Below are positions 1-64,000 of a stretch of 64,000 nucleotides of DNA, piece after piece. Below the pieces are notes generated by a model that saw nothing but the letters and a program-made list of their open reading frames with translations, searched no databases and had not been told where the DNA came from. This stretch comes from Eledone cirrhosa. Taxonomy: Eukaryota. The position numbers and the translations under genes were made by a program. Each line of letters opens with the position of its first letter. The first letter of the stretch is position 1. Location of the stretch: positions 414,470,001 through 414,534,000 of the forward strand of contig OZ024741.1 in the NCBI GenBank assembly GCA_964016885.1. Reading direction: 5' to 3'.

Positions 1-3000
1 CTCTGCTAACCCAATATTTCAGTACTGACCTTTAACTCCTCAACCCTGCTAACCCAATATTTCAATACTAACCTTTAACCCCTCAACCCTACTAACCCAA
101 TATTACAATACTAACCTTTAACCCCTCAACCCTGCTAACCCAATATTTCAGTACTGACCTTTAATCCCTCAACCCTGCTAACCCAATATTTCAGTACTGA
201 CCTTTAACCCTTGAACCCTGCTAACCCAATATTTCTGTACTGACCTTTAACCCCTCAACCCTGCTCACCCAATATTTCAGTACTGACCTTTAACCCCTCA
301 ACCCTGCTAACCCAATATTACAATACTAACCTTTAACCCCTCAACCCTGCTAACCCAATATTTCAGTACTGACCTTTAACCCCTCAACCCTGCTAACCCA
401 ATATTTCAGTACTGACCTTTAACCCCTCAACCCTGCTAACCCAATATTTCAGTACTGACCTTTAAGCCCTCAACCCTGCTAACCCAATATTACAATACTA
501 ACCTTTAACCCCTCAACCCTGCTAACCCAATATTTCAGTACTGACCTTTAACCCCTCAACCCTGCTAACCCAATATTACAATACTAACCTTTAACCCCTC
601 AACCCTGCTAACCCAATATTTCAGTACTGACCTTTAACCCCTCAACCCTGCTAACCCAATATTTCAGTACTAACCTTTAACCCCTCAACCCTGCTAACCC
701 AATATTTCAGTACTGACCTTTAACCCCTCAACCCTGCTAACCCAATATTACAATACTAACCTTTAACCCCTCAACCCTGCTAACCCAATATTTCAGTACT
801 GACCTTTAACCCCTCAACCCTGCTAACCCAATATTTCAGTACTGACCTTTAACCCCTCAACCCTGTTAAACCAATATTTCAGTACTGACCTTTAACCCCT
901 CAACCCTGCTAACCCAATATTTCAGTACTGACATTTAAGCCCTCAACCCTGCTAACCAAATATTACAATACTAACCTTTAACACCTCAACCCTGCTAACC
1001 CAATATTTCAGTACTGACCTTTAACCCCTCAACCCTGCTAACCCAATATTTCAGTACTGACCTTTAACCCCTCAACCCTGCTAACCCAATATTTCAGTAC
1101 TGACCTTTAACCCCTCAACCCTACTAACCCAATATTTCAGTACTAACCTTTAACCCCTCAACCCTGCTAACCCAATATTTCAGTACTGACCTTTAACCCC
1201 TCAACTCTGCTAACCCAATATTTCAGTACTGACCTTTAACCCCTCAACCCTGCTAACCCAATATTTCAGTACTGACCTTTAACCCACCAACCCTGCTAAC
1301 CCAATATTTCAGTACTGACCTTTAATCCCTCAACCCTGCTAACCCAATATTTTAGTACTGACCTTTAACCCACCAACCCTGCTAACCCAATATTTCAGTA
1401 CTGACCTTTAATCCCTCAACCCTGCTAACCCAATATTACTATACTAACTTTAACACCTCAACCCTGCTAACCCAATATTTCAGTACTGACCTTTAACCCC
1501 CAAACCCTGCTAACCCAATATTTCAGTACTGATCTTTAACCCCTCAACCCTGCTAACCCAATATTTCAGGACTGACCTTTAACCCCTCAATCCTGCTAAC
1601 CCAATATTTCAGTACTGACCTTTAACCCCTCAACCCTGCTAACCCAATATTTCAGTACTGACCTTTAATCCCTCAATCCTGCTAACCCAATATTTCAGTA
1701 TTGACCTTTAACCCCTCAACCCTTCTAACCCAATATTTCAATACTAACCTTTAACCCCTCAACCCTTCTAACCCAATATTTTAGTACTAACCTTTAACCC
1801 CTCAACCCTGCTAACCCAATATTTCAATACTAACCTTTAACCCCTCAACCCTGCTAACCCAATATTTCAATACTAACCGTTAACCCCTCAACCCTGCTAA
1901 CCCAATATTTCAATACTGACCTTTAACCCCTCAACCCTGCTAACCCAAGATTTCAGTACTGACCTTTAACCCCTCAACCCTGCTAACCCAATATTTCAAT
2001 ACTAGCCTTTAACCCCTCAACCCTACTAACCCAATATTTCAATACTAACCTTTAACCCCTCAAACCTGCTAACCCAATATTTCAATACTAACCTTTAACC
2101 CCTCAACCCTGCTAACCCAATATTTCGGTACTAACCTTTAACCCCTCAACCCTGCTAACCCAATATTTCAGTACTGAACTTTAACCCCTCAACCCTGCTA
2201 ACCCAATATTTCAGTACTGAACTTTAACCCCTCAACCCTGCTAACCCAATATTTCAGTACTAACCTTTAACCCCTCAAACCTGCTAACCAAATATTTCAA
2301 GACTGAACTTTAACCCCTCAACCCTGCTAACACAATATTTCAATACTAATCTTTAACCCCTCAACCCAGCTAACCCAATATTTCAGTACTGACCTTTAAC
2401 CCCTCAACCCAGCTAACCCAATATTTCAGTACTGACCTTTAACCCCTCAACCCTGCTAACCCAAGATTTCAGTACTGACCTTTAACCCCTCAACCCTGCT
2501 AACCCAATATTTCAGTACTAACCTTTAACCCCTCAACCCTGCTAACCCAATATTTAAGTACTGACCTTTAACCCCTCAACCCTGCTAACCCAATATTACA
2601 ATACTAACCTTTAACACCTCAACCCTGCCAACGCAATATTTCAATACTAACCTTTAACCCCTCAACCCAGCTAACCCAATATTTCAGTACTGACCTTTAA
2701 CCCCTACACCCTGCTAACCCAATATTTCAGTACTGACCTTTAACCCCTCAACCCTGCTAACCCAATATTACAATACTAACCTTTAACCCCTCAACCCTGC
2801 TAACCCAATATTACAATACTAACCTTTAACCCCTCAACCCTGCTAACCCAATATTTCAATACTAACCTTTAACTCCTCAACCCAGCTAACCCAATATTTC
2901 AATACTAACCTTTAACCCCTCAACCCTGCTAACCCAATATTTAAATACTAACCTTTAACTCCTCAACCCAGCTAACCCAATATTACAATACTAACCTTTA

Positions 3001-6000
3001 ACCCCTCAACCCTGCTAACCCAATATTTCAGTACTAACCTTTAACTCCTCAACTCTGCTAACCCAATATTTCAGTACTAACCTTTAACCCCTCAACCCTG
3101 CTAACCCAATATTTCAGTACTGACCTTTAACCCCTCAACGCTGCTAACCCAATATTTCAATACTAACCTTTAACCCCTCAACCCTGCTAACCCAATATTT
3201 AAATACTAACCTTTAACTCCTCAACCCAGCTAACCCAATATTACAATACTAACCTTTAACCCCTCAACCCTGCTAACCCAATATTTCAGTACTAACCTTT
3301 AACTCCTCAACTCTGCTAACCCAATATTTCAGTACTAACCTTTAACCCCTCAACCCTGCTAACCCAATATTTCAGTACTGACCTTTAACCCCTCAACCCT
3401 GCTAACCCAATATTTCAATACTAACCTTTAACCCCTCAACCCTGCTAACCCAATATTTCAGTACTGACCTTTAACCCCTCAACCCTGCTAACCCAATATT
3501 TCAATACTAACCTTTAACCCCTCAACCCTGCTAACCCAATATTTAAGTACTGACCTTTAACCCCTCAACCCTGCTAACCCAATATTTCAATACTAACCTT
3601 TACCTCCTCAACCCAGCTAACCCAATATTTCAATACTAACCTTTAACCCCTCAACCCTGCTAACCCAATATTACAATAATAACCTTTAACCCCTCAACCC
3701 TGCTAACCCAATATTTCAGTACTGACCTTTAACCCCTCAACCCTGCTAACCCAATATTTCAGTACTGACCTTTAACCCCTCAACCCTGCTAACCCAATAT
3801 TTCAGTACTGACCTTTAACCCCTCAACCCTGCTAACCCAATATTTCAGTACTAACCTTTAACCCCTCAACCCTGCTAACCCAATATTTCAGTACTGACCT
3901 TTAACCCCTCAACCCTGCTAACCCAATATTTCAGTACTAACCTTTAACCCCTCAACCCTGCTAACCCAATATTTCAGTACTAACCTTTAACCCCTCAACC
4001 CTGCTAACCCAATATTTCAATACTAACCTTTAACCCCTCAACCCTGCTAACCCAATATTTCAGTAGTGACCTTTAACCCCTCAACCCTGCTAACCCAATA
4101 TTACAATACTAACCTTTAACCCTTCAACCCTGCTAACCCAATATTTCAATACTAACCTTTAACCCCTCAACCCTGCTAACCCAATATTTCAGTACTGACC
4201 TTTAACCCCTCAACCCTGCTAACCCAATATTACAATACTAACCTTTAACCCTTCAACCCTGCTAACCCAATATTTCAATACTAACCTTTAACCCCTCAAC
4301 CCTGCTAACCCAATATTTCAGTACTGACCTTTAACCCCTCAACCCTGCTAACCCAATATTACAATACTAACCTTTAACCCCTCAACCCTGCTAACCCAAT
4401 ATTTCAGTACTGTCCTTTAACCCCTCAACCCTGCTAACCCAATATTTCAGTACTGACCTTTAACCCCTCAACCCTGCTAACCCAATATTTCAATACTAAC
4501 CTTTAACCCCTCAACCCTGCTAACCCAATATTTCAGTACTGACCTTTAACCCCTCAACCCTGCTAACCCAATATTTCAATACTAACCTTTAACCCCTCAA
4601 CCCTGCTAACTCAATATTTCAGTACTGACCTTTAACCCCTCAACCCTGCTAACCCAATATTTCAGTACTGACCTTTAACCACTCAACCCTGCTAACCCAA
4701 TATTTCAGTACTGACCTTTAACCCCTCAACCCTGCTAACCCAATATTTCAATACTAACCTTTAACCCCTCAACTCTGCTAACCCAATATTTCAGTACTGA
4801 CCTTTAACCCCTCAACCCTGCTAACCCAATATTTCAGTACTGACCTTTAACCCCTCAACCCTGCTAACCCAATATTTCAATACTAACCTTTAACCCCTCA
4901 ACTCTGCTAACCCAATATTTCAGTACTGACCTTTAACTCCTCAACCCTGCTAACCCAATATTTCAATACTAACCTTTAACCCCTCAACCCTGCTAACCCA
5001 ATATTACAATACTAACCTTTAACCCCTCAACCCTGCTAACCCAATATTTCAGTACTGACCTTTAATCCCTCAACCCTGCTAACCCAATATTTCAGTACTG
5101 ACCTTTAACCCTTGAACCCTGCTAACCCAATATTTCTGTACTGACCTTTAACCCCTCAACCCTGCTCACCCAATATTTCAGTACTGACCTTTAACCCCTC
5201 AACCCTGCTAACCCAATATTACAATACTAACCTTTAACCCCTCAACCCTGCTAACCCAATATTTCAGTACTGACCTTTAACCCCTCAACCCTGCTAACCC
5301 AATATTTCAGTACTGACCTTTAACCCCTCAACCCTGCTAACCCAATATTTCAGTACTGACCTTTAAGCCCTCAACCCTGCTAACCCAATATTACAATACT
5401 AACCTTTAACCCCTCAACCCTGCTAACCCAATATTTCAGTACTGACCTTTAACCCCTCAACTCGGCTAACCCAATATTACAATACTAACCTTTAACCCCT
5501 CAACCCTGCTAACCCAATATTTCAGTACTGACCTTTAACCCCTCAACCCTGCTAACCCAATATTTCAGTACTAACCTTTAACCCCTCAACCCTGCTAACC
5601 CAATATTTCAGTACTGACCTTTAACCCCTCAACCCTGCTAACCCAATATTACAATACTAACCTTTAACCCCTCAACCCTGCTAACCCAATATTTCAGTAC
5701 TGACCTTTAACCCCTCAACCCTGCTAACCCAATATTTCAGTACTGACCTTTAACCCCTCAACCCTGCTAAACCAATATTTCAGTACTGACCTTTAACCCC
5801 TCAACCCTGCTAACCCAATATTTCAGTACTGACCTTTAAGCCCTCAACCCTGCTAACCCAATATTTCAGTACTGACCTTTAACCCCTCAACCCTGCTAAA
5901 CCAATATTTCAGTACTGACCTTTAACCCCTCAACCCTGCTAACCCAATATTTCAGTACTGACCTTTAACCCCTCAACCCTGCTAAACCAATATTTCAGTA

Positions 6001-9000
6001 CTGACCTTTAACCCCTCAACACTGCTAACCCAATATTTCAGTACTGACCTTTAACCCCTCAACCCTGCTAACCCAATATTTCAGTACTGACCTTTAACCC
6101 CTCAACCCTGCTAACCCAATATTTCAGTACTGACCTTTAACCCCTCAACCCTGCTAACCCAATATTTCAGTACTGACCTTTAACCCCTCAACCCTGCTAA
6201 CCCAATATTTCAGTACTGACCTTTAACCCCTCAACCCTGCTAACCCAATATTTCAGTACTGACCTTTAACCCCTCAACTCTGCTAACCCAATATTTCAGT
6301 ACTGACCTTTAACCCCTCAACCCTGCTAACCCAATATTTCAGTACTGACCTTTAACCCACCAACCCTGCTAACCCAATATTTCAGTACTGACCTTTAATC
6401 CCTCAACCCTGCTAACCCAATATTTTAGTACTGACCTTTAACCCACCAACCCTGCTAACCCAATATTTCAGTACTGACCTTTAATCCCTCAACCCTGCTA
6501 ACCCAATATTACTATACTAACTTTAACACCTCAACCCTGCTAACCCAATATTTCAGTACTGACCTTTAACCCCCAAACCCTGCTAACCCAATATTTCAGT
6601 ACTGATCTTTAACCCCTCAACCCTGCTAACCCAATATTTCAGGACTGACCTTTAACCCCTCAATCCTGCTAACCCAATATTTCAGTACTGACCTTTAACC
6701 CCTCAACCCTGCTAACCCAATATTTCAGTACTGACCTTTAATCCCTCAATCCTGCTAACCCAATATTTCAGTATTGACCTTTAACCCCTCAACCCTTCTA
6801 ACCCAATATTTCAATACTAACCTTTAACCCCTCAACCCTTCTAACCCAATATTTTAGTACTAACCTTTAACCCCTCAACCCTGCTAACCCAATATTTCAA
6901 TACTAACCTTTAACCCCTCAACCCTGCTAACCCAATATTTCAATACTAACCGTTAACCCCTCAACCCTGCTAACCCAATATTTCAATACTGACCTTTAAC
7001 CCCTCAACCCTGCTAACCCAAGATTTCAGTACTGACCTTTAACCCCTCAACCCTGCTAACCCAATATTTCAATACTAGCCTTTAACCCCTCAACCCTACT
7101 AACCCAATATTTCAATACTAACCTTTAACCCCTCAAACCTGCTAACCCAATATTTCAATACTAACCTTTAACCCCTCAACCCTGCTAACCCAATATTTCG
7201 GTACTAACCTTTAACCCCTCAACCCTGCTAACCCAATATTTCAGTACTGAACTTTAACCCCTCAACCCTGCTAACCCAATATTTCAGTACTGAACTTTAA
7301 CCCCTCAACCCTGCTAACCCAATATTTCAGTACTAACCTTTAACCCCTCAAACCTGCTAACCAAATATTTCAAGACTGAACTTTAACCCCTCAACCCTGC
7401 TAACACAATATTTCAATACTAATCTTTAACCCCTCAACCCAGCTAACCCAATATTTCAGTACTGACCTTTAACCCCTCAACCCAGCTAACCCAATATTTC
7501 AGTACTGACCTTTAACCCCTCAACCCTGCTAACCCAAGATTTCAGTACTGACCTTTAACCCCTCAACCCTGCTAACCCAATATTTCAGTACTAACCTTTA
7601 ACCCCTCAACCCTGCTAACCCAATATTTAAGTACTGACCTTTAACCCCTCAACCCTGCTAACCCAATATTACAATACTAACCTTTAACACCTCAACCCTG
7701 CCAACGCAATATTTCAATACTAACCTTTAACCCCTCAACCCAGCTAACCCAATATTTCAGTACTGACCTTTAACCCCTACACCCTGCTAACCCAATATTT
7801 CAGTACTGACCTTTAACCCCTCAACCCTGCTAACCCAATATTACAATACTAACCTTTAACCCCTCAACCCTGCTAACCCAATATTACAATACTAACCTTT
7901 AACCCCTCAACCCTGCTAACCCAATATTTCAATACTAACCTTTAACTCCTCAACCCAGCTAACCCAATATTTCAATACTAACCTTTAACCCCTCAACCCT
8001 GCTAACCCAATATTTAAATACTAACCTTTAACTCCTCAACCCAGCTAACCCAATATTACAATACTAACCTTTAACCCCTCAACCCTGCTAACCCAATATT
8101 TCAATACTAACCTTTAACTCCTCAACTCTGCTAACCCAATATTTCAGTACTAACCTTTAACCCCTCAACCCTGCTAACCCAATATTTCAGTACTGACCTT
8201 TAACCCCTCAACGCTGCTAACCCAATATTTCAATACTAACCTTTAACTCCTCAACCCTGCTAACCCAATATTTCAGTACTGACCTTTAACCCCTCAACCC
8301 TGCTAACCCAATATTTTAGTACTAAACTTTAACTCCTCAACCCTGCTAACCCAATATTACAGTACTGACCTTTAACCCCTCAACCCTGCTAACCCAATAT
8401 TTCAGTACTAACCTTTAACCCCTCAACCCTGCTAACCCAAGATTTCAGTACTGACCTTTAACCCCTCAACCCTGCTAACCCAATATTTCAGTACTAACCT
8501 TTAACTCCTCAACCCTGCTAACCCAATATTTAAGTACTGACCTTTAACCCCTCAACCCTGCTAACCCAATATTTCAATACTAACCTTTACCTCCTCAACC
8601 CAGCTAACCCAATATTTCAATACTAACCTTTAACCCCTCAACCCTGCTAACCCAATATTTCAATACTAACCTTTAACCCCTCAACCCTGCTAACCCAATA
8701 TTACAATACTTACCTTTAACCCCTCAACCCTGCTAACCCAATATTTCAGTACTGACCTTTAACCCCTCAACCCTGCTAACCCAATATTTCAGTACTGACC
8801 TTTAACCCCTCAACCCTGCTAACCCAATATTTCAGTACTAACCTTTAACCCCTCAACCCTGCTAACCCAATATTTCAGTACTGACCTTTAACCCCTCAAC
8901 CCTGCTAACCCAATATTTCAGTACTAACCTTTAACCCCTCAACCCTGCTAACCCAATATTTCAGTACTAACCTTTAACCCCTCAACCCTGCTAACCCAAT

Positions 9001-12000
9001 ATTTCAATACTAACCTTTAACCCCTCAACCCTGCTAACCCAATATTTCAGTACTGACCTTTAACCCCTCAACCCTGCTAACCCAATATTACAATACTAAC
9101 CTTTAACCCTTCAACCCTGCTAACCCAATATTTCAATACTAACCTTTAACCCCTCAACCCTGCTAACCCAATATTTCAGTACTGACCTTTAACCCCTCAA
9201 CCCTGCTAACCCAATATTACAATACTAACCTTTAACCCTTCAACCCTGCTAACCCAATATTTCAATACTAACCTTTAACCCCTCAACCCTGCTAACCCAA
9301 TATTTCAGTACTGACCTTTAACCCCTCAACCCTGCTAACCCAATATTACAATACTAACCTTTAACCCCTCAACCCTGCTAACCCAATATTTCAGTACTGT
9401 CCTTTAACCCCTCAACCCTGCTAACCCAATATTTCAGTACTGACCTTTAACCCCTCAACCCTGCTAACCCAATATTTCAATACTAACCTTTAACCCCTCA
9501 ACCCTGCTAACCCAATATTTCAGTACTGACCTTTAACCCCTCAACCCTGCTAACCCAATATTTCAATACTAACCTTTAACCCCTCAACCCTGCTAACTCA
9601 ATATTTCAGTACTGACCTTTAACCCCTCAACCCTGCTAACCCAATATTTCAGTACTGACCTTTAACCACTCAACCCTGCTAACCCAATATTTCAGTACTG
9701 ACCTTTAACCCCTCAACCCTGCTAACCCAATATTTCAATACTAACCTTTAACCCCTCAACTCTGCTAACCCAATATTTCAGTACTGACCTTTAACCCCTC
9801 AACCCTGCTAACCCAATATTTCAGTACTGACCTTTAACCCCTCAACCCTGCTAACCCAATATTTCAATACTAACCTTTAACCCCTCAACTCTGCTAACCC
9901 AATATTTCAGTACTGACCTTTAACTCCTCAACCCTGCTAACCCAATATTTCAATACTAACCTTTAACCCCTCAACCCTGCTAACCCAATATTACAATACT
10001 AACCTTTAACCCCTCAACCCTGCTAACCCAATATTTCAGTACTGACCTTTAATCCCTCAACCCTGCTAACCCAATATTTCAGTACTGACCTTTAACCCTT
10101 GAACCCTGCTAACCCAATATTTCTGTACTGACCTTTAACCCCTCAACCCTGCTCACCCAATATTTCAGTACTGACCTTTAACCCCTCAACCCTGCTAACC
10201 CAATATTACAATACTAACCTTTAACCCCTCAACCCTGCTAACCCAATATTTCAGTACTGACCTTTAACCCCTCAACCCTGCTAACCCAATATTTCAGTAC
10301 TGACCTTTAACCCCTCAACCCTGCTAACCCAATATTTCAGTACTGACCTTTAAGCCCTCAACCCTGCTAACCCAATATTACAATACTAACCTTTAACCCC
10401 TCAACCCTGCTAACCCAATATTTCAGTACTGACCTTTAACCCCTCAACCCTGCTAACCCAATATTTCAGTACTAACCTTTAACCCCTCAACCCTGCTAAC
10501 CCAATATTTCAGTACTGACCTTTAACCCCTCAACCCTGCTAACCCAATATTACAATACTAACCTTTAACCCCTCAACCCTGCTAACCCAATATTTCAGTA
10601 CTGACCTTTAACCCCTCAACCCTGCTAACCCAATATTTCAGTACTGACCTTTAACCCCTCAACCCTGCTAAACCAATATTTCAGTACTGACCTTTAACCC
10701 CTCAACCCTGCTAACCCAATATTTCAGTAATGACCTTTAAGCCCTCAACCCTGCTAACCCAATATTTCAGTACTGACCTTTAACCCCTCAACCCTGCTAA
10801 ACCAATATTTCAGTACTGACCTTTAACCCCTCAACCCTGCTAACCCAATATTTCAGTACTGACCTTTAACCCCTCAACCCTGCTAAACCAATATTTCAGT
10901 ACTGACCTTTAACCCCTCAACCCTGCTAACCCAATATTTCAGTACTGACCTTTAACCCCTCAACCCTGCTAACCCAATATTTCAGTACTGACCTTTAACC
11001 CCTCAACCCTGCTAACCCAATATTTCAGTACTGACCTTTAACCCCTCAACCCTGCTAACCCAATATTTCAGTACTGACCTTTAACCCCTCAACCCTGCTA
11101 ACCCAATATTTCAGTACTGACCTTTAACCCCTCAACCCTGCTAACCCAATATTACAATACTAACCTTTAACCCCTCAACCCTGCTAACCCAATATTTCAG
11201 TACTGACCTTTAACCCCTCAACCCTGCTAAACCAATATTTCAGTACTGACCTTTAACCCCTCAACCCTGCTAACCCAATATTTCAGTACTGACCTTTAAC
11301 CCCTCAACCCTGCTAACCCAATATTTCAGTACTGACCTTTAAGCCCTCAACCCTGCTAACCCAATATTACAATACTAACCTTTAACCCCTCAACCCTGCT
11401 AACCCAATATTTCAGTACTGACCTTTAACCCCTCAACCCTGCTAACCCAATATTTCAGTACTGACCTTTAACCCCTCAACCCTGCTAACCCAATATTTCA
11501 ATACTAACCTTTAACCCCTCAACCCTGCTAACCCAATATTTCAGTACTGACCTTTAACCCCTCAACCCTACTAACCCAATATTTCAGTACTGACCTTTAA
11601 CCCCTCAACCCTGCTAACCCAATATTTCAGTACTGACCTTTAACCCCTCAACCCTGCTAACCCAATATTTCAGTACTGACCTTTAACCCCTCAACCCTGC
11701 TAACCCAATATTTCAGTACTGACCTTTAACCCCTCAACCCTGCTAACCCAATATTTCAGTACTGACCTTTAACCCACCAACCCTGCTAACCCAATATTTC
11801 AGTACTGACCTTTAACCCCTCAACCCTACTAACCCAATATTTCAGTACTGACCTTTAACCCCTCAACCCTACTAACCCAATATTTCAGTACTGACCTTTA
11901 ACCCCTCAACCCTACTAACCCAATATTTCAGTACTGACCTTTAACCCACCAACCCTGCTAACCCAATATTTCAGTACTGACCTTTAACCCCTCAACCCTG

Positions 12001-15000
12001 CTAACCCAATATTTTAGTACTGACCTTTAACCCACCAACCCTGCTAACCCAATATTTCAGTACTGACCTTTAACCCTCAACCCTACTAACCCAATATTTC
12101 AGTACTGACCTTTAACCCCTCAACCCTGCTAACCCAATATAACAATACTAACCTTTAACACCTCAACCCTGCTAACCCAATATTTCAGTACTGACCTTTA
12201 ACCCCTCAACCCTGCTAACCCAATATTTCAGTACTGATCTTTAACCCCTCAACCCTGCTAACCCAATATTTCAGGACTGACCTTTAACCCCTCAATCCTG
12301 CTAACCCAATATTTCAGTACTGACCTTTAACCCCTCAACCCTGCTAACCCAATATTTCAGTACTGACCTTTAATCCCTCAACCCTGCTAACCCAATATTT
12401 CAGTACTGACCTTTAACCCCTCAACCCTTCTAACCCAATATTTCAATACTAACCTTTAACCCCTCAACCCTTCTAACCCAATATTTCAGTACTAACCTTT
12501 AACCCCTCAACCCTTCTAACCCAATATTTCAATACTAACCTTTAACCCCTCAACCCTTCTAACCCAATATTTCAGTACTAACCTTTAACCCCTCAACCCT
12601 TCTAACCCAATATTTCAGTACTAACCTTTAACCCCTCAACCCTTCTAACCCAATATTTCAGTACTAACCTTTAACCCCTCAACCCTTCTAACCCAATATT
12701 TCAATACTAACCTTTAACCCCTCAACCCTTCTAACCCAATATTTCAGTACTGACCTTTAACCCCTCAACCCTTCTAACCCAATATTTCAATACTAACCTT
12801 TAACCCCTCAACCCTTCTAACCCAATATTTCAATACTAACCTTTAACCCCTCAACCCTTCTAACCCAATATTTCAGTACTAACCTTTAACCCCTCAACCC
12901 TGCTAACCCAATATTTCAATACTAACCTTTAACCCCTCAACCCTGCTAACCCAATATTTCAATACTAACCTTTAACCCCTCAACCCTGCTAACCCAATAT
13001 TTCAGTACTGACCTTTAACCCCTCAACCCTGCTAACCCAATATTTCAATACTAACCTTTAACCCCTCAACCCTGCTAACCCAATATTTCAGTACTGACCT
13101 TTAACCCCTCAACCCTGCTAACCCAATATTTCAATACTAACCTTTAACCCCTCAACCCTGCTAACCCAATATTTCAGTACTGACCTTTAACCCCTCAACC
13201 CTTCTAACCCAATATTTCAATACTAACCTTTAACCCCTCAACCCTGCTAACCCAATATTTCAATACTAACCTTTAACCCCTCAACTCTGCTAACCCAATA
13301 TTTCAGTACTAACCTTTAACCCCTCAACCCTGCTAACCCAATATTTCAATACTAACCTTTAACCCCTCAACCCTGCTAACCCAATATTTCAGTACTGACC
13401 TTTAACCCCTCAACCCTGCTAACCCAATATTTCAATACTAACCTTTAACCCCTCAACCCTGCTAACCCAATATTTCAGTACTAACCTTTAACCCCTCAAC
13501 CCTGCTAACCCAATATTTCAATACTAACCTTTAACCCCTCAACCCTGCTAACCCAATATTTCAGTACTGACCTTTAACCCCTCAACCCTGCTAACCCAAT
13601 ATTTCAATACTAACCTTTAACCCATCAACCCTGCTAACCCAATATTTCAGTACTGACCTTTAATCCCTCAACCCTTCTAACCCAATATTTCAATACTGAC
13701 CTTTAACCCCTCAACCCTACTAACCCAATATTTCAGTACTGACCTTTAATCCCTCAACCCTTCTAACCCAATATTTCAATACTAACCTTTAACCCCTCAA
13801 CCCTGCTAACCCAATATTTCAGTACTGACCTTTAAGCCCTCAACCCTGCTAACCCAATATTACAATACTTACCTTTAACCCCTCAACCCTGCTAACCCAA
13901 TATTTCAGTACTGACCTTTAACCCCTCAACCCTGCTAACCCAATATTTCAGTACTGACCTTTAACCCCTCAACCCTACTAACCCAATATTTCAGTACTGA
14001 CCTTTAACCCCTCAACCCTACTAAACCAATATTTCAGTACTGACCTTTAACCCCTCAACCCTGCTAACCCAATATTTCAGTACTGACCTTTAACCCCTCA
14101 ACCCTGCTAACCCAATATTTCAGTACTGACCTTTAACCCCTCAACCCTACTAACCCAATATTTCAGTACTGACCTTTAACCCCTCAACCCTGCTAACCCA
14201 ATATTTCAGTAGTGACCTTTAACCCCCCAACCCTGCTAACCCAATATTTCAGTACTGACCTTTAACCCCTCAACCCTACTAACCCACTATTTCAGTACTG
14301 ACCTTTAACCCCTCAACCCTGCTAACCCAATATTTCAGTACTGACTTTAACCCCTCAACCCTGCTAACCCAATATTTCAGTACTGACCTTTAACCCACCA
14401 ACCCTGCTAACCCAATATTTCAGTACTGACCTTTAATCCCTCAACCCTGCTAACCCAATATTTTAGTACTGACCTTTAACCCACCAACCCTGCTAACCCA
14501 ATATTTCAGTACTGACCTTTAACCCCTCATCCCTGCTAACCCAATATTTCAGGACTGACCTTTAACCCCTCAACCCTTCTAACCCAATATTTCAATACTA
14601 ACCTTTAACCCCTCAACCATTCTAACCCAATATTTCAGTACTGACCTTTAACCCCTCAACTCTGCTAACCCAATATTTCAGTACTGACCTTTAACCCCTC
14701 AACCCTGCTAACCCAATATTTCAATACTAACCTTTAACCCCTCAACCCTGCTAACCCAATATTTCAGTACTGACCTTTAACCCCTCAACCCTGCTAACCC
14801 AATATTTCAATACTAACCTTTAACCCCTCAACCCTGCTAACCCAATATTTCAGTACTGACCTTTAATCCCTCAACCCTTCTAACCCAATATTTCAGTACT
14901 GACCTTTAACCCCTCAACCCTGCTAACCCAATATTTCAATACTAACCTTTAACCCCTCAACCCTGCTAACCCAATATTTCAGTACTGACCTTTAACCCCT

Positions 15001-18000
15001 CAACCCTGCTAACCCAATATTTCAATACTGACCTTTAACCCCTCAACCCTGCTAACCCAATATTTCAATACTAACCTTTAACCCCTCAACCCTGCTAACC
15101 CAATATTTCAATACTAACCTTTAACCCCTCAACCCTGCTAACCCAATATTTCAATACTAACCTTTAACCCCTCAACCCTGCTAACCCAATATTTCAGTAC
15201 TAACCTTTAACCCCTCAACCCTGCTAACCCAATATTTCAGTACTGACCTTTAACCCCTCAACCCTTCTAACCCAATATTTCAGTACTAACCTTTAACCCC
15301 TCAACCCTGCTAACCCAATATTTCAATACTAACCTTTAACCCCTCAACCCTGCTAACCCAATATTTCAGTACTGACCTTTAACCCCTCAACCCTGCTAAC
15401 CCAATATTTCAATACTAACCTTTAACCCCTCAACCCTGCTAACCCAATATTTCAATACTAACCTTTAACCCCTCAACCCTGCTAACCCAATATTTCAATA
15501 CTAACCTTTAACCCCTCAACCCTGCTAACCCAATATTACAATACTTACCTTTAACCCCTCAACCCTGCTAACCCAATATTTCAGTACTGACCTTTAACCC
15601 CTCAACCCTGCTAACCCAATATTTCAGTACTGACCTTTAACCCCTCAACCCTGCTAACCCAATATTTCAGTACTGACCTTTAACCCCTCAACCCTACTAA
15701 CCCAATATTTCAGTACTGACCTTTAACCCCTCAACCCTACTAAACCAATATTTCAGTACTGACCTTTAACCCCTCAACCCTGCTAACCCAATATTTCAGT
15801 ACTGACCTTTAACCCCTCAACCCTGCTAACCCAATATTTCAGTACTGACCTTTAACCCCTCAACCCTACTAACCCAATATTTCAGTACTGACCTTTAACC
15901 CCTCAACCCTGCTAACCCAATATTTCAGTACTGACCTTTAACCCCCCAACCCTGCTAACCCAATATTTCAGTACTGACCTTTAACCCCTCAACCCTACTA
16001 ACCCACTATTTCAGTACTGACCTTTAACCCCTCAACCCTGCTAACCCAATATTTCAGTACTGACCTTTAACCCCTCAACCCTGCTAACCCAATATTTCAG
16101 TACTGACCTTTAACCCACCAACCCTGCTAACCCAATATTTCAGTACTGACCTTTAATCCCTCAACCCTGCTAACCCAATATTTTAGTACTGACCTTTAAC
16201 CCACCAACCCTGCTAACCCAATATTTCAGTACTGACCTTTAATCCCTCAACCCTGCTAACCCAATATTTTAGTACTGACCTTTAACCCACCAACCCTGCT
16301 AACCCAATATTTCAGTACTGACCTTTAACCCCTCATCCCTGCTAACCCAATATTTCAGGACTGACCTTTAACCCCTCAATCCTGCTAACCCAATATTTCA
16401 GTACTGACCTTTAACCCCTCAACCCTGCTAACCCAATATTTCAGTACTGACCTTTAATCCCTCAACCCTGCTAACCCAATATTTCAGTACTGACCTTTAA
16501 CCCCTCAACCCTTCTAACCCAATATTTCAATACTAACCTTTAACCCCTCAACCATTCTAACCCAATATTTCAGTACTAACCTTTAACCCCTCAACCCTGC
16601 TAACCCAATATTTCAATACTAACCTTTAACCCCTCAACCCTGCTAACCCAATATTTCAGTACTGACCTTTAACCCCTCAACTCTGCTAACCCAATATTTC
16701 AGTACTGACCTTTAACCCCTCAACCCTGCTAACCCAATATTTCAATACTAACCTTTAACCCCTCAACCCTGCTAACCCAATATTTCAGTACTGACCTTTA
16801 ACCCCTCAACCCTGCTAACCCAATATTTCAATACTAACCTTTAACCCCTCAACCCTGCTAACCCAATATTTCAGTACTGACCTTTAATCCCTCAACCCTT
16901 CTAACCCAATATTTCAGTACTGACCTTTAACCCCTCAACCCTGCTAACCCAATATTTCAGTACTGACCTTTAACCCCTCAACCCTGCTAACCCAATATTT
17001 CAATACTGACCTTTAACCCCTCAACCCTGCTAACCCAATATTTCAATACTAACCTTTAACCCCTCAACCCTGCTAACCCAATATTTCAATACTAACCTTT
17101 AACCCCTCAACCCTGCTAACCCAATATTTCAATACTAACCTTTAACCCCTCAACCCTGCTAACCCAATATTTCAGTACTGACCTTTAACCCCTCAACCCT
17201 GCTAACCCAATATTTCAATACTGACCTTTAATCCCTCAACCCTGCTAACCCAATATTTCAGTACTAACCTTTAACCCCTCAACCCTGCTAACCCAATATT
17301 TCAGTACTGACCTTTAACCCCTCAACCCTTCTAACCCAATATTTCAGTACTAACCTTTAACCCCTCAACCCTGCTAACCCAATATTTCAATACTAACCTT
17401 TAACCCCTCAACCCTGCTAACCCAATATTTCAGTACTGACCTTTAACCCCTCAACCCTGCTAACCCAATATTTCAATACTAACCTTTAACCCCTCAACCC
17501 TGCTAACCCAATATTTCAATACTAACCTTTAACCCCTCAACCCTGCTAACCCAATATTTCAATACTAACCTTTAACCCCTCAACCCTGCTAACCCAATAT
17601 TTCAATACTAACCTTTAACCCCTCAACCCTGCTAACCCAATATTTCAGTACTGACCTTTAACCCCTCAACTCTGCTAACCCAATATTTCAGTACTGACTT
17701 TTAACCCCTCAACCCTGCTAACCCAATATTTCAGTACTGACCTTTAACCCCTCAACCCTGCTAACCCAATATTTCAGTACTGACCTTTAACCCCTCAACC
17801 CTGCTAACCCAATATTTCAGTACTGACCTTTAACCCCTCAACCCTGCTCACCCAATATTTTAGTACTGACCATTAACCCCTCAACCCTGCTAACCAAATA
17901 TTTCAGTACTAACCTTTAACCCCTCAACCCTGCTAACCCAATATTTCAGTACTGACCTTTAACCCCTCAACCCTGCTAACCCAATATTTCAATACTGACC

Positions 18001-20708
18001 TTTAACCCCTCAACCCTGCTAACCCAATATTTCAATACTAACCTTTAACCCCTCAACCCTGCTAACCCAATATTTCAATACTAACCTTTAACCCCTCAAC
18101 CCTGCTAACCCAATATTTCAATACTAACCTTTAACCCCTCAACCCTGCTAACCCAATATTTCAGTACTGACCTTTAACCCCTCAACCCTGCTAACCCAAT
18201 ATTTCAATACTGACCTTTAATCCCTCAACCCTGCTAACCCAATATTTCAGTACTAACCTTTAAACCCTCAACCCTGCTAACCCAATATTTCAGTACTGAC
18301 CTTTAACCCCTCAACCCTTCTAACCCAATATTTCAGTACTAACCTTTAACCCCTCAACCCTGCTAACCCAATATTTCAATACTAACCTTTAACCCCTCAA
18401 CCCTGCTAACCCAATATTTCAGTACTGACCTTTAACCCCTCAACCCTGCTAACCCAATATTTCAATACTAACCTTTAACCCCTCAACCCTGCTAACCCAA
18501 TATTTCAATACTAACCTTTAACCCCTCAACCCTGCTAACCCAATATTTCAATACTAACCTTTAACCCCTCAACCCTGCTAACCCAATATTTCAATACTAA
18601 CCTTTAACCCCTCAACCCTGCTAACCCAATATTACAATACTTACCTTTAACCCCTCAACCCTGCTAACCCAATATTTCAGTACTGACCTTTAACCCCTCA
18701 ACCCTGCTAACCCAATATTTCAGTACTGACCTTTAACCCCTCAACCCTGCTAACCCAATATTTCAGTACTGACCTTTAACCCCTCAACCCTACTAACCCA
18801 ATATTTCAGTACTGACCTTTAACCCCTCAACCCTGCTAACCCAATATTTCAGTACTGACCTTTAACCCCCCAACCCTGCTAACCCAATATTTCAGTACTG
18901 ACCTTTAACCCCTCAACCCTACTAACCCACTATTTCAGTACTGACCTTTAACCCCTCAACCCTGCTAACCCAATATTTCAGTACTGACCTTTAACCCCTC
19001 AACCCTGCTAACCCAATATTTCAGTACTGACCTTTAACCCACCAACCCTGCTAACCCAATATTTCAGTACTGACCTTTAATCCCTCAACCCTGCTAACCC
19101 AATATTTTAGTACTGACCTTTAACCCACCAACCCTGCTAACCCAATATTTCAGTACTGACCTTTAACCCCTCATCCCTGCTAACCCAATATTTCAGGACT
19201 GACCTTTAACCCCTCAATCCTGCTAACCCAATATTTCAGTACTGACCTTTAACCCCTCAACCCTGCTAACCCAATATTTCAGTACTGACCTTTAATCCCT
19301 CAACCCTGCTAACCCAATATTTCAGTACTGACCTTTAACCCCTCAACCCTTCTAACCCAATATTTCAATACTAACCTTTAACCCCTCAACCATTCTAACC
19401 CAATATTTCAGTACTAACCTTTAACCCCTCAACCCTGCTAACCCAATATTTCAATACTAACCTTTAACCCCTCAACCCTGCTAACCCAATATTTCAGTAC
19501 TGACCTTTAACCCCTCAACTCTGCTAACCCAATATTTCAGTACTGACCTTTAACCCCTCAACCCTGCTAACCCAATATTTCAATACTAACCTTTAACCCC
19601 TCAACCCTGCTAACCCAATATTTCAGTACTGACCTTTAACCCCTCAACCCTGCTAACCCAATATTTCAATACTAACCTTTAACCCCTCAACCCTGCTAAC
19701 CCAATATTTCAGTACTGACCTTTAACCCCTCAACCCTGCTAACCCAATATTTCAATACTAACCTTTAACCCCTCAACCCTGCTAACCCAATATTTCAGTA
19801 CTGACCTTTAACCCCTCAACCCTGCTAACCCAATATTTCAATACTAACCTTTAACCCCTCAACCCTGCTAACCCAATATTTCAATACTGACCTTTAACCC
19901 CTCAACCCTGCTAACCCAATATTTCAGTACTGACCTTTAACCCCTCAACCCTTCTAACCCAATATTTCAGTACTAACCTTTAACCCCTCAACCCTGCTAA
20001 CCCAATATTTCAATACTAACCTTTAACCCCTCAACCCTGCTAACCCAATATTTCAATACTAACCTTTAACCCCTCAACCCTGCTAACCCAATATTTCAGT
20101 ACTGACCTTTAACCCCTCAACTCTGCTAACCCAATATTTCAGTACTGACTTTTAACCCCTCAACCCTGCTAACCCAATATTTCAGTACTGACCTTTAACC
20201 CCTCAACCCTGCTAACCCAATATTTCAGTACTGACCTTTAACCACTCAACCCTGCTAACCCAATATTTCAGTACTGACCTTTAACCTCTCAACCCTGCTC
20301 ACCCAATATTTTAGTACTGACCTTTAACCCCTCAACCCTGCTAACCCAATATTTCAGTACTAACCTTTAACCCCTCAACCCTGCTAACCCAATATTTCAG
20401 TACTGACCTTTAACCCCTCAACCCTGCTAACCCAATATTTCAATACTGACCTTTAACCCCTCAACCCTGCTAACCCAATATTTCAGTACTGACCTTTAAC
20501 CCCTCAACCCTGCTAACCCAATATTTCAGTACTGACCTTTAACCCCTCAACCCTGCTAACCCAATATTTCAGTACTGACCTTTAACTCCTCAACCCTGCT
20601 AACCCAATATTACAATACTAACCTTTAACCCCTCAACCCTGCTAACCCAATATTTCAATACTTACCTTTAACCCCTCAACCCTGCTAACCCAATATTTTT
20701 GTACTGAC
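1..20708. repeat. 43-bp tandem satellite, ~480 copies, truncated by window start
   Basis: Consensus AACCCTGCTAACCCAATATTTCAGTACTGACCTTTAACCCCTC repeated head-to-tail. The main linked variants are CAGTACTGAC and CAATACTAAC. The array ends at ...TTTTTGTACTGAC 20708. The plus strand is very C-rich and G-poor. Confidence 0.99.
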
Positions 20709-20717
20709 AGTATTTTA

Positions 20718-20950
20718 CTATATCTCAGCAGCCCTCTCTTTCAATACACATTTCCAGTTTCTATTTGCAGCACTTGTCATTGAACAGTAAAGACTCCCGG
20801 CTTTCTTGGATCCCATATCACTGCTATCGAGGTGGACATGGCCACCCCTGGCATGAGTGACCCCCTCCACTGATGTGGTCTGCATGCACCTCTGTATGCC
20901 AGACAATGTCCTCTCACACACCATCTCGGCTTGTATCATTGAGCAATGTT
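20718..20950 (-). mobile_element. Possible decayed non-LTR retrotransposon (RTE-like) ORF 3' end
   Basis: The minus strand reads ...GIQRCMQTTSVEG... In a shifted frame, TGC CAG GGG TGG CCA TGT reverts to R-Q-G-R-P-R if CpG decay is undone, followed by ...AANRNWK. This resembles the G-R-GRP...A-R-W C-terminal motif of RTE-clade ORFs. Frameshifted and weak. Confidence 0.35.
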
Positions 20951-20992
20951 TCAATAGTCTCTCATGTTTTTCTGGTATTTAAACTCCCTTTC

Positions 20993-21329
20993 CTGAAGGT
21001 GGGTGGCTTAGTGGTTACAGAATTGGATTCACAATTGTATGCTTGTGAGTTCTATTCTCAGACCAGGGGATGTGTTAAAACCTTGAGCAAGACACTTTAT
21101 TTCATGTTGCTCCTTATGTGACCAGTAGATAGTATCAACAATAGAAAGACCAATGGAAACATTGTTTCCTTGGTCTGATCTGATAGTCTGCTCCTTTCTT
21201 CTGTGACTAGTAGATAGTATCAACAATAGAAAGACCAATGGAAGCATTGCTTCTTTGGTTCAATTTGATAAGTTCCACCTCATTCAATAAGTGAATGAGG
21301 TCCGGGATCTTAACTTTTTCTCTCTTCTC
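20993..21329 (+). mobile_element. tRNA-derived SINE flanked by 13-bp target-site duplication
   Basis: A-box-like GTGGCTTAGTGG (~21003) and B-box-like GTGAGTTCTATTC (~21045), then CCTTGAGCAAGACACTTTATTTCA, a central motif I recall from octopus SINEs. The direct repeat TAAACTCCCTTTC flanks the element at 20980-20992 and 21330-21342. Confidence 0.75.
21118..21272. repeat. Two-copy 85-bp-period tandem duplication inside the SINE
   Basis: GTGAC(C/T)AGTAGATAGTATCAACAATAGAAAGACCAATGGAA.CATTG occurs at ~21118 and ~21203. Confidence 0.9.
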
Positions 21330-21610
21330 TAAACTCCCTTTCGAAACAAATCAGGGATTATTTTAAATCGTTGTTATTTAAGTCTGACACCTTTAGGAAT
21401 CCATTTTTATGATTTTTGTCAAGTTTATATATTTATCTTTTTTTCTCACAATGTACTGCAAGTACAAGTTTTTTTGTAATGGAGAATATTTTACTTAATA
21501 GGATTCTAGCAGAGAATTATTTTCAGTTTTTGTTGTTTTTTTTCTAATCTGCAAACTTTATTTCTAGGATATATATGTAAAAATATCAAAGAATTAAATA
21601 TTTAGTGAAA

Positions 21611-21772
21611 GGTTGGTGTTAGGAATGGCATCCAGCCATAGAAAACCTGCCAGATAGTCCTATACAAGCGAGACATGGTCACCTGACTAATCTTGCCTCA
21701 AGTGGGACAATTCCCGTCTAACCCATGCTAGCGTAGAAGATAGACATTAAACAATGATGATGATGATGATGA
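21611..21772 (+). mobile_element. 5'-truncated SINE / RTE-type 3' tail ending in (GAT)n
   Basis: GGTTGGTGTTAGGAATGGCATCCAGCCATAGAAAACC ... AACCCATGCTAGCGTAGAAGATAGACATTAAAC, followed by an (ATG)6 tail at 21754-21772. Matches my recollection of an abundant octopus interspersed repeat with a microsatellite tail. Confidence 0.65.
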
Positions 21773-21954
21773 AACAAAGAAAAGAAAATAGCAAAAGACT
21801 ATAAATGAGAGGAAAAGGAGGGAAAGAGCAAGGATTATTAAACATTTTCTTTGTTGATATTTACACAGACATCAAGGATTAAGGACTGCAAATGTGGCAG
21901 TGATCAGGGATGAAAAGATTAAGCATGATGAGGTTATTAATTTATCACTATCAG

Positions 21955-22028
21955 TTTTATATCTACTTTTCCGTGCTGGGTTGGACGAGATCTTTTGAGA
22001 GACAACATTTTACAGCCCTTCCTGATGC
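21955..22028 (-). mobile_element. Degenerate fragment of a related SINE tail, opposite orientation
   Basis: TCTACTTTTCCGTGCTGGGTTGGACG...TTTTACAGCCCTTCCTGATGC is loosely reverse-complementary to motifs in the 21611-21772 element. Confidence 0.35.
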
Positions 22029-22197
22029 ATTTTAATTTTAGTTACCTCTTACATGTAGAGATATGGGGTACCTATTCTAAAATATGGGATTCACCAATTG
22101 GTTCTTCAAATTTAGATATTTAAAAACGGATTAAAAAAGGGGAGTTAAAAAAAAACAGGTTAAAATATCAATAAAAATATTAAAAGAAAATGTTTAC

Positions 22198-22356
22198 CTT
22201 GTTCTCACAGGTCGTTGGTACATGAGACATTGGTAGAAGGATATCTACCATGTTTTCATCATGTACCCTCTTAAGGGGTTCTGCACAGTCACTGCAGACA
22301 TACAATGGAGGTGGTTTGTCCCTTGACTGAATTGCAAGTGCAGGGTTTGGACACAT
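22198..22356 (-). CDS. unc79: unc-79 homolog internal coding exon (159 bp, phase 0-0): MCPNPALAIQSRDKPPPLYVCSDCAEPLKRVHDENMVDILLPMSHVPTTCENK
   Basis: Acceptor ttcaatatttcAG (CT at 22357-22358 on plus), donor AAG|GTAAAC (AC at 22196-22197), 53 stop-free codons. The pattern DKPPPLYxCxxC...D(I/V)LLP...C(E/Q)xK matches UNC79 proteins as I recall them (vertebrate and insect). Confidence 0.92.
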
Positions 22357-23004
22357 CTGAAATATTGAAGCACATGATGGGTGGTGGAAAATACATAATT
22401 ATAAGGCCAGGGTTTGGAGACATCTGAAATACTGGGGTAGGTGGTGGAAAATCCTGAATTATAAGGGCAGGGTTTGGAGACATCTGAAATACTGGGGTAG
22501 GTGGTGGAAAATACTGAATTATAAGGGCAGGGTTTAGAGATATCTAAAATACTGGGGTAGGTGGTGGAAAATACTGAATTATAAGGGCAGGGTTTGGACA
22601 CATCTGAAATACTGGGGTAGGTGGTGGAAAATACTGAATTATAAGGGCAGGGTTTGGAGATATCTGAAATACTGGGGTAGGTGGTGGAAAATACTGAATT
22701 ATAAGGGCAGGGTTTGGAGACATCTGAAATACTGGGGTAGGTGGTGGAAAATACTGAATTATGAGGGCAGGGTTTAGAGATATCTAAAATACTGGGGTAG
22801 GTGGTGGAAAATACTGAATTATAAGGGCAGGGTTTGGAGATATCTAAAATACTGGGGTAGGTGGTGGAAAATACTGAATTATAAGGGCAGGGTTTAGAGA
22901 TATCTGAAATACTGGGGTAGGTGGTGGAAAATATTGAATTATAAGGGCAGGGTTTGGAGATATCTGAAATACTGGGGTAGGTGGTGGAAAAAATTGAATT
23001 TCAA
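22340..23004. repeat. 60-bp minisatellite (~11 units) derived from the unc79 intron/exon junction
   Basis: The minus-strand unit TTATAATTCAGTATTTTCCACCACCTACCCCAGTATTTCAG|ATGTCTCCAAACCCTGCCC copies the real junction ATATTTCAG|ATGTGTCCAAACCCTGCAC. The exon-proximal unit is 67 bp; the others are 60 bp. Confidence 0.97.
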
Positions 23005-23192
23005 GAACAATACTTAACTATTTGGAAAAATAATATGATGGAAGGTTTTAATATAAAGATAAACATTTTTAAAATGTGCAGTTTTATATTTTAAAACTGG
23101 GGGTGATTTTAGATAGAACTGGGGGGGGGGGGGGTCTGGGGTGGCGTGGTGAGTAGTTTTATATCTTAGAACTGGGGGGAGGGGGGAGCTTG

Positions 23193-23400
23193 AAGTGCAG
23201 GGAGATCAAAATTGACGGTAGTTACGGAGTAGGTAGACCCAGAAAAACCTGGAACGATTTGATAAATTCCGACCTTACAAACTTACACCTCTCTAAGACA
23301 ATGTCACTGGAGCGAGATGTTTGGTGCTACGCAGTAATACAGAAGACCCGCCTTGCCTAAGTACAAAGTGAAACCTAGTCAGTAGGCACCTCTTAACCAA
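23193..23400 (+). mobile_element. RTE-clade LINE 3' fragment (ORF C-terminus plus start of 3' UTR)
   Basis: 23193-23360 translates without internal stops as KCREIKIDGSYGVGRPRKTWNDLINSDLTNLHLSKTMSLERDVWCYAVIQKTRLA*. It contains the GRPRKTW...DL..L.L...M...R..W motif typical of RTE ORF ends. Confidence 0.8.
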
Positions 23401-23465
23401 ATATACTATTTTTCAGCAGCTTAATCAATCAATCTATATATTGATCTCAATAAACACTGACTTAC

Positions 23466-23530
23466 CTTGACAGCTTGACATTTTCCTGAGTTGACACAGT
23501 TTTCTCTCTGACACAGAACAGGTGGCCATG
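23466..23530 (-). CDS. unc79: unc-79 homolog internal coding exon (65 bp, phase 1-0): (P)WPPVLCQRENCVNSGKCQAVK
   Basis: Acceptor atgtgctccAG (CT at 23531-23532), donor AAG|GTAAGT (AC at 23464-23465). Phase fits both neighbouring exons. W-x-P-x-x-CQ-x-x-x-C...AVK matches UNC79. Confidence 0.9.
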
Positions 23531-23557
23531 CTGGAGCACATATAGATAAATATACAT

Positions 23558-24109
23558 GAGAGGGAGTGGGGATGTGTGAGTGGGAGAGGTGATAAGGGAG
23601 TGGGGATATGTGTGTGGGAGTGGGGATGTGTGAGAGGGAGTGGGGATGTGTGTGTATGAGTGGGGATGTGTGAGTGGGAGAGGTGATATGTGAGTGGGAG
23701 TGGGGTTGTGTGAGTGGGAGTGGGGATGTGTGAGTGGGAGTGGGGATGTGTGAGTGGGAGTGGGGATGCGTGAGTGGGGGGGGGGAGAGGTGATATGTGA
23801 GTGGGGGGATGTGTGAGTGGGGGGATGTGTGAGTGGGAGAGGTGATATGTGAGTGGGAGAGGTGATATGTGTGTGAAAATGTGAGTGGGTATGTAGTTGA
23901 GTGTGAATGTGTGTGTGTGTCTGTATGTGAGAGAGGAGATATGTATGTGTGTGAGAGGGAATATGTGTGTATGTGTGTGTGAATGTGTGTATGTGAGGGG
24001 GGATGTTTGTGTTTTTGTGTGTGTATGTGTATGACAATATGAATGAGGATGTGAGTGTGTGTGTATGACAATGAGTGTGTGTATGACAATATGAGTGTGT
24101 GTGTGTGTG
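23558..24109. repeat. Degenerate GT/GA-rich minisatellite (~20-bp GAGTGGGGATGTGTGAGTGG) grading into (GT)n microsatellite
   Basis: Visible low-complexity repeat filling most of the 670-bp intron 23531-24200. It is the source of the His/Thr/Pro-rich spurious ORFs. Confidence 0.95.
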
Positions 24110-24144
24110 CCTATGTTAGAACTCATTATAATGATACAGAACCA

Positions 24145-24175
24145 ATTATTCCTGGCCACTAGGGCCAGGAATAAT
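24145..24175. other. Perfect 13-bp stem hairpin
   Basis: ATTATTCCTGGCC-actag-GGCCAGGAATAAT. Confidence 0.9.
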
Positions 24176-24200
24176 GCGAGACAACAATAGATTTACTTAC

Positions 24201-24330
24201 GTTGGTATTTATAATGGATGCCACGTCTTTCTGAATGTGAAGGGTTTAGTTGGGGCCAGTAATAGAACAGTAAATTAGCAGCCGGGGCCCTTGCAGAAGG
24301 AGGTCCATAGGCAATTACACTGAGCAGGTC
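24201..24330 (-). CDS. unc79: unc-79 homolog internal coding exon (130 bp, phase 0-1): DLLSVIAYGPPSARAPAANLLFYYWPQLNPSHSERRGIHYKYQ
   Basis: Acceptor tacatctttatttAG (CT at 24331-24332), donor AAC|GTAAGT (AC at 24199-24200). DLLxVIAYGP...PA..(L/M)LF.YWP.L.P is the conserved UNC79 N-terminal-region motif as I recall it. Confidence 0.92.
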
Positions 24331-24479
24331 CTAAATAAAGATGTAAAGGTAAGAGAATAATAAAGTGTTCTGAAATTATTTCAGTTCTTGATTGAGAGGC
24401 GACAGGTGTAATACATTCTCAAATGCCATATCGGGGGTAACCACAGTAAGCAAGGTGCTCAATACAAAGCAGAGTATAA

Positions 24480-24608
24480 ATATTTAATATAGAAAGGCTT
24501 CTACAGGACTAGAACTGTTTCATTCCGGAGAAATCATCAGGGCTTCCTGATGACTACTCCCAAATGAAACAGTTCTAGTCCTGTAGAAGCCATTTCTATA
24601 TTAAATAT
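24480..24608. repeat. ~130-bp inverted repeat (45-bp near-perfect outer arms), probable Penelope-like element remnant
   Basis: ATATTTAATATAGAAAGGCTTCTACAGGACTAGAACTGTTTCATT (24480-24524) is the reverse complement of 24563-24608 apart from one inserted A. The inner TCATCAGG/CCTGATGA also pair. Confidence 0.9.
24541..24591 (+). ncRNA. Type I hammerhead-ribozyme-like motif (stem II degenerate)
   Basis: Stem I GGCTTC, core CTGATGA, 12-nt spacer, GAAA, stem III ACAG/CTGT with an 8-nt loop, GUA cleavage triplet (A24585), then stem I' GAAGCC. All core bases and stems I and III are present; stem II does not pair. Confidence 0.55.
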
Positions 24609-24713
24609 ATATATATATAATTGTTAATAAATGAAACAACTGGTATGAGCGTCATGGTATAAAGTTATCTGTTGTATTAATGTGAGAACATGTGAAGAGA
24701 TGGACACCTCGTA

Positions 24714-24746
24714 GATGTAGAGTGGCCCAACACTCTACATCGAAAC
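24714..24746 (+). other. 11-bp perfect hairpin followed by GAAAC
   Basis: GATGTAGAGTG-gcccaa-CACTCTACATC-GAAAC. Confidence 0.7.
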
Positions 24747-24815
24747 ATGGAGAATTAATATAATGTTTTAACTATAACTTGCTTATTCTTTCTCCATTTA
24801 TTCAATGTTGAATTC

Positions 24816-27800
24816 TGCAGACCGTAGCCTAACACTGTACAATGACTGGAGCTGTGCAGCCCGTAGCCTAACACTGTACAATGACTGGAGCAGGGCAGCC
24901 CGTAGCCTAACACTGTACAATGACTGGAGCTGTGCAGCCCGTAGCCTAACACTGTACAATGACTGGAGCAGGGCAGCCCGTAGCCTAACACTGTACAATG
25001 ACTGGAGCAGGGCAGCCCATAGCCTAACACTGTACAATGACTGGAGCAGGGCAGCCCGTAGCCTAACACTGTACAATGACTGGAGCTGTGCAGCCCGTAG
25101 CCTAACACTGTACAATGACTGGAGCAGGGCAGCCCGTAGCCTAACACTGTACAATGACTGGAGCTGTGCAGCCCGTAGCCTAACACTGTACAATGACTGG
25201 AGCTGTGCAGCCCGTAGCCTAACACTGTACAATGACTGGAGCAGGGCAGCCCGTAGCCTAACACTGTACAATGACTGGAGCTGTGCAGCCCGTAGCCTAA
25301 CACTGTACAATGACTGGAGCTGTGCAGCCCGTAGCCTAACACTGTACAATGACTGGAGCTGTGCAGCCCGTAGCCTAACACTGTACAATGACTGGAGCTG
25401 TGCAGCCCGTAGCCTAACACTGTACAATGACTGGAGCAGGGCAGCCCGTAGCCTAACACTGTACAATGACTGGAGCTGTGCAGCCCGTAGCCTAACACTG
25501 TACAATGACTGCAGCTGTGCAGCCCGTAGCCTAACACTGTACAATGACTGGAGCAGGGCAGCCCGTAGCCTAACACTGTACAATGACTGGAGCTGTGCAG
25601 CCCGTAGCCTAACACTGTACAATGACTGGAGCTGTGCAGCCCGTAGCCTAACACTGTACAATGACTGGAGCTGTGCAGCCCGTAGCCTAACACTGTACAA
25701 TGACTGGAGCTGTTCAGCCCGTAGCCTAACACTGTACAATGACTGGAGCAGGGCAGCCCGTAGCCTAACACTGTACAATGACTGGAGCTGTGCAGCCCGT
25801 AGCCTAACACTGTACAATGACTGGAGCAGGGCAGCCCGTAGCCTAACACTGTACAATGACTGGAGCTGTGCAGCCCGTAGCCTAACACTGTACAATGACT
25901 GGAGCAGGGCAGCCCGTAGCCTAACACTGTACAATGACTGGAGCAGGGCAGCCCGTAGCCTAACACTGTACAATGACTGGAGCAGGGCAGCCCGTAGCCT
26001 AACACTGTACAATGACTGCAGCTGTGCAGCCCGTAGCCTAACACTGTACAATGACTGGAGCAGGGCAGCCCGTAGCCTAACACTGTACAATGACTGCAGC
26101 TGTGCAGCCCGTAGCCTAACACTGTACAATGACTGGAGCTGTGCACACCGTAGCCTAACACTGTACAATGACTGCAGCTGTGCAGCCCGTAGCCTAACAC
26201 TGTACAATGACTGGAGCTGTGCAGCCCGTAGCCTAACACTGTACAATGACTGCAGCTGTGCAGCCCGTAGCCTAACACTGTACAATGACTGGAGCAGGGC
26301 AGCCCGTAGCCTAACACTGTACAATGACTGGAGCTGTGCAGCCCATAGCCTAACACTGTACAATGACTGGAGCTGTGCAGCCCGTAGCCTAACACTGTAC
26401 AATGACTGGAGCTGTGCAGCCCGTAGCCTAACACTGTACAATGACTGGAGCTGTGCAGCCCGTAGCCTAACACTGTACAATGACTGCAGCTGTGCAGCCC
26501 GTAGCCTAACACTGTACAATGACTGCAGCTGTGCAGCCCGTAGCCTAACACTGTACAATGACTGGAGCAGAGCAGCCCGTAGCCTAACACTGTACAATGA
26601 CTGCAGCTGTGCAGCCCGTAGCCTAACACTGTACAATGACTGGAGCTGTGCAGCCCGTAGCCTAACACTGTACAATGACTGCAGCTGTGCAGCCCGTAGC
26701 CTAACACTGTACAATGACTGCAGCTGTGCAGCCCGTAGCCTGACACTGTACAATGACTGGAGCTGTGCAGCCCGTAGCCTAACACTGTACAATGACTGGA
26801 GCAGGGCAGCCCGTAGCCTAACACTGTACAATGACTGCAGCTGTGCAGCCCGTAGCCTAACACTGTACAATGACTGGAGCTGTGCAGCCCGTAGCCTAAC
26901 ACTGTACAATGACTGCAGCTGTGCAGCCCGTAGCCTAACACTGTACAATGACTGGAGCTGTGCAGCCCGTAGCCTAACACTGTACAATGACTGGAGCTGT
27001 GCAGCCCGTAGCCTAACACTGTACAATGACTGCAGCTGTGCAGCCCGTAGCCTAACACTGTACAATGACTGGAGCAGGGAAGCCCGTAGCCTAACACTGT
27101 ACAATGACTGCAGCTGTGCAGCCCGTAGCCTAACACTGTACAATGACTGGAGCTGTGCAGCCCGTAGCCTAACACTGTACAATGACTGCAGCTGTGCAGC
27201 CCGTAGCCTAACACTGTACAATGACTGGAGCTGTGCAGCCCGTAGCCTAACACTGTACAATGACTGCAGCTGTGCAGCCCGTAGCCTAACACTGTACAAT
27301 GATGCAGCTGTGCAGCCCGTAGCCTAACACTGTACAATGACTGGAGCTGTGCAGCCCGTAGCCTAACACTGTACAATGACTGCAGCTGTGCAGCCCGTAG
27401 CCTAACACTGTACAATGACTGCAGCTGTGCAGCCCGTAGCCTAACACTGTACAATGACTGGAGCTGTGCAGCCCGTAGCCTAACACTGTACAATGACTGG
27501 AGCAGGGCAGCCCGTAGCCTAACACTGTACAATGACTGGAGCTGTGCAGCCCATAGCCTAACACTGTACAATGACTGGAGCTGTGCAGCCCGTAGCCTAA
27601 CACTGTACAATGACTGGAGCTGTGCAGCCCGTAGCCTAACACTGTACAATGACTGGAGCTGTGCACACCGTAGCCTAACACTGTACAATGACTGGAGCTG
27701 TGCAGCCCGTAGCCTAACACTGTACAATGACTGCAGCTGTGCAGCCCGTAGCCTAACACTGTACAATGACTGGAGCAGGGCAGCCCGTAGCCTAACACTG

Positions 27801-30800
27801 TACAATGACTGCAGCTGTGCAGCCCGTAGCCTAACACTGTACAATGACTGCAGCTGTGCAGCCTGTAGCCTAACACTGTACAATGACTGGAGCTGTGCAC
27901 ACCGTAGCCTAACACTGTACAATGACTGCAGCTGTGCAGCCCGTAGCCTAACACTGTACAATGACTGGAGCTGTGCAGCCCGTAGCCTAACACTGTACAA
28001 TGACTGCAGCTGTGCAGCCCGTAGCCTAACACTGTACAATGACTGGAGCAGGGCAGCCCGTAGCCTAACACTGTACAATGACTGGAGCTGTGCAGCCCAT
28101 AGCCTAACACTGTACAATGACTGGAGCTGTGCAGCCCGTAGCCTAACACTGTACAATGACTGGAGCTGTGCAGCCCGTAGCCTAACACTGTACAATGACT
28201 GGAGCTGTGCAGCCCGTAGCCTAACACTGTACAATGACTGGAGCTGTGCACACCGTAGCCTAACACTGTACAATGACTGGAGCTGTGCAGCCCGTAGCCT
28301 AACACTGTACAATGACTGCAGCTGTGCAGCCCGTAGCCTAACACTGTACAATGACTGGAGCAGGGCAGCCCGTAGCCTAACACTGTACAATGACTGCAGC
28401 TGTGCAGCCCGTAGCCTAACACTGTACAATGACTGCAGCTGTGCAGACCGTAGCCTAACACTGTACAATGATGCAGCTGTGCAGCCCGTAGCCTAACACT
28501 GTACAATGACTGGAGCAGGGCAGCCCGTAGCCTAACACTGTACAATGACTGGAGCTGTGCAGCCCGTAGCCTAACACTGTACAATGACTGCAGCTGTGCA
28601 GCCCGTAGCCTAACACTGTACAATGACTGGAGCAGGGCAGCCCGTAGCCTAACACTGTACAATGACTGCAGCTGTGCAGCCCGTAGCCTAACACTGTACA
28701 GTGACTGCAGCTGTGCAGCCCGTAGCCTAACACTGTACAATGACTGGAGCAGGGCAGGCCGTAGCCTAACACTGTACAATGACTGGAGCTGTGCAGCCCG
28801 TAGCCTAACACTGTACAATGACAGCAGCTGTGCAGCCCGTAGCCTAACACTGTACAATGACTGGAGCAGGGCAGGCCGTAGCCTAACACTGTACAATGAC
28901 TGAAGCTGTGCAGCCCGTAGCCTAACACTGTACAATGACTGGAGCAGGGCAGCCCGTAGCCTAACACTGTACAATGACTGCAGCTGTGCAGACCGTAGCC
29001 TAACACTGTACAATGACTGGAGCTGTGCAGCCCGTAGCCTAACACTGTACAATGACTGGAGCTGTGCAGCCCGTAGCCTAACACTGTACAATGACTGCAG
29101 CTGTGCAGCCCGTAGCCTAACACTGTACAATGACTGCAGCTGTGCAGCCCGTAGCCTAACACTGTACAATGATGCAGCTGTGCAGCCCGTAGCCTAACAC
29201 TGTACAATGACTGGAGCAGGGCAGCCCGTAGCCTAACACTGTACAATGACTGGAGCTGTGCAGCCCGTAGCCTAACACTGTACAATGACTGCAGCTGTGC
29301 AGCCCGTAGCCTAACACTGTACAATGACTGGAGCTGTGCAGCCCGTAGCCTAACACTGTACAATGACTGCAGCTGTGCAGCCCGTAGCCTAACACTGTAC
29401 AATGACTGGAGCTGTGCACACCGTAGCCTAACACTGTACAATGACTGCAGCTGTGCAGCCCGTAGCCTAACACTGTACAATGACTGCAGCTGTGCAGCCC
29501 GTAGCCTAACACTGTACAATGACTGGAGCTGTACAGCCCGTAGCCTAACACTGTACAATGACTGCAGCTGTGCAGACCGTAGCCTAACACTGTACAATGA
29601 TGCAGCTGTGCAGCCCGTAGCCTAACACTGTACAATGACTGGAGCAGGGCAGCCCGTAGCCTAACACTGTACAATGACTGGAGCTGTGCACACCGTAGCC
29701 TAACACTGTACAATGACTGGAGATGTGCAGCCCGTAGCCTAACACTGTACAATGACTGCAGCTGTGCAGCCCGTAGCCTAACACTGTACAATGACTGGAG
29801 CTGTGCAGCCCGTAGCCTAACACTGTACAATGACTGGAGCAGGGCAGCCCGTAGCCTAACACTGTACAATGACTGGAGCTGTGCAGCCCGTAGCCTAACA
29901 TTGTACAATGACTGGAGCTGTGCAGCCCGTAGCCTAACACTGTACAATGACTGGAGCTGTGCAGCCCGTAGCCTAACACTGTACAATGACTGGAGCTGTG
30001 CAGCCCGTAGCCTAACACTGTACAATGACTGGAGCTGTGCAGCCCGTAGCCTAACATTGTACAATGACTGGAGCTGTGCAGCCCGTAGCCTAACACTGTA
30101 CAATGACTGGAGCTGTGCAGCCCGTAGCCTAACACTGTACAATGACTGGAGCTGTGCAGCCCGTAGCCTAACACTGTACAATGACTGGAGCAGGGCAGCC
30201 CGTAGCCTAACACTGTACAATGACCGGAGCTGTGCAGCCCGTAGCCTAACACTGTACAATGACTGGAGCAGGGCAGCCCGTAGCCTAACACTGTACAATG
30301 ACTGGAGCTGTGCAGCCCGTAGCCTAACACTGTACAATGACTGGAGCAGGGCAGCCCGTAGCCTAACACTGTACAATGACTGGAGCAGGGCAGCCCGTAG
30401 CCTAACACTGTACAATGACTGGAGCAGGGCAGCCCGTAGCCTAACACTGTACAATGACTGCAGCTGTGCAGCCCGTAGCCTAACACTGTACAATGACTGG
30501 AGCAGGGCAGCCCGTAGCCTAACACTGTACAATGACTGCAGCTGTGCAGCCCGTAGCCTAACACTGTACAATGACTGGAGCAGGGCAGGCCGTAGCCTAA
30601 CACTGTACAATGACTGGAGCTGTGCAGACCGTAGCCTAACACTGTACAATGACTGGAGCTGTGCAGACCGTAGCCTAACACTGTACAATGACTGCAGCTG
30701 TGCAGCCCGTAGCCTAACACTGTACAATGACTGGAGCAGGGCAGGCCGTAGCCTAACACTGTACAATGACTGGAGCTGTGCAGACCGTAGCCTAACACTG

Positions 30801-33800
30801 TACAATGACTGGAGCTGTGCAGACCGTAGCCTAACACTGTACAATGACTGGAGCTGTGCAGACCGTAGCCTAACACTGTACAATGACTGCAGCTGTGCAG
30901 CCCGTAGCCTAACACTGTACAATGACTGCAGCTGTGCAGCCTGTAGCCTAACACTGTACAATGACTGGAGCTGTGCAGCCCGTAGCCTAACACTGTACAA
31001 TGACTGGAGCTGTGCAGCCCGTAGCCTAACACTGTACAATGACTGGAGCTGTGCAGCCCGTAGCCTAACACTGTACAATGACTGCAGCTGTGCAGACCGT
31101 AGCCTAACACTGTACAATGACTGCAGCTGTGCAGACCGTAGCCTAACACTGTACAATGACTGGAGCTGTGCAGCCCGTAGCCTAACACTGTACAATGACT
31201 GCAGCTGTGCAGCCCGTAGCCTAACACTGTACAATGACTGCAGCTGTGCAGCCCGTAGCCTAACACTGTACAATGACTGGAGCAGGGCAGCCCGTAGCCT
31301 AACACTGTACAATGACTGCAGCTGTGCAGCCCGTAGCCTAACACTGTACAATGACTGGAGCTGTGCAGCCCGTAGCCTAACACTGTACAATGACTGCAGC
31401 TGTGCAGCCCGTAGACTAACACTGTACAATGACTGGAGCAGGGCAGCCCGTAGCCTAACACTGTACAATGACTGGAGCTGTGCAGCCCGTAGCCTAACAC
31501 TGTACAATGACTGGAGCTGTGCAGCCCGTAGCCTAACACTGTACAATGACTGGAGCTGTGCACACCGTAGCCTAACACTGTACAATGACTGGAGCTGTGC
31601 AGCCCGTAGCCTAACACTGTACAATGACTGGAGCAGGGCAGCCCGTAGCCTAACACTGTACAATGACTGGAGCTGTGCACACCGTAGCCTAACACTGTAC
31701 AATGACTGGAGCTGTGCAGCCCGTAGCCTAACACTGTACAATGACTGGAGCTGTGCAGCCCGTAGCCTAACACTGTACAATGACTGGAGCTGTGCACACC
31801 GTAGCCTAACACTGTACAATGACTGGAGCTGTGCAGCCCGTAGCCTAACACTGTACAATGACTGCAGCTGTGCAGCCCGTAGCCTAACACTGTACAATGA
31901 CTGGAGCAGGGCAGCCCGTAGCCTAACACTGTACAATGACTGCAGCTGTGCAGCCCGTAGCCTAACACTGTACAATGACTGGAGCAGGGCAGCCCGTAGC
32001 CTAACACTGTACAATGACTGGAGCTGTGCAGCCCGTAGCCTAACACTGTACAATGACTGGAGCTGTGCAGCCCGTAGCCTAACACTGTACAATGACTGCA
32101 GCTGTGCAGCCCGTAGCCTAACACTGTACAATGACTGGAGCAGGGCAGCCCGTAGCCTAACACTGTACAATGACTGGAGCAGGGCAGCCCGTAGCCTAAC
32201 ACTGTACAATGACTGCAGCTGTGCAGCCCGTAGCCTAACACTGTACAATGACTGGAGCTGTGCAGCCCGTAGCCTAACACTGTACAATGACTGGAGCTGT
32301 GCAGCCCGTAGCCTAACACTGTACAATGACTGCAGCTGTGCAGACCGTAGCCTAACACTGTACAATGATGCAGCTGTGCAGCCCGTAGCCTAACACTGTA
32401 CAATGACTGGAGCAGGGCAGCCCGTAGCCTAACACTGTACAATGACTGCAGCTGTGCAGCCCGTAGCCTAACACTGTACAATGACTGCAGCTGTGCAGCC
32501 CGTAGCCTAACACTGTACAATGACTGGAGCTGTGCAGCCCGTAGCCTAACACTGTACAATGACTGGAGCTGTGCAGCCCGTAGCCTAACACTGTACAATG
32601 ACTGTAGCTGTGCAGACCGTAGCCTAACACTGTACAATGATGCAGCTGTGCAGCCCGTAGCCTAACACTGTACAATGACTGGAGCAGGGCAGCCCGTAGC
32701 CTAACACTGTACAATGACTGGAGCTGTGCAGCCCGTAGCCTAACACTGTACAATGACTGGAGCTGTGCAGCCCGTAGCCTAACACTGTACAATGACTGCA
32801 GCTGTGCAGCCCGTAGCCTAACACTGTACAATGACTGGAGCAGGGCAGCCCGTAGCCTAACACTGTACAATGACTGCAGCTGTGCAGCCCGTAGCCTAAC
32901 ACTGTACAATGACTGCAGCTGTGCAGCCCGTAGCCTAACACTGTACAATGACTGGAGCAGGGCAGGCCGTAGCCTAACACTGTACAATGACTGGAGCTGT
33001 GCAGCCCGTAGCCTAACACTGTACAATGACTGCAGCTGTGCAGCCCGTAGCCTAACACTGTACAATGACTGGAGCAGGGCAGCCCGTAGCCTAACACTGT
33101 ACAATGATGCAGCTGTGCAGCCCGTAGCCTAACACTGTACAATGACTGCAGCTGTGCAGCCCGTAGCCTAACACTGTACAATGACTGCAGCTGTGCAGCC
33201 CCTAGCCTAACACTGTACAATGACTGCAGATGTGCAGCCTGTAGCCTAACACTGTACAATGACTGCAGCTGTGCAGCCCGTAGCCTAACACTGTACAATG
33301 ACTGGAGCAGGGCAGCCCGTAGCCTAACACTGTACAATGACTGCAGCTGTGCAGCCCGTAGCCTAACACTGTACAATGACTGGAGCTGTGCAGCCCGTAG
33401 CCTAACACTGTACAATGACTGCAGCTGTGCAGCCCGTAGCCTAACACTGTACAATGACTGGAGCTGTGCAGCCCGTAGCCTAACACTGTACAATGACTGG
33501 AGCTGTGCAGCCCGTAGCCTAACACTGTACAATGACTGCAGCTGTGCAGCCCGTAGCCTAACACTGTACAATGACTGGAGCAGGGCAGCCCGTAGCCTAA
33601 CACTGTACAATGACTGCAGCTGTGCAGCCCGTAGCCTAACACTGTACAATGACTGGAGCTGTGCAGCCCGTAGCCTAACACTGTACAATGACTGCAGCTG
33701 TGCAGCCCGTAGCCTAACACTGTACAATGACTGGAGCTGTGCAGCCCGTAGCCTAACACTGTACAATGACTGGAGCTGTGCAGCCCGTAGCCTAACACTG

Positions 33801-36800
33801 TACAATGACTGCAGCTGTGCAGCCCGTAGCCTAACACTGTACAATGACTGGAGCAGGGCAGCCCGTAGCCTAACACTGTACAATGACTGGAGCAGGGCAG
33901 CCCGTAGCCTAACACTGTACAATGACTGCAGCTGTGCAGCCCGTAGCCTAACACTGTACAATGACTGGAGCTGTGCAGCCCGTAGCCTAACACTGTACAA
34001 TGACTGGAGCTGTGCAGCCCGTAGCCTAACACTGTACAATGACTGCAGCTGTGCAGACCGTAGCCTAACACTGTACAATGATGCAGCTGTGCAGCCCGTA
34101 GCCTAACACTGTACAATGACTGGAGCAGGGCAGCCCGTAGCCTAACACTGTACAATGACTGCAGCTGTGCAGCCCGTAGCCTAACACTGTACAATTACTG
34201 CAGCTGTGCAGCCCGTAGCCTAACACTGTACAATGACTGGAGCTGTGCAGCCCGTAGCCTAACACTGTACAATGACTGGAGCTGTGCAGCCCGTAGCCTA
34301 ACACTGTACAATGACTGCAGCTGTGCAGACCGTAGCCTAACACTGTACAATGATGCAGCTGTGCAGCCCGTAGCCTAACACTGTACAATGACTGGAGCAG
34401 GGCAGCCCGTAGCCTAACACTGTACAATGACTGGAGCTGTGCAGCCCGTAGCCTAACACTGTACAATGACTGCAGCTGTGCAGCCCGTAGCCTAACACTG
34501 TACAATGACTGGAGCAGGGCAGCCCGTAGCCTAACACTGTACAATGACTGCAGCTGTGCAGCCCGTAGCCTAACACTGTACAATGACTGCAGCTGTGCAG
34601 CCCGTAGCCTAACACTGTACAATGACTGGAGCAGGGCAGGCCGTAGCCTAACACTGTACAATGACTGGAGCTGTGCAGCCCGTAGCCTAACACTGTACAA
34701 TGACTGCAGCTGTGCAGCCCGTAGCCTAACACTGTACAATGACTGGAGCAGGGCAGCCCGTAGCCTAACACTGTACAATGATGCAGCTGTGCAGCCCGTA
34801 GCCTAACACTGTACAATGACTGCAGCTGTGCAGCCCGTAGCCTAGCACTGTACAATGACTGCAGCTGTGCAGCCCCTAGCCTAACACTGTACAATGACTG
34901 CAGATGTGCAGCCTGTAGCCTAACACTGTACAATGACTGCAGCTGTGCAGCCCGTAGCCTAACACTGTACAATGACTGGAGCAGGGCAGCCCGTAGCCTA
35001 ACACTGTACAATGACTGCAGCTGTGCAGCCCGTAGCCTAACACTGTACAATGACTGGAGCTGTGCAGCCCGTAGCCTAACACTGTACAATGACTGCAGCT
35101 GTGCAGCCCGTAGCCTAACACTGTACAATGACTGGAGCTGTGCAGCCCGTAGCCTAACACTGTACAATGACTGGAGCTGTGCAGCCCGTAGCCTAACACT
35201 GTACAATGACTGCAGCTGTGCAGCCCGTAGCCTAACACTGTACAATGACTGGAGCAGGGCAGCCCGTAGCCTAACACTGTACAATGACTGCAGCTGTGCA
35301 GCCCGTAGCCTAACACTGTACAATGACTGGAGCTGTGCAGCCCGTAGCCTAACACTGTACAATGACTGCAGCTGTGCAGCCCGTAGCCTAACACTGTACA
35401 ATGACTGCAGCTGTGCAGCCCGTAGCCTAACACTGTACAATGACTGGAGCTGTGCAGCCCGTAGCCTAACACTGTACAATGACTGCAGCTGTGCAGCCCG
35501 TAGCCTAACACTGTACAATGACTGGAGCAGGGCAGCCCGTAGCCTAACACTGTACAATGACTGCAGCTGTGCAGCCCGTAGCCTAACACTGTACAATGAC
35601 TGGAGCTGTGCAGCCCGTAGCCTAACACTGTACAATGACTGCAGCTGTGCAGCCCGTAGCCTAACACTGTACAATGATGCAGCTGTGCAGCCCGTAGCCT
35701 AACACTGTACAATGACTGGAGCTGTGCAGCCCGTAGCCTAACACTGTACAATGACTGCAGCTGTGCAGCCCGTAGCCTAACACTGTACAATGACTGCAGC
35801 TGTGCAGCCCGTAGCCTAACACTGTACAATGACTGGAGCTGTGCAGCCCGTAGCCTAACACTGTACAATGACTGGAGCAGGGCAGCCCGTAGCCTAACAC
35901 TGTACAATGACTGGAGCTGTGCAGCCCATAGCCTAACACTGTACAATGACTGGAGCTGTGCAGCCCGTAGCCTAACACTGTACAATGACTGGAGCTGTGC
36001 AGCCCGTAGCCTAACACTGTACAATGACTGGAGCTGTGCAGCCCGTAGCCTAACACTGTACAATGACTGGAGCTGTGCACACCGTAGCCTAACACTGTAC
36101 AATGATTGGAGCTGTGCAGCCCGTAGCCTAACACTGTACAATGACTGCAGCTGTGCAGCCCGTAGCCTAACACTGTACAATGACTGGAGCAGGGCAGCCC
36201 GTAGCCTAACACTGTACAATGACTGCAGCTGTGCAGCCCGTAGCCTAACACTGTACAATGACTGCAGCTGTGCAGCCTGTAGCCTAACACTGTACAATGA
36301 CTGGAGCTGTGCACACCGTAGCCTAACACTGTACAATGACTGCAGCTGTGCAGCCCGTAGCCTAACACTGTACAATGACTGGAGCTGTGCAGCCCGTAGC
36401 CTAACACTGTACAATGACTGCAGCTGTGCAGCCCGTAGCCTAACACTGTACAATGACTGGAGCAGGGCAGCCCGTAGCCTAACACTGTACAATGACTGGA
36501 GCTGTGCAGCCCATAGCCTAACACTGTACAATGACTGGAGCTGTGCAGCCCGTAGCCTAACACTGTACAATGACTGGAGCTGTGCAGCCCGTAGCCTAAC
36601 ACTGTACAATGACTGGAGCTGTGCAGCCCGTAGCCTAACACTGTACAATGACTGGAGCTGTGCACACCGTAGCCTAACACTGTACAATGACTGGAGCTGT
36701 GCAGCCCGTAGCCTAACACTGTACAATGACTGCAGCTGTGCAGCCCGTAGCCTAACACTGTACAATGACTGGAGCAGGGCAGCCCGTAGCCTAACACTGT

Positions 36801-39800
36801 ACAATGACTGCAGCTGTGCAGCCCGTAGCCTAACACTGTACAATGACTGCAGCTGTGCAGCCTGTAGCCTAACACTGTACAATGACTGGAGCTGTGCACA
36901 CGGGTAGCCTAACACTGTACAATGACTGGAGCTGTGCAGCCCGTAGCCTAACACTGTACAATGACTGGAGCTGTGCAGCCCGTAGCCTAGCACTGTACAA
37001 TGACTGCAGCTGTGCAGCCCGTAGCCTAACACTGTACAATGACTGGAGCTGTGCACACCGTAGCCTAACACTGTACAATGACTGGAGCTGTGCAGACCGT
37101 AGCCTAACACTGTACAATGACTGGAGCAGGGCAGCCCGTAGCCTAACACTGTACAATGACTGGAGCTGTGCAGCCCGTAGCCTAACACTGTACAATGACT
37201 GGAGCTGTGCAGCCCATAGCCTAACACTGTACAATGACTGCAGCTGTGCAGCCCGTAGCCTAACACTGTACAATGACTGCAGCTGTGCAGCCCGTAGCCT
37301 AACACTGTACAATGACTGCAGCTGTGCAGCCCGTAGCCTAACACTGTACAATGACTGCAGCTGTGCAGCCCGTAGCCTAACACTGTACAATGACTGCAGC
37401 TGTGCAGCCCGTAGCCTAACACTGTACAATGACTGCAGCTGTGCAGCCCGTAGCCTAACACTGTACAATGACTGGAGCAGGGCAGCCCGTAGCCTAACAC
37501 TGTACAATGACTGGAGCTGTGCAGCCCGCAGCCTAACACTGTACAATGACTGCAGCTGTGCAGACCGTAGCCTAATACTGTACAATGATGCAGCTGTGCA
37601 GCCCGTAGCCTAACACTGTACAATGACTGGAGCAGGGCAGCCCGTAGCCTAACACTGTACAATGACTGGAGCTGTGCAGCCCGTAGCCTAACACTGTACA
37701 ATGACTGCAGCTGTGCAGCCCGTAGCCTAACACTGTACAATGACTGGAGCAGGGCAGCCCGTAGCCTAACAATGTACAATGACTGCAGCTGTGCAGCCCG
37801 TAGCCTAACACTGTACAATGACTGCAGCTGTGCAGCCCGTAGCCTAACACTGTACAATGACTGGAGCAGGGCAGGCCGTAGCCTAACACTGTACAATGAC
37901 TGGAGCTGTGCAGCCCGTAGCCTAACACTGTACAATGACTGCAGCTGTGCAGCCCGTAGCCTAACACTGTACAATGACTGGAGCAGGGCAGGCCGTAGCC
38001 TAACACTGTACAATGACTGCAGCTGTGCAGCCCGTAGCCTAACACTGTACAATGACTGGAGCAGGGCAGCCCGTAGCCTAACACTGTACAATGACTGCAG
38101 CTGTGCAGACCGTAGCCTAACACTGTACAATGACTGGAGCTGTGCAGCCCGTAGCCTAACACTGTACAATGACTGGAGCTGTGCAGCCCGTAGCCAAACA
38201 CTGTACAATGACTGCAGCTGTGCAGCCCGTAGCCTAACACTGTACAATGACTGGAGCAGGGCAGCCCGTAGCCTAACACTGTACAATGACTGCAGCTGTG
38301 CAGCCCGTAGCCTAACACTGTACAATGACTGCAGCTGTGCAGCCCGTAGCCTAACACTGTACAATGACTGGAGCTGTGCAGCCCGTAGCCTAACACTGTA
38401 CAATGACTGGAGCTGTGCAGCCCGTAGCCTAACACTGTACAATGACTGCAGCTGTGCAGACCGTAGCCTAACACTGTACAATGATGCAGCTGTGCAGCCC
38501 GTAGCCTAACACTGTACAATGACTGGAGCAGGGCAGCCCGTAGCCTAACACTGTACAATGACTGGAGCTGTGCAGCCCGTAGCCTAACACTGTACAATGA
38601 CTGCAGCTGTGCAGCCCGTAGCCTAACACTGTACAATGACTGGAGCAGGGCAGCCCGTAGCCTAACACTGTACAATGACTGCAGCTGTGCAGCCCGTAGC
38701 CTAACACTGTACAATGACTGCAGCTGTGCAGCCCGTAGCCTAACACTGTACAATGACTGGAGCAGGGCAGGCCGTAGCCTAACACTGTACAATGACTGGA
38801 GCTGTGCAGCCCGTAGCCTAACACTGTACAATGACTGCAGCTGTGCAGCCCGTAGCCTAACACTGTACAATGACTGGAGCAGGGCAGCCCGTAGCCTAAC
38901 ACTGTACAATGATGCAGCTGTGCAGCCCGTAGCCTAACACTGTACAATGACTGCAGCTGTGCAGCCCGTAGCCTAGCACTGTACAATGACTGCAGCTGTG
39001 CAGCCCCTAGCCTAACACTGTACAATGACTGCAGATGTGCAGCCTGTAGCCTAACACTGTACAATGACTGCAGCTGTGCAGCCCGTAGCCTAACACTGTA
39101 CAATGACTGGAGCAGGGCAGCCCGTTGCCTAACACTGTACAATGACTGCAGCTGTGCAGCCCGTAGCCTAACACTGTACAATGACTGGAGCTGTGCAGCC
39201 CGTAGCCTAACACTGTACAATGACTGCAGCTGTGCAGCCCGTAGCCTAACACTGTACAATGACTGGAGCTGTGCAGCCCGTAGCCTAACACTGTACAATG
39301 ACTGGAGCTGTGCAGCCCGTAGCCTAACACTGTACAATGACTGCAGCTGTGCAGCCCGTAGCCTAACACTGTACAATGACTGGAGCAGGGCAGCCCGTAG
39401 CCTAACACTGTACAATGACTGCAGCTGTGCAGCCCGTAGCCTAACACTGTACAATGACTGGAGCTGTGCAGCCCGTAGCCTAACACTGTACAATGACTGC
39501 AGCTGTGCAGCCCGTAGCCTAACACTGTACAATGACTGCAGCTGTGCAGCCCGTAGCCTAACACTGTACAATGACTGGAGCTGTGCAGCCCGTAGCCTAA
39601 CACTGTACAATGACTGCAGCTGTGCAGCCCGTAGCCTAACACTGTACAATGACTGGAGCAGGGCAGCCCGTAGCCTAACACTGTACAATGACTGCAGCTG
39701 TGCAGCCCGTAGCCTAACACTGTACAATGACTGGAGCTGTGCAGCCCGTAGCCTAACACTGTACAATGACTGCAGCTGTGCAGCCCGTAGCCTAACACTG

Positions 39801-42800
39801 TACAATGATGCAGCTGTGCAGCCCGTAGCCTAACACTGTACAATGACTGGAGCTGTGCAGCCCGTAGCCTAACACTGTACAATGACTGCAGCTGTGCAGC
39901 CCGTAGCCTAACACTGTACAATGACTGCAGCTGTGCAGCCCGTAGCCTAACACTGTACAATGACTGGAGCTGTGCAGCCCGTAGCCTAACACTGTACAAT
40001 GACTGGAGCAGGGCAGCCCGTAGCCTAACACTGTACAATGACTGGAGCTGTGCAGCCCATAGCCTAACACTGTACAATGACTGGAGCTGTGCAGCCCGTA
40101 GCCTAACACTGTACAATGACTGGAGCTGTGCAGCCCGTAGCCTAACACTGTACAATGACTGGAGCTGTGCAGCCCGTAGCCTAACACTGTACAATGACTG
40201 GAGCTGTGCACACCGTAGCCTAACACTGTACAATGATTGGAGCTGTGCAGCCCGTAGCCTAACACTGTACAATGACTGCAGCTGTGCAGCCCGTAGCCTA
40301 ACACTGTACAATGACTGGAGCAGGGCAGCCCGTAGCCTAACACTGTACAATGACTGCAGCTGTGCAGCCCGTAGCCTAACACTGTACAATGACTGCAGCT
40401 GTGCAGCCTGTAGCCTAACACTGTACAATGACTGGAGCTGTGCACACCGTAGCCTAACACTGTACAATGACTGCAGCTGTGCAGCCCGTAGCCTAACACT
40501 GTACAATGACTGGAGCTGTGCAGCCCGTAGCCTAACACTGTACAATGACTGCAGCTGTGCAGCCCGTAGCCTAACACTGTACAATGACTGGAGCAGGGCA
40601 GCCCGTAGCCTAACACTGTACAATGACTGGAGCTGTGCAGCCCATAGCCTAACACTGTACAATGACTGGAGCTGTGCAGCCCGTAGCCTAACACTGTACA
40701 ATGACTCGAGCTGTGCAGCCCGTAGCCTAACACTGTACAATGACTGGAGCTGTGCAGCCCGTAGCCTAACACTGTACAATGACTGGAGCTGTGCACACCG
40801 TAGCCTAACACTGTACAATGACTGGAGCTGTGCAGCCCGTAGCCTAACACTGTACAATGACTGCAGCTGTGCAGCCCGTAGCCTAACACTGTACAATGAC
40901 TGGAGCAGGGCAGCCCGTAGCCTAACACTGTACAATGACTGCAGCTGTGCAGCCCGTAGCCTAACACTGTACAATGACTGCAGCTGTGCAGCCTGTAGCC
41001 TAACACTGTACAATGACTGGAGCTGTGCACACGGGTAGCCTAACACTGTACAATGACTGGAGCTGTGCAGCCCGTAGCCTAACACTGTACAATGACTGGA
41101 GCTGTGCAGCCCGTAGCCTAGCACTGTACAATGACTGCAGCTGTGCAGCCCGTAGCCTAACACTGTACAATGACTGGAGCTGTGCACACCGTAGCCTAAC
41201 ACTGTACAATGACTGGAGCTGTGCAGACCGTAGCCTAACACTGTACAATGACTGGAGCAGGGCAGCCCGTAGCCTAACACTGTACAATGACTGGAGCTGT
41301 GCAGCCCGTAGCCTAACACTGTACAATGACTGGAGCTGTGCAGCCCATAGCCTAACACTGTACAATGACTGCAGCTGTGCAGCCCGTAGCCTAACACTGT
41401 ACAATGACTGCAGCTGTGCAGCCCGTAGCCTAACACTGTACAATGACTGCAGCTGTGCAGCCCGTAGCCTAACACTGTACAATGACTGCAGCTGTGCAGC
41501 CCGTAGCCTAACACTGTACAATGACTGCAGCTGTGCAGCCCGTAGCCTAACACTGTACAATGACTGCAGCTGTGCAGCCCGTAGCCTAACACTGTACAAT
41601 GACTGGAGCAGGGCAGCCCGTAGCCTAACACTGTACAATGACTGGAGCTGTGCAGCCCGCAGCCTAACACTGTACAATGACTGCAGCTGTGCAGACCGTA
41701 GCCTAATACTGTACAATGATGCAGCTGTGCAGCCCGTAGCCTAACACTGTACAATGACTGGAGCAGGGCAGCCCGTAGCCTAACACTGTACAATGACTGG
41801 AGCTGTGCAGCCCGTAGCCTAACACTGTACAATGACTGCAGCTGTGCAGCCCGTAGCCTAACACTGTACAATGACTGGAGCAGGGCAGCCCGTAGCCTAA
41901 CAATGTACAATGACTGCAGCTGTGCAGCCCGTAGCCTAACACTGTACAATGACTGCAGCTGTGCAGCCCGTAGCCTAACACTGTACAATGACTGGAGCAG
42001 GGCAGGCCGTAGCCTAACACTGTACAATGACTGGAGCTGTGCAGCCCGTAGCCTAACACTGTACAATGACTGCAGCTGTGCAGCCCGTAGCCTAACACTG
42101 TACAATGACTGGAGCAGGGCAGGCCGTAGCCTAACACTGTACAATGACTGCAGCTGTGCAGCCCGTAGCCTAACACTGTACAATGACTGGAGCAGGGCAG
42201 CCCGTAGCCTAACACTGTACAATGACTGCAGCTGTGCAGACCGTAGCCTAACACTGTACAATGACTGGAGCTGTGCAGCCCGTAGCCTAACACTGTACAA
42301 TGACTGGAGCTGTGCAGCCCGTAGCCAAACACTGTACAATGACTGCAGCTGTGCAGCCCGTAGCCTAACACTGTACAATGACTGCAGCTGTGCAGCCCGT
42401 AGCCTAACACTGTACAATGATGCAGCTGTGCAGCCCGTAGCCTAACACTGTACAATGACTGGAGCAGGGCAGCCCGTAGCCTAACACTGTACAATGACTG
42501 GAGCTGTGCAGCCCGTAGCCTAACACTGTACAATGACTGCAGCTGTGCAGCCCGTAGCCTAACACTGTACAATGACTGGAGCTGTGCAGCCCGTAGCCTA
42601 ACACTGTACAATGACTGCAGCTGTGCAGCCCGTAGCCTAACACTGTACAATGACTGGAGCTGTGCACACCGTAGCCTAACACTGTACAATGACTGCAGCT
42701 GTGCAGCCCGTAGCCTAACACTGTACAATGACTGCAGCTGTGCAGCCCGTAGCCTAACACTGTACAATGACTAGAGCTGTACAGCCCGTAGCCTAACACT

Positions 42801-45800
42801 GTACAATGACTGCAGCTGTGCAGACCGTAGCCTAACACTGTACAATGATGCAGCTGTGCAGCCCGTAGCCTAACACTGTACAATGACTGGAGCAGGGCAG
42901 CCCGTAGCCTAACACTGTACAATGACTGGAGCTGTGCACACCGTAGCCTAACACTGTACAATGACTGGAGCTGTGCAGCCCGTAGCCTAACACTGTACAA
43001 TGACTGCAGCTGTGCAGCCCGTAGCCTAACACTGTACAATGACTGCAGCTGTGCAGCCCGTAGCCTAACACTGTACAATGACTGGAGCTGTGCAGCCCGT
43101 AGCCTAACACTGTACAATGACTGGAGCAGGGCAGCCCGTAGCCTAACACTGTACAATGACTGGAGCTGTGCAGCCCGTAGCCTAACATTGTACAATGACT
43201 GGAGCTGTGCAGCCCGTAGCCTAACACTGTACAATGACTGGAGCTGTGCAGCCCGTAGCCTAACACTGTACAATGACTGGAGCTGTGCAGCCCGTAGCCT
43301 AACACTGTACAATGACTGGAGCAGGGCAGCCCGTAGCCTAACACTGTACAATGACTGGAGCTGTGCAGCCCGTAGCCTAACACTGTACAATGACTGGAGC
43401 AGGGCAGCCCGTAGCCTAACACTGTACAATGACTGGAGCTGTGCAGCCCGTAGCCTAACACTGTACAATGACTGGAGCAGGGCAGCCCGTAGCCTAACAC
43501 TGTACAATGACTGGAGCAGGGCAGCCCGTAGCCTAACACTGTACAATGACTGGAGCAGGGCAGCCCGTAGCCTAACACTGTACAATGACTGCAGCTGTGC
43601 AGCCCGTAGCCTAACACTGTACAATGACTGGAGCAGGGCAGCCCGTAGCCTAACACTGTACAATGACTGCAGCTGTGCAGCCCGTAGCCTAACACTGTAC
43701 AATGACTGGAGCAGGGCAGGCCGTAGCCTAACACTGTACAATGACTGGAGCTGTGCAGACCGTAGCCTAACACTGTACAATGACTGGAGCTGTGCAGACC
43801 GTAGCCTAACACTGTACAATGACTGCAGCTGTGCAGCCCGTAGCCTAACACTGTACAATGACTGCAGCTGTGCAGCCCGTAGCCTAACACTGTACAATGA
43901 CTGGAGCAGGGCAGGCCGTAGCCTAACACTGTACAATGACTGGAGCTGTGCAGACCGTAGCCTAACACTGTACAATGACTGGAGCTGTGCAGACCGTAGC
44001 CTAACACTGTACAATGACTGGAGCTGTGCAGCCCGTAGCCTAACACTGTACAATGACTGCAGCTGTGCAGCCCGTAGCCTAACACTGTACAATGACTGCA
44101 GCTGTGCAGCCTGTAGCCTAACACTGTACAATGACTGGAGCTGTGCAGCCCGTAGCCTAACACTGTACAATGACTGGAGCTGTGCAGCCCGTAGCCTAAC
44201 ACTGTACAATGACTGGAGCTGTGCAGCCCGTAGCCTAACACTGTACAATGACTGCAGCTGTGCAGACCGTAGCCTAACACTGTACAATGACTGCAGCTGT
44301 GCAGACCGTAGCCTAACACTGTACAATGACTGGAGCTGTGCAGCCCGTAGCCTAACACTGTACAATGACTGCAGCTGTGCAGCCCGTAGCCTAACACTGT
44401 ACAATGACTGCAGCTGTGCAGCCCGTAGCCTAACACTGTACAATGACTGGAGCAGGGCAGCCCGTAGCCTAACACTGTACAATGACTGCAGCTGTGCAGC
44501 CCGTAGCCTAACACTGTACAATGACTGGAGCTGTGCAGCCCGTAGCCTAACACTGTACAATGACTGCAGCTGTGCAGCCCGTAGCCTAACACTGTACAAT
44601 GACTGGAGCAGGGCAGCCCGTAGCCTAACACTGTACAATGACTGGAGCTGTGCAGCCCGTAGCCTAACACTGTACAATGACTGGAGCTGTGCAGCCCGTA
44701 GCCTAACACTGTACAATGACTGGAGCTGTGCAGCCCGTAGCCTAACACTGTACAATGACTGGAGCTGTGCAGCCCGTAGCCTAACACTGTACAATGACTG
44801 GAGCTGTGCAGCCCGTAGCCTAACACTGTACAATGACTGGAGCTGTGCACACCGTAGCCTAACACTGTACAATGACTGGAGCTGTGCAGCCCGTAGCCTA
44901 ACACTGTACAATGACTGCAGCTGTGCAGCCCGTAGCCTAACACTGTACAATGACTGGAGCAGGGCAGCCCGTAGCCTAACACTGTACAATGACTGGAGCT
45001 GTGCACACCGTAGCCTAACACTGTACAATGACTGGAGCTGTGCAGCCCGTAGCCTAACACTGTACAATGACTGGAGCTGTGCAGCCCGTAGCCTAACACT
45101 GTACAATGACTGGAGCTGTGCACACCGTAGCCTAACACTGTACAATGACTGGAGCTGTGCAGCCCGTAGCCTAACACTGTACAATGACTGCAGCTGTGCA
45201 GCCCGTAGCCTAACACTGTACAATGACTGGAGCAGGGCAGCCCGTAGCCTAACACTGTACAATGACTGCAGCTGCAGCCCGTAGCCTAACACTGTACAAT
45301 GACTGGAGCAGGGCAGCCCGTAGCCTAACACTGTACAATGACTGGAGCTGTGCAGCCCGTAGCCTAACACCGTACAATGACTGGAGCTGTGCAGCCCGTA
45401 GCCTAACACTGTACAATGACTGCAGCTGTGCAGCCCGTAGCCTAACACTGTACAATGACTGGAGCAGGGCAGCCCGTAGCCTAACACTGTACAATGACTG
45501 GAGCAGGGCAGCCCGTAGCCTAACACTGTACAATGACTGGAGCTGTGCAGCCCGTAGCCTAACACTGTACAATGACTGGAGCTGTGCAGCCCGTAGCCTA
45601 ACACTGTACAATGACTGCAGCTGTGCAGCCCGTAGCCTAACACTGTACAATGACTGGAGCAGGGCAGGCCGTAGCCTAACACTGTACAATGACTGCAGCT
45701 GTGCAGCCCGTAGCCTAACACTGTACAATGACTGGAGCAGGGCAGCCCGTAGCCTAACACTGTACAATGACTGCAGCTGTGCAGACCGTAGCCTAACACT

Positions 45801-48800
45801 GTACAATGACTGGAGCTGTGCAGCCCGTAGCCTAACACTGTACAATGACTGGAGCTGTGCAGCCCGTAGCCTAACACTGTACAATGACTGCAGCTGTGCA
45901 GCCCGTAGCCTAACACTGTACAATGACTGGAGCAGGGCAGCCCGTAGCCTAACACTGTACAATGACTGGAGCTGTGCAGCCCGTAGCCTAACACTGTACA
46001 ATGACTGCAGCTGTGCAGCCCGTAGCCTAACACTGTACAATGACTGGAGCAGGGCAGCCCGTAGCCTAACACTGTACAATGACTGCAGCTGTGCAGCCCG
46101 TAGCCTAACACTGTACAATGACTGCAGCTGTGCAGCCCGTAGCCTAACACTGTACAATGACTGGAGCAGGGCAGGCCGTAGCCTAACACTGTACAATGAC
46201 TGGAGCTGTGCAGCCCGTAGCCTAACACTGTACAATGACTGCAGCTGTGCAGCCCGTAGCCTAACACTGTACAATGACTGGAGCAGGGCAGGCCGTAGCC
46301 TAACACTGTACAATGACTGCAGCTGTGCAGCCCGTAGCCTAACACTGTACAATGACTGGAGCAGGGCAGCCCGTAGCCTAACACTGTACAATGACTGCAG
46401 CTGTGCAGACCGTAGCCTAACACTGTACAATGACTGGAGCTGTGCAGCCCGTAGCCTAACACTGTACAATGACTGGAGCTGTGCAGCCCGTAGCCAAACA
46501 CTGTACAATGACTGCAGCTGTGCAGCCCGTAGCCTAACACTGTACAATGACTGCAGCTGTGCAGCCCGTAGCCTAACACTGTACAATGATGCAGCTGTGC
46601 AGCCCGTAGCCTAACACTGTACAATGACTGGAGCAGGGCAGCCCGTAGCCTAACACTGTACAATGACTGGAGCTGTGCAGCCCGTAGCCTAACACTGTAC
46701 AATGACTGCAGCTGTGCAGCCCGTAGCCTAACACTGTACAATGACTGGAGCTGTGCAGCCCGTAGCCTAACACTGTACAATGACTGCAGCTGTGCAGCCC
46801 GTAGCCTAACACTGTACAATGACTGGAGCTGTGCACACCGTAGCCTAACACTGTACAATGACTGCAGCTGTGCAGCCCGTAGCCTAACACTGTACAATGA
46901 CTGCAGCTGTGCAGCCCGTAGCCTAACATTGTACAATGACTGGAGCTGTACAGCCCGTAGCCTAACACTGTACAATGACTGCAGCTGTGCAGACCGTAGC
47001 CTAACACTGTACAATGATGCAGCTGTGCAGCCCGTAGCCTAACACTGTACAATGACTGGAGCAGGGCAGCCCGTAGCCTAACACTGTACAATGACTGGAG
47101 CTGTGCACACCGTAGCCTAACACTGTACAATGACTGGAGCTGTGCAGCCCGTAGCCTAACACTGTACAATGACTGCAGCTGTGCAGCCCGTAGCCTAACA
47201 CTGTACAATGACTGCAGCTGTGCAGCCCGTAGCCTAACACTGTACAATGACTGGGGCTGTGCAGCCCGTAGCCTAACACTGTACAATGACTGGAGCAGGG
47301 CAGCCCGTAGCCTAACACTGTACAATGACTGGAGCTGTGCAGCCCGTAGCCTAACATTGTACAATGACTGGAGCTGTGCAGCCCGTAGCCTAACACTGTA
47401 CAATGACTGGAGCTGTGCAGCCCGTAGCCTAACACTGTACAATGACTGGAGCTGTGCAGCCCGTAGCCTAACACTGTACAATGACTGGAGCAGGGCAGCC
47501 CGTAGCCTAACACTGTACAATGACTGGAGCTGTGCAGCCCGTAGCCTAACACTGTACAATGACTGGAGCAGGGCAGCCCGTAGCCTAACACTGTACAATG
47601 ACTGGAGCTGTGCAGCCCGTAGCCTAACACTGTACAATGACTGGAGCAGGGCAGCCCGTAGCCTAACACTGTACAATGACTGGAGCAGGGCAGCCCGTAG
47701 CCTAACACTGTACAATGACTGGAGCAGGGCAGCCCGTAGCCTAACACTGTACAATGACTGCAGCTGTGCAGCCCGTAGCCTAACACTGTACAATGACTGG
47801 AGCAGGGCAGCCCGTAGCCTAACACTGTACAATGACTGCAGCTGTGCAGCCCGTAGCCTAACACTGTACAATGACTGGAGCAGGGCAGGCCGTAGCCTAA
47901 CACTGTACAATGACTGGAGCTGTGCAGACCGTAGCCTAACACTGTACAATGACTGGAGCTGTGCAGACCGTAGCCTAACACTGTACAATGACTGCAGCTG
48001 TGCAGCCCGTAGCCTAACACTGTACAATGACTGCAGCTGTGCAGCCCGTAGCCTAACACTGTACAATGACTGGAGCAGGGCAGGCCGTAGCCTAACACTG
48101 TACAATGACTGGAGCTGTGCAGACCGTAGCCTAACACTGTACAATGACTGGAGCTGTGCAGACCGTAGCCTAACACTGTACAATGACTGGAGCTGTGCAG
48201 ACCGTAGCCTAACACTGTACAATGACTGCAGCTGTGCAGCCCGTAGCCTAACACTGTACAATGACTGCAGCTGTGCAGCCTGTAGCCTAACACTGTACAA
48301 TGACTGGAGCTGTGCAGCCCGTAGCCTAACACTGTACAATGACTGGAGCTGTGCAGCCCGTAGCCTAACACTGTACAATGACTGGAGCTGTGCAGCCCGT
48401 AGCCTAACACTGTACAATGACTGCAGCTGTGCAGACCGTAGCCTAACACTGTACAATGACTGCAGCTGTGCAGACCGTAGCCTAACACTGTACAATGACT
48501 GGAGCTGTGCAGCCCGTAGCCTAACACTGTACAATGACTGCAGCTGTGCAGCCCGTAGCCTAACACTGTACAATGACTGCAGCTGTGCAGCCCGTAGCCT
48601 AACACTGTACAATGACTGGAGCAGGGCAGCCCGTAGCCTAACACTGTACAATGACTGCAGCTGTGCAGCCCGTAGCCTAACACTGTACAATGACTGGAGC
48701 TGTGCAGCCCGTAGCCTAACACTGTACAATGACTGCAGCTGTGCAGCCCGTAGCCTAACACTGTACAATGACTGGAGCAGGGCAGCCCGTAGCCTAACAC

Positions 48801-51800
48801 TGTACAATGACTGGAGCTGTGCAGCCCGTAGCCTAACACTGTACAATGACTGGAGCTGTGCAGCCCGTAGCCTAACACTGTACAATGACTGGAGCTGTGC
48901 AGCCCGTAGCCTAACACTGTACAATGACTGGAGCTGTGCAGCCCGTAGCCTAACACTGTACAATGACTGGAGCTGTGCAGCCCGTAGCCTAACACTGTAC
49001 AATGACTGGAGCTGTGCACACCGTAGCCTAACACTGTACAATGACTGGAGCTGTGCAGCCCGTAGCCTAACACTGTACAATGACTGCAGCTGTGCAGCCC
49101 GTAGCCTAACACTGTACAATGACTGGAGCAGGGCAGCCCGTAGCCTAACACTGTACAATGACTGGAGCTGTGCACACCGTAGCCTAACACTGTACAATGA
49201 CTGGAGCTGTGCAGCCCGTAGCCTAACACTGTACAATGACTGGAGCTGTGCAGCCCGTAGCCTAACACTGTACAATGACTGGAGCTGTGCACACCGTAGC
49301 CTAACACTGTACAATGACTGGAGCTGTGCAGCCCGTAGCCTAACACTGTACAATGACTGCAGCTGTGCAGCCCGTAGCCTAACACTGTACAATGACTGGA
49401 GCAGGGCAGCCCGTAGCCTAACACTGTACAATGACTGCAGCTGTGCAGCCCGTAGCCTAACACTGTACAATGACTGGAGCAGGGCAGCCCGTAGCCTAAC
49501 ACTGTACAATGACTGGAGCTGTGCAGCCCGTAGCCTAACACTGTACAATGACTGGAGCTGTGCAGCCCGTAGCCTAACACTGTACAATGACTGCAGCTGT
49601 GCAGCCCGTAGCCTAACACTGTACAATGACTGGAGCAGGGCAGCCCGTAGCCTAACACTGTACAATGACTGGAGCAGGGCAGCCCGTAGCCTAACACTGT
49701 ACAATGACTGCAGCTGTGCAGACCGTAGCCTAACACTGTACAATGATGCAGCTGTGCAGCCCGTAGCCTAACACTGTACAATGACTGGAGCAGGGCAGCC
49801 CGTAGCCTAACACTGTACAATGACTGCAGCTGTGCAGACCGTAGCCTAACACTGTACAATGATGCAGCTGTGCAGCCCGTAGCCTAACACTGTACAATGA
49901 CTGGAGCAGGGCAGCCCGTAGCCTAACACTGTACAATGACTGCAGCTGTGCAGCCCGTAGCCTAACACTGTACAATGACTGCAGCTGTGCAGCCCGTAGC
50001 CTAACACTGTACAATGACTGGAGCTGTGCAGCCCGTAGCCTAACACTGTACAATGACTGGAGCTGTGCAGCCCGTAGCCTAACACTGTACAATGACTGCA
50101 GCTGTGCAGACCGTAGCCTAACACTGTACAATGATGCAGCTGTGCAGCCCGTAGCCTAACACTGTACAATGACTGGAGCAGGGCAGCCCGTAGCCTAACA
50201 CTGTACAATGACTGGAGCTGTGCAGCCCGTAGCCTAACACTGTACAATGACTGCTGCTGTGCAGCCCGTAGCCTAACACTGTACAATGACTGGAGCAGGG
50301 CAGCCCGTAGCCTAACACTGTACAATGACTGCAGCTCTGGAGCCCGTAGCCTAACACTGTACAATGACTGCAGCTGTGCAGCCCGTAGCCTAACACTGTA
50401 CAATGACTGGAGCAGGGCAGGCCGTAGCCTAACACTGTACAATGACTGCAGCTGTGCAGCCCGTAGCCTAACACTGTACAATGACTGCAGCTGAGCAGCC
50501 CGTAGCCTAACATTGTACAATGACTGGAGCAGGGCAGGCCGTAGCCTAACACTGTACAATGACTGGAGCAGGGCAGGCCGTAGCCTAACACTGTACAATG
50601 ACTGCAGCTGTGCAGCCCGTAGCCTAACACTGTACAATGACTGCAGCTGAGCAGCCCGTAGCCTAACATTGTACAATGACTGCAGCTGTGCAGCCCGTAG
50701 CCTAACACTGTACAATGACTGGAGCAGGGCAGCCCGTAGCCTAACACTGTACAATGATGCAGCTGTGCAGCCCGTAGCCTAACACTGTACAATGACTGGA
50801 GCAGGGCAGCCCGTAGCCTAACATTGTACAATGACTGGAGCAGGGCAGGCCGTAGCCTAACACTGTACAATGACTGCAGCTGTGCAGCCCGTAGCCTAAC
50901 ACTGTACAATGACTGCAGCTGTGCAGCCCGTAGCCTAACACTGTACAATGACTGCAGCTGTGCAGCCCGTAGCCTAACATTGTACAATGACTGGAGCAGG
51001 GCAGCCCGTAGCCTAACACTGTACAATGACTGGAGCAGGGCAGCCCGTAGCCTAACACTGTACAATGACTGGAGCTGTGCACACCGTAGCCTAACACTGT
51101 ACAATGACTGGAGCTGTGCAGCCCGTAGCCTAACACTGTACAATGACTGCAGCTGTGCAGCCCGTAGCCTAACACTGTACAATGACTGGAGCAGGGCAGC
51201 CCGTAGCCTAACACTGTACAATGACTGCAGCTGTGCAGCCCGTAGCCTAACACTGTACAATGACTGCAGCTGTGCAGCCCGTAGCCTAACACTGTACAAT
51301 GACTGGAGCAGGGCAGCCCGTAGCCTAACACTGTACAATGACTGCAGCTGTGCAGCCCGTAGCCTAACACTGTACAATGACTGGAGCAGGGCAGCCCGTA
51401 GCCTAACACTGTACAATGACTGCAGCTGTGCAGCCCGTAGCCTAACACTGTACAATGACTGGAGCTGTGCAGCCCGTAGCCTAACACTGTACAATGACTG
51501 AAGCTGTGCAGCCCGTAGCCTAACACTGTACAATGACTGCAGCTGTGCAGCCCGTAGCCTAACACTGTACAATGACTGGAGCTGTGCAGCCCGTAGCCTA
51601 ACACTGTACAATGACTGCAGCTGTGCAGCCCGTAGCCTAACTCTGTATAATGACTGCAGCTGTGCAGCCCGTAGCCTAACACTGTACAATGACTGCAGCA
51701 GTGCAGACCGTAGCCTAACACTGTACAATGACTGGAGCTGTGCAGCCCGTAGCCTAACACTGTACAATGACTGGAGCAGGGCAGCCCGTAGCCTAACACT

Positions 51801-54800
51801 GTACAATGACTGCAGCTGTGCAGCCCGTAGCCTAACACTGTACAATGACTGGAGCTGTGCAGCCCGTAGCCTAACACTGTACAATGACTGCAGCTGTGCA
51901 GCCCGTAGCCTAACACTGTACAATGACTGCAGCTGTGCAGCCCGTAGCCTAACACTGTACAATGACTGGAGCTGTGCAGCCCGTAGCCTAACACTGTACA
52001 ATGACAGCAGCTGTGCAGCCCGTAGCCTAACACTGTACAATGACTGCAGCTGTGCAGCCCGTAGCCTAACACTGTACAATGACTGGAGCTGTGCAGCCTG
52101 TAGCCTAACACTGTACAATGACTGGAGCAGGGCAGACCGTAGCCTAACACTGTACAATGACTGGAGCTGTGCAGCCCGTAGCCTAACACTGTACTATGAC
52201 TGGAGCAGGGCAGACCGTAGCCTAACACTGTACAATGACTGCAGCTGTGCAGCCCGTAGCCTAACACTGTACAATGACTGGAGCAGGGCAGACCGTAGCC
52301 TAACACTGTACAATGACTGCAGCTGTGCAGCCCGTAGCCTAACACTGTACAATGACTGGAGCTGTGCAGACCGTAGCCTAACACTGTACAATGACTGCAG
52401 CTGTGCAGCCCGTAGCCTAACACTGTACAATGACTGCAGCTGTGCAGCCCGTAGCCTAACACTGTACAATGACTGGAGCTGTGCAGCCCGTAGCCTAACA
52501 CTGTACAATGACTGGAGCTGTTCAGCCCGTAGCCTAACACTGTACAATGACTGGAGCTGTGCAGCCCGTAGCCTAACACTGTACAATGACTGGAGCTGTG
52601 CAGCCCGTAGCCTAACACTGTACAATGACTGCAGCTGTGCAGCCCGTAGCCTAACACTGTACAATGACTGGAGCAGGGCAGGCCGTAGCCTAACACTATA
52701 CAATGACTGGATCTGTGAAGCCCGTAGCCTAACACTGTACAATGACTGGAGCTGTGCAGCCCGTAGCCTAACACTGTACAATGACTGGAGCTGTGCAGCC
52801 TGTAGCCTAACACTGTACAATGACTGCAGCTGTGCAGCCCGTAGCCTAACACTGTACAATGACTGCAGCTGTGCAGCCCGTAGCCTAACACTGTACAATG
52901 ACTGGAGCAGGGCAGCCCGTAGCCTAACACTGTACAATGACTGGAGCTGTGCAGCCCGTAGCCTAACACTGTACAATGACTGCAGCTGTGCAGCCCGTAG
53001 CCTAACACTGTACAATGACTGGAGCTGTGCAGCCCGTAGCCTAACACTGTACAATGACTGGAGCTGTGCAGCCCGTAGCCTAACACTGTACAATGACTGG
53101 AGCTGTGCAGCCCGTAGCCTAACACTGTACAATGACTGCAGCTGTGCAGCCCGTAGCCTAACACTGTACAATGACTGCAGCTGTGCAGCCCGTAGCCTAA
53201 CACTGTACAATGACTGGAGCAGGGCAGCCCGTAGCCTAACACTGTACAATGACTGCAGCTGTGCAGCCCGTAGCCTAACACTGTACAATGACTGGAGCTG
53301 TGCAGCCCGTAGCCTAACACTGAACAATGACTGCAACTGTGCAGCCCGTAGCCTAACACTGTACAATGACTGGAGCAGGGCAGCCCGTAGCCTAACACTG
53401 TACAATGACTGCAGCTGTGCAGCCCGTTGCCTAACACTGTACAATGACTGGAGCAGGGCAGGCCGTAGCCTAACAGTGTACAATGACTGGAGCTGTGCAG
53501 CCCGTAGCCTAACACTATACAATGACTGCAGCTGTGCAGCCCGTAGCCTAACACTGTACAATGACTGGAGCAGGGCAGGCCGTAGCCTAACACTGTACAA
53601 TGACTGCAGCTGTGCAGCCCGTAGCCTAACACTGTACAATGACTGGAGCAGGGCAGCCCGTAGCCTAACACTGTACAATGACTGGAGCAGGGCAGCCCGT
53701 AGCCTAACACTGTACAATGACTGGAGCTGTGCAGCCCGTAGCCTAACACTGTACAATGACTGCAGCTGTGCAGCCCGTAGCCTAACACTGTACAATGACT
53801 GGAGCAGGGCAGCCCGTAGCCTAACACTGTACAATGACTGCAGCTGTGGAGCCCGTAGCCTAACACTGTACAATGACTGCAGCTGTGCAGCCCGTAGCCT
53901 AACACTGTACAATGACTGGAGCAGGGCAGGCCGTAGCCTAACACTGTACAATGACTGGAGCTGTGCAGCCCGTAGCCTAACACTGTACAATGACTGCAGC
54001 TGAGCAGCCCGTAGCCTAACATTGTACAATGACTGGAGCAGGGCAGGCCGTAGCCTAACACTGTACAATGACTGCAGCTGTGCAGCCCGTAGCCTAACAC
54101 TGTACAATGACTGGAGCAGGGCAGCCCGTAGCCTAACACTGTACAATGATGCAGCTGTGCAGCCCGTAGCCTAACACTGTACAATGACTGGAGCAGGGCA
54201 GCCCGTAGCCTAACATTGTACAATGACTGGAGCAGGGCAGGCCGTAGCCTAACACTGTACAATGACTGCAGCTGTGCAGCCCGTAGCCTAACACTGTACA
54301 ATGACTGCAGCTGTGCAGCCCGTAGCCTAACACTGTACAATGACTGCAGCTGTGCAGCCCGTAGCCTAACATTGTACAATGACTGGAGCAGGGCAGCCCG
54401 TAGCCTAACACTGTACAATGACTGGAGCAGGGCAGCCCGTAGCCTAACACTGTACAATGACTGGAGCTGTGCACACCGTAGCCTAACACTGTACAATGAC
54501 TGGAGCTGTGCAGCCCGTAGCCTAACACTGTACAATGACTGCAGCTGTGCAGCCCGTAGCCTAACACTGTACAATGACTGGAGCTGTGCAGCCCGTAGCC
54601 TAACACTGTACAATGACTGAAGCTGTGCAGCCCGTAGCCTAACACTGTACAATGACTGCAGCTGTGCAGCCCGTAGCCTAACACTGTACAATGACTGGAG
54701 CTGTGCAGCCCGTAGCCTAACACTGTACAATGACTGCAGCTGTGCAGCCCGTAGCCTAACTCTGTATAATGACTGCAGCTGTGCAGCCCGTAGCCTAACA

Positions 54801-57800
54801 CTGTACAATGACTGCAGCAGTGCAGACCGTAGCCTAACACTGTACAATGACTGGAGCTGTGCAGCCCGTAGCCTAACACTGTACAATGACTGGAGCAGGG
54901 CAGCCCGTAGCCTAACACTGTACAATGACTGCAGCTGTGCAGCCCGTAGCCTAACACTGTACAATGACTGGAGCTGTGCAGCCCGTAGCCTAACACTGTA
55001 CAATGACTGCAGCTGTGCAGCCCGTAGCCTAACACTGTACAATGACTGCAGCTGTGCAGCCCGTAGCCTAACACTGTACAATGACTGGAGCTGTGCAGCC
55101 CGTAGCCTAACACTGTACAATGACAGCAGCTGTGCAGCCCGTAGCCTAACACTGTACAATGACTGCAGCTGTGCAGCCCGTAGCCTAACACTGTACAATG
55201 ACTGCAGCTGTGCAGCCTGTAGCCTAACACTGTACAATGACTGGAGCAGGGCAGACCGTAGCCTAACACTGTACAATGACTGGAGCTGTGCAGCCCGTAG
55301 CCTAACACTGTACAATGACTGGAGCAGGGCAGACCGTAGCCTAACACTGTACAATGACTGCAGCTGTGCAGCCCGTAGCCTAACACTGTACAATGACTGG
55401 AGCAGGGCAGACCGTAGCCTAACACTGTACAATGACTGCAGCTGTGCAGCCCGTAGCCTAACACTGTACAATGACTGGAGCTGTGCAGACCGTAGCCTAA
55501 CACTGTACAATGACTGCAGCTGTGCAGCCCGTAGCCTAACACTGTACAATGACTGGAGCTGTGCAGACCGTAGCCTAACACTGTACAATGACTGCAGCTG
55601 TGCAGCCCGTAGCCTAACACTGTACAATGACTGCAGCTGTGCAGCCCGTAGCCTAACACTGTACAATGACTGGAGCTGTGCAGCCCGTAGCCTAACACTG
55701 TACAATGACTGGAGCTGTGCAGCCCGTAGCCTAACACTGTACAATGACTGGAGCTGTGCAGCCCGTAGCCTAACACTGTACAATGACTGGAGCTGTGCAG
55801 CCCGTAGCCTAACACTGTACAATGACTGCAGCTGTGCAGCCCGTAGCCTAACACTGTACAATGACTGGAGCAGGGCAGGCCGTAGCCTAACACTATACAA
55901 TGACTGGATCTGTGAAGCCCGTAGCCTAACACTGTACAATGACAGGAGCTGTGCAGCCCGTAGCCTAACACTGTACAATGACTGGAGCTGTGCAGCCTGT
56001 AGCCTAACACTGTACAATGACTGCAGCTGTGCAGCCCGTAGCCTAACACTGTACAATGACTGCAGCTGTGCAGCCCGTAGCCTAACACTGTACAATGACT
56101 GGAGCAGGGCAGCCCGTAGCCTAACACTGTACAATGACTGGAGCTGTGCAGCCCGTAGCCTAACACTGTACAATGACTGCAGCTGTGCAGCCCGTAGCCT
56201 AACACTGTACAATGACTGCAGCTGTGCAGACCGTAGCCTAACACTGTACAATGACTGCAGCTGTGCAGCCCGTAGCCTAACACTGTACAATGACTGGAGC
56301 TGTGCAGCCCGTAGCCTAACACTGTACAATGACTGCAGCTGTGCAGCCCGTAGCCTAACACTGTACAATGACTGCAGCTGTGCAGCCCGTAGCCTAACAC
56401 TGTACAATGACTGGAGCAGGGCAGCCCGTAGCCTAACACTGTACAATGACTGCAGCTGTGCAGCCCGTAGCCTAACACTGTACAATGACTGGAGCTGTGC
56501 AGCCCGTAGCCTAACACTGTACAATGACTGGAGCTGTGCAGCCCGTAGCCTAACACTGTACAATGACTGCAGCTGTGCAGCCCGTAGCCTAACACTGTAC
56601 AATGACTGGAGCAGGGCAGGCCGTAGCCTAACACTATACAATGACTGGATCTGTGAAGCCCGTAGCCTAACACTGTACAATGACTGGAGCTGTGCAGCCC
56701 GTAGCCTAACACTGTACAATGACTGGAGCTGTGCAGCCTGTAGCCTAACACTGTACAATGACTGCAGCTGTGCAGCCCGTAGCCTAACACTGTACAATGA
56801 CTGCAGCTGTGCAGCCCGTAGCCTAACACTGTACAATGACTGGAGCAGGGCAGCCCGTAGCCTAACACTGTACAATGACTGGAGCTGTGCAGCCCGTAGC
56901 CTAACACTGTACAATGACTGCAGCTGTGCAGCCCGTAGCCTAACACTGTACAATGACTGGAGCTGTGCAGCCCGTAGCCTAACACTGTACAATGACTGGA
57001 GCTGTGCAGCCCGTAGCCTAACACTGTACAATGACTGGAGCTGTGCAGCCCGTAGCCTAACACTGTACAATGACTGCAGCTGTGCAGCCCGTAGCCTAAC
57101 ACTGTACAATGACTGCAGCTGTGCAGCCCGTAGCCTAACACTGTACAATGACTGGAGCAGGGCAGCCCGTAGCCTAACACTGTACAATGACTGCAGCTGT
57201 GCAGCCCGTAGCCTAACACTGTACAATGACTGGAGCTGTGCAGCCCGTAGCCTAACACTGAACAATGACTGCAACTGTGCAGCCCGTAGCCTAACACTGT
57301 ACAATGACTGGAGCAGGGCAGCCCGTAGCCTAACACTGTACAATGACTGCAGCTGTGCAGCCCGTTGCCTAACACTGTACAATGACTGGAGCAGGGCAGG
57401 CCGTAGCCTAACAGTGTACAATGACTGGAGCTGTGCAGCCCGTAGCCTAACACTGTACAATGACTGCAGCTGTGCAGCCCGTAGCCTAACACTGTACAAT
57501 GACTGGAGCAGGGCAGGCCGTAGCCTAACACTGTACAATGACTGCAGCTGTGCAGCCCGTAGCCTAACACTGTACAATGACTGGAGCAGGGCAGCCCGTA
57601 GCCTAACACTGTACAATGACTGGAGCAGGGCAGCCCGTAGCCTAACACTGTACAATGACTGGAGCTGTGCAGCCCGTAGCCTAACACTGTACAATGACTG
57701 CAGCTGTGCAGCCCGTAGCCTAACACTGTACAATGACTGGAGCAGGGCAGCCCGTAGCCTAACACTGTACAATGACTGCAGCTGTGGAGCCCGTAGCCTA

Positions 57801-60800
57801 ACACTGTACAATGACTGCAGCTGTGCAGCCCGTAGCCTAACACTGTACAATGACTGGAGCAGGGCAGGCCGTAGCCTAACACTGTACAATGACTGGAGCT
57901 GTGCAGCCCGTAGCCTAACACTGTACAATGACTGCAGCTGAGCAGCCCGTAGCCTAACATTGTACAATGACTGGAGCAGGGCAGGCCGTAGCCTAACACT
58001 GTACAATGACTGCAGCTGTGCAGCCCGTAGCCTAACACTGTACAATGACTGGAGCAGGGCAGCCCGTAGCCTAACACTGTACAATGATGCAGCTGTGCAG
58101 CCCGTAGCCTAACACTGTACAATGACTGGAGCAGGGCAGCCCGTAGCCTAACATTGTACAATGACTGGAGCAGGGCAGGCCGTAGCCTAACACTGTACAA
58201 TGACTGCAGCTGTGCAGCCCGTAGCCTAACACTGTACAATGACTGCAGCTGTGCAGCCCGTAGCCTAACACTGTACAATGACTGCAGCTGTGCAGCCCGT
58301 AGCCTAACATTGTACAATGACTGGAGCAGGGCAGCCCGTAGCCTAACACTGTACAATGACTGGAGCAGGGCAGCCCGTAGCCTAACACTGTACAATGACT
58401 GGAGCTGTGCACACCGTAGCCTAACACTGTACAATGACTGGAGCTGTGCAGCCCGTAGCCTAACACTGTACAATGACTGCAGCTGTGCAGCCCGTAGCCT
58501 AACACTGTACAATGACTGGAGCAGGGCAGCCCGTAGCCTAACACTGTACAATGACTGCAGCTGTGCAGCCCGTAGCCTAACACTGTACAATGACTGCAGC
58601 TGTGCAGCCCGTAGCCTAACACTGTACAATGACTGGAGCAGGGCAGCCCGTAGCCTAACACTGTACAATGACTGCAGCTGTGCAGCCCGTAGCCTAACAC
58701 TGTACAATGACTGGAGCAGGGCAGCCCGTAGCCTAACACTGTACAATGACTGCAGCTGTGCAGCCCGTAGCCTAACACTGTACAATGACTGGAGCTGTGC
58801 AGCCCGTAGCCTAACACTGTACAATGACTGAAGCTGTGCAGCCCGTAGCCTAACACTGTACAATGACTGCAGCTGTGCAGCCCGTAGCCTAACACTGTAC
58901 AATGACTGGAGCTGTGCAGCCCGTAGCCTAACACTGTACAATGACTGCAGCTGTGCAGCCCGTAGCCTAACTCTGTATAATGACTGCATCTGTGCAGCCC
59001 GTAGCCTAACACTGTACAATGACTGCAGCAGTGCAGACCGTAGCCTAACACTGTACAATGACTGGAGCTGTGCAGCCCGTAGCCTAACACTGTACAATGA
59101 CTGGAGCAGGGCAGCCCGTAGCCTAACACTGTACAATGACTGCAGCTGTGCAGCCCGTAGCCTAACACTGTACAATGACTGGAGCTGTGCAGCCCGTAGC
59201 CTAACACTGTACAATGACTGCAGCTGTGCAGCCCGTAGCCTAACACTGTACAATGACTGCAGCTGTGCAGCCCGTAGCCTAACACTGTACAATGACTGGA
59301 GCTGTGCAGCCCGTAGCCTAACACTGTACAATGACAGCAGCTGTGCAGCCCGTAGCCTAACACTGTACAATGACTGCAGCTGTGCAGCCCGTAGCCTAAC
59401 ACTGTACAATGACTGCAGCTGTGCAGCCTGTAGCCTAACACTGTACAATGACTGGAGCAGGGCAGACCGTAGCCTAACACTGTACAATGACTGGAGCTGT
59501 GCAGCCCGTAGCCTAACACTGTACAATGACTGGAGCAGGGCAGACCGTAGCCTAACACTGTACAATGACTGCAGCTGTGCAGCCCGTAGCCTAACACTGT
59601 ACAATGACTGGAGCAGGGCAGACCGTAGCCTAACACTGTACAATGACTGCAGCTGTGCAGCCCGTAGCCTAACACTGTACAATGACTGGAGCTGTGCAGA
59701 CCGTAGCCTAACACTGTACAATGACTGCAGCTGTGCAGCCCGTAGCCTAACACTGTACAATGACTGGAGCTGTGCAGACCGTAGCCTAACACTGTACAAT
59801 GACTGCAGCTGTGCAGCCCGTAGCCTAACACTGTACAATGACTGCAGCTGTGCAGCCCGTAGCCTAACACTGTACAATGACTGGAGCTGTGCAGCCCGTA
59901 GCCTAACACTGTACAATGACTGGAGCTGTGCAGCCCGTAGCCTAACACTGTACAATGACTGGAGCTGTGCAGCCCGTAGCCTAACACTGTACAATGACTG
60001 GAGCTGTGCAGCCCGTAGCCTAACACTGTACAATGACTGCAGCTGTGCAGCCCGTAGCCTAACACTGTACAATGACTGGAGCAGGGCAGGCCGTAGCCTA
60101 ACACTATACAATGACTGGATCTGTGAAGCCCGTAGCCTAACACTGTACAATGACAGGAGCTGTGCAGCCCGTAGCCTAACACTGTACAATGACTGGAGCT
60201 GTGCAGCCTGTAGCCTAACACTGTACAATGACTGCAGCTGTGCAGCCCGTAGCCTAACACTGTACAATGACTGCAGCTGTGCAGCCCGTAGCCTAACACT
60301 GTACAATGACTGGAGCAGGGCAGCCCGTAGCCTAACACTGTACAATGACTGGAGCTGTGCAGCCCGTAGCCTAACACTGTACAATGACTGCAGCTGTGCA
60401 GCCCGTAGCCTAACACTGTACAATGACTGCAGCTGTGCAGACCGTAGCCTAACACTGTACAATGACTGCAGCTGTGCAGCCCGTAGCCTAACACTGTACA
60501 ATGACTGGAGCTGTGCAGCCCGTAGCCTAACACTGTACAATGACTGCAGCTGTGCAGCCCGTAGCCTAACACTGTACAATGACTGCAGCTGTGCAGCCCG
60601 TAGCCTAACACTGTACAATGACTGGAGCAGGGCAGCCCGTAGCCTAACACTGTACAATGACTGCAGCTGTGCAGCCCGTAGCCTAACACTGTACAATGAC
60701 TGGAGCTGTGCAGCCCGTAGCCTAACACTGAACAATGACTGCAGCTGTGCAGCCCGTAGCCTAACACTGTACAATGACTGGAGCAGGGCAGCCCGTAGCC

Positions 60801-63800
60801 TAACACTGTACAATGACTGCAGCTGTGCAGCCCGTAGCCTAACACTGTACAATGACTGGAGCAGGGCAGGCCGTAGCCTAACACTGTACAATGACTGGAG
60901 CTGTGCAGCCCGTAGCCTAACACTGTACAATGACTGCAGCTGTGCAGCCCGTAGCCTAACACTGTACAATGACTGGAGCAGGGCAGGCCGTAGCCTAACA
61001 CTGTACAATGACTGCAGCTGTGCAGCCCGTAGCCTAACACTGTACAATGACTGGAGCAGGGCAGCCGGTAGCCTAACACTGTACAATGACTGCAGCTGTG
61101 CAGCCCGTAGCCTAACACTGTACAATGACTGGAGCTGTACAGCCCGTAGCCTAACACTGTACAATGACTGCAGCTGTGCAGCCCGTAGCCTAACACTGTA
61201 CAATGACTGCAGCTGTGCAGCCCGTAGCCTAACACTGTACAATGACTGCAGCTGTGCAGCCCGTAGCCTAACACTGTACAATGACTGCAGCTGTGCAGCC
61301 CGTAGCCTAACACTGTACAATGACTGGAGCAGGGCAGGCCGTAGCCTAACACTGTACAATGACTGGAGCTGTGCAGCCCGTAGCCTAACACTGTACAATG
61401 ACTGCAGCAGTGCAGACCGTAGCCTAACACTGTACAATGACTGCAGCTGTGCAGCCCGTAGCCTAACACTGTACAATGACTGGAGCTGTACAGCCCGTAG
61501 CCTAACACTGTACAATGACTGCAGCTGTGCAGCCCGTAGCCTAACACTGTACAACGACTGCAGCTGTGCAGCCCGTAGCCTAACACTGTACAATGACTGG
61601 AGCAGGGCAGCCCGTAGCCTAACACTGTACAATGACTGGAGCTGTGCAGCCCGTAGCCTAACACTGTACAATGACTGCAGCTGTGCAGCCCGTAGCCTAA
61701 CACTGTACAATGACTGGAGCAGGGCAGCCCGTAGCCTAACACTGTACAATGACTGCAGCTGTGCAGCCCGTAGCCTAACACTGTACAATGACTGCAGCTG
61801 TGCAGCCCGTAGCCTAACACTGTACAATGACTGGAGCAGGGCAGGCCGTAGCCTAACACTGTACAATGACTGGAGCTGTGCAGCCCGTAGCCTAACACTG
61901 TACAATGACTGCAGCTGTGCAGCCCGTAGCCTAACACTGTACAATGACTGCAGCTGTGCAGCCCGTAGCCTAACACTGTACAATGACTGCAGCTGTGCAG
62001 CCCGTAGCCTAACACTGTACAATGACTGGAGCTGTGCAGCCCGTAGCCTAACACTATACAATGACTGGAGCAGGGCAGCCCATAGCCTAACACTGTACAA
62101 TGACTGGAGCTGTGCAGCCCGTAGCCTAACACTGTACAATGACTGCAGCTGTGCAACCCGTAGCCTAACACTGTACAATGACTGCAGCTGTGCAGACCGT
62201 AGCCTAACACTGTACAATGACTGGAGTGTGCAGACCGTAGCCTAACACTGTACAATGACTGGAGCTGTGCAGCCCATAGCCTAACACTGTACAATGACTG
62301 CAGCTGTGCAGACCGTAGCCTAACACTGTACAATGACTGCAGCTGTGCAGCCCGTAGCATAACACTGTACAATGACTGGAGCAGGGCAGCCCGTAGCCTA
62401 ACACTGTACAATGACTGGAGCAGGGCAGCCCGTGGCCTAACACTGTACAATGACTGCAGCTGTGCAGCCCGTAGCCTAACACTGTACAATGACTGCAGCT
62501 GTGCAACCCGTAGCCTAACACTGTACAATGACTGCAGCTGTGCAGACCGTAGCCTAACACTGTTCAATGACTGCAGCTGTGCAGACCGTAGCCTAACACT
62601 GTACAATGACTGCAGCTGTGCAGCCCGTAGCATAACACTGTACAATGACTGGAGCAGGGCAGCCCGTAGCCTAACACTGTACAATGACTGGAGCAGGGCA
62701 GCCCGTGGCCTAACACTGTACAATGACTGCAGCTGTGCAGCCCGTAGCCTAACACTGTACAATGACTGCAGCTGTGCAACCCGTAGCCTAACACTGTACA
62801 ATGACTGCAGCTGTGCAGACCGTAGCCTAACACTGTTCAATGACTGGAGCTGTGCAGACCGTAGCCTAACACTGTACAATGACTGCAGCTGTGCAGCCCG
62901 TAGCATAACACTGTACAATGACTGCAGCTGTGCAGCCCGTAGCCTAACACTGTACAATGACTGCAGCTGTGCAGCCCGTAGCCTAACACTGTACAATGAC
63001 TGCAGCTGTGCAGCCCGTAGCCTAACACTGTACAATGACTGCAGCTGTGCAGCCCGTAGCCTAACACTGTACAATGACTGGAGCAGGGCAGCCCGTAGCC
63101 TAACACTGTACAATGACTGGAGCAGGGCAGCCCGTAGCCTAACACTGTACAATGACTGCAGCTGTGCAGCCCGTAGCCTAACACTGTACAATGACTGCAG
63201 CTGTGCAACCCGTAGCCTAACACTGTACAATGACTGGAGCTGTGCAGCCCGTAGCCTAACACTGTACAATGACTGCAGCTGTGCAGCCCGTAGCATAACA
63301 CTGTACAGTGACTGGAGCAGGGCAGCCCGTAGCCTAACACTGTACAATGACTAGAGCAGGGCAGCCCGTAGCCTAACACTGTACAATGACTGCAGCTGTG
63401 CAGCCCGTAGCCTAACACTGTACAATGACTGCAGCTGTGCAGCCCGTAGCCTAACACTGTACAATGACTGCAGCTGTGCAGCCCGTAGCCTAACACTGTA
63501 CAATGACTGCAACTGTGCAGCCCGTAGCCTAACACTGTACAATGACTGCAGCTGTGCAGCCCGTAGCATAACACTGTACAATGACTGCAGCTGTGCAGCC
63601 CGTAGCCTAACACTGTACAATGACTGGAGCAGGGCAGCCCGTAGCCTAACACTGTACAATGACTGCAGCTGTGCAGCCCGTAGCATAACACTGTACAATG
63701 ACTGCAGCTGTGCAGCCCGTAGCCTAACACTGTACAATGACTGGAGCAGGGCAGCCCGTAGCCTAACACTGTACAATGACTGCAGCTGTGCAGCGCGTAG

Positions 63801-64000
63801 CCTAACACTGTACAATGACTGCAGCTGTGCAGCCCGTAGCCTAACACTGTACAATGACTGCAGCTGTGCAGCCCGTAGCCTAACACTGTACAATGACTGC
63901 AGCTGTGCAGCCCGTAGCCTAACACTGTACAATGACTGGAGCAGGGCAGCCCGTAGCCTAAGACTGTACAATGACTGCAGCTGTGCAGCCCGTAGCCTAA
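24816..64000. repeat. 39-bp tandem satellite, ~1000 copies, truncated by window end
   Basis: Consensus GTAGCCTAACACTGTACAATGACTG(G/C)AGC(TGT/AGG)GCAGCCC repeated head-to-tail with no spacers. Three dominant unit types plus a recurrent 38-bp deletion unit (AATGATGCAGC). Confidence 0.99.

Follow-up and report, generated by a model that had tools for sequence, protein, structure and literature searches.

Intron gigantism has been described for the Y-loop fertility genes of Drosophila. The introns of kl-3 and kl-5 reach megabase size and are built from simple satellites, for instance (AATAT)n; both genes are Y-linked and expressed in spermatocytes only, and the available sections of two reports (PMC6508621, PMC11207136) document their transcription. 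Transcribed satellite introns of this type depend on dedicated RNA-binding proteins. Single-locus minisatellites, in turn, occur in introns of human neuronal genes. According to the parts of these sources at hand, PTPRN2 and DLGAP2 are subtelomeric, VNTR-laden brain genes, with a brain enrichment that vanished after gene-length correction (Linthorst et al. 2020, PMC7608644), and a 30-bp VNTR in intron 3 of CACNA1C has a median length of 5.7 kb and a longest type of 13–61 kb (PMC12452837). A different kind of tandem repeat, the 'mirage' minisatellite, has been described in amphioxus Adh3 and in the globin genes BflGb6 and BflGb9 (PMC3087553, in part); in this class, the mRNA is spliced at the authentic boundary. 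For cephalopods, the open-access main texts that we searched contain no description of array-filled introns and none of unc79 in octopus; the available parts of five articles (PMC9795677, PMC6279123, PMC10700109, PMC9068888, PMC13282606) hold nothing on such introns.

Here we consider a 64-kb window of the Eledone cirrhosa genome, that is, the whole stretch of DNA analysed (C2:414,470,001–414,534,000, on a 416.3-Mb scaffold), whose positions are counted below from its first base. A sequence-only reading had proposed that three minus-strand segments with AG/GT ends and matching phases join into 118 stop-free codons of UNC79, with only the middle segment inside a listed open reading frame. All of this was borne out. 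The segments correspond to unc79 exons 7, 8 and 9, with C2:414.00–414.84 Mb examined for exons. Exon 7 (24201–24330, minus strand, 130 nt, between tag and gtaagt) covers residues 207–250 of the Octopus vulgaris protein and is 100% identical to O. vulgaris P0020 over 43 residues. Exon 8 (23466–23530, minus strand, 65 nt, between cag and gtaagt) was placed by tblastn with the same protein, and its phases fit those of its neighbours; it lies in frame within the open reading frame at 23421–24089. Exon 9 (22198–22356, minus strand, 159 nt, between cag and gtaaac) covers residues 272–324. Spliced together, the three give 354 nt, or 118 codons, and the other two frames contain 3 and 7 stops.

The identity of the peptide is supported by both profile and structure searches. 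Exons 7 and 9 match the Pfam UNC-79 family (PF14776) at profile positions 143–184 (E 1.8e-12, 47 bits) and 209–263 (E 9e-12, 44.7 bits), well above the curated cut-off of 27 bits. Exon 8, with only 21 residues, misses the cut-off (E 0.026), but its match at positions 188–208 falls between the other two, so that the three exons follow each other at consecutive profile positions. In PDB, exons 9 and 7 gave significant E-values (1e-10 and 7e-7, respectively) for UNC79 chains only (7w7g, 7sx3, 7wji).

The exons lie on a 4.1-kb island between two tandem arrays delimited with TRF, one of a 43-mer (3–20708) and the other of a 39-mer (24816–64000). As had been suggested, the island holds no further exons, and neither does the rest of the 64-kb window hold any UNC79 exon besides these three. 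The intron that separates exons 7 and 8 (670 nt; 23531–24200, minus strand) is for the most part an AC-rich simple repeat, and an 85-bp two-copy tandem duplication is located at 21113–21270. In some frames the 39-mer is a stop-free unit of 13 codons, which yields spurious open reading frames of more than 800 residues on both strands (24755–28468, 24805–27327). The long frames in this array are an artefact of that unit.

Flanking exons were expected beyond the two arrays on this contig, and they are indeed there, in collinear order. Using tblastn with orthologous proteins, we built by hand a model of 25 collinear GT-AG exons of 38–286 nt covering residues 1–1148. The closest of 33 orthologues tested was O. 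vulgaris P0020 (92% identity over raw tblastn hits). Exon 1 is located at C2:414,834,656, and exons 2–25 run down to 414,195,692; these 24 exons join to 1,141 codons without a stop, and 1,120 of 1,140 residues (98.2%) are identical to residues 9–1148 of P0020. The span from exon 1 to exon 25 is 638,965 bp, of which 0.54% is coding and 84% tandem repeat. The sequence from 414.10 to 414.84 Mb contains no N, hence the modelled gene has none. PF14776 has ten matches in the whole assembly, seven of them above the cut-off, and since all ten fall at this locus, in order, no second unc79 copy was seen. Judged by its sequence, the locus appears to be an intact octopod unc79 gene, the first half of which (aa 1–1148) is modelled.

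Full-length UNC79 has about 2,400 residues, which raises the question of the second half. A 416-residue O. vulgaris query for residues 1149–2383 had its best match in the assembly at E 0.18, at another place, and a 273-residue query from the orthologue P0016 (88% identical over the 5′ half) had no match in the assembly; no exons for these residues were found in C2:414.00–414.19 Mb either. For comparison, a query of only 60% identity did find seven 5′ exons of unc79. One possible reading is a 5′ half of unc79 that has been truncated or silenced and is no longer transcribed through its arrays. We regard such a decayed gene as very improbable, given an open frame of this length and identity without a single frameshift, splice sites that are all intact, and PF14776 matches confined to this one place. 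Moreover, 123 kb beyond exon 25 there is a 200-N assembly gap flanked by (AT)n (C2:414,072,381–414,072,580), into which the intron after exon 25, of at least 123 kb, runs and which can hold the remainder. The simplest reading is that the 3′ half was lost in this gap, although unc79 may instead be truly truncated. LINE-like elements with frames of up to 1,037 residues are present at 414.17 Mb and are 97% identical to a copy in unc79 intron 21, and there are many further retroelement-like frames at C2:414.00–414.07 Mb.

The modelled part of the gene is dominated by a few enormous introns. The median unc79 intron is 3,468 nt, and the median reported for O. vulgaris is 2,467 (PMC10700109, in part), but six of 23 unc79 introns exceed 30 kb. 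The sequence-only reading had estimated the intron upstream of exon 7 at more than 39 kb, mainly 39-mer, and the one downstream of exon 9 at more than 22 kb, mainly 43-mer. Both estimates held. The intron between exons 6 and 7 measures 56,532 nt, 91% of which is a 39-mer array of 51,274 bp (about 1,315 copies), and that between exons 9 and 10 measures 109,563 nt, 88% of which is a 43-mer array of 96,622 bp (about 2,249 copies). The same reading had put the satellite in unc79 introns at about 60 kb; the introns are mostly satellite, as it held, yet the amount is far greater. Intron 4, between exons 4 and 5, is 271,359 nt long, and 99.7% of it is an uninterrupted 270-kb array of a 55-mer (4,918 copies, C2:414,554,655–414,825,078) that stops 181 nt short of exon 5. 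These three giant arrays (51, 97 and 270 kb) make up 65% of the unc79 span, and arrays in all amount to about 500 kb, which RNA polymerase II would presumably have to transcribe. Of the other large introns, one of 35,313 nt contains a 29-kb 42-mer array and one of 34,277 nt a 28-kb 14-mer and a 6-kb 29-mer array; that of 50,639 nt is only 11% tandem.

As far as exact matches go, each giant array is private to one intron. For the exact 39-mer unit, the genome-wide count of 219 equals the count in its array; the same is true of the 24-nt core of the 43-mer (1,564) and of the unit or core of the 55-mer (2,774). In every case the matches are on a single strand, and the counts cover exact matches only, so that diverged relatives elsewhere are possible. 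In the neighbouring DNA examined, no source for the 39-, 43- or 55-mer unit was found, either local or dispersed. Privacy does not extend to every array in the region, since one 61-mer forms small arrays at C2 414.55, 414.245, 414.27 and 411.0 Mb, and a 49-mer is found at 412.0 and 414.12–414.17 Mb. The unit of another 61-mer array matches short single-copy repeats dispersed nearby (21 hits), which suggests birth from an element that we take to be SINE-like. Between exons 10 and 11, the intron contains a degenerate run of telomere-like hexamers (410 bp), and the 43-mer unit also contains telomere-like words.

How does this architecture compare with the described systems, as far as the available parts of the sources go? 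As in Drosophila Y-loop genes, conserved coding exons are split by tandem-repeat introns, and the share of non-coding DNA exceeds 99%. However, the largest bounded unc79 intron falls short of the megabase introns of those genes. Moreover, a simple satellite with a unit of about 5 bp is shared there among several introns, whereas the unc79 units are 39–55 nt long and belong to one intron each; the agreement of genome-wide with local counts marks them as single-locus giant minisatellites. Nor is unc79 Y-linked: it lies close to one end of a 416-Mb scaffold, and its transcription is deduced from DNA. In PTPRN2, DLGAP2 and CACNA1C, on the other hand, single-locus minisatellites with units above 15 bp likewise occupy introns of neuronal genes that lie close to chromosome ends, with growth by internal tandem duplication. 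The difference here is one of scale, with three giant arrays in a single gene, the largest at least four times the largest reported there, and of composition, as units of 42–54% GC (43-mer, 41–43%; 39-mer, 54%; 55-mer, about 45% from its consensus) do not belong to the class above 60% GC enriched at human ends. On this comparison, unc79 is closer in kind to the subtelomeric VNTR-rich human brain genes than to Y-loop genes.

Array lengths are those of the assembly, and the internal structure of the arrays is such that assembly errors have to be considered. Exact 300-mers recur within the giant arrays at spacings of 1–18 kb, with 24–40% of positions repeating an earlier one, and the missing 3′ half near a gap indicates that the region is hard to assemble. 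It could be that the exons are real and the arrays between them inflated or mis-joined by the assembler. We think there is only a slim chance of this. The longest exact internal repeats (4.9 kb in the 55-mer, 3.2 kb in the 43-mer and 1.7 kb in the 39-mer array) should be spannable by long reads of the length that we assume, and units deviate by 3–4% from the consensus, with 65–387 variants; together, these features would argue against gross mis-assembly. In addition, the gene is free of N, and the exons on either side of every array follow one another in perfectly collinear order.

At exon 9 the island contains a repeat of another kind, absent from the earlier reading. Upstream of the real acceptor, at 22380–23000 (minus strand), ten copies of a 60-mer each comprise the exon-9 acceptor and the first 30 exon bases. 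The unit crosses the intron–exon boundary and repeats the splice AG, as mirage minisatellites do. Compared with the original, the copies are identical at 23–27 of 30 positions in the exon part and at 9–10 of the last 12 intron bases. Scored with a small matrix derived from unc79's own 24 sites, not with a trained model, the seven CAG copies reach 6.0 and the three TAG copies 3.2, as against 6.9 for the real site. All copies are out of frame, so that use of any one would cause a +1 shift; the final AG alone gives the frame of the orthologue. This 60-mer is the one clear case at the 48 exon boundaries of unc79, apart from two single extra hits. It resembles the amphioxus mirages in its tandem copies of intron end and exon start, with the AG repeated, ahead of the authentic exon. 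It differs from them in its cephalopod host and in having ten of ten copies out of frame, and it is known from DNA only.

We also scored splice sites in the giant arrays with the same matrix and counted poly(A) hexamers. Most 43-mer units carry a donor-like AAG/GTYAGT on the sense strand (1,112 plus 963, or about 2,100); the 963 are identical to the exon-25 donor 9-mer and outscore the real exon-9 donor. The 55-mer has a weaker donor-like site, also on the sense strand, and the 39-mer has none. In both of the two largest arrays, a donor-like site recurs once per unit on the sense strand, and the antisense strand has almost none. Such a pattern is what might be expected if the giant arrays, like the Drosophila Y loops, served a selected function in a neuronal gene, delaying or tuning unc79, with the donor-like sites of the 43-mer loading U1 and keeping the polymerase going. 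The coding share of 0.54% would also be in line with Y-loop loci that are more than 99% non-coding (PMC6508621, in part). Nevertheless, we consider a selected function unlikely. Donor-like sites are found on six of 28 strands of unrelated arrays and in 6–21% of shuffled units (10–21% where shuffles are set against this particular reading), and because unrelated arrays carry them we do not read them as selected: donor or U1 enrichment is not above background. Furthermore, the 39-mer has no such site, and a cis function common to all arrays fits poorly with units that are unrelated from one array to the next.

Other signals are scarce. On the sense strand of the giant arrays there are 0.3–2.9 acceptor-like sites and 0–0.34 poly(A) hexamers per kb, compared with 3.3 and 1.8, respectively, in the gene's non-tandem DNA. 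Shuffled units show the same scarcity, so a purifying filter is not supported; for a selected depletion of poly(A) signals, in particular, chance suffices (0.4–2.4% in shuffles; one of 28 background strands with one). Recursive splicing at the AG/GT of the 43-mer was likewise rejected, as the AG has no pyrimidine tract and acceptor-like sites number 0.3 per kb.

UNC80 is the partner subunit of UNC79 in the same complex. The part of unc80 covered, its C-terminal domain at C5:47.5 Mb, is compact: its 1,079 profile positions spread over 47 kb, and the largest gap measures 13.8 kb, which also speaks against functional arrays. As housekeeping controls we used six cullin and nine chaperonin genes, with spans of 4–31 kb; the largest gap among controls, unc80 included, is 18 kb. 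None of 101 gaps in these 16 genes exceeds 30 kb, as against six of 23 unc79 introns, the control gaps between matches being upper bounds on introns (three single-hit rows were dropped, and unc80 and some control searches used a stricter first look). A neuron-specific explanation of the giant introns is not supported. Accordingly, the likeness to Drosophila Y fertility genes drawn in the sequence-only reading stands for the tandem-repeat introns but not for the neural tie, given the compact unc80, the private 39–55-nt units and the frequency of arrays at scaffold ends.

That frequency emerged when 2-kb samples were scored as wholly inside an array or not. A grid fixed beforehand across the last 12 Mb of C2 gave ten of 20 samples in arrays, compared with three of 20 in the C2 interior (p 0.04); with added samples, the count for the last 12 Mb is 16 of 31, some sharing one array. 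At seven other scaffold ends the figures are 12 of 32 versus three of 28 in the interior (p 0.02). Scaffold ends are patchworks of arrays, enriched relative to the interior, on the basis of few samples, some in the same array. Array units mostly differ between samples, and one C5 end gave none of four. Exon 1 of unc79 lies 1.46 Mb from the end of C2, and the modelled gene occupies 1.46–2.1 Mb, within 5 Mb of the scaffold end; the last 10 kb of C2 end in (AT)n, without telomere repeat, so these distances to the true chromosome end are lower bounds. Two chaperonin genes, one on C21 and one on C19, lie 4.7–4.9 Mb from the scaffold start and are compact (9.7 and 6.2 kb), which means that nearness to an end does not always bring swelling. 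Since no second array-filled gene was mapped, the position effect is drawn from DNA samples, not genes. Interior arrays also occur on C2, at 20, 260 and 340 Mb, and C1, C2 and C3 are three scaffolds of 379–443 Mb, compared with 135 Mb for C5. If the large scaffolds are fusions, the interior arrays of C2 could mark old ends, but this is speculation.

Taken together, these observations make it probable that exons 7–9 belong to an unc79 gene whose introns hold single-locus arrays of 15–270 kb that grew in place and are tolerated by-products of a repeat-rich chromosome-end zone. We envisage that slippage first duplicated a short local stretch, a seed of the kind exemplified by the 60-mer at the exon-9 boundary, and that unequal exchange and block duplication later amplified this seed, with which the exact repeats recurring at 1–18 kb would agree. 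RNA polymerase II would read through the arrays, with elongation taking hours: rates in other animals are 1–4 kb/min, corresponding to about 3–10 h for the unc79 span. Exon definition would then pick the short exons out of their islands of unique sequence. The arrays may persist because their few acceptor-like sites and poly(A) signals on the sense strand would produce neither pseudo-exons nor early ends. The octopod unc79 arrays are likely neutral.

Genes of this kind are prone to mis-annotation. One octopus annotation pipeline, as described in the available part of its report, sets the intron limit at 20 kb (PMC9795677), and genes such as unc79 would be split by it. At the same time, a unique repeat in each giant intron provides a built-in, intron-specific and thousand-fold amplified FISH target. 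Tandem-repeat intron gigantism has been studied almost only in Drosophila spermatocytes, with shared simple satellites. In unc79, a somatic gene, one could measure directly in neurons how long elongation takes across 50–270 kb of pure repeat, and how co-transcriptional splicing and exon definition proceed there. It is conceivable, though rather unlikely, that octopod chromosome ends harbor a whole class of expressed genes with private 10–270-kb intronic minisatellites, that neurons transcribe half a megabase of repeat for UNC79 with Y-loop-like processing (for example, U1 on the 43-mer), and that the timing or dose of the NALCN leak-channel complex depends on array length. Should the arrays be neutral, they show how much repeat a conserved gene tolerates. 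The expansion of introns by repeats in unc79, a conserved neuronal gene, is real and larger than first noted; it is most likely a consequence of position at a chromosome end, and it points to what looks like an undescribed architecture of octopod chromosome ends.
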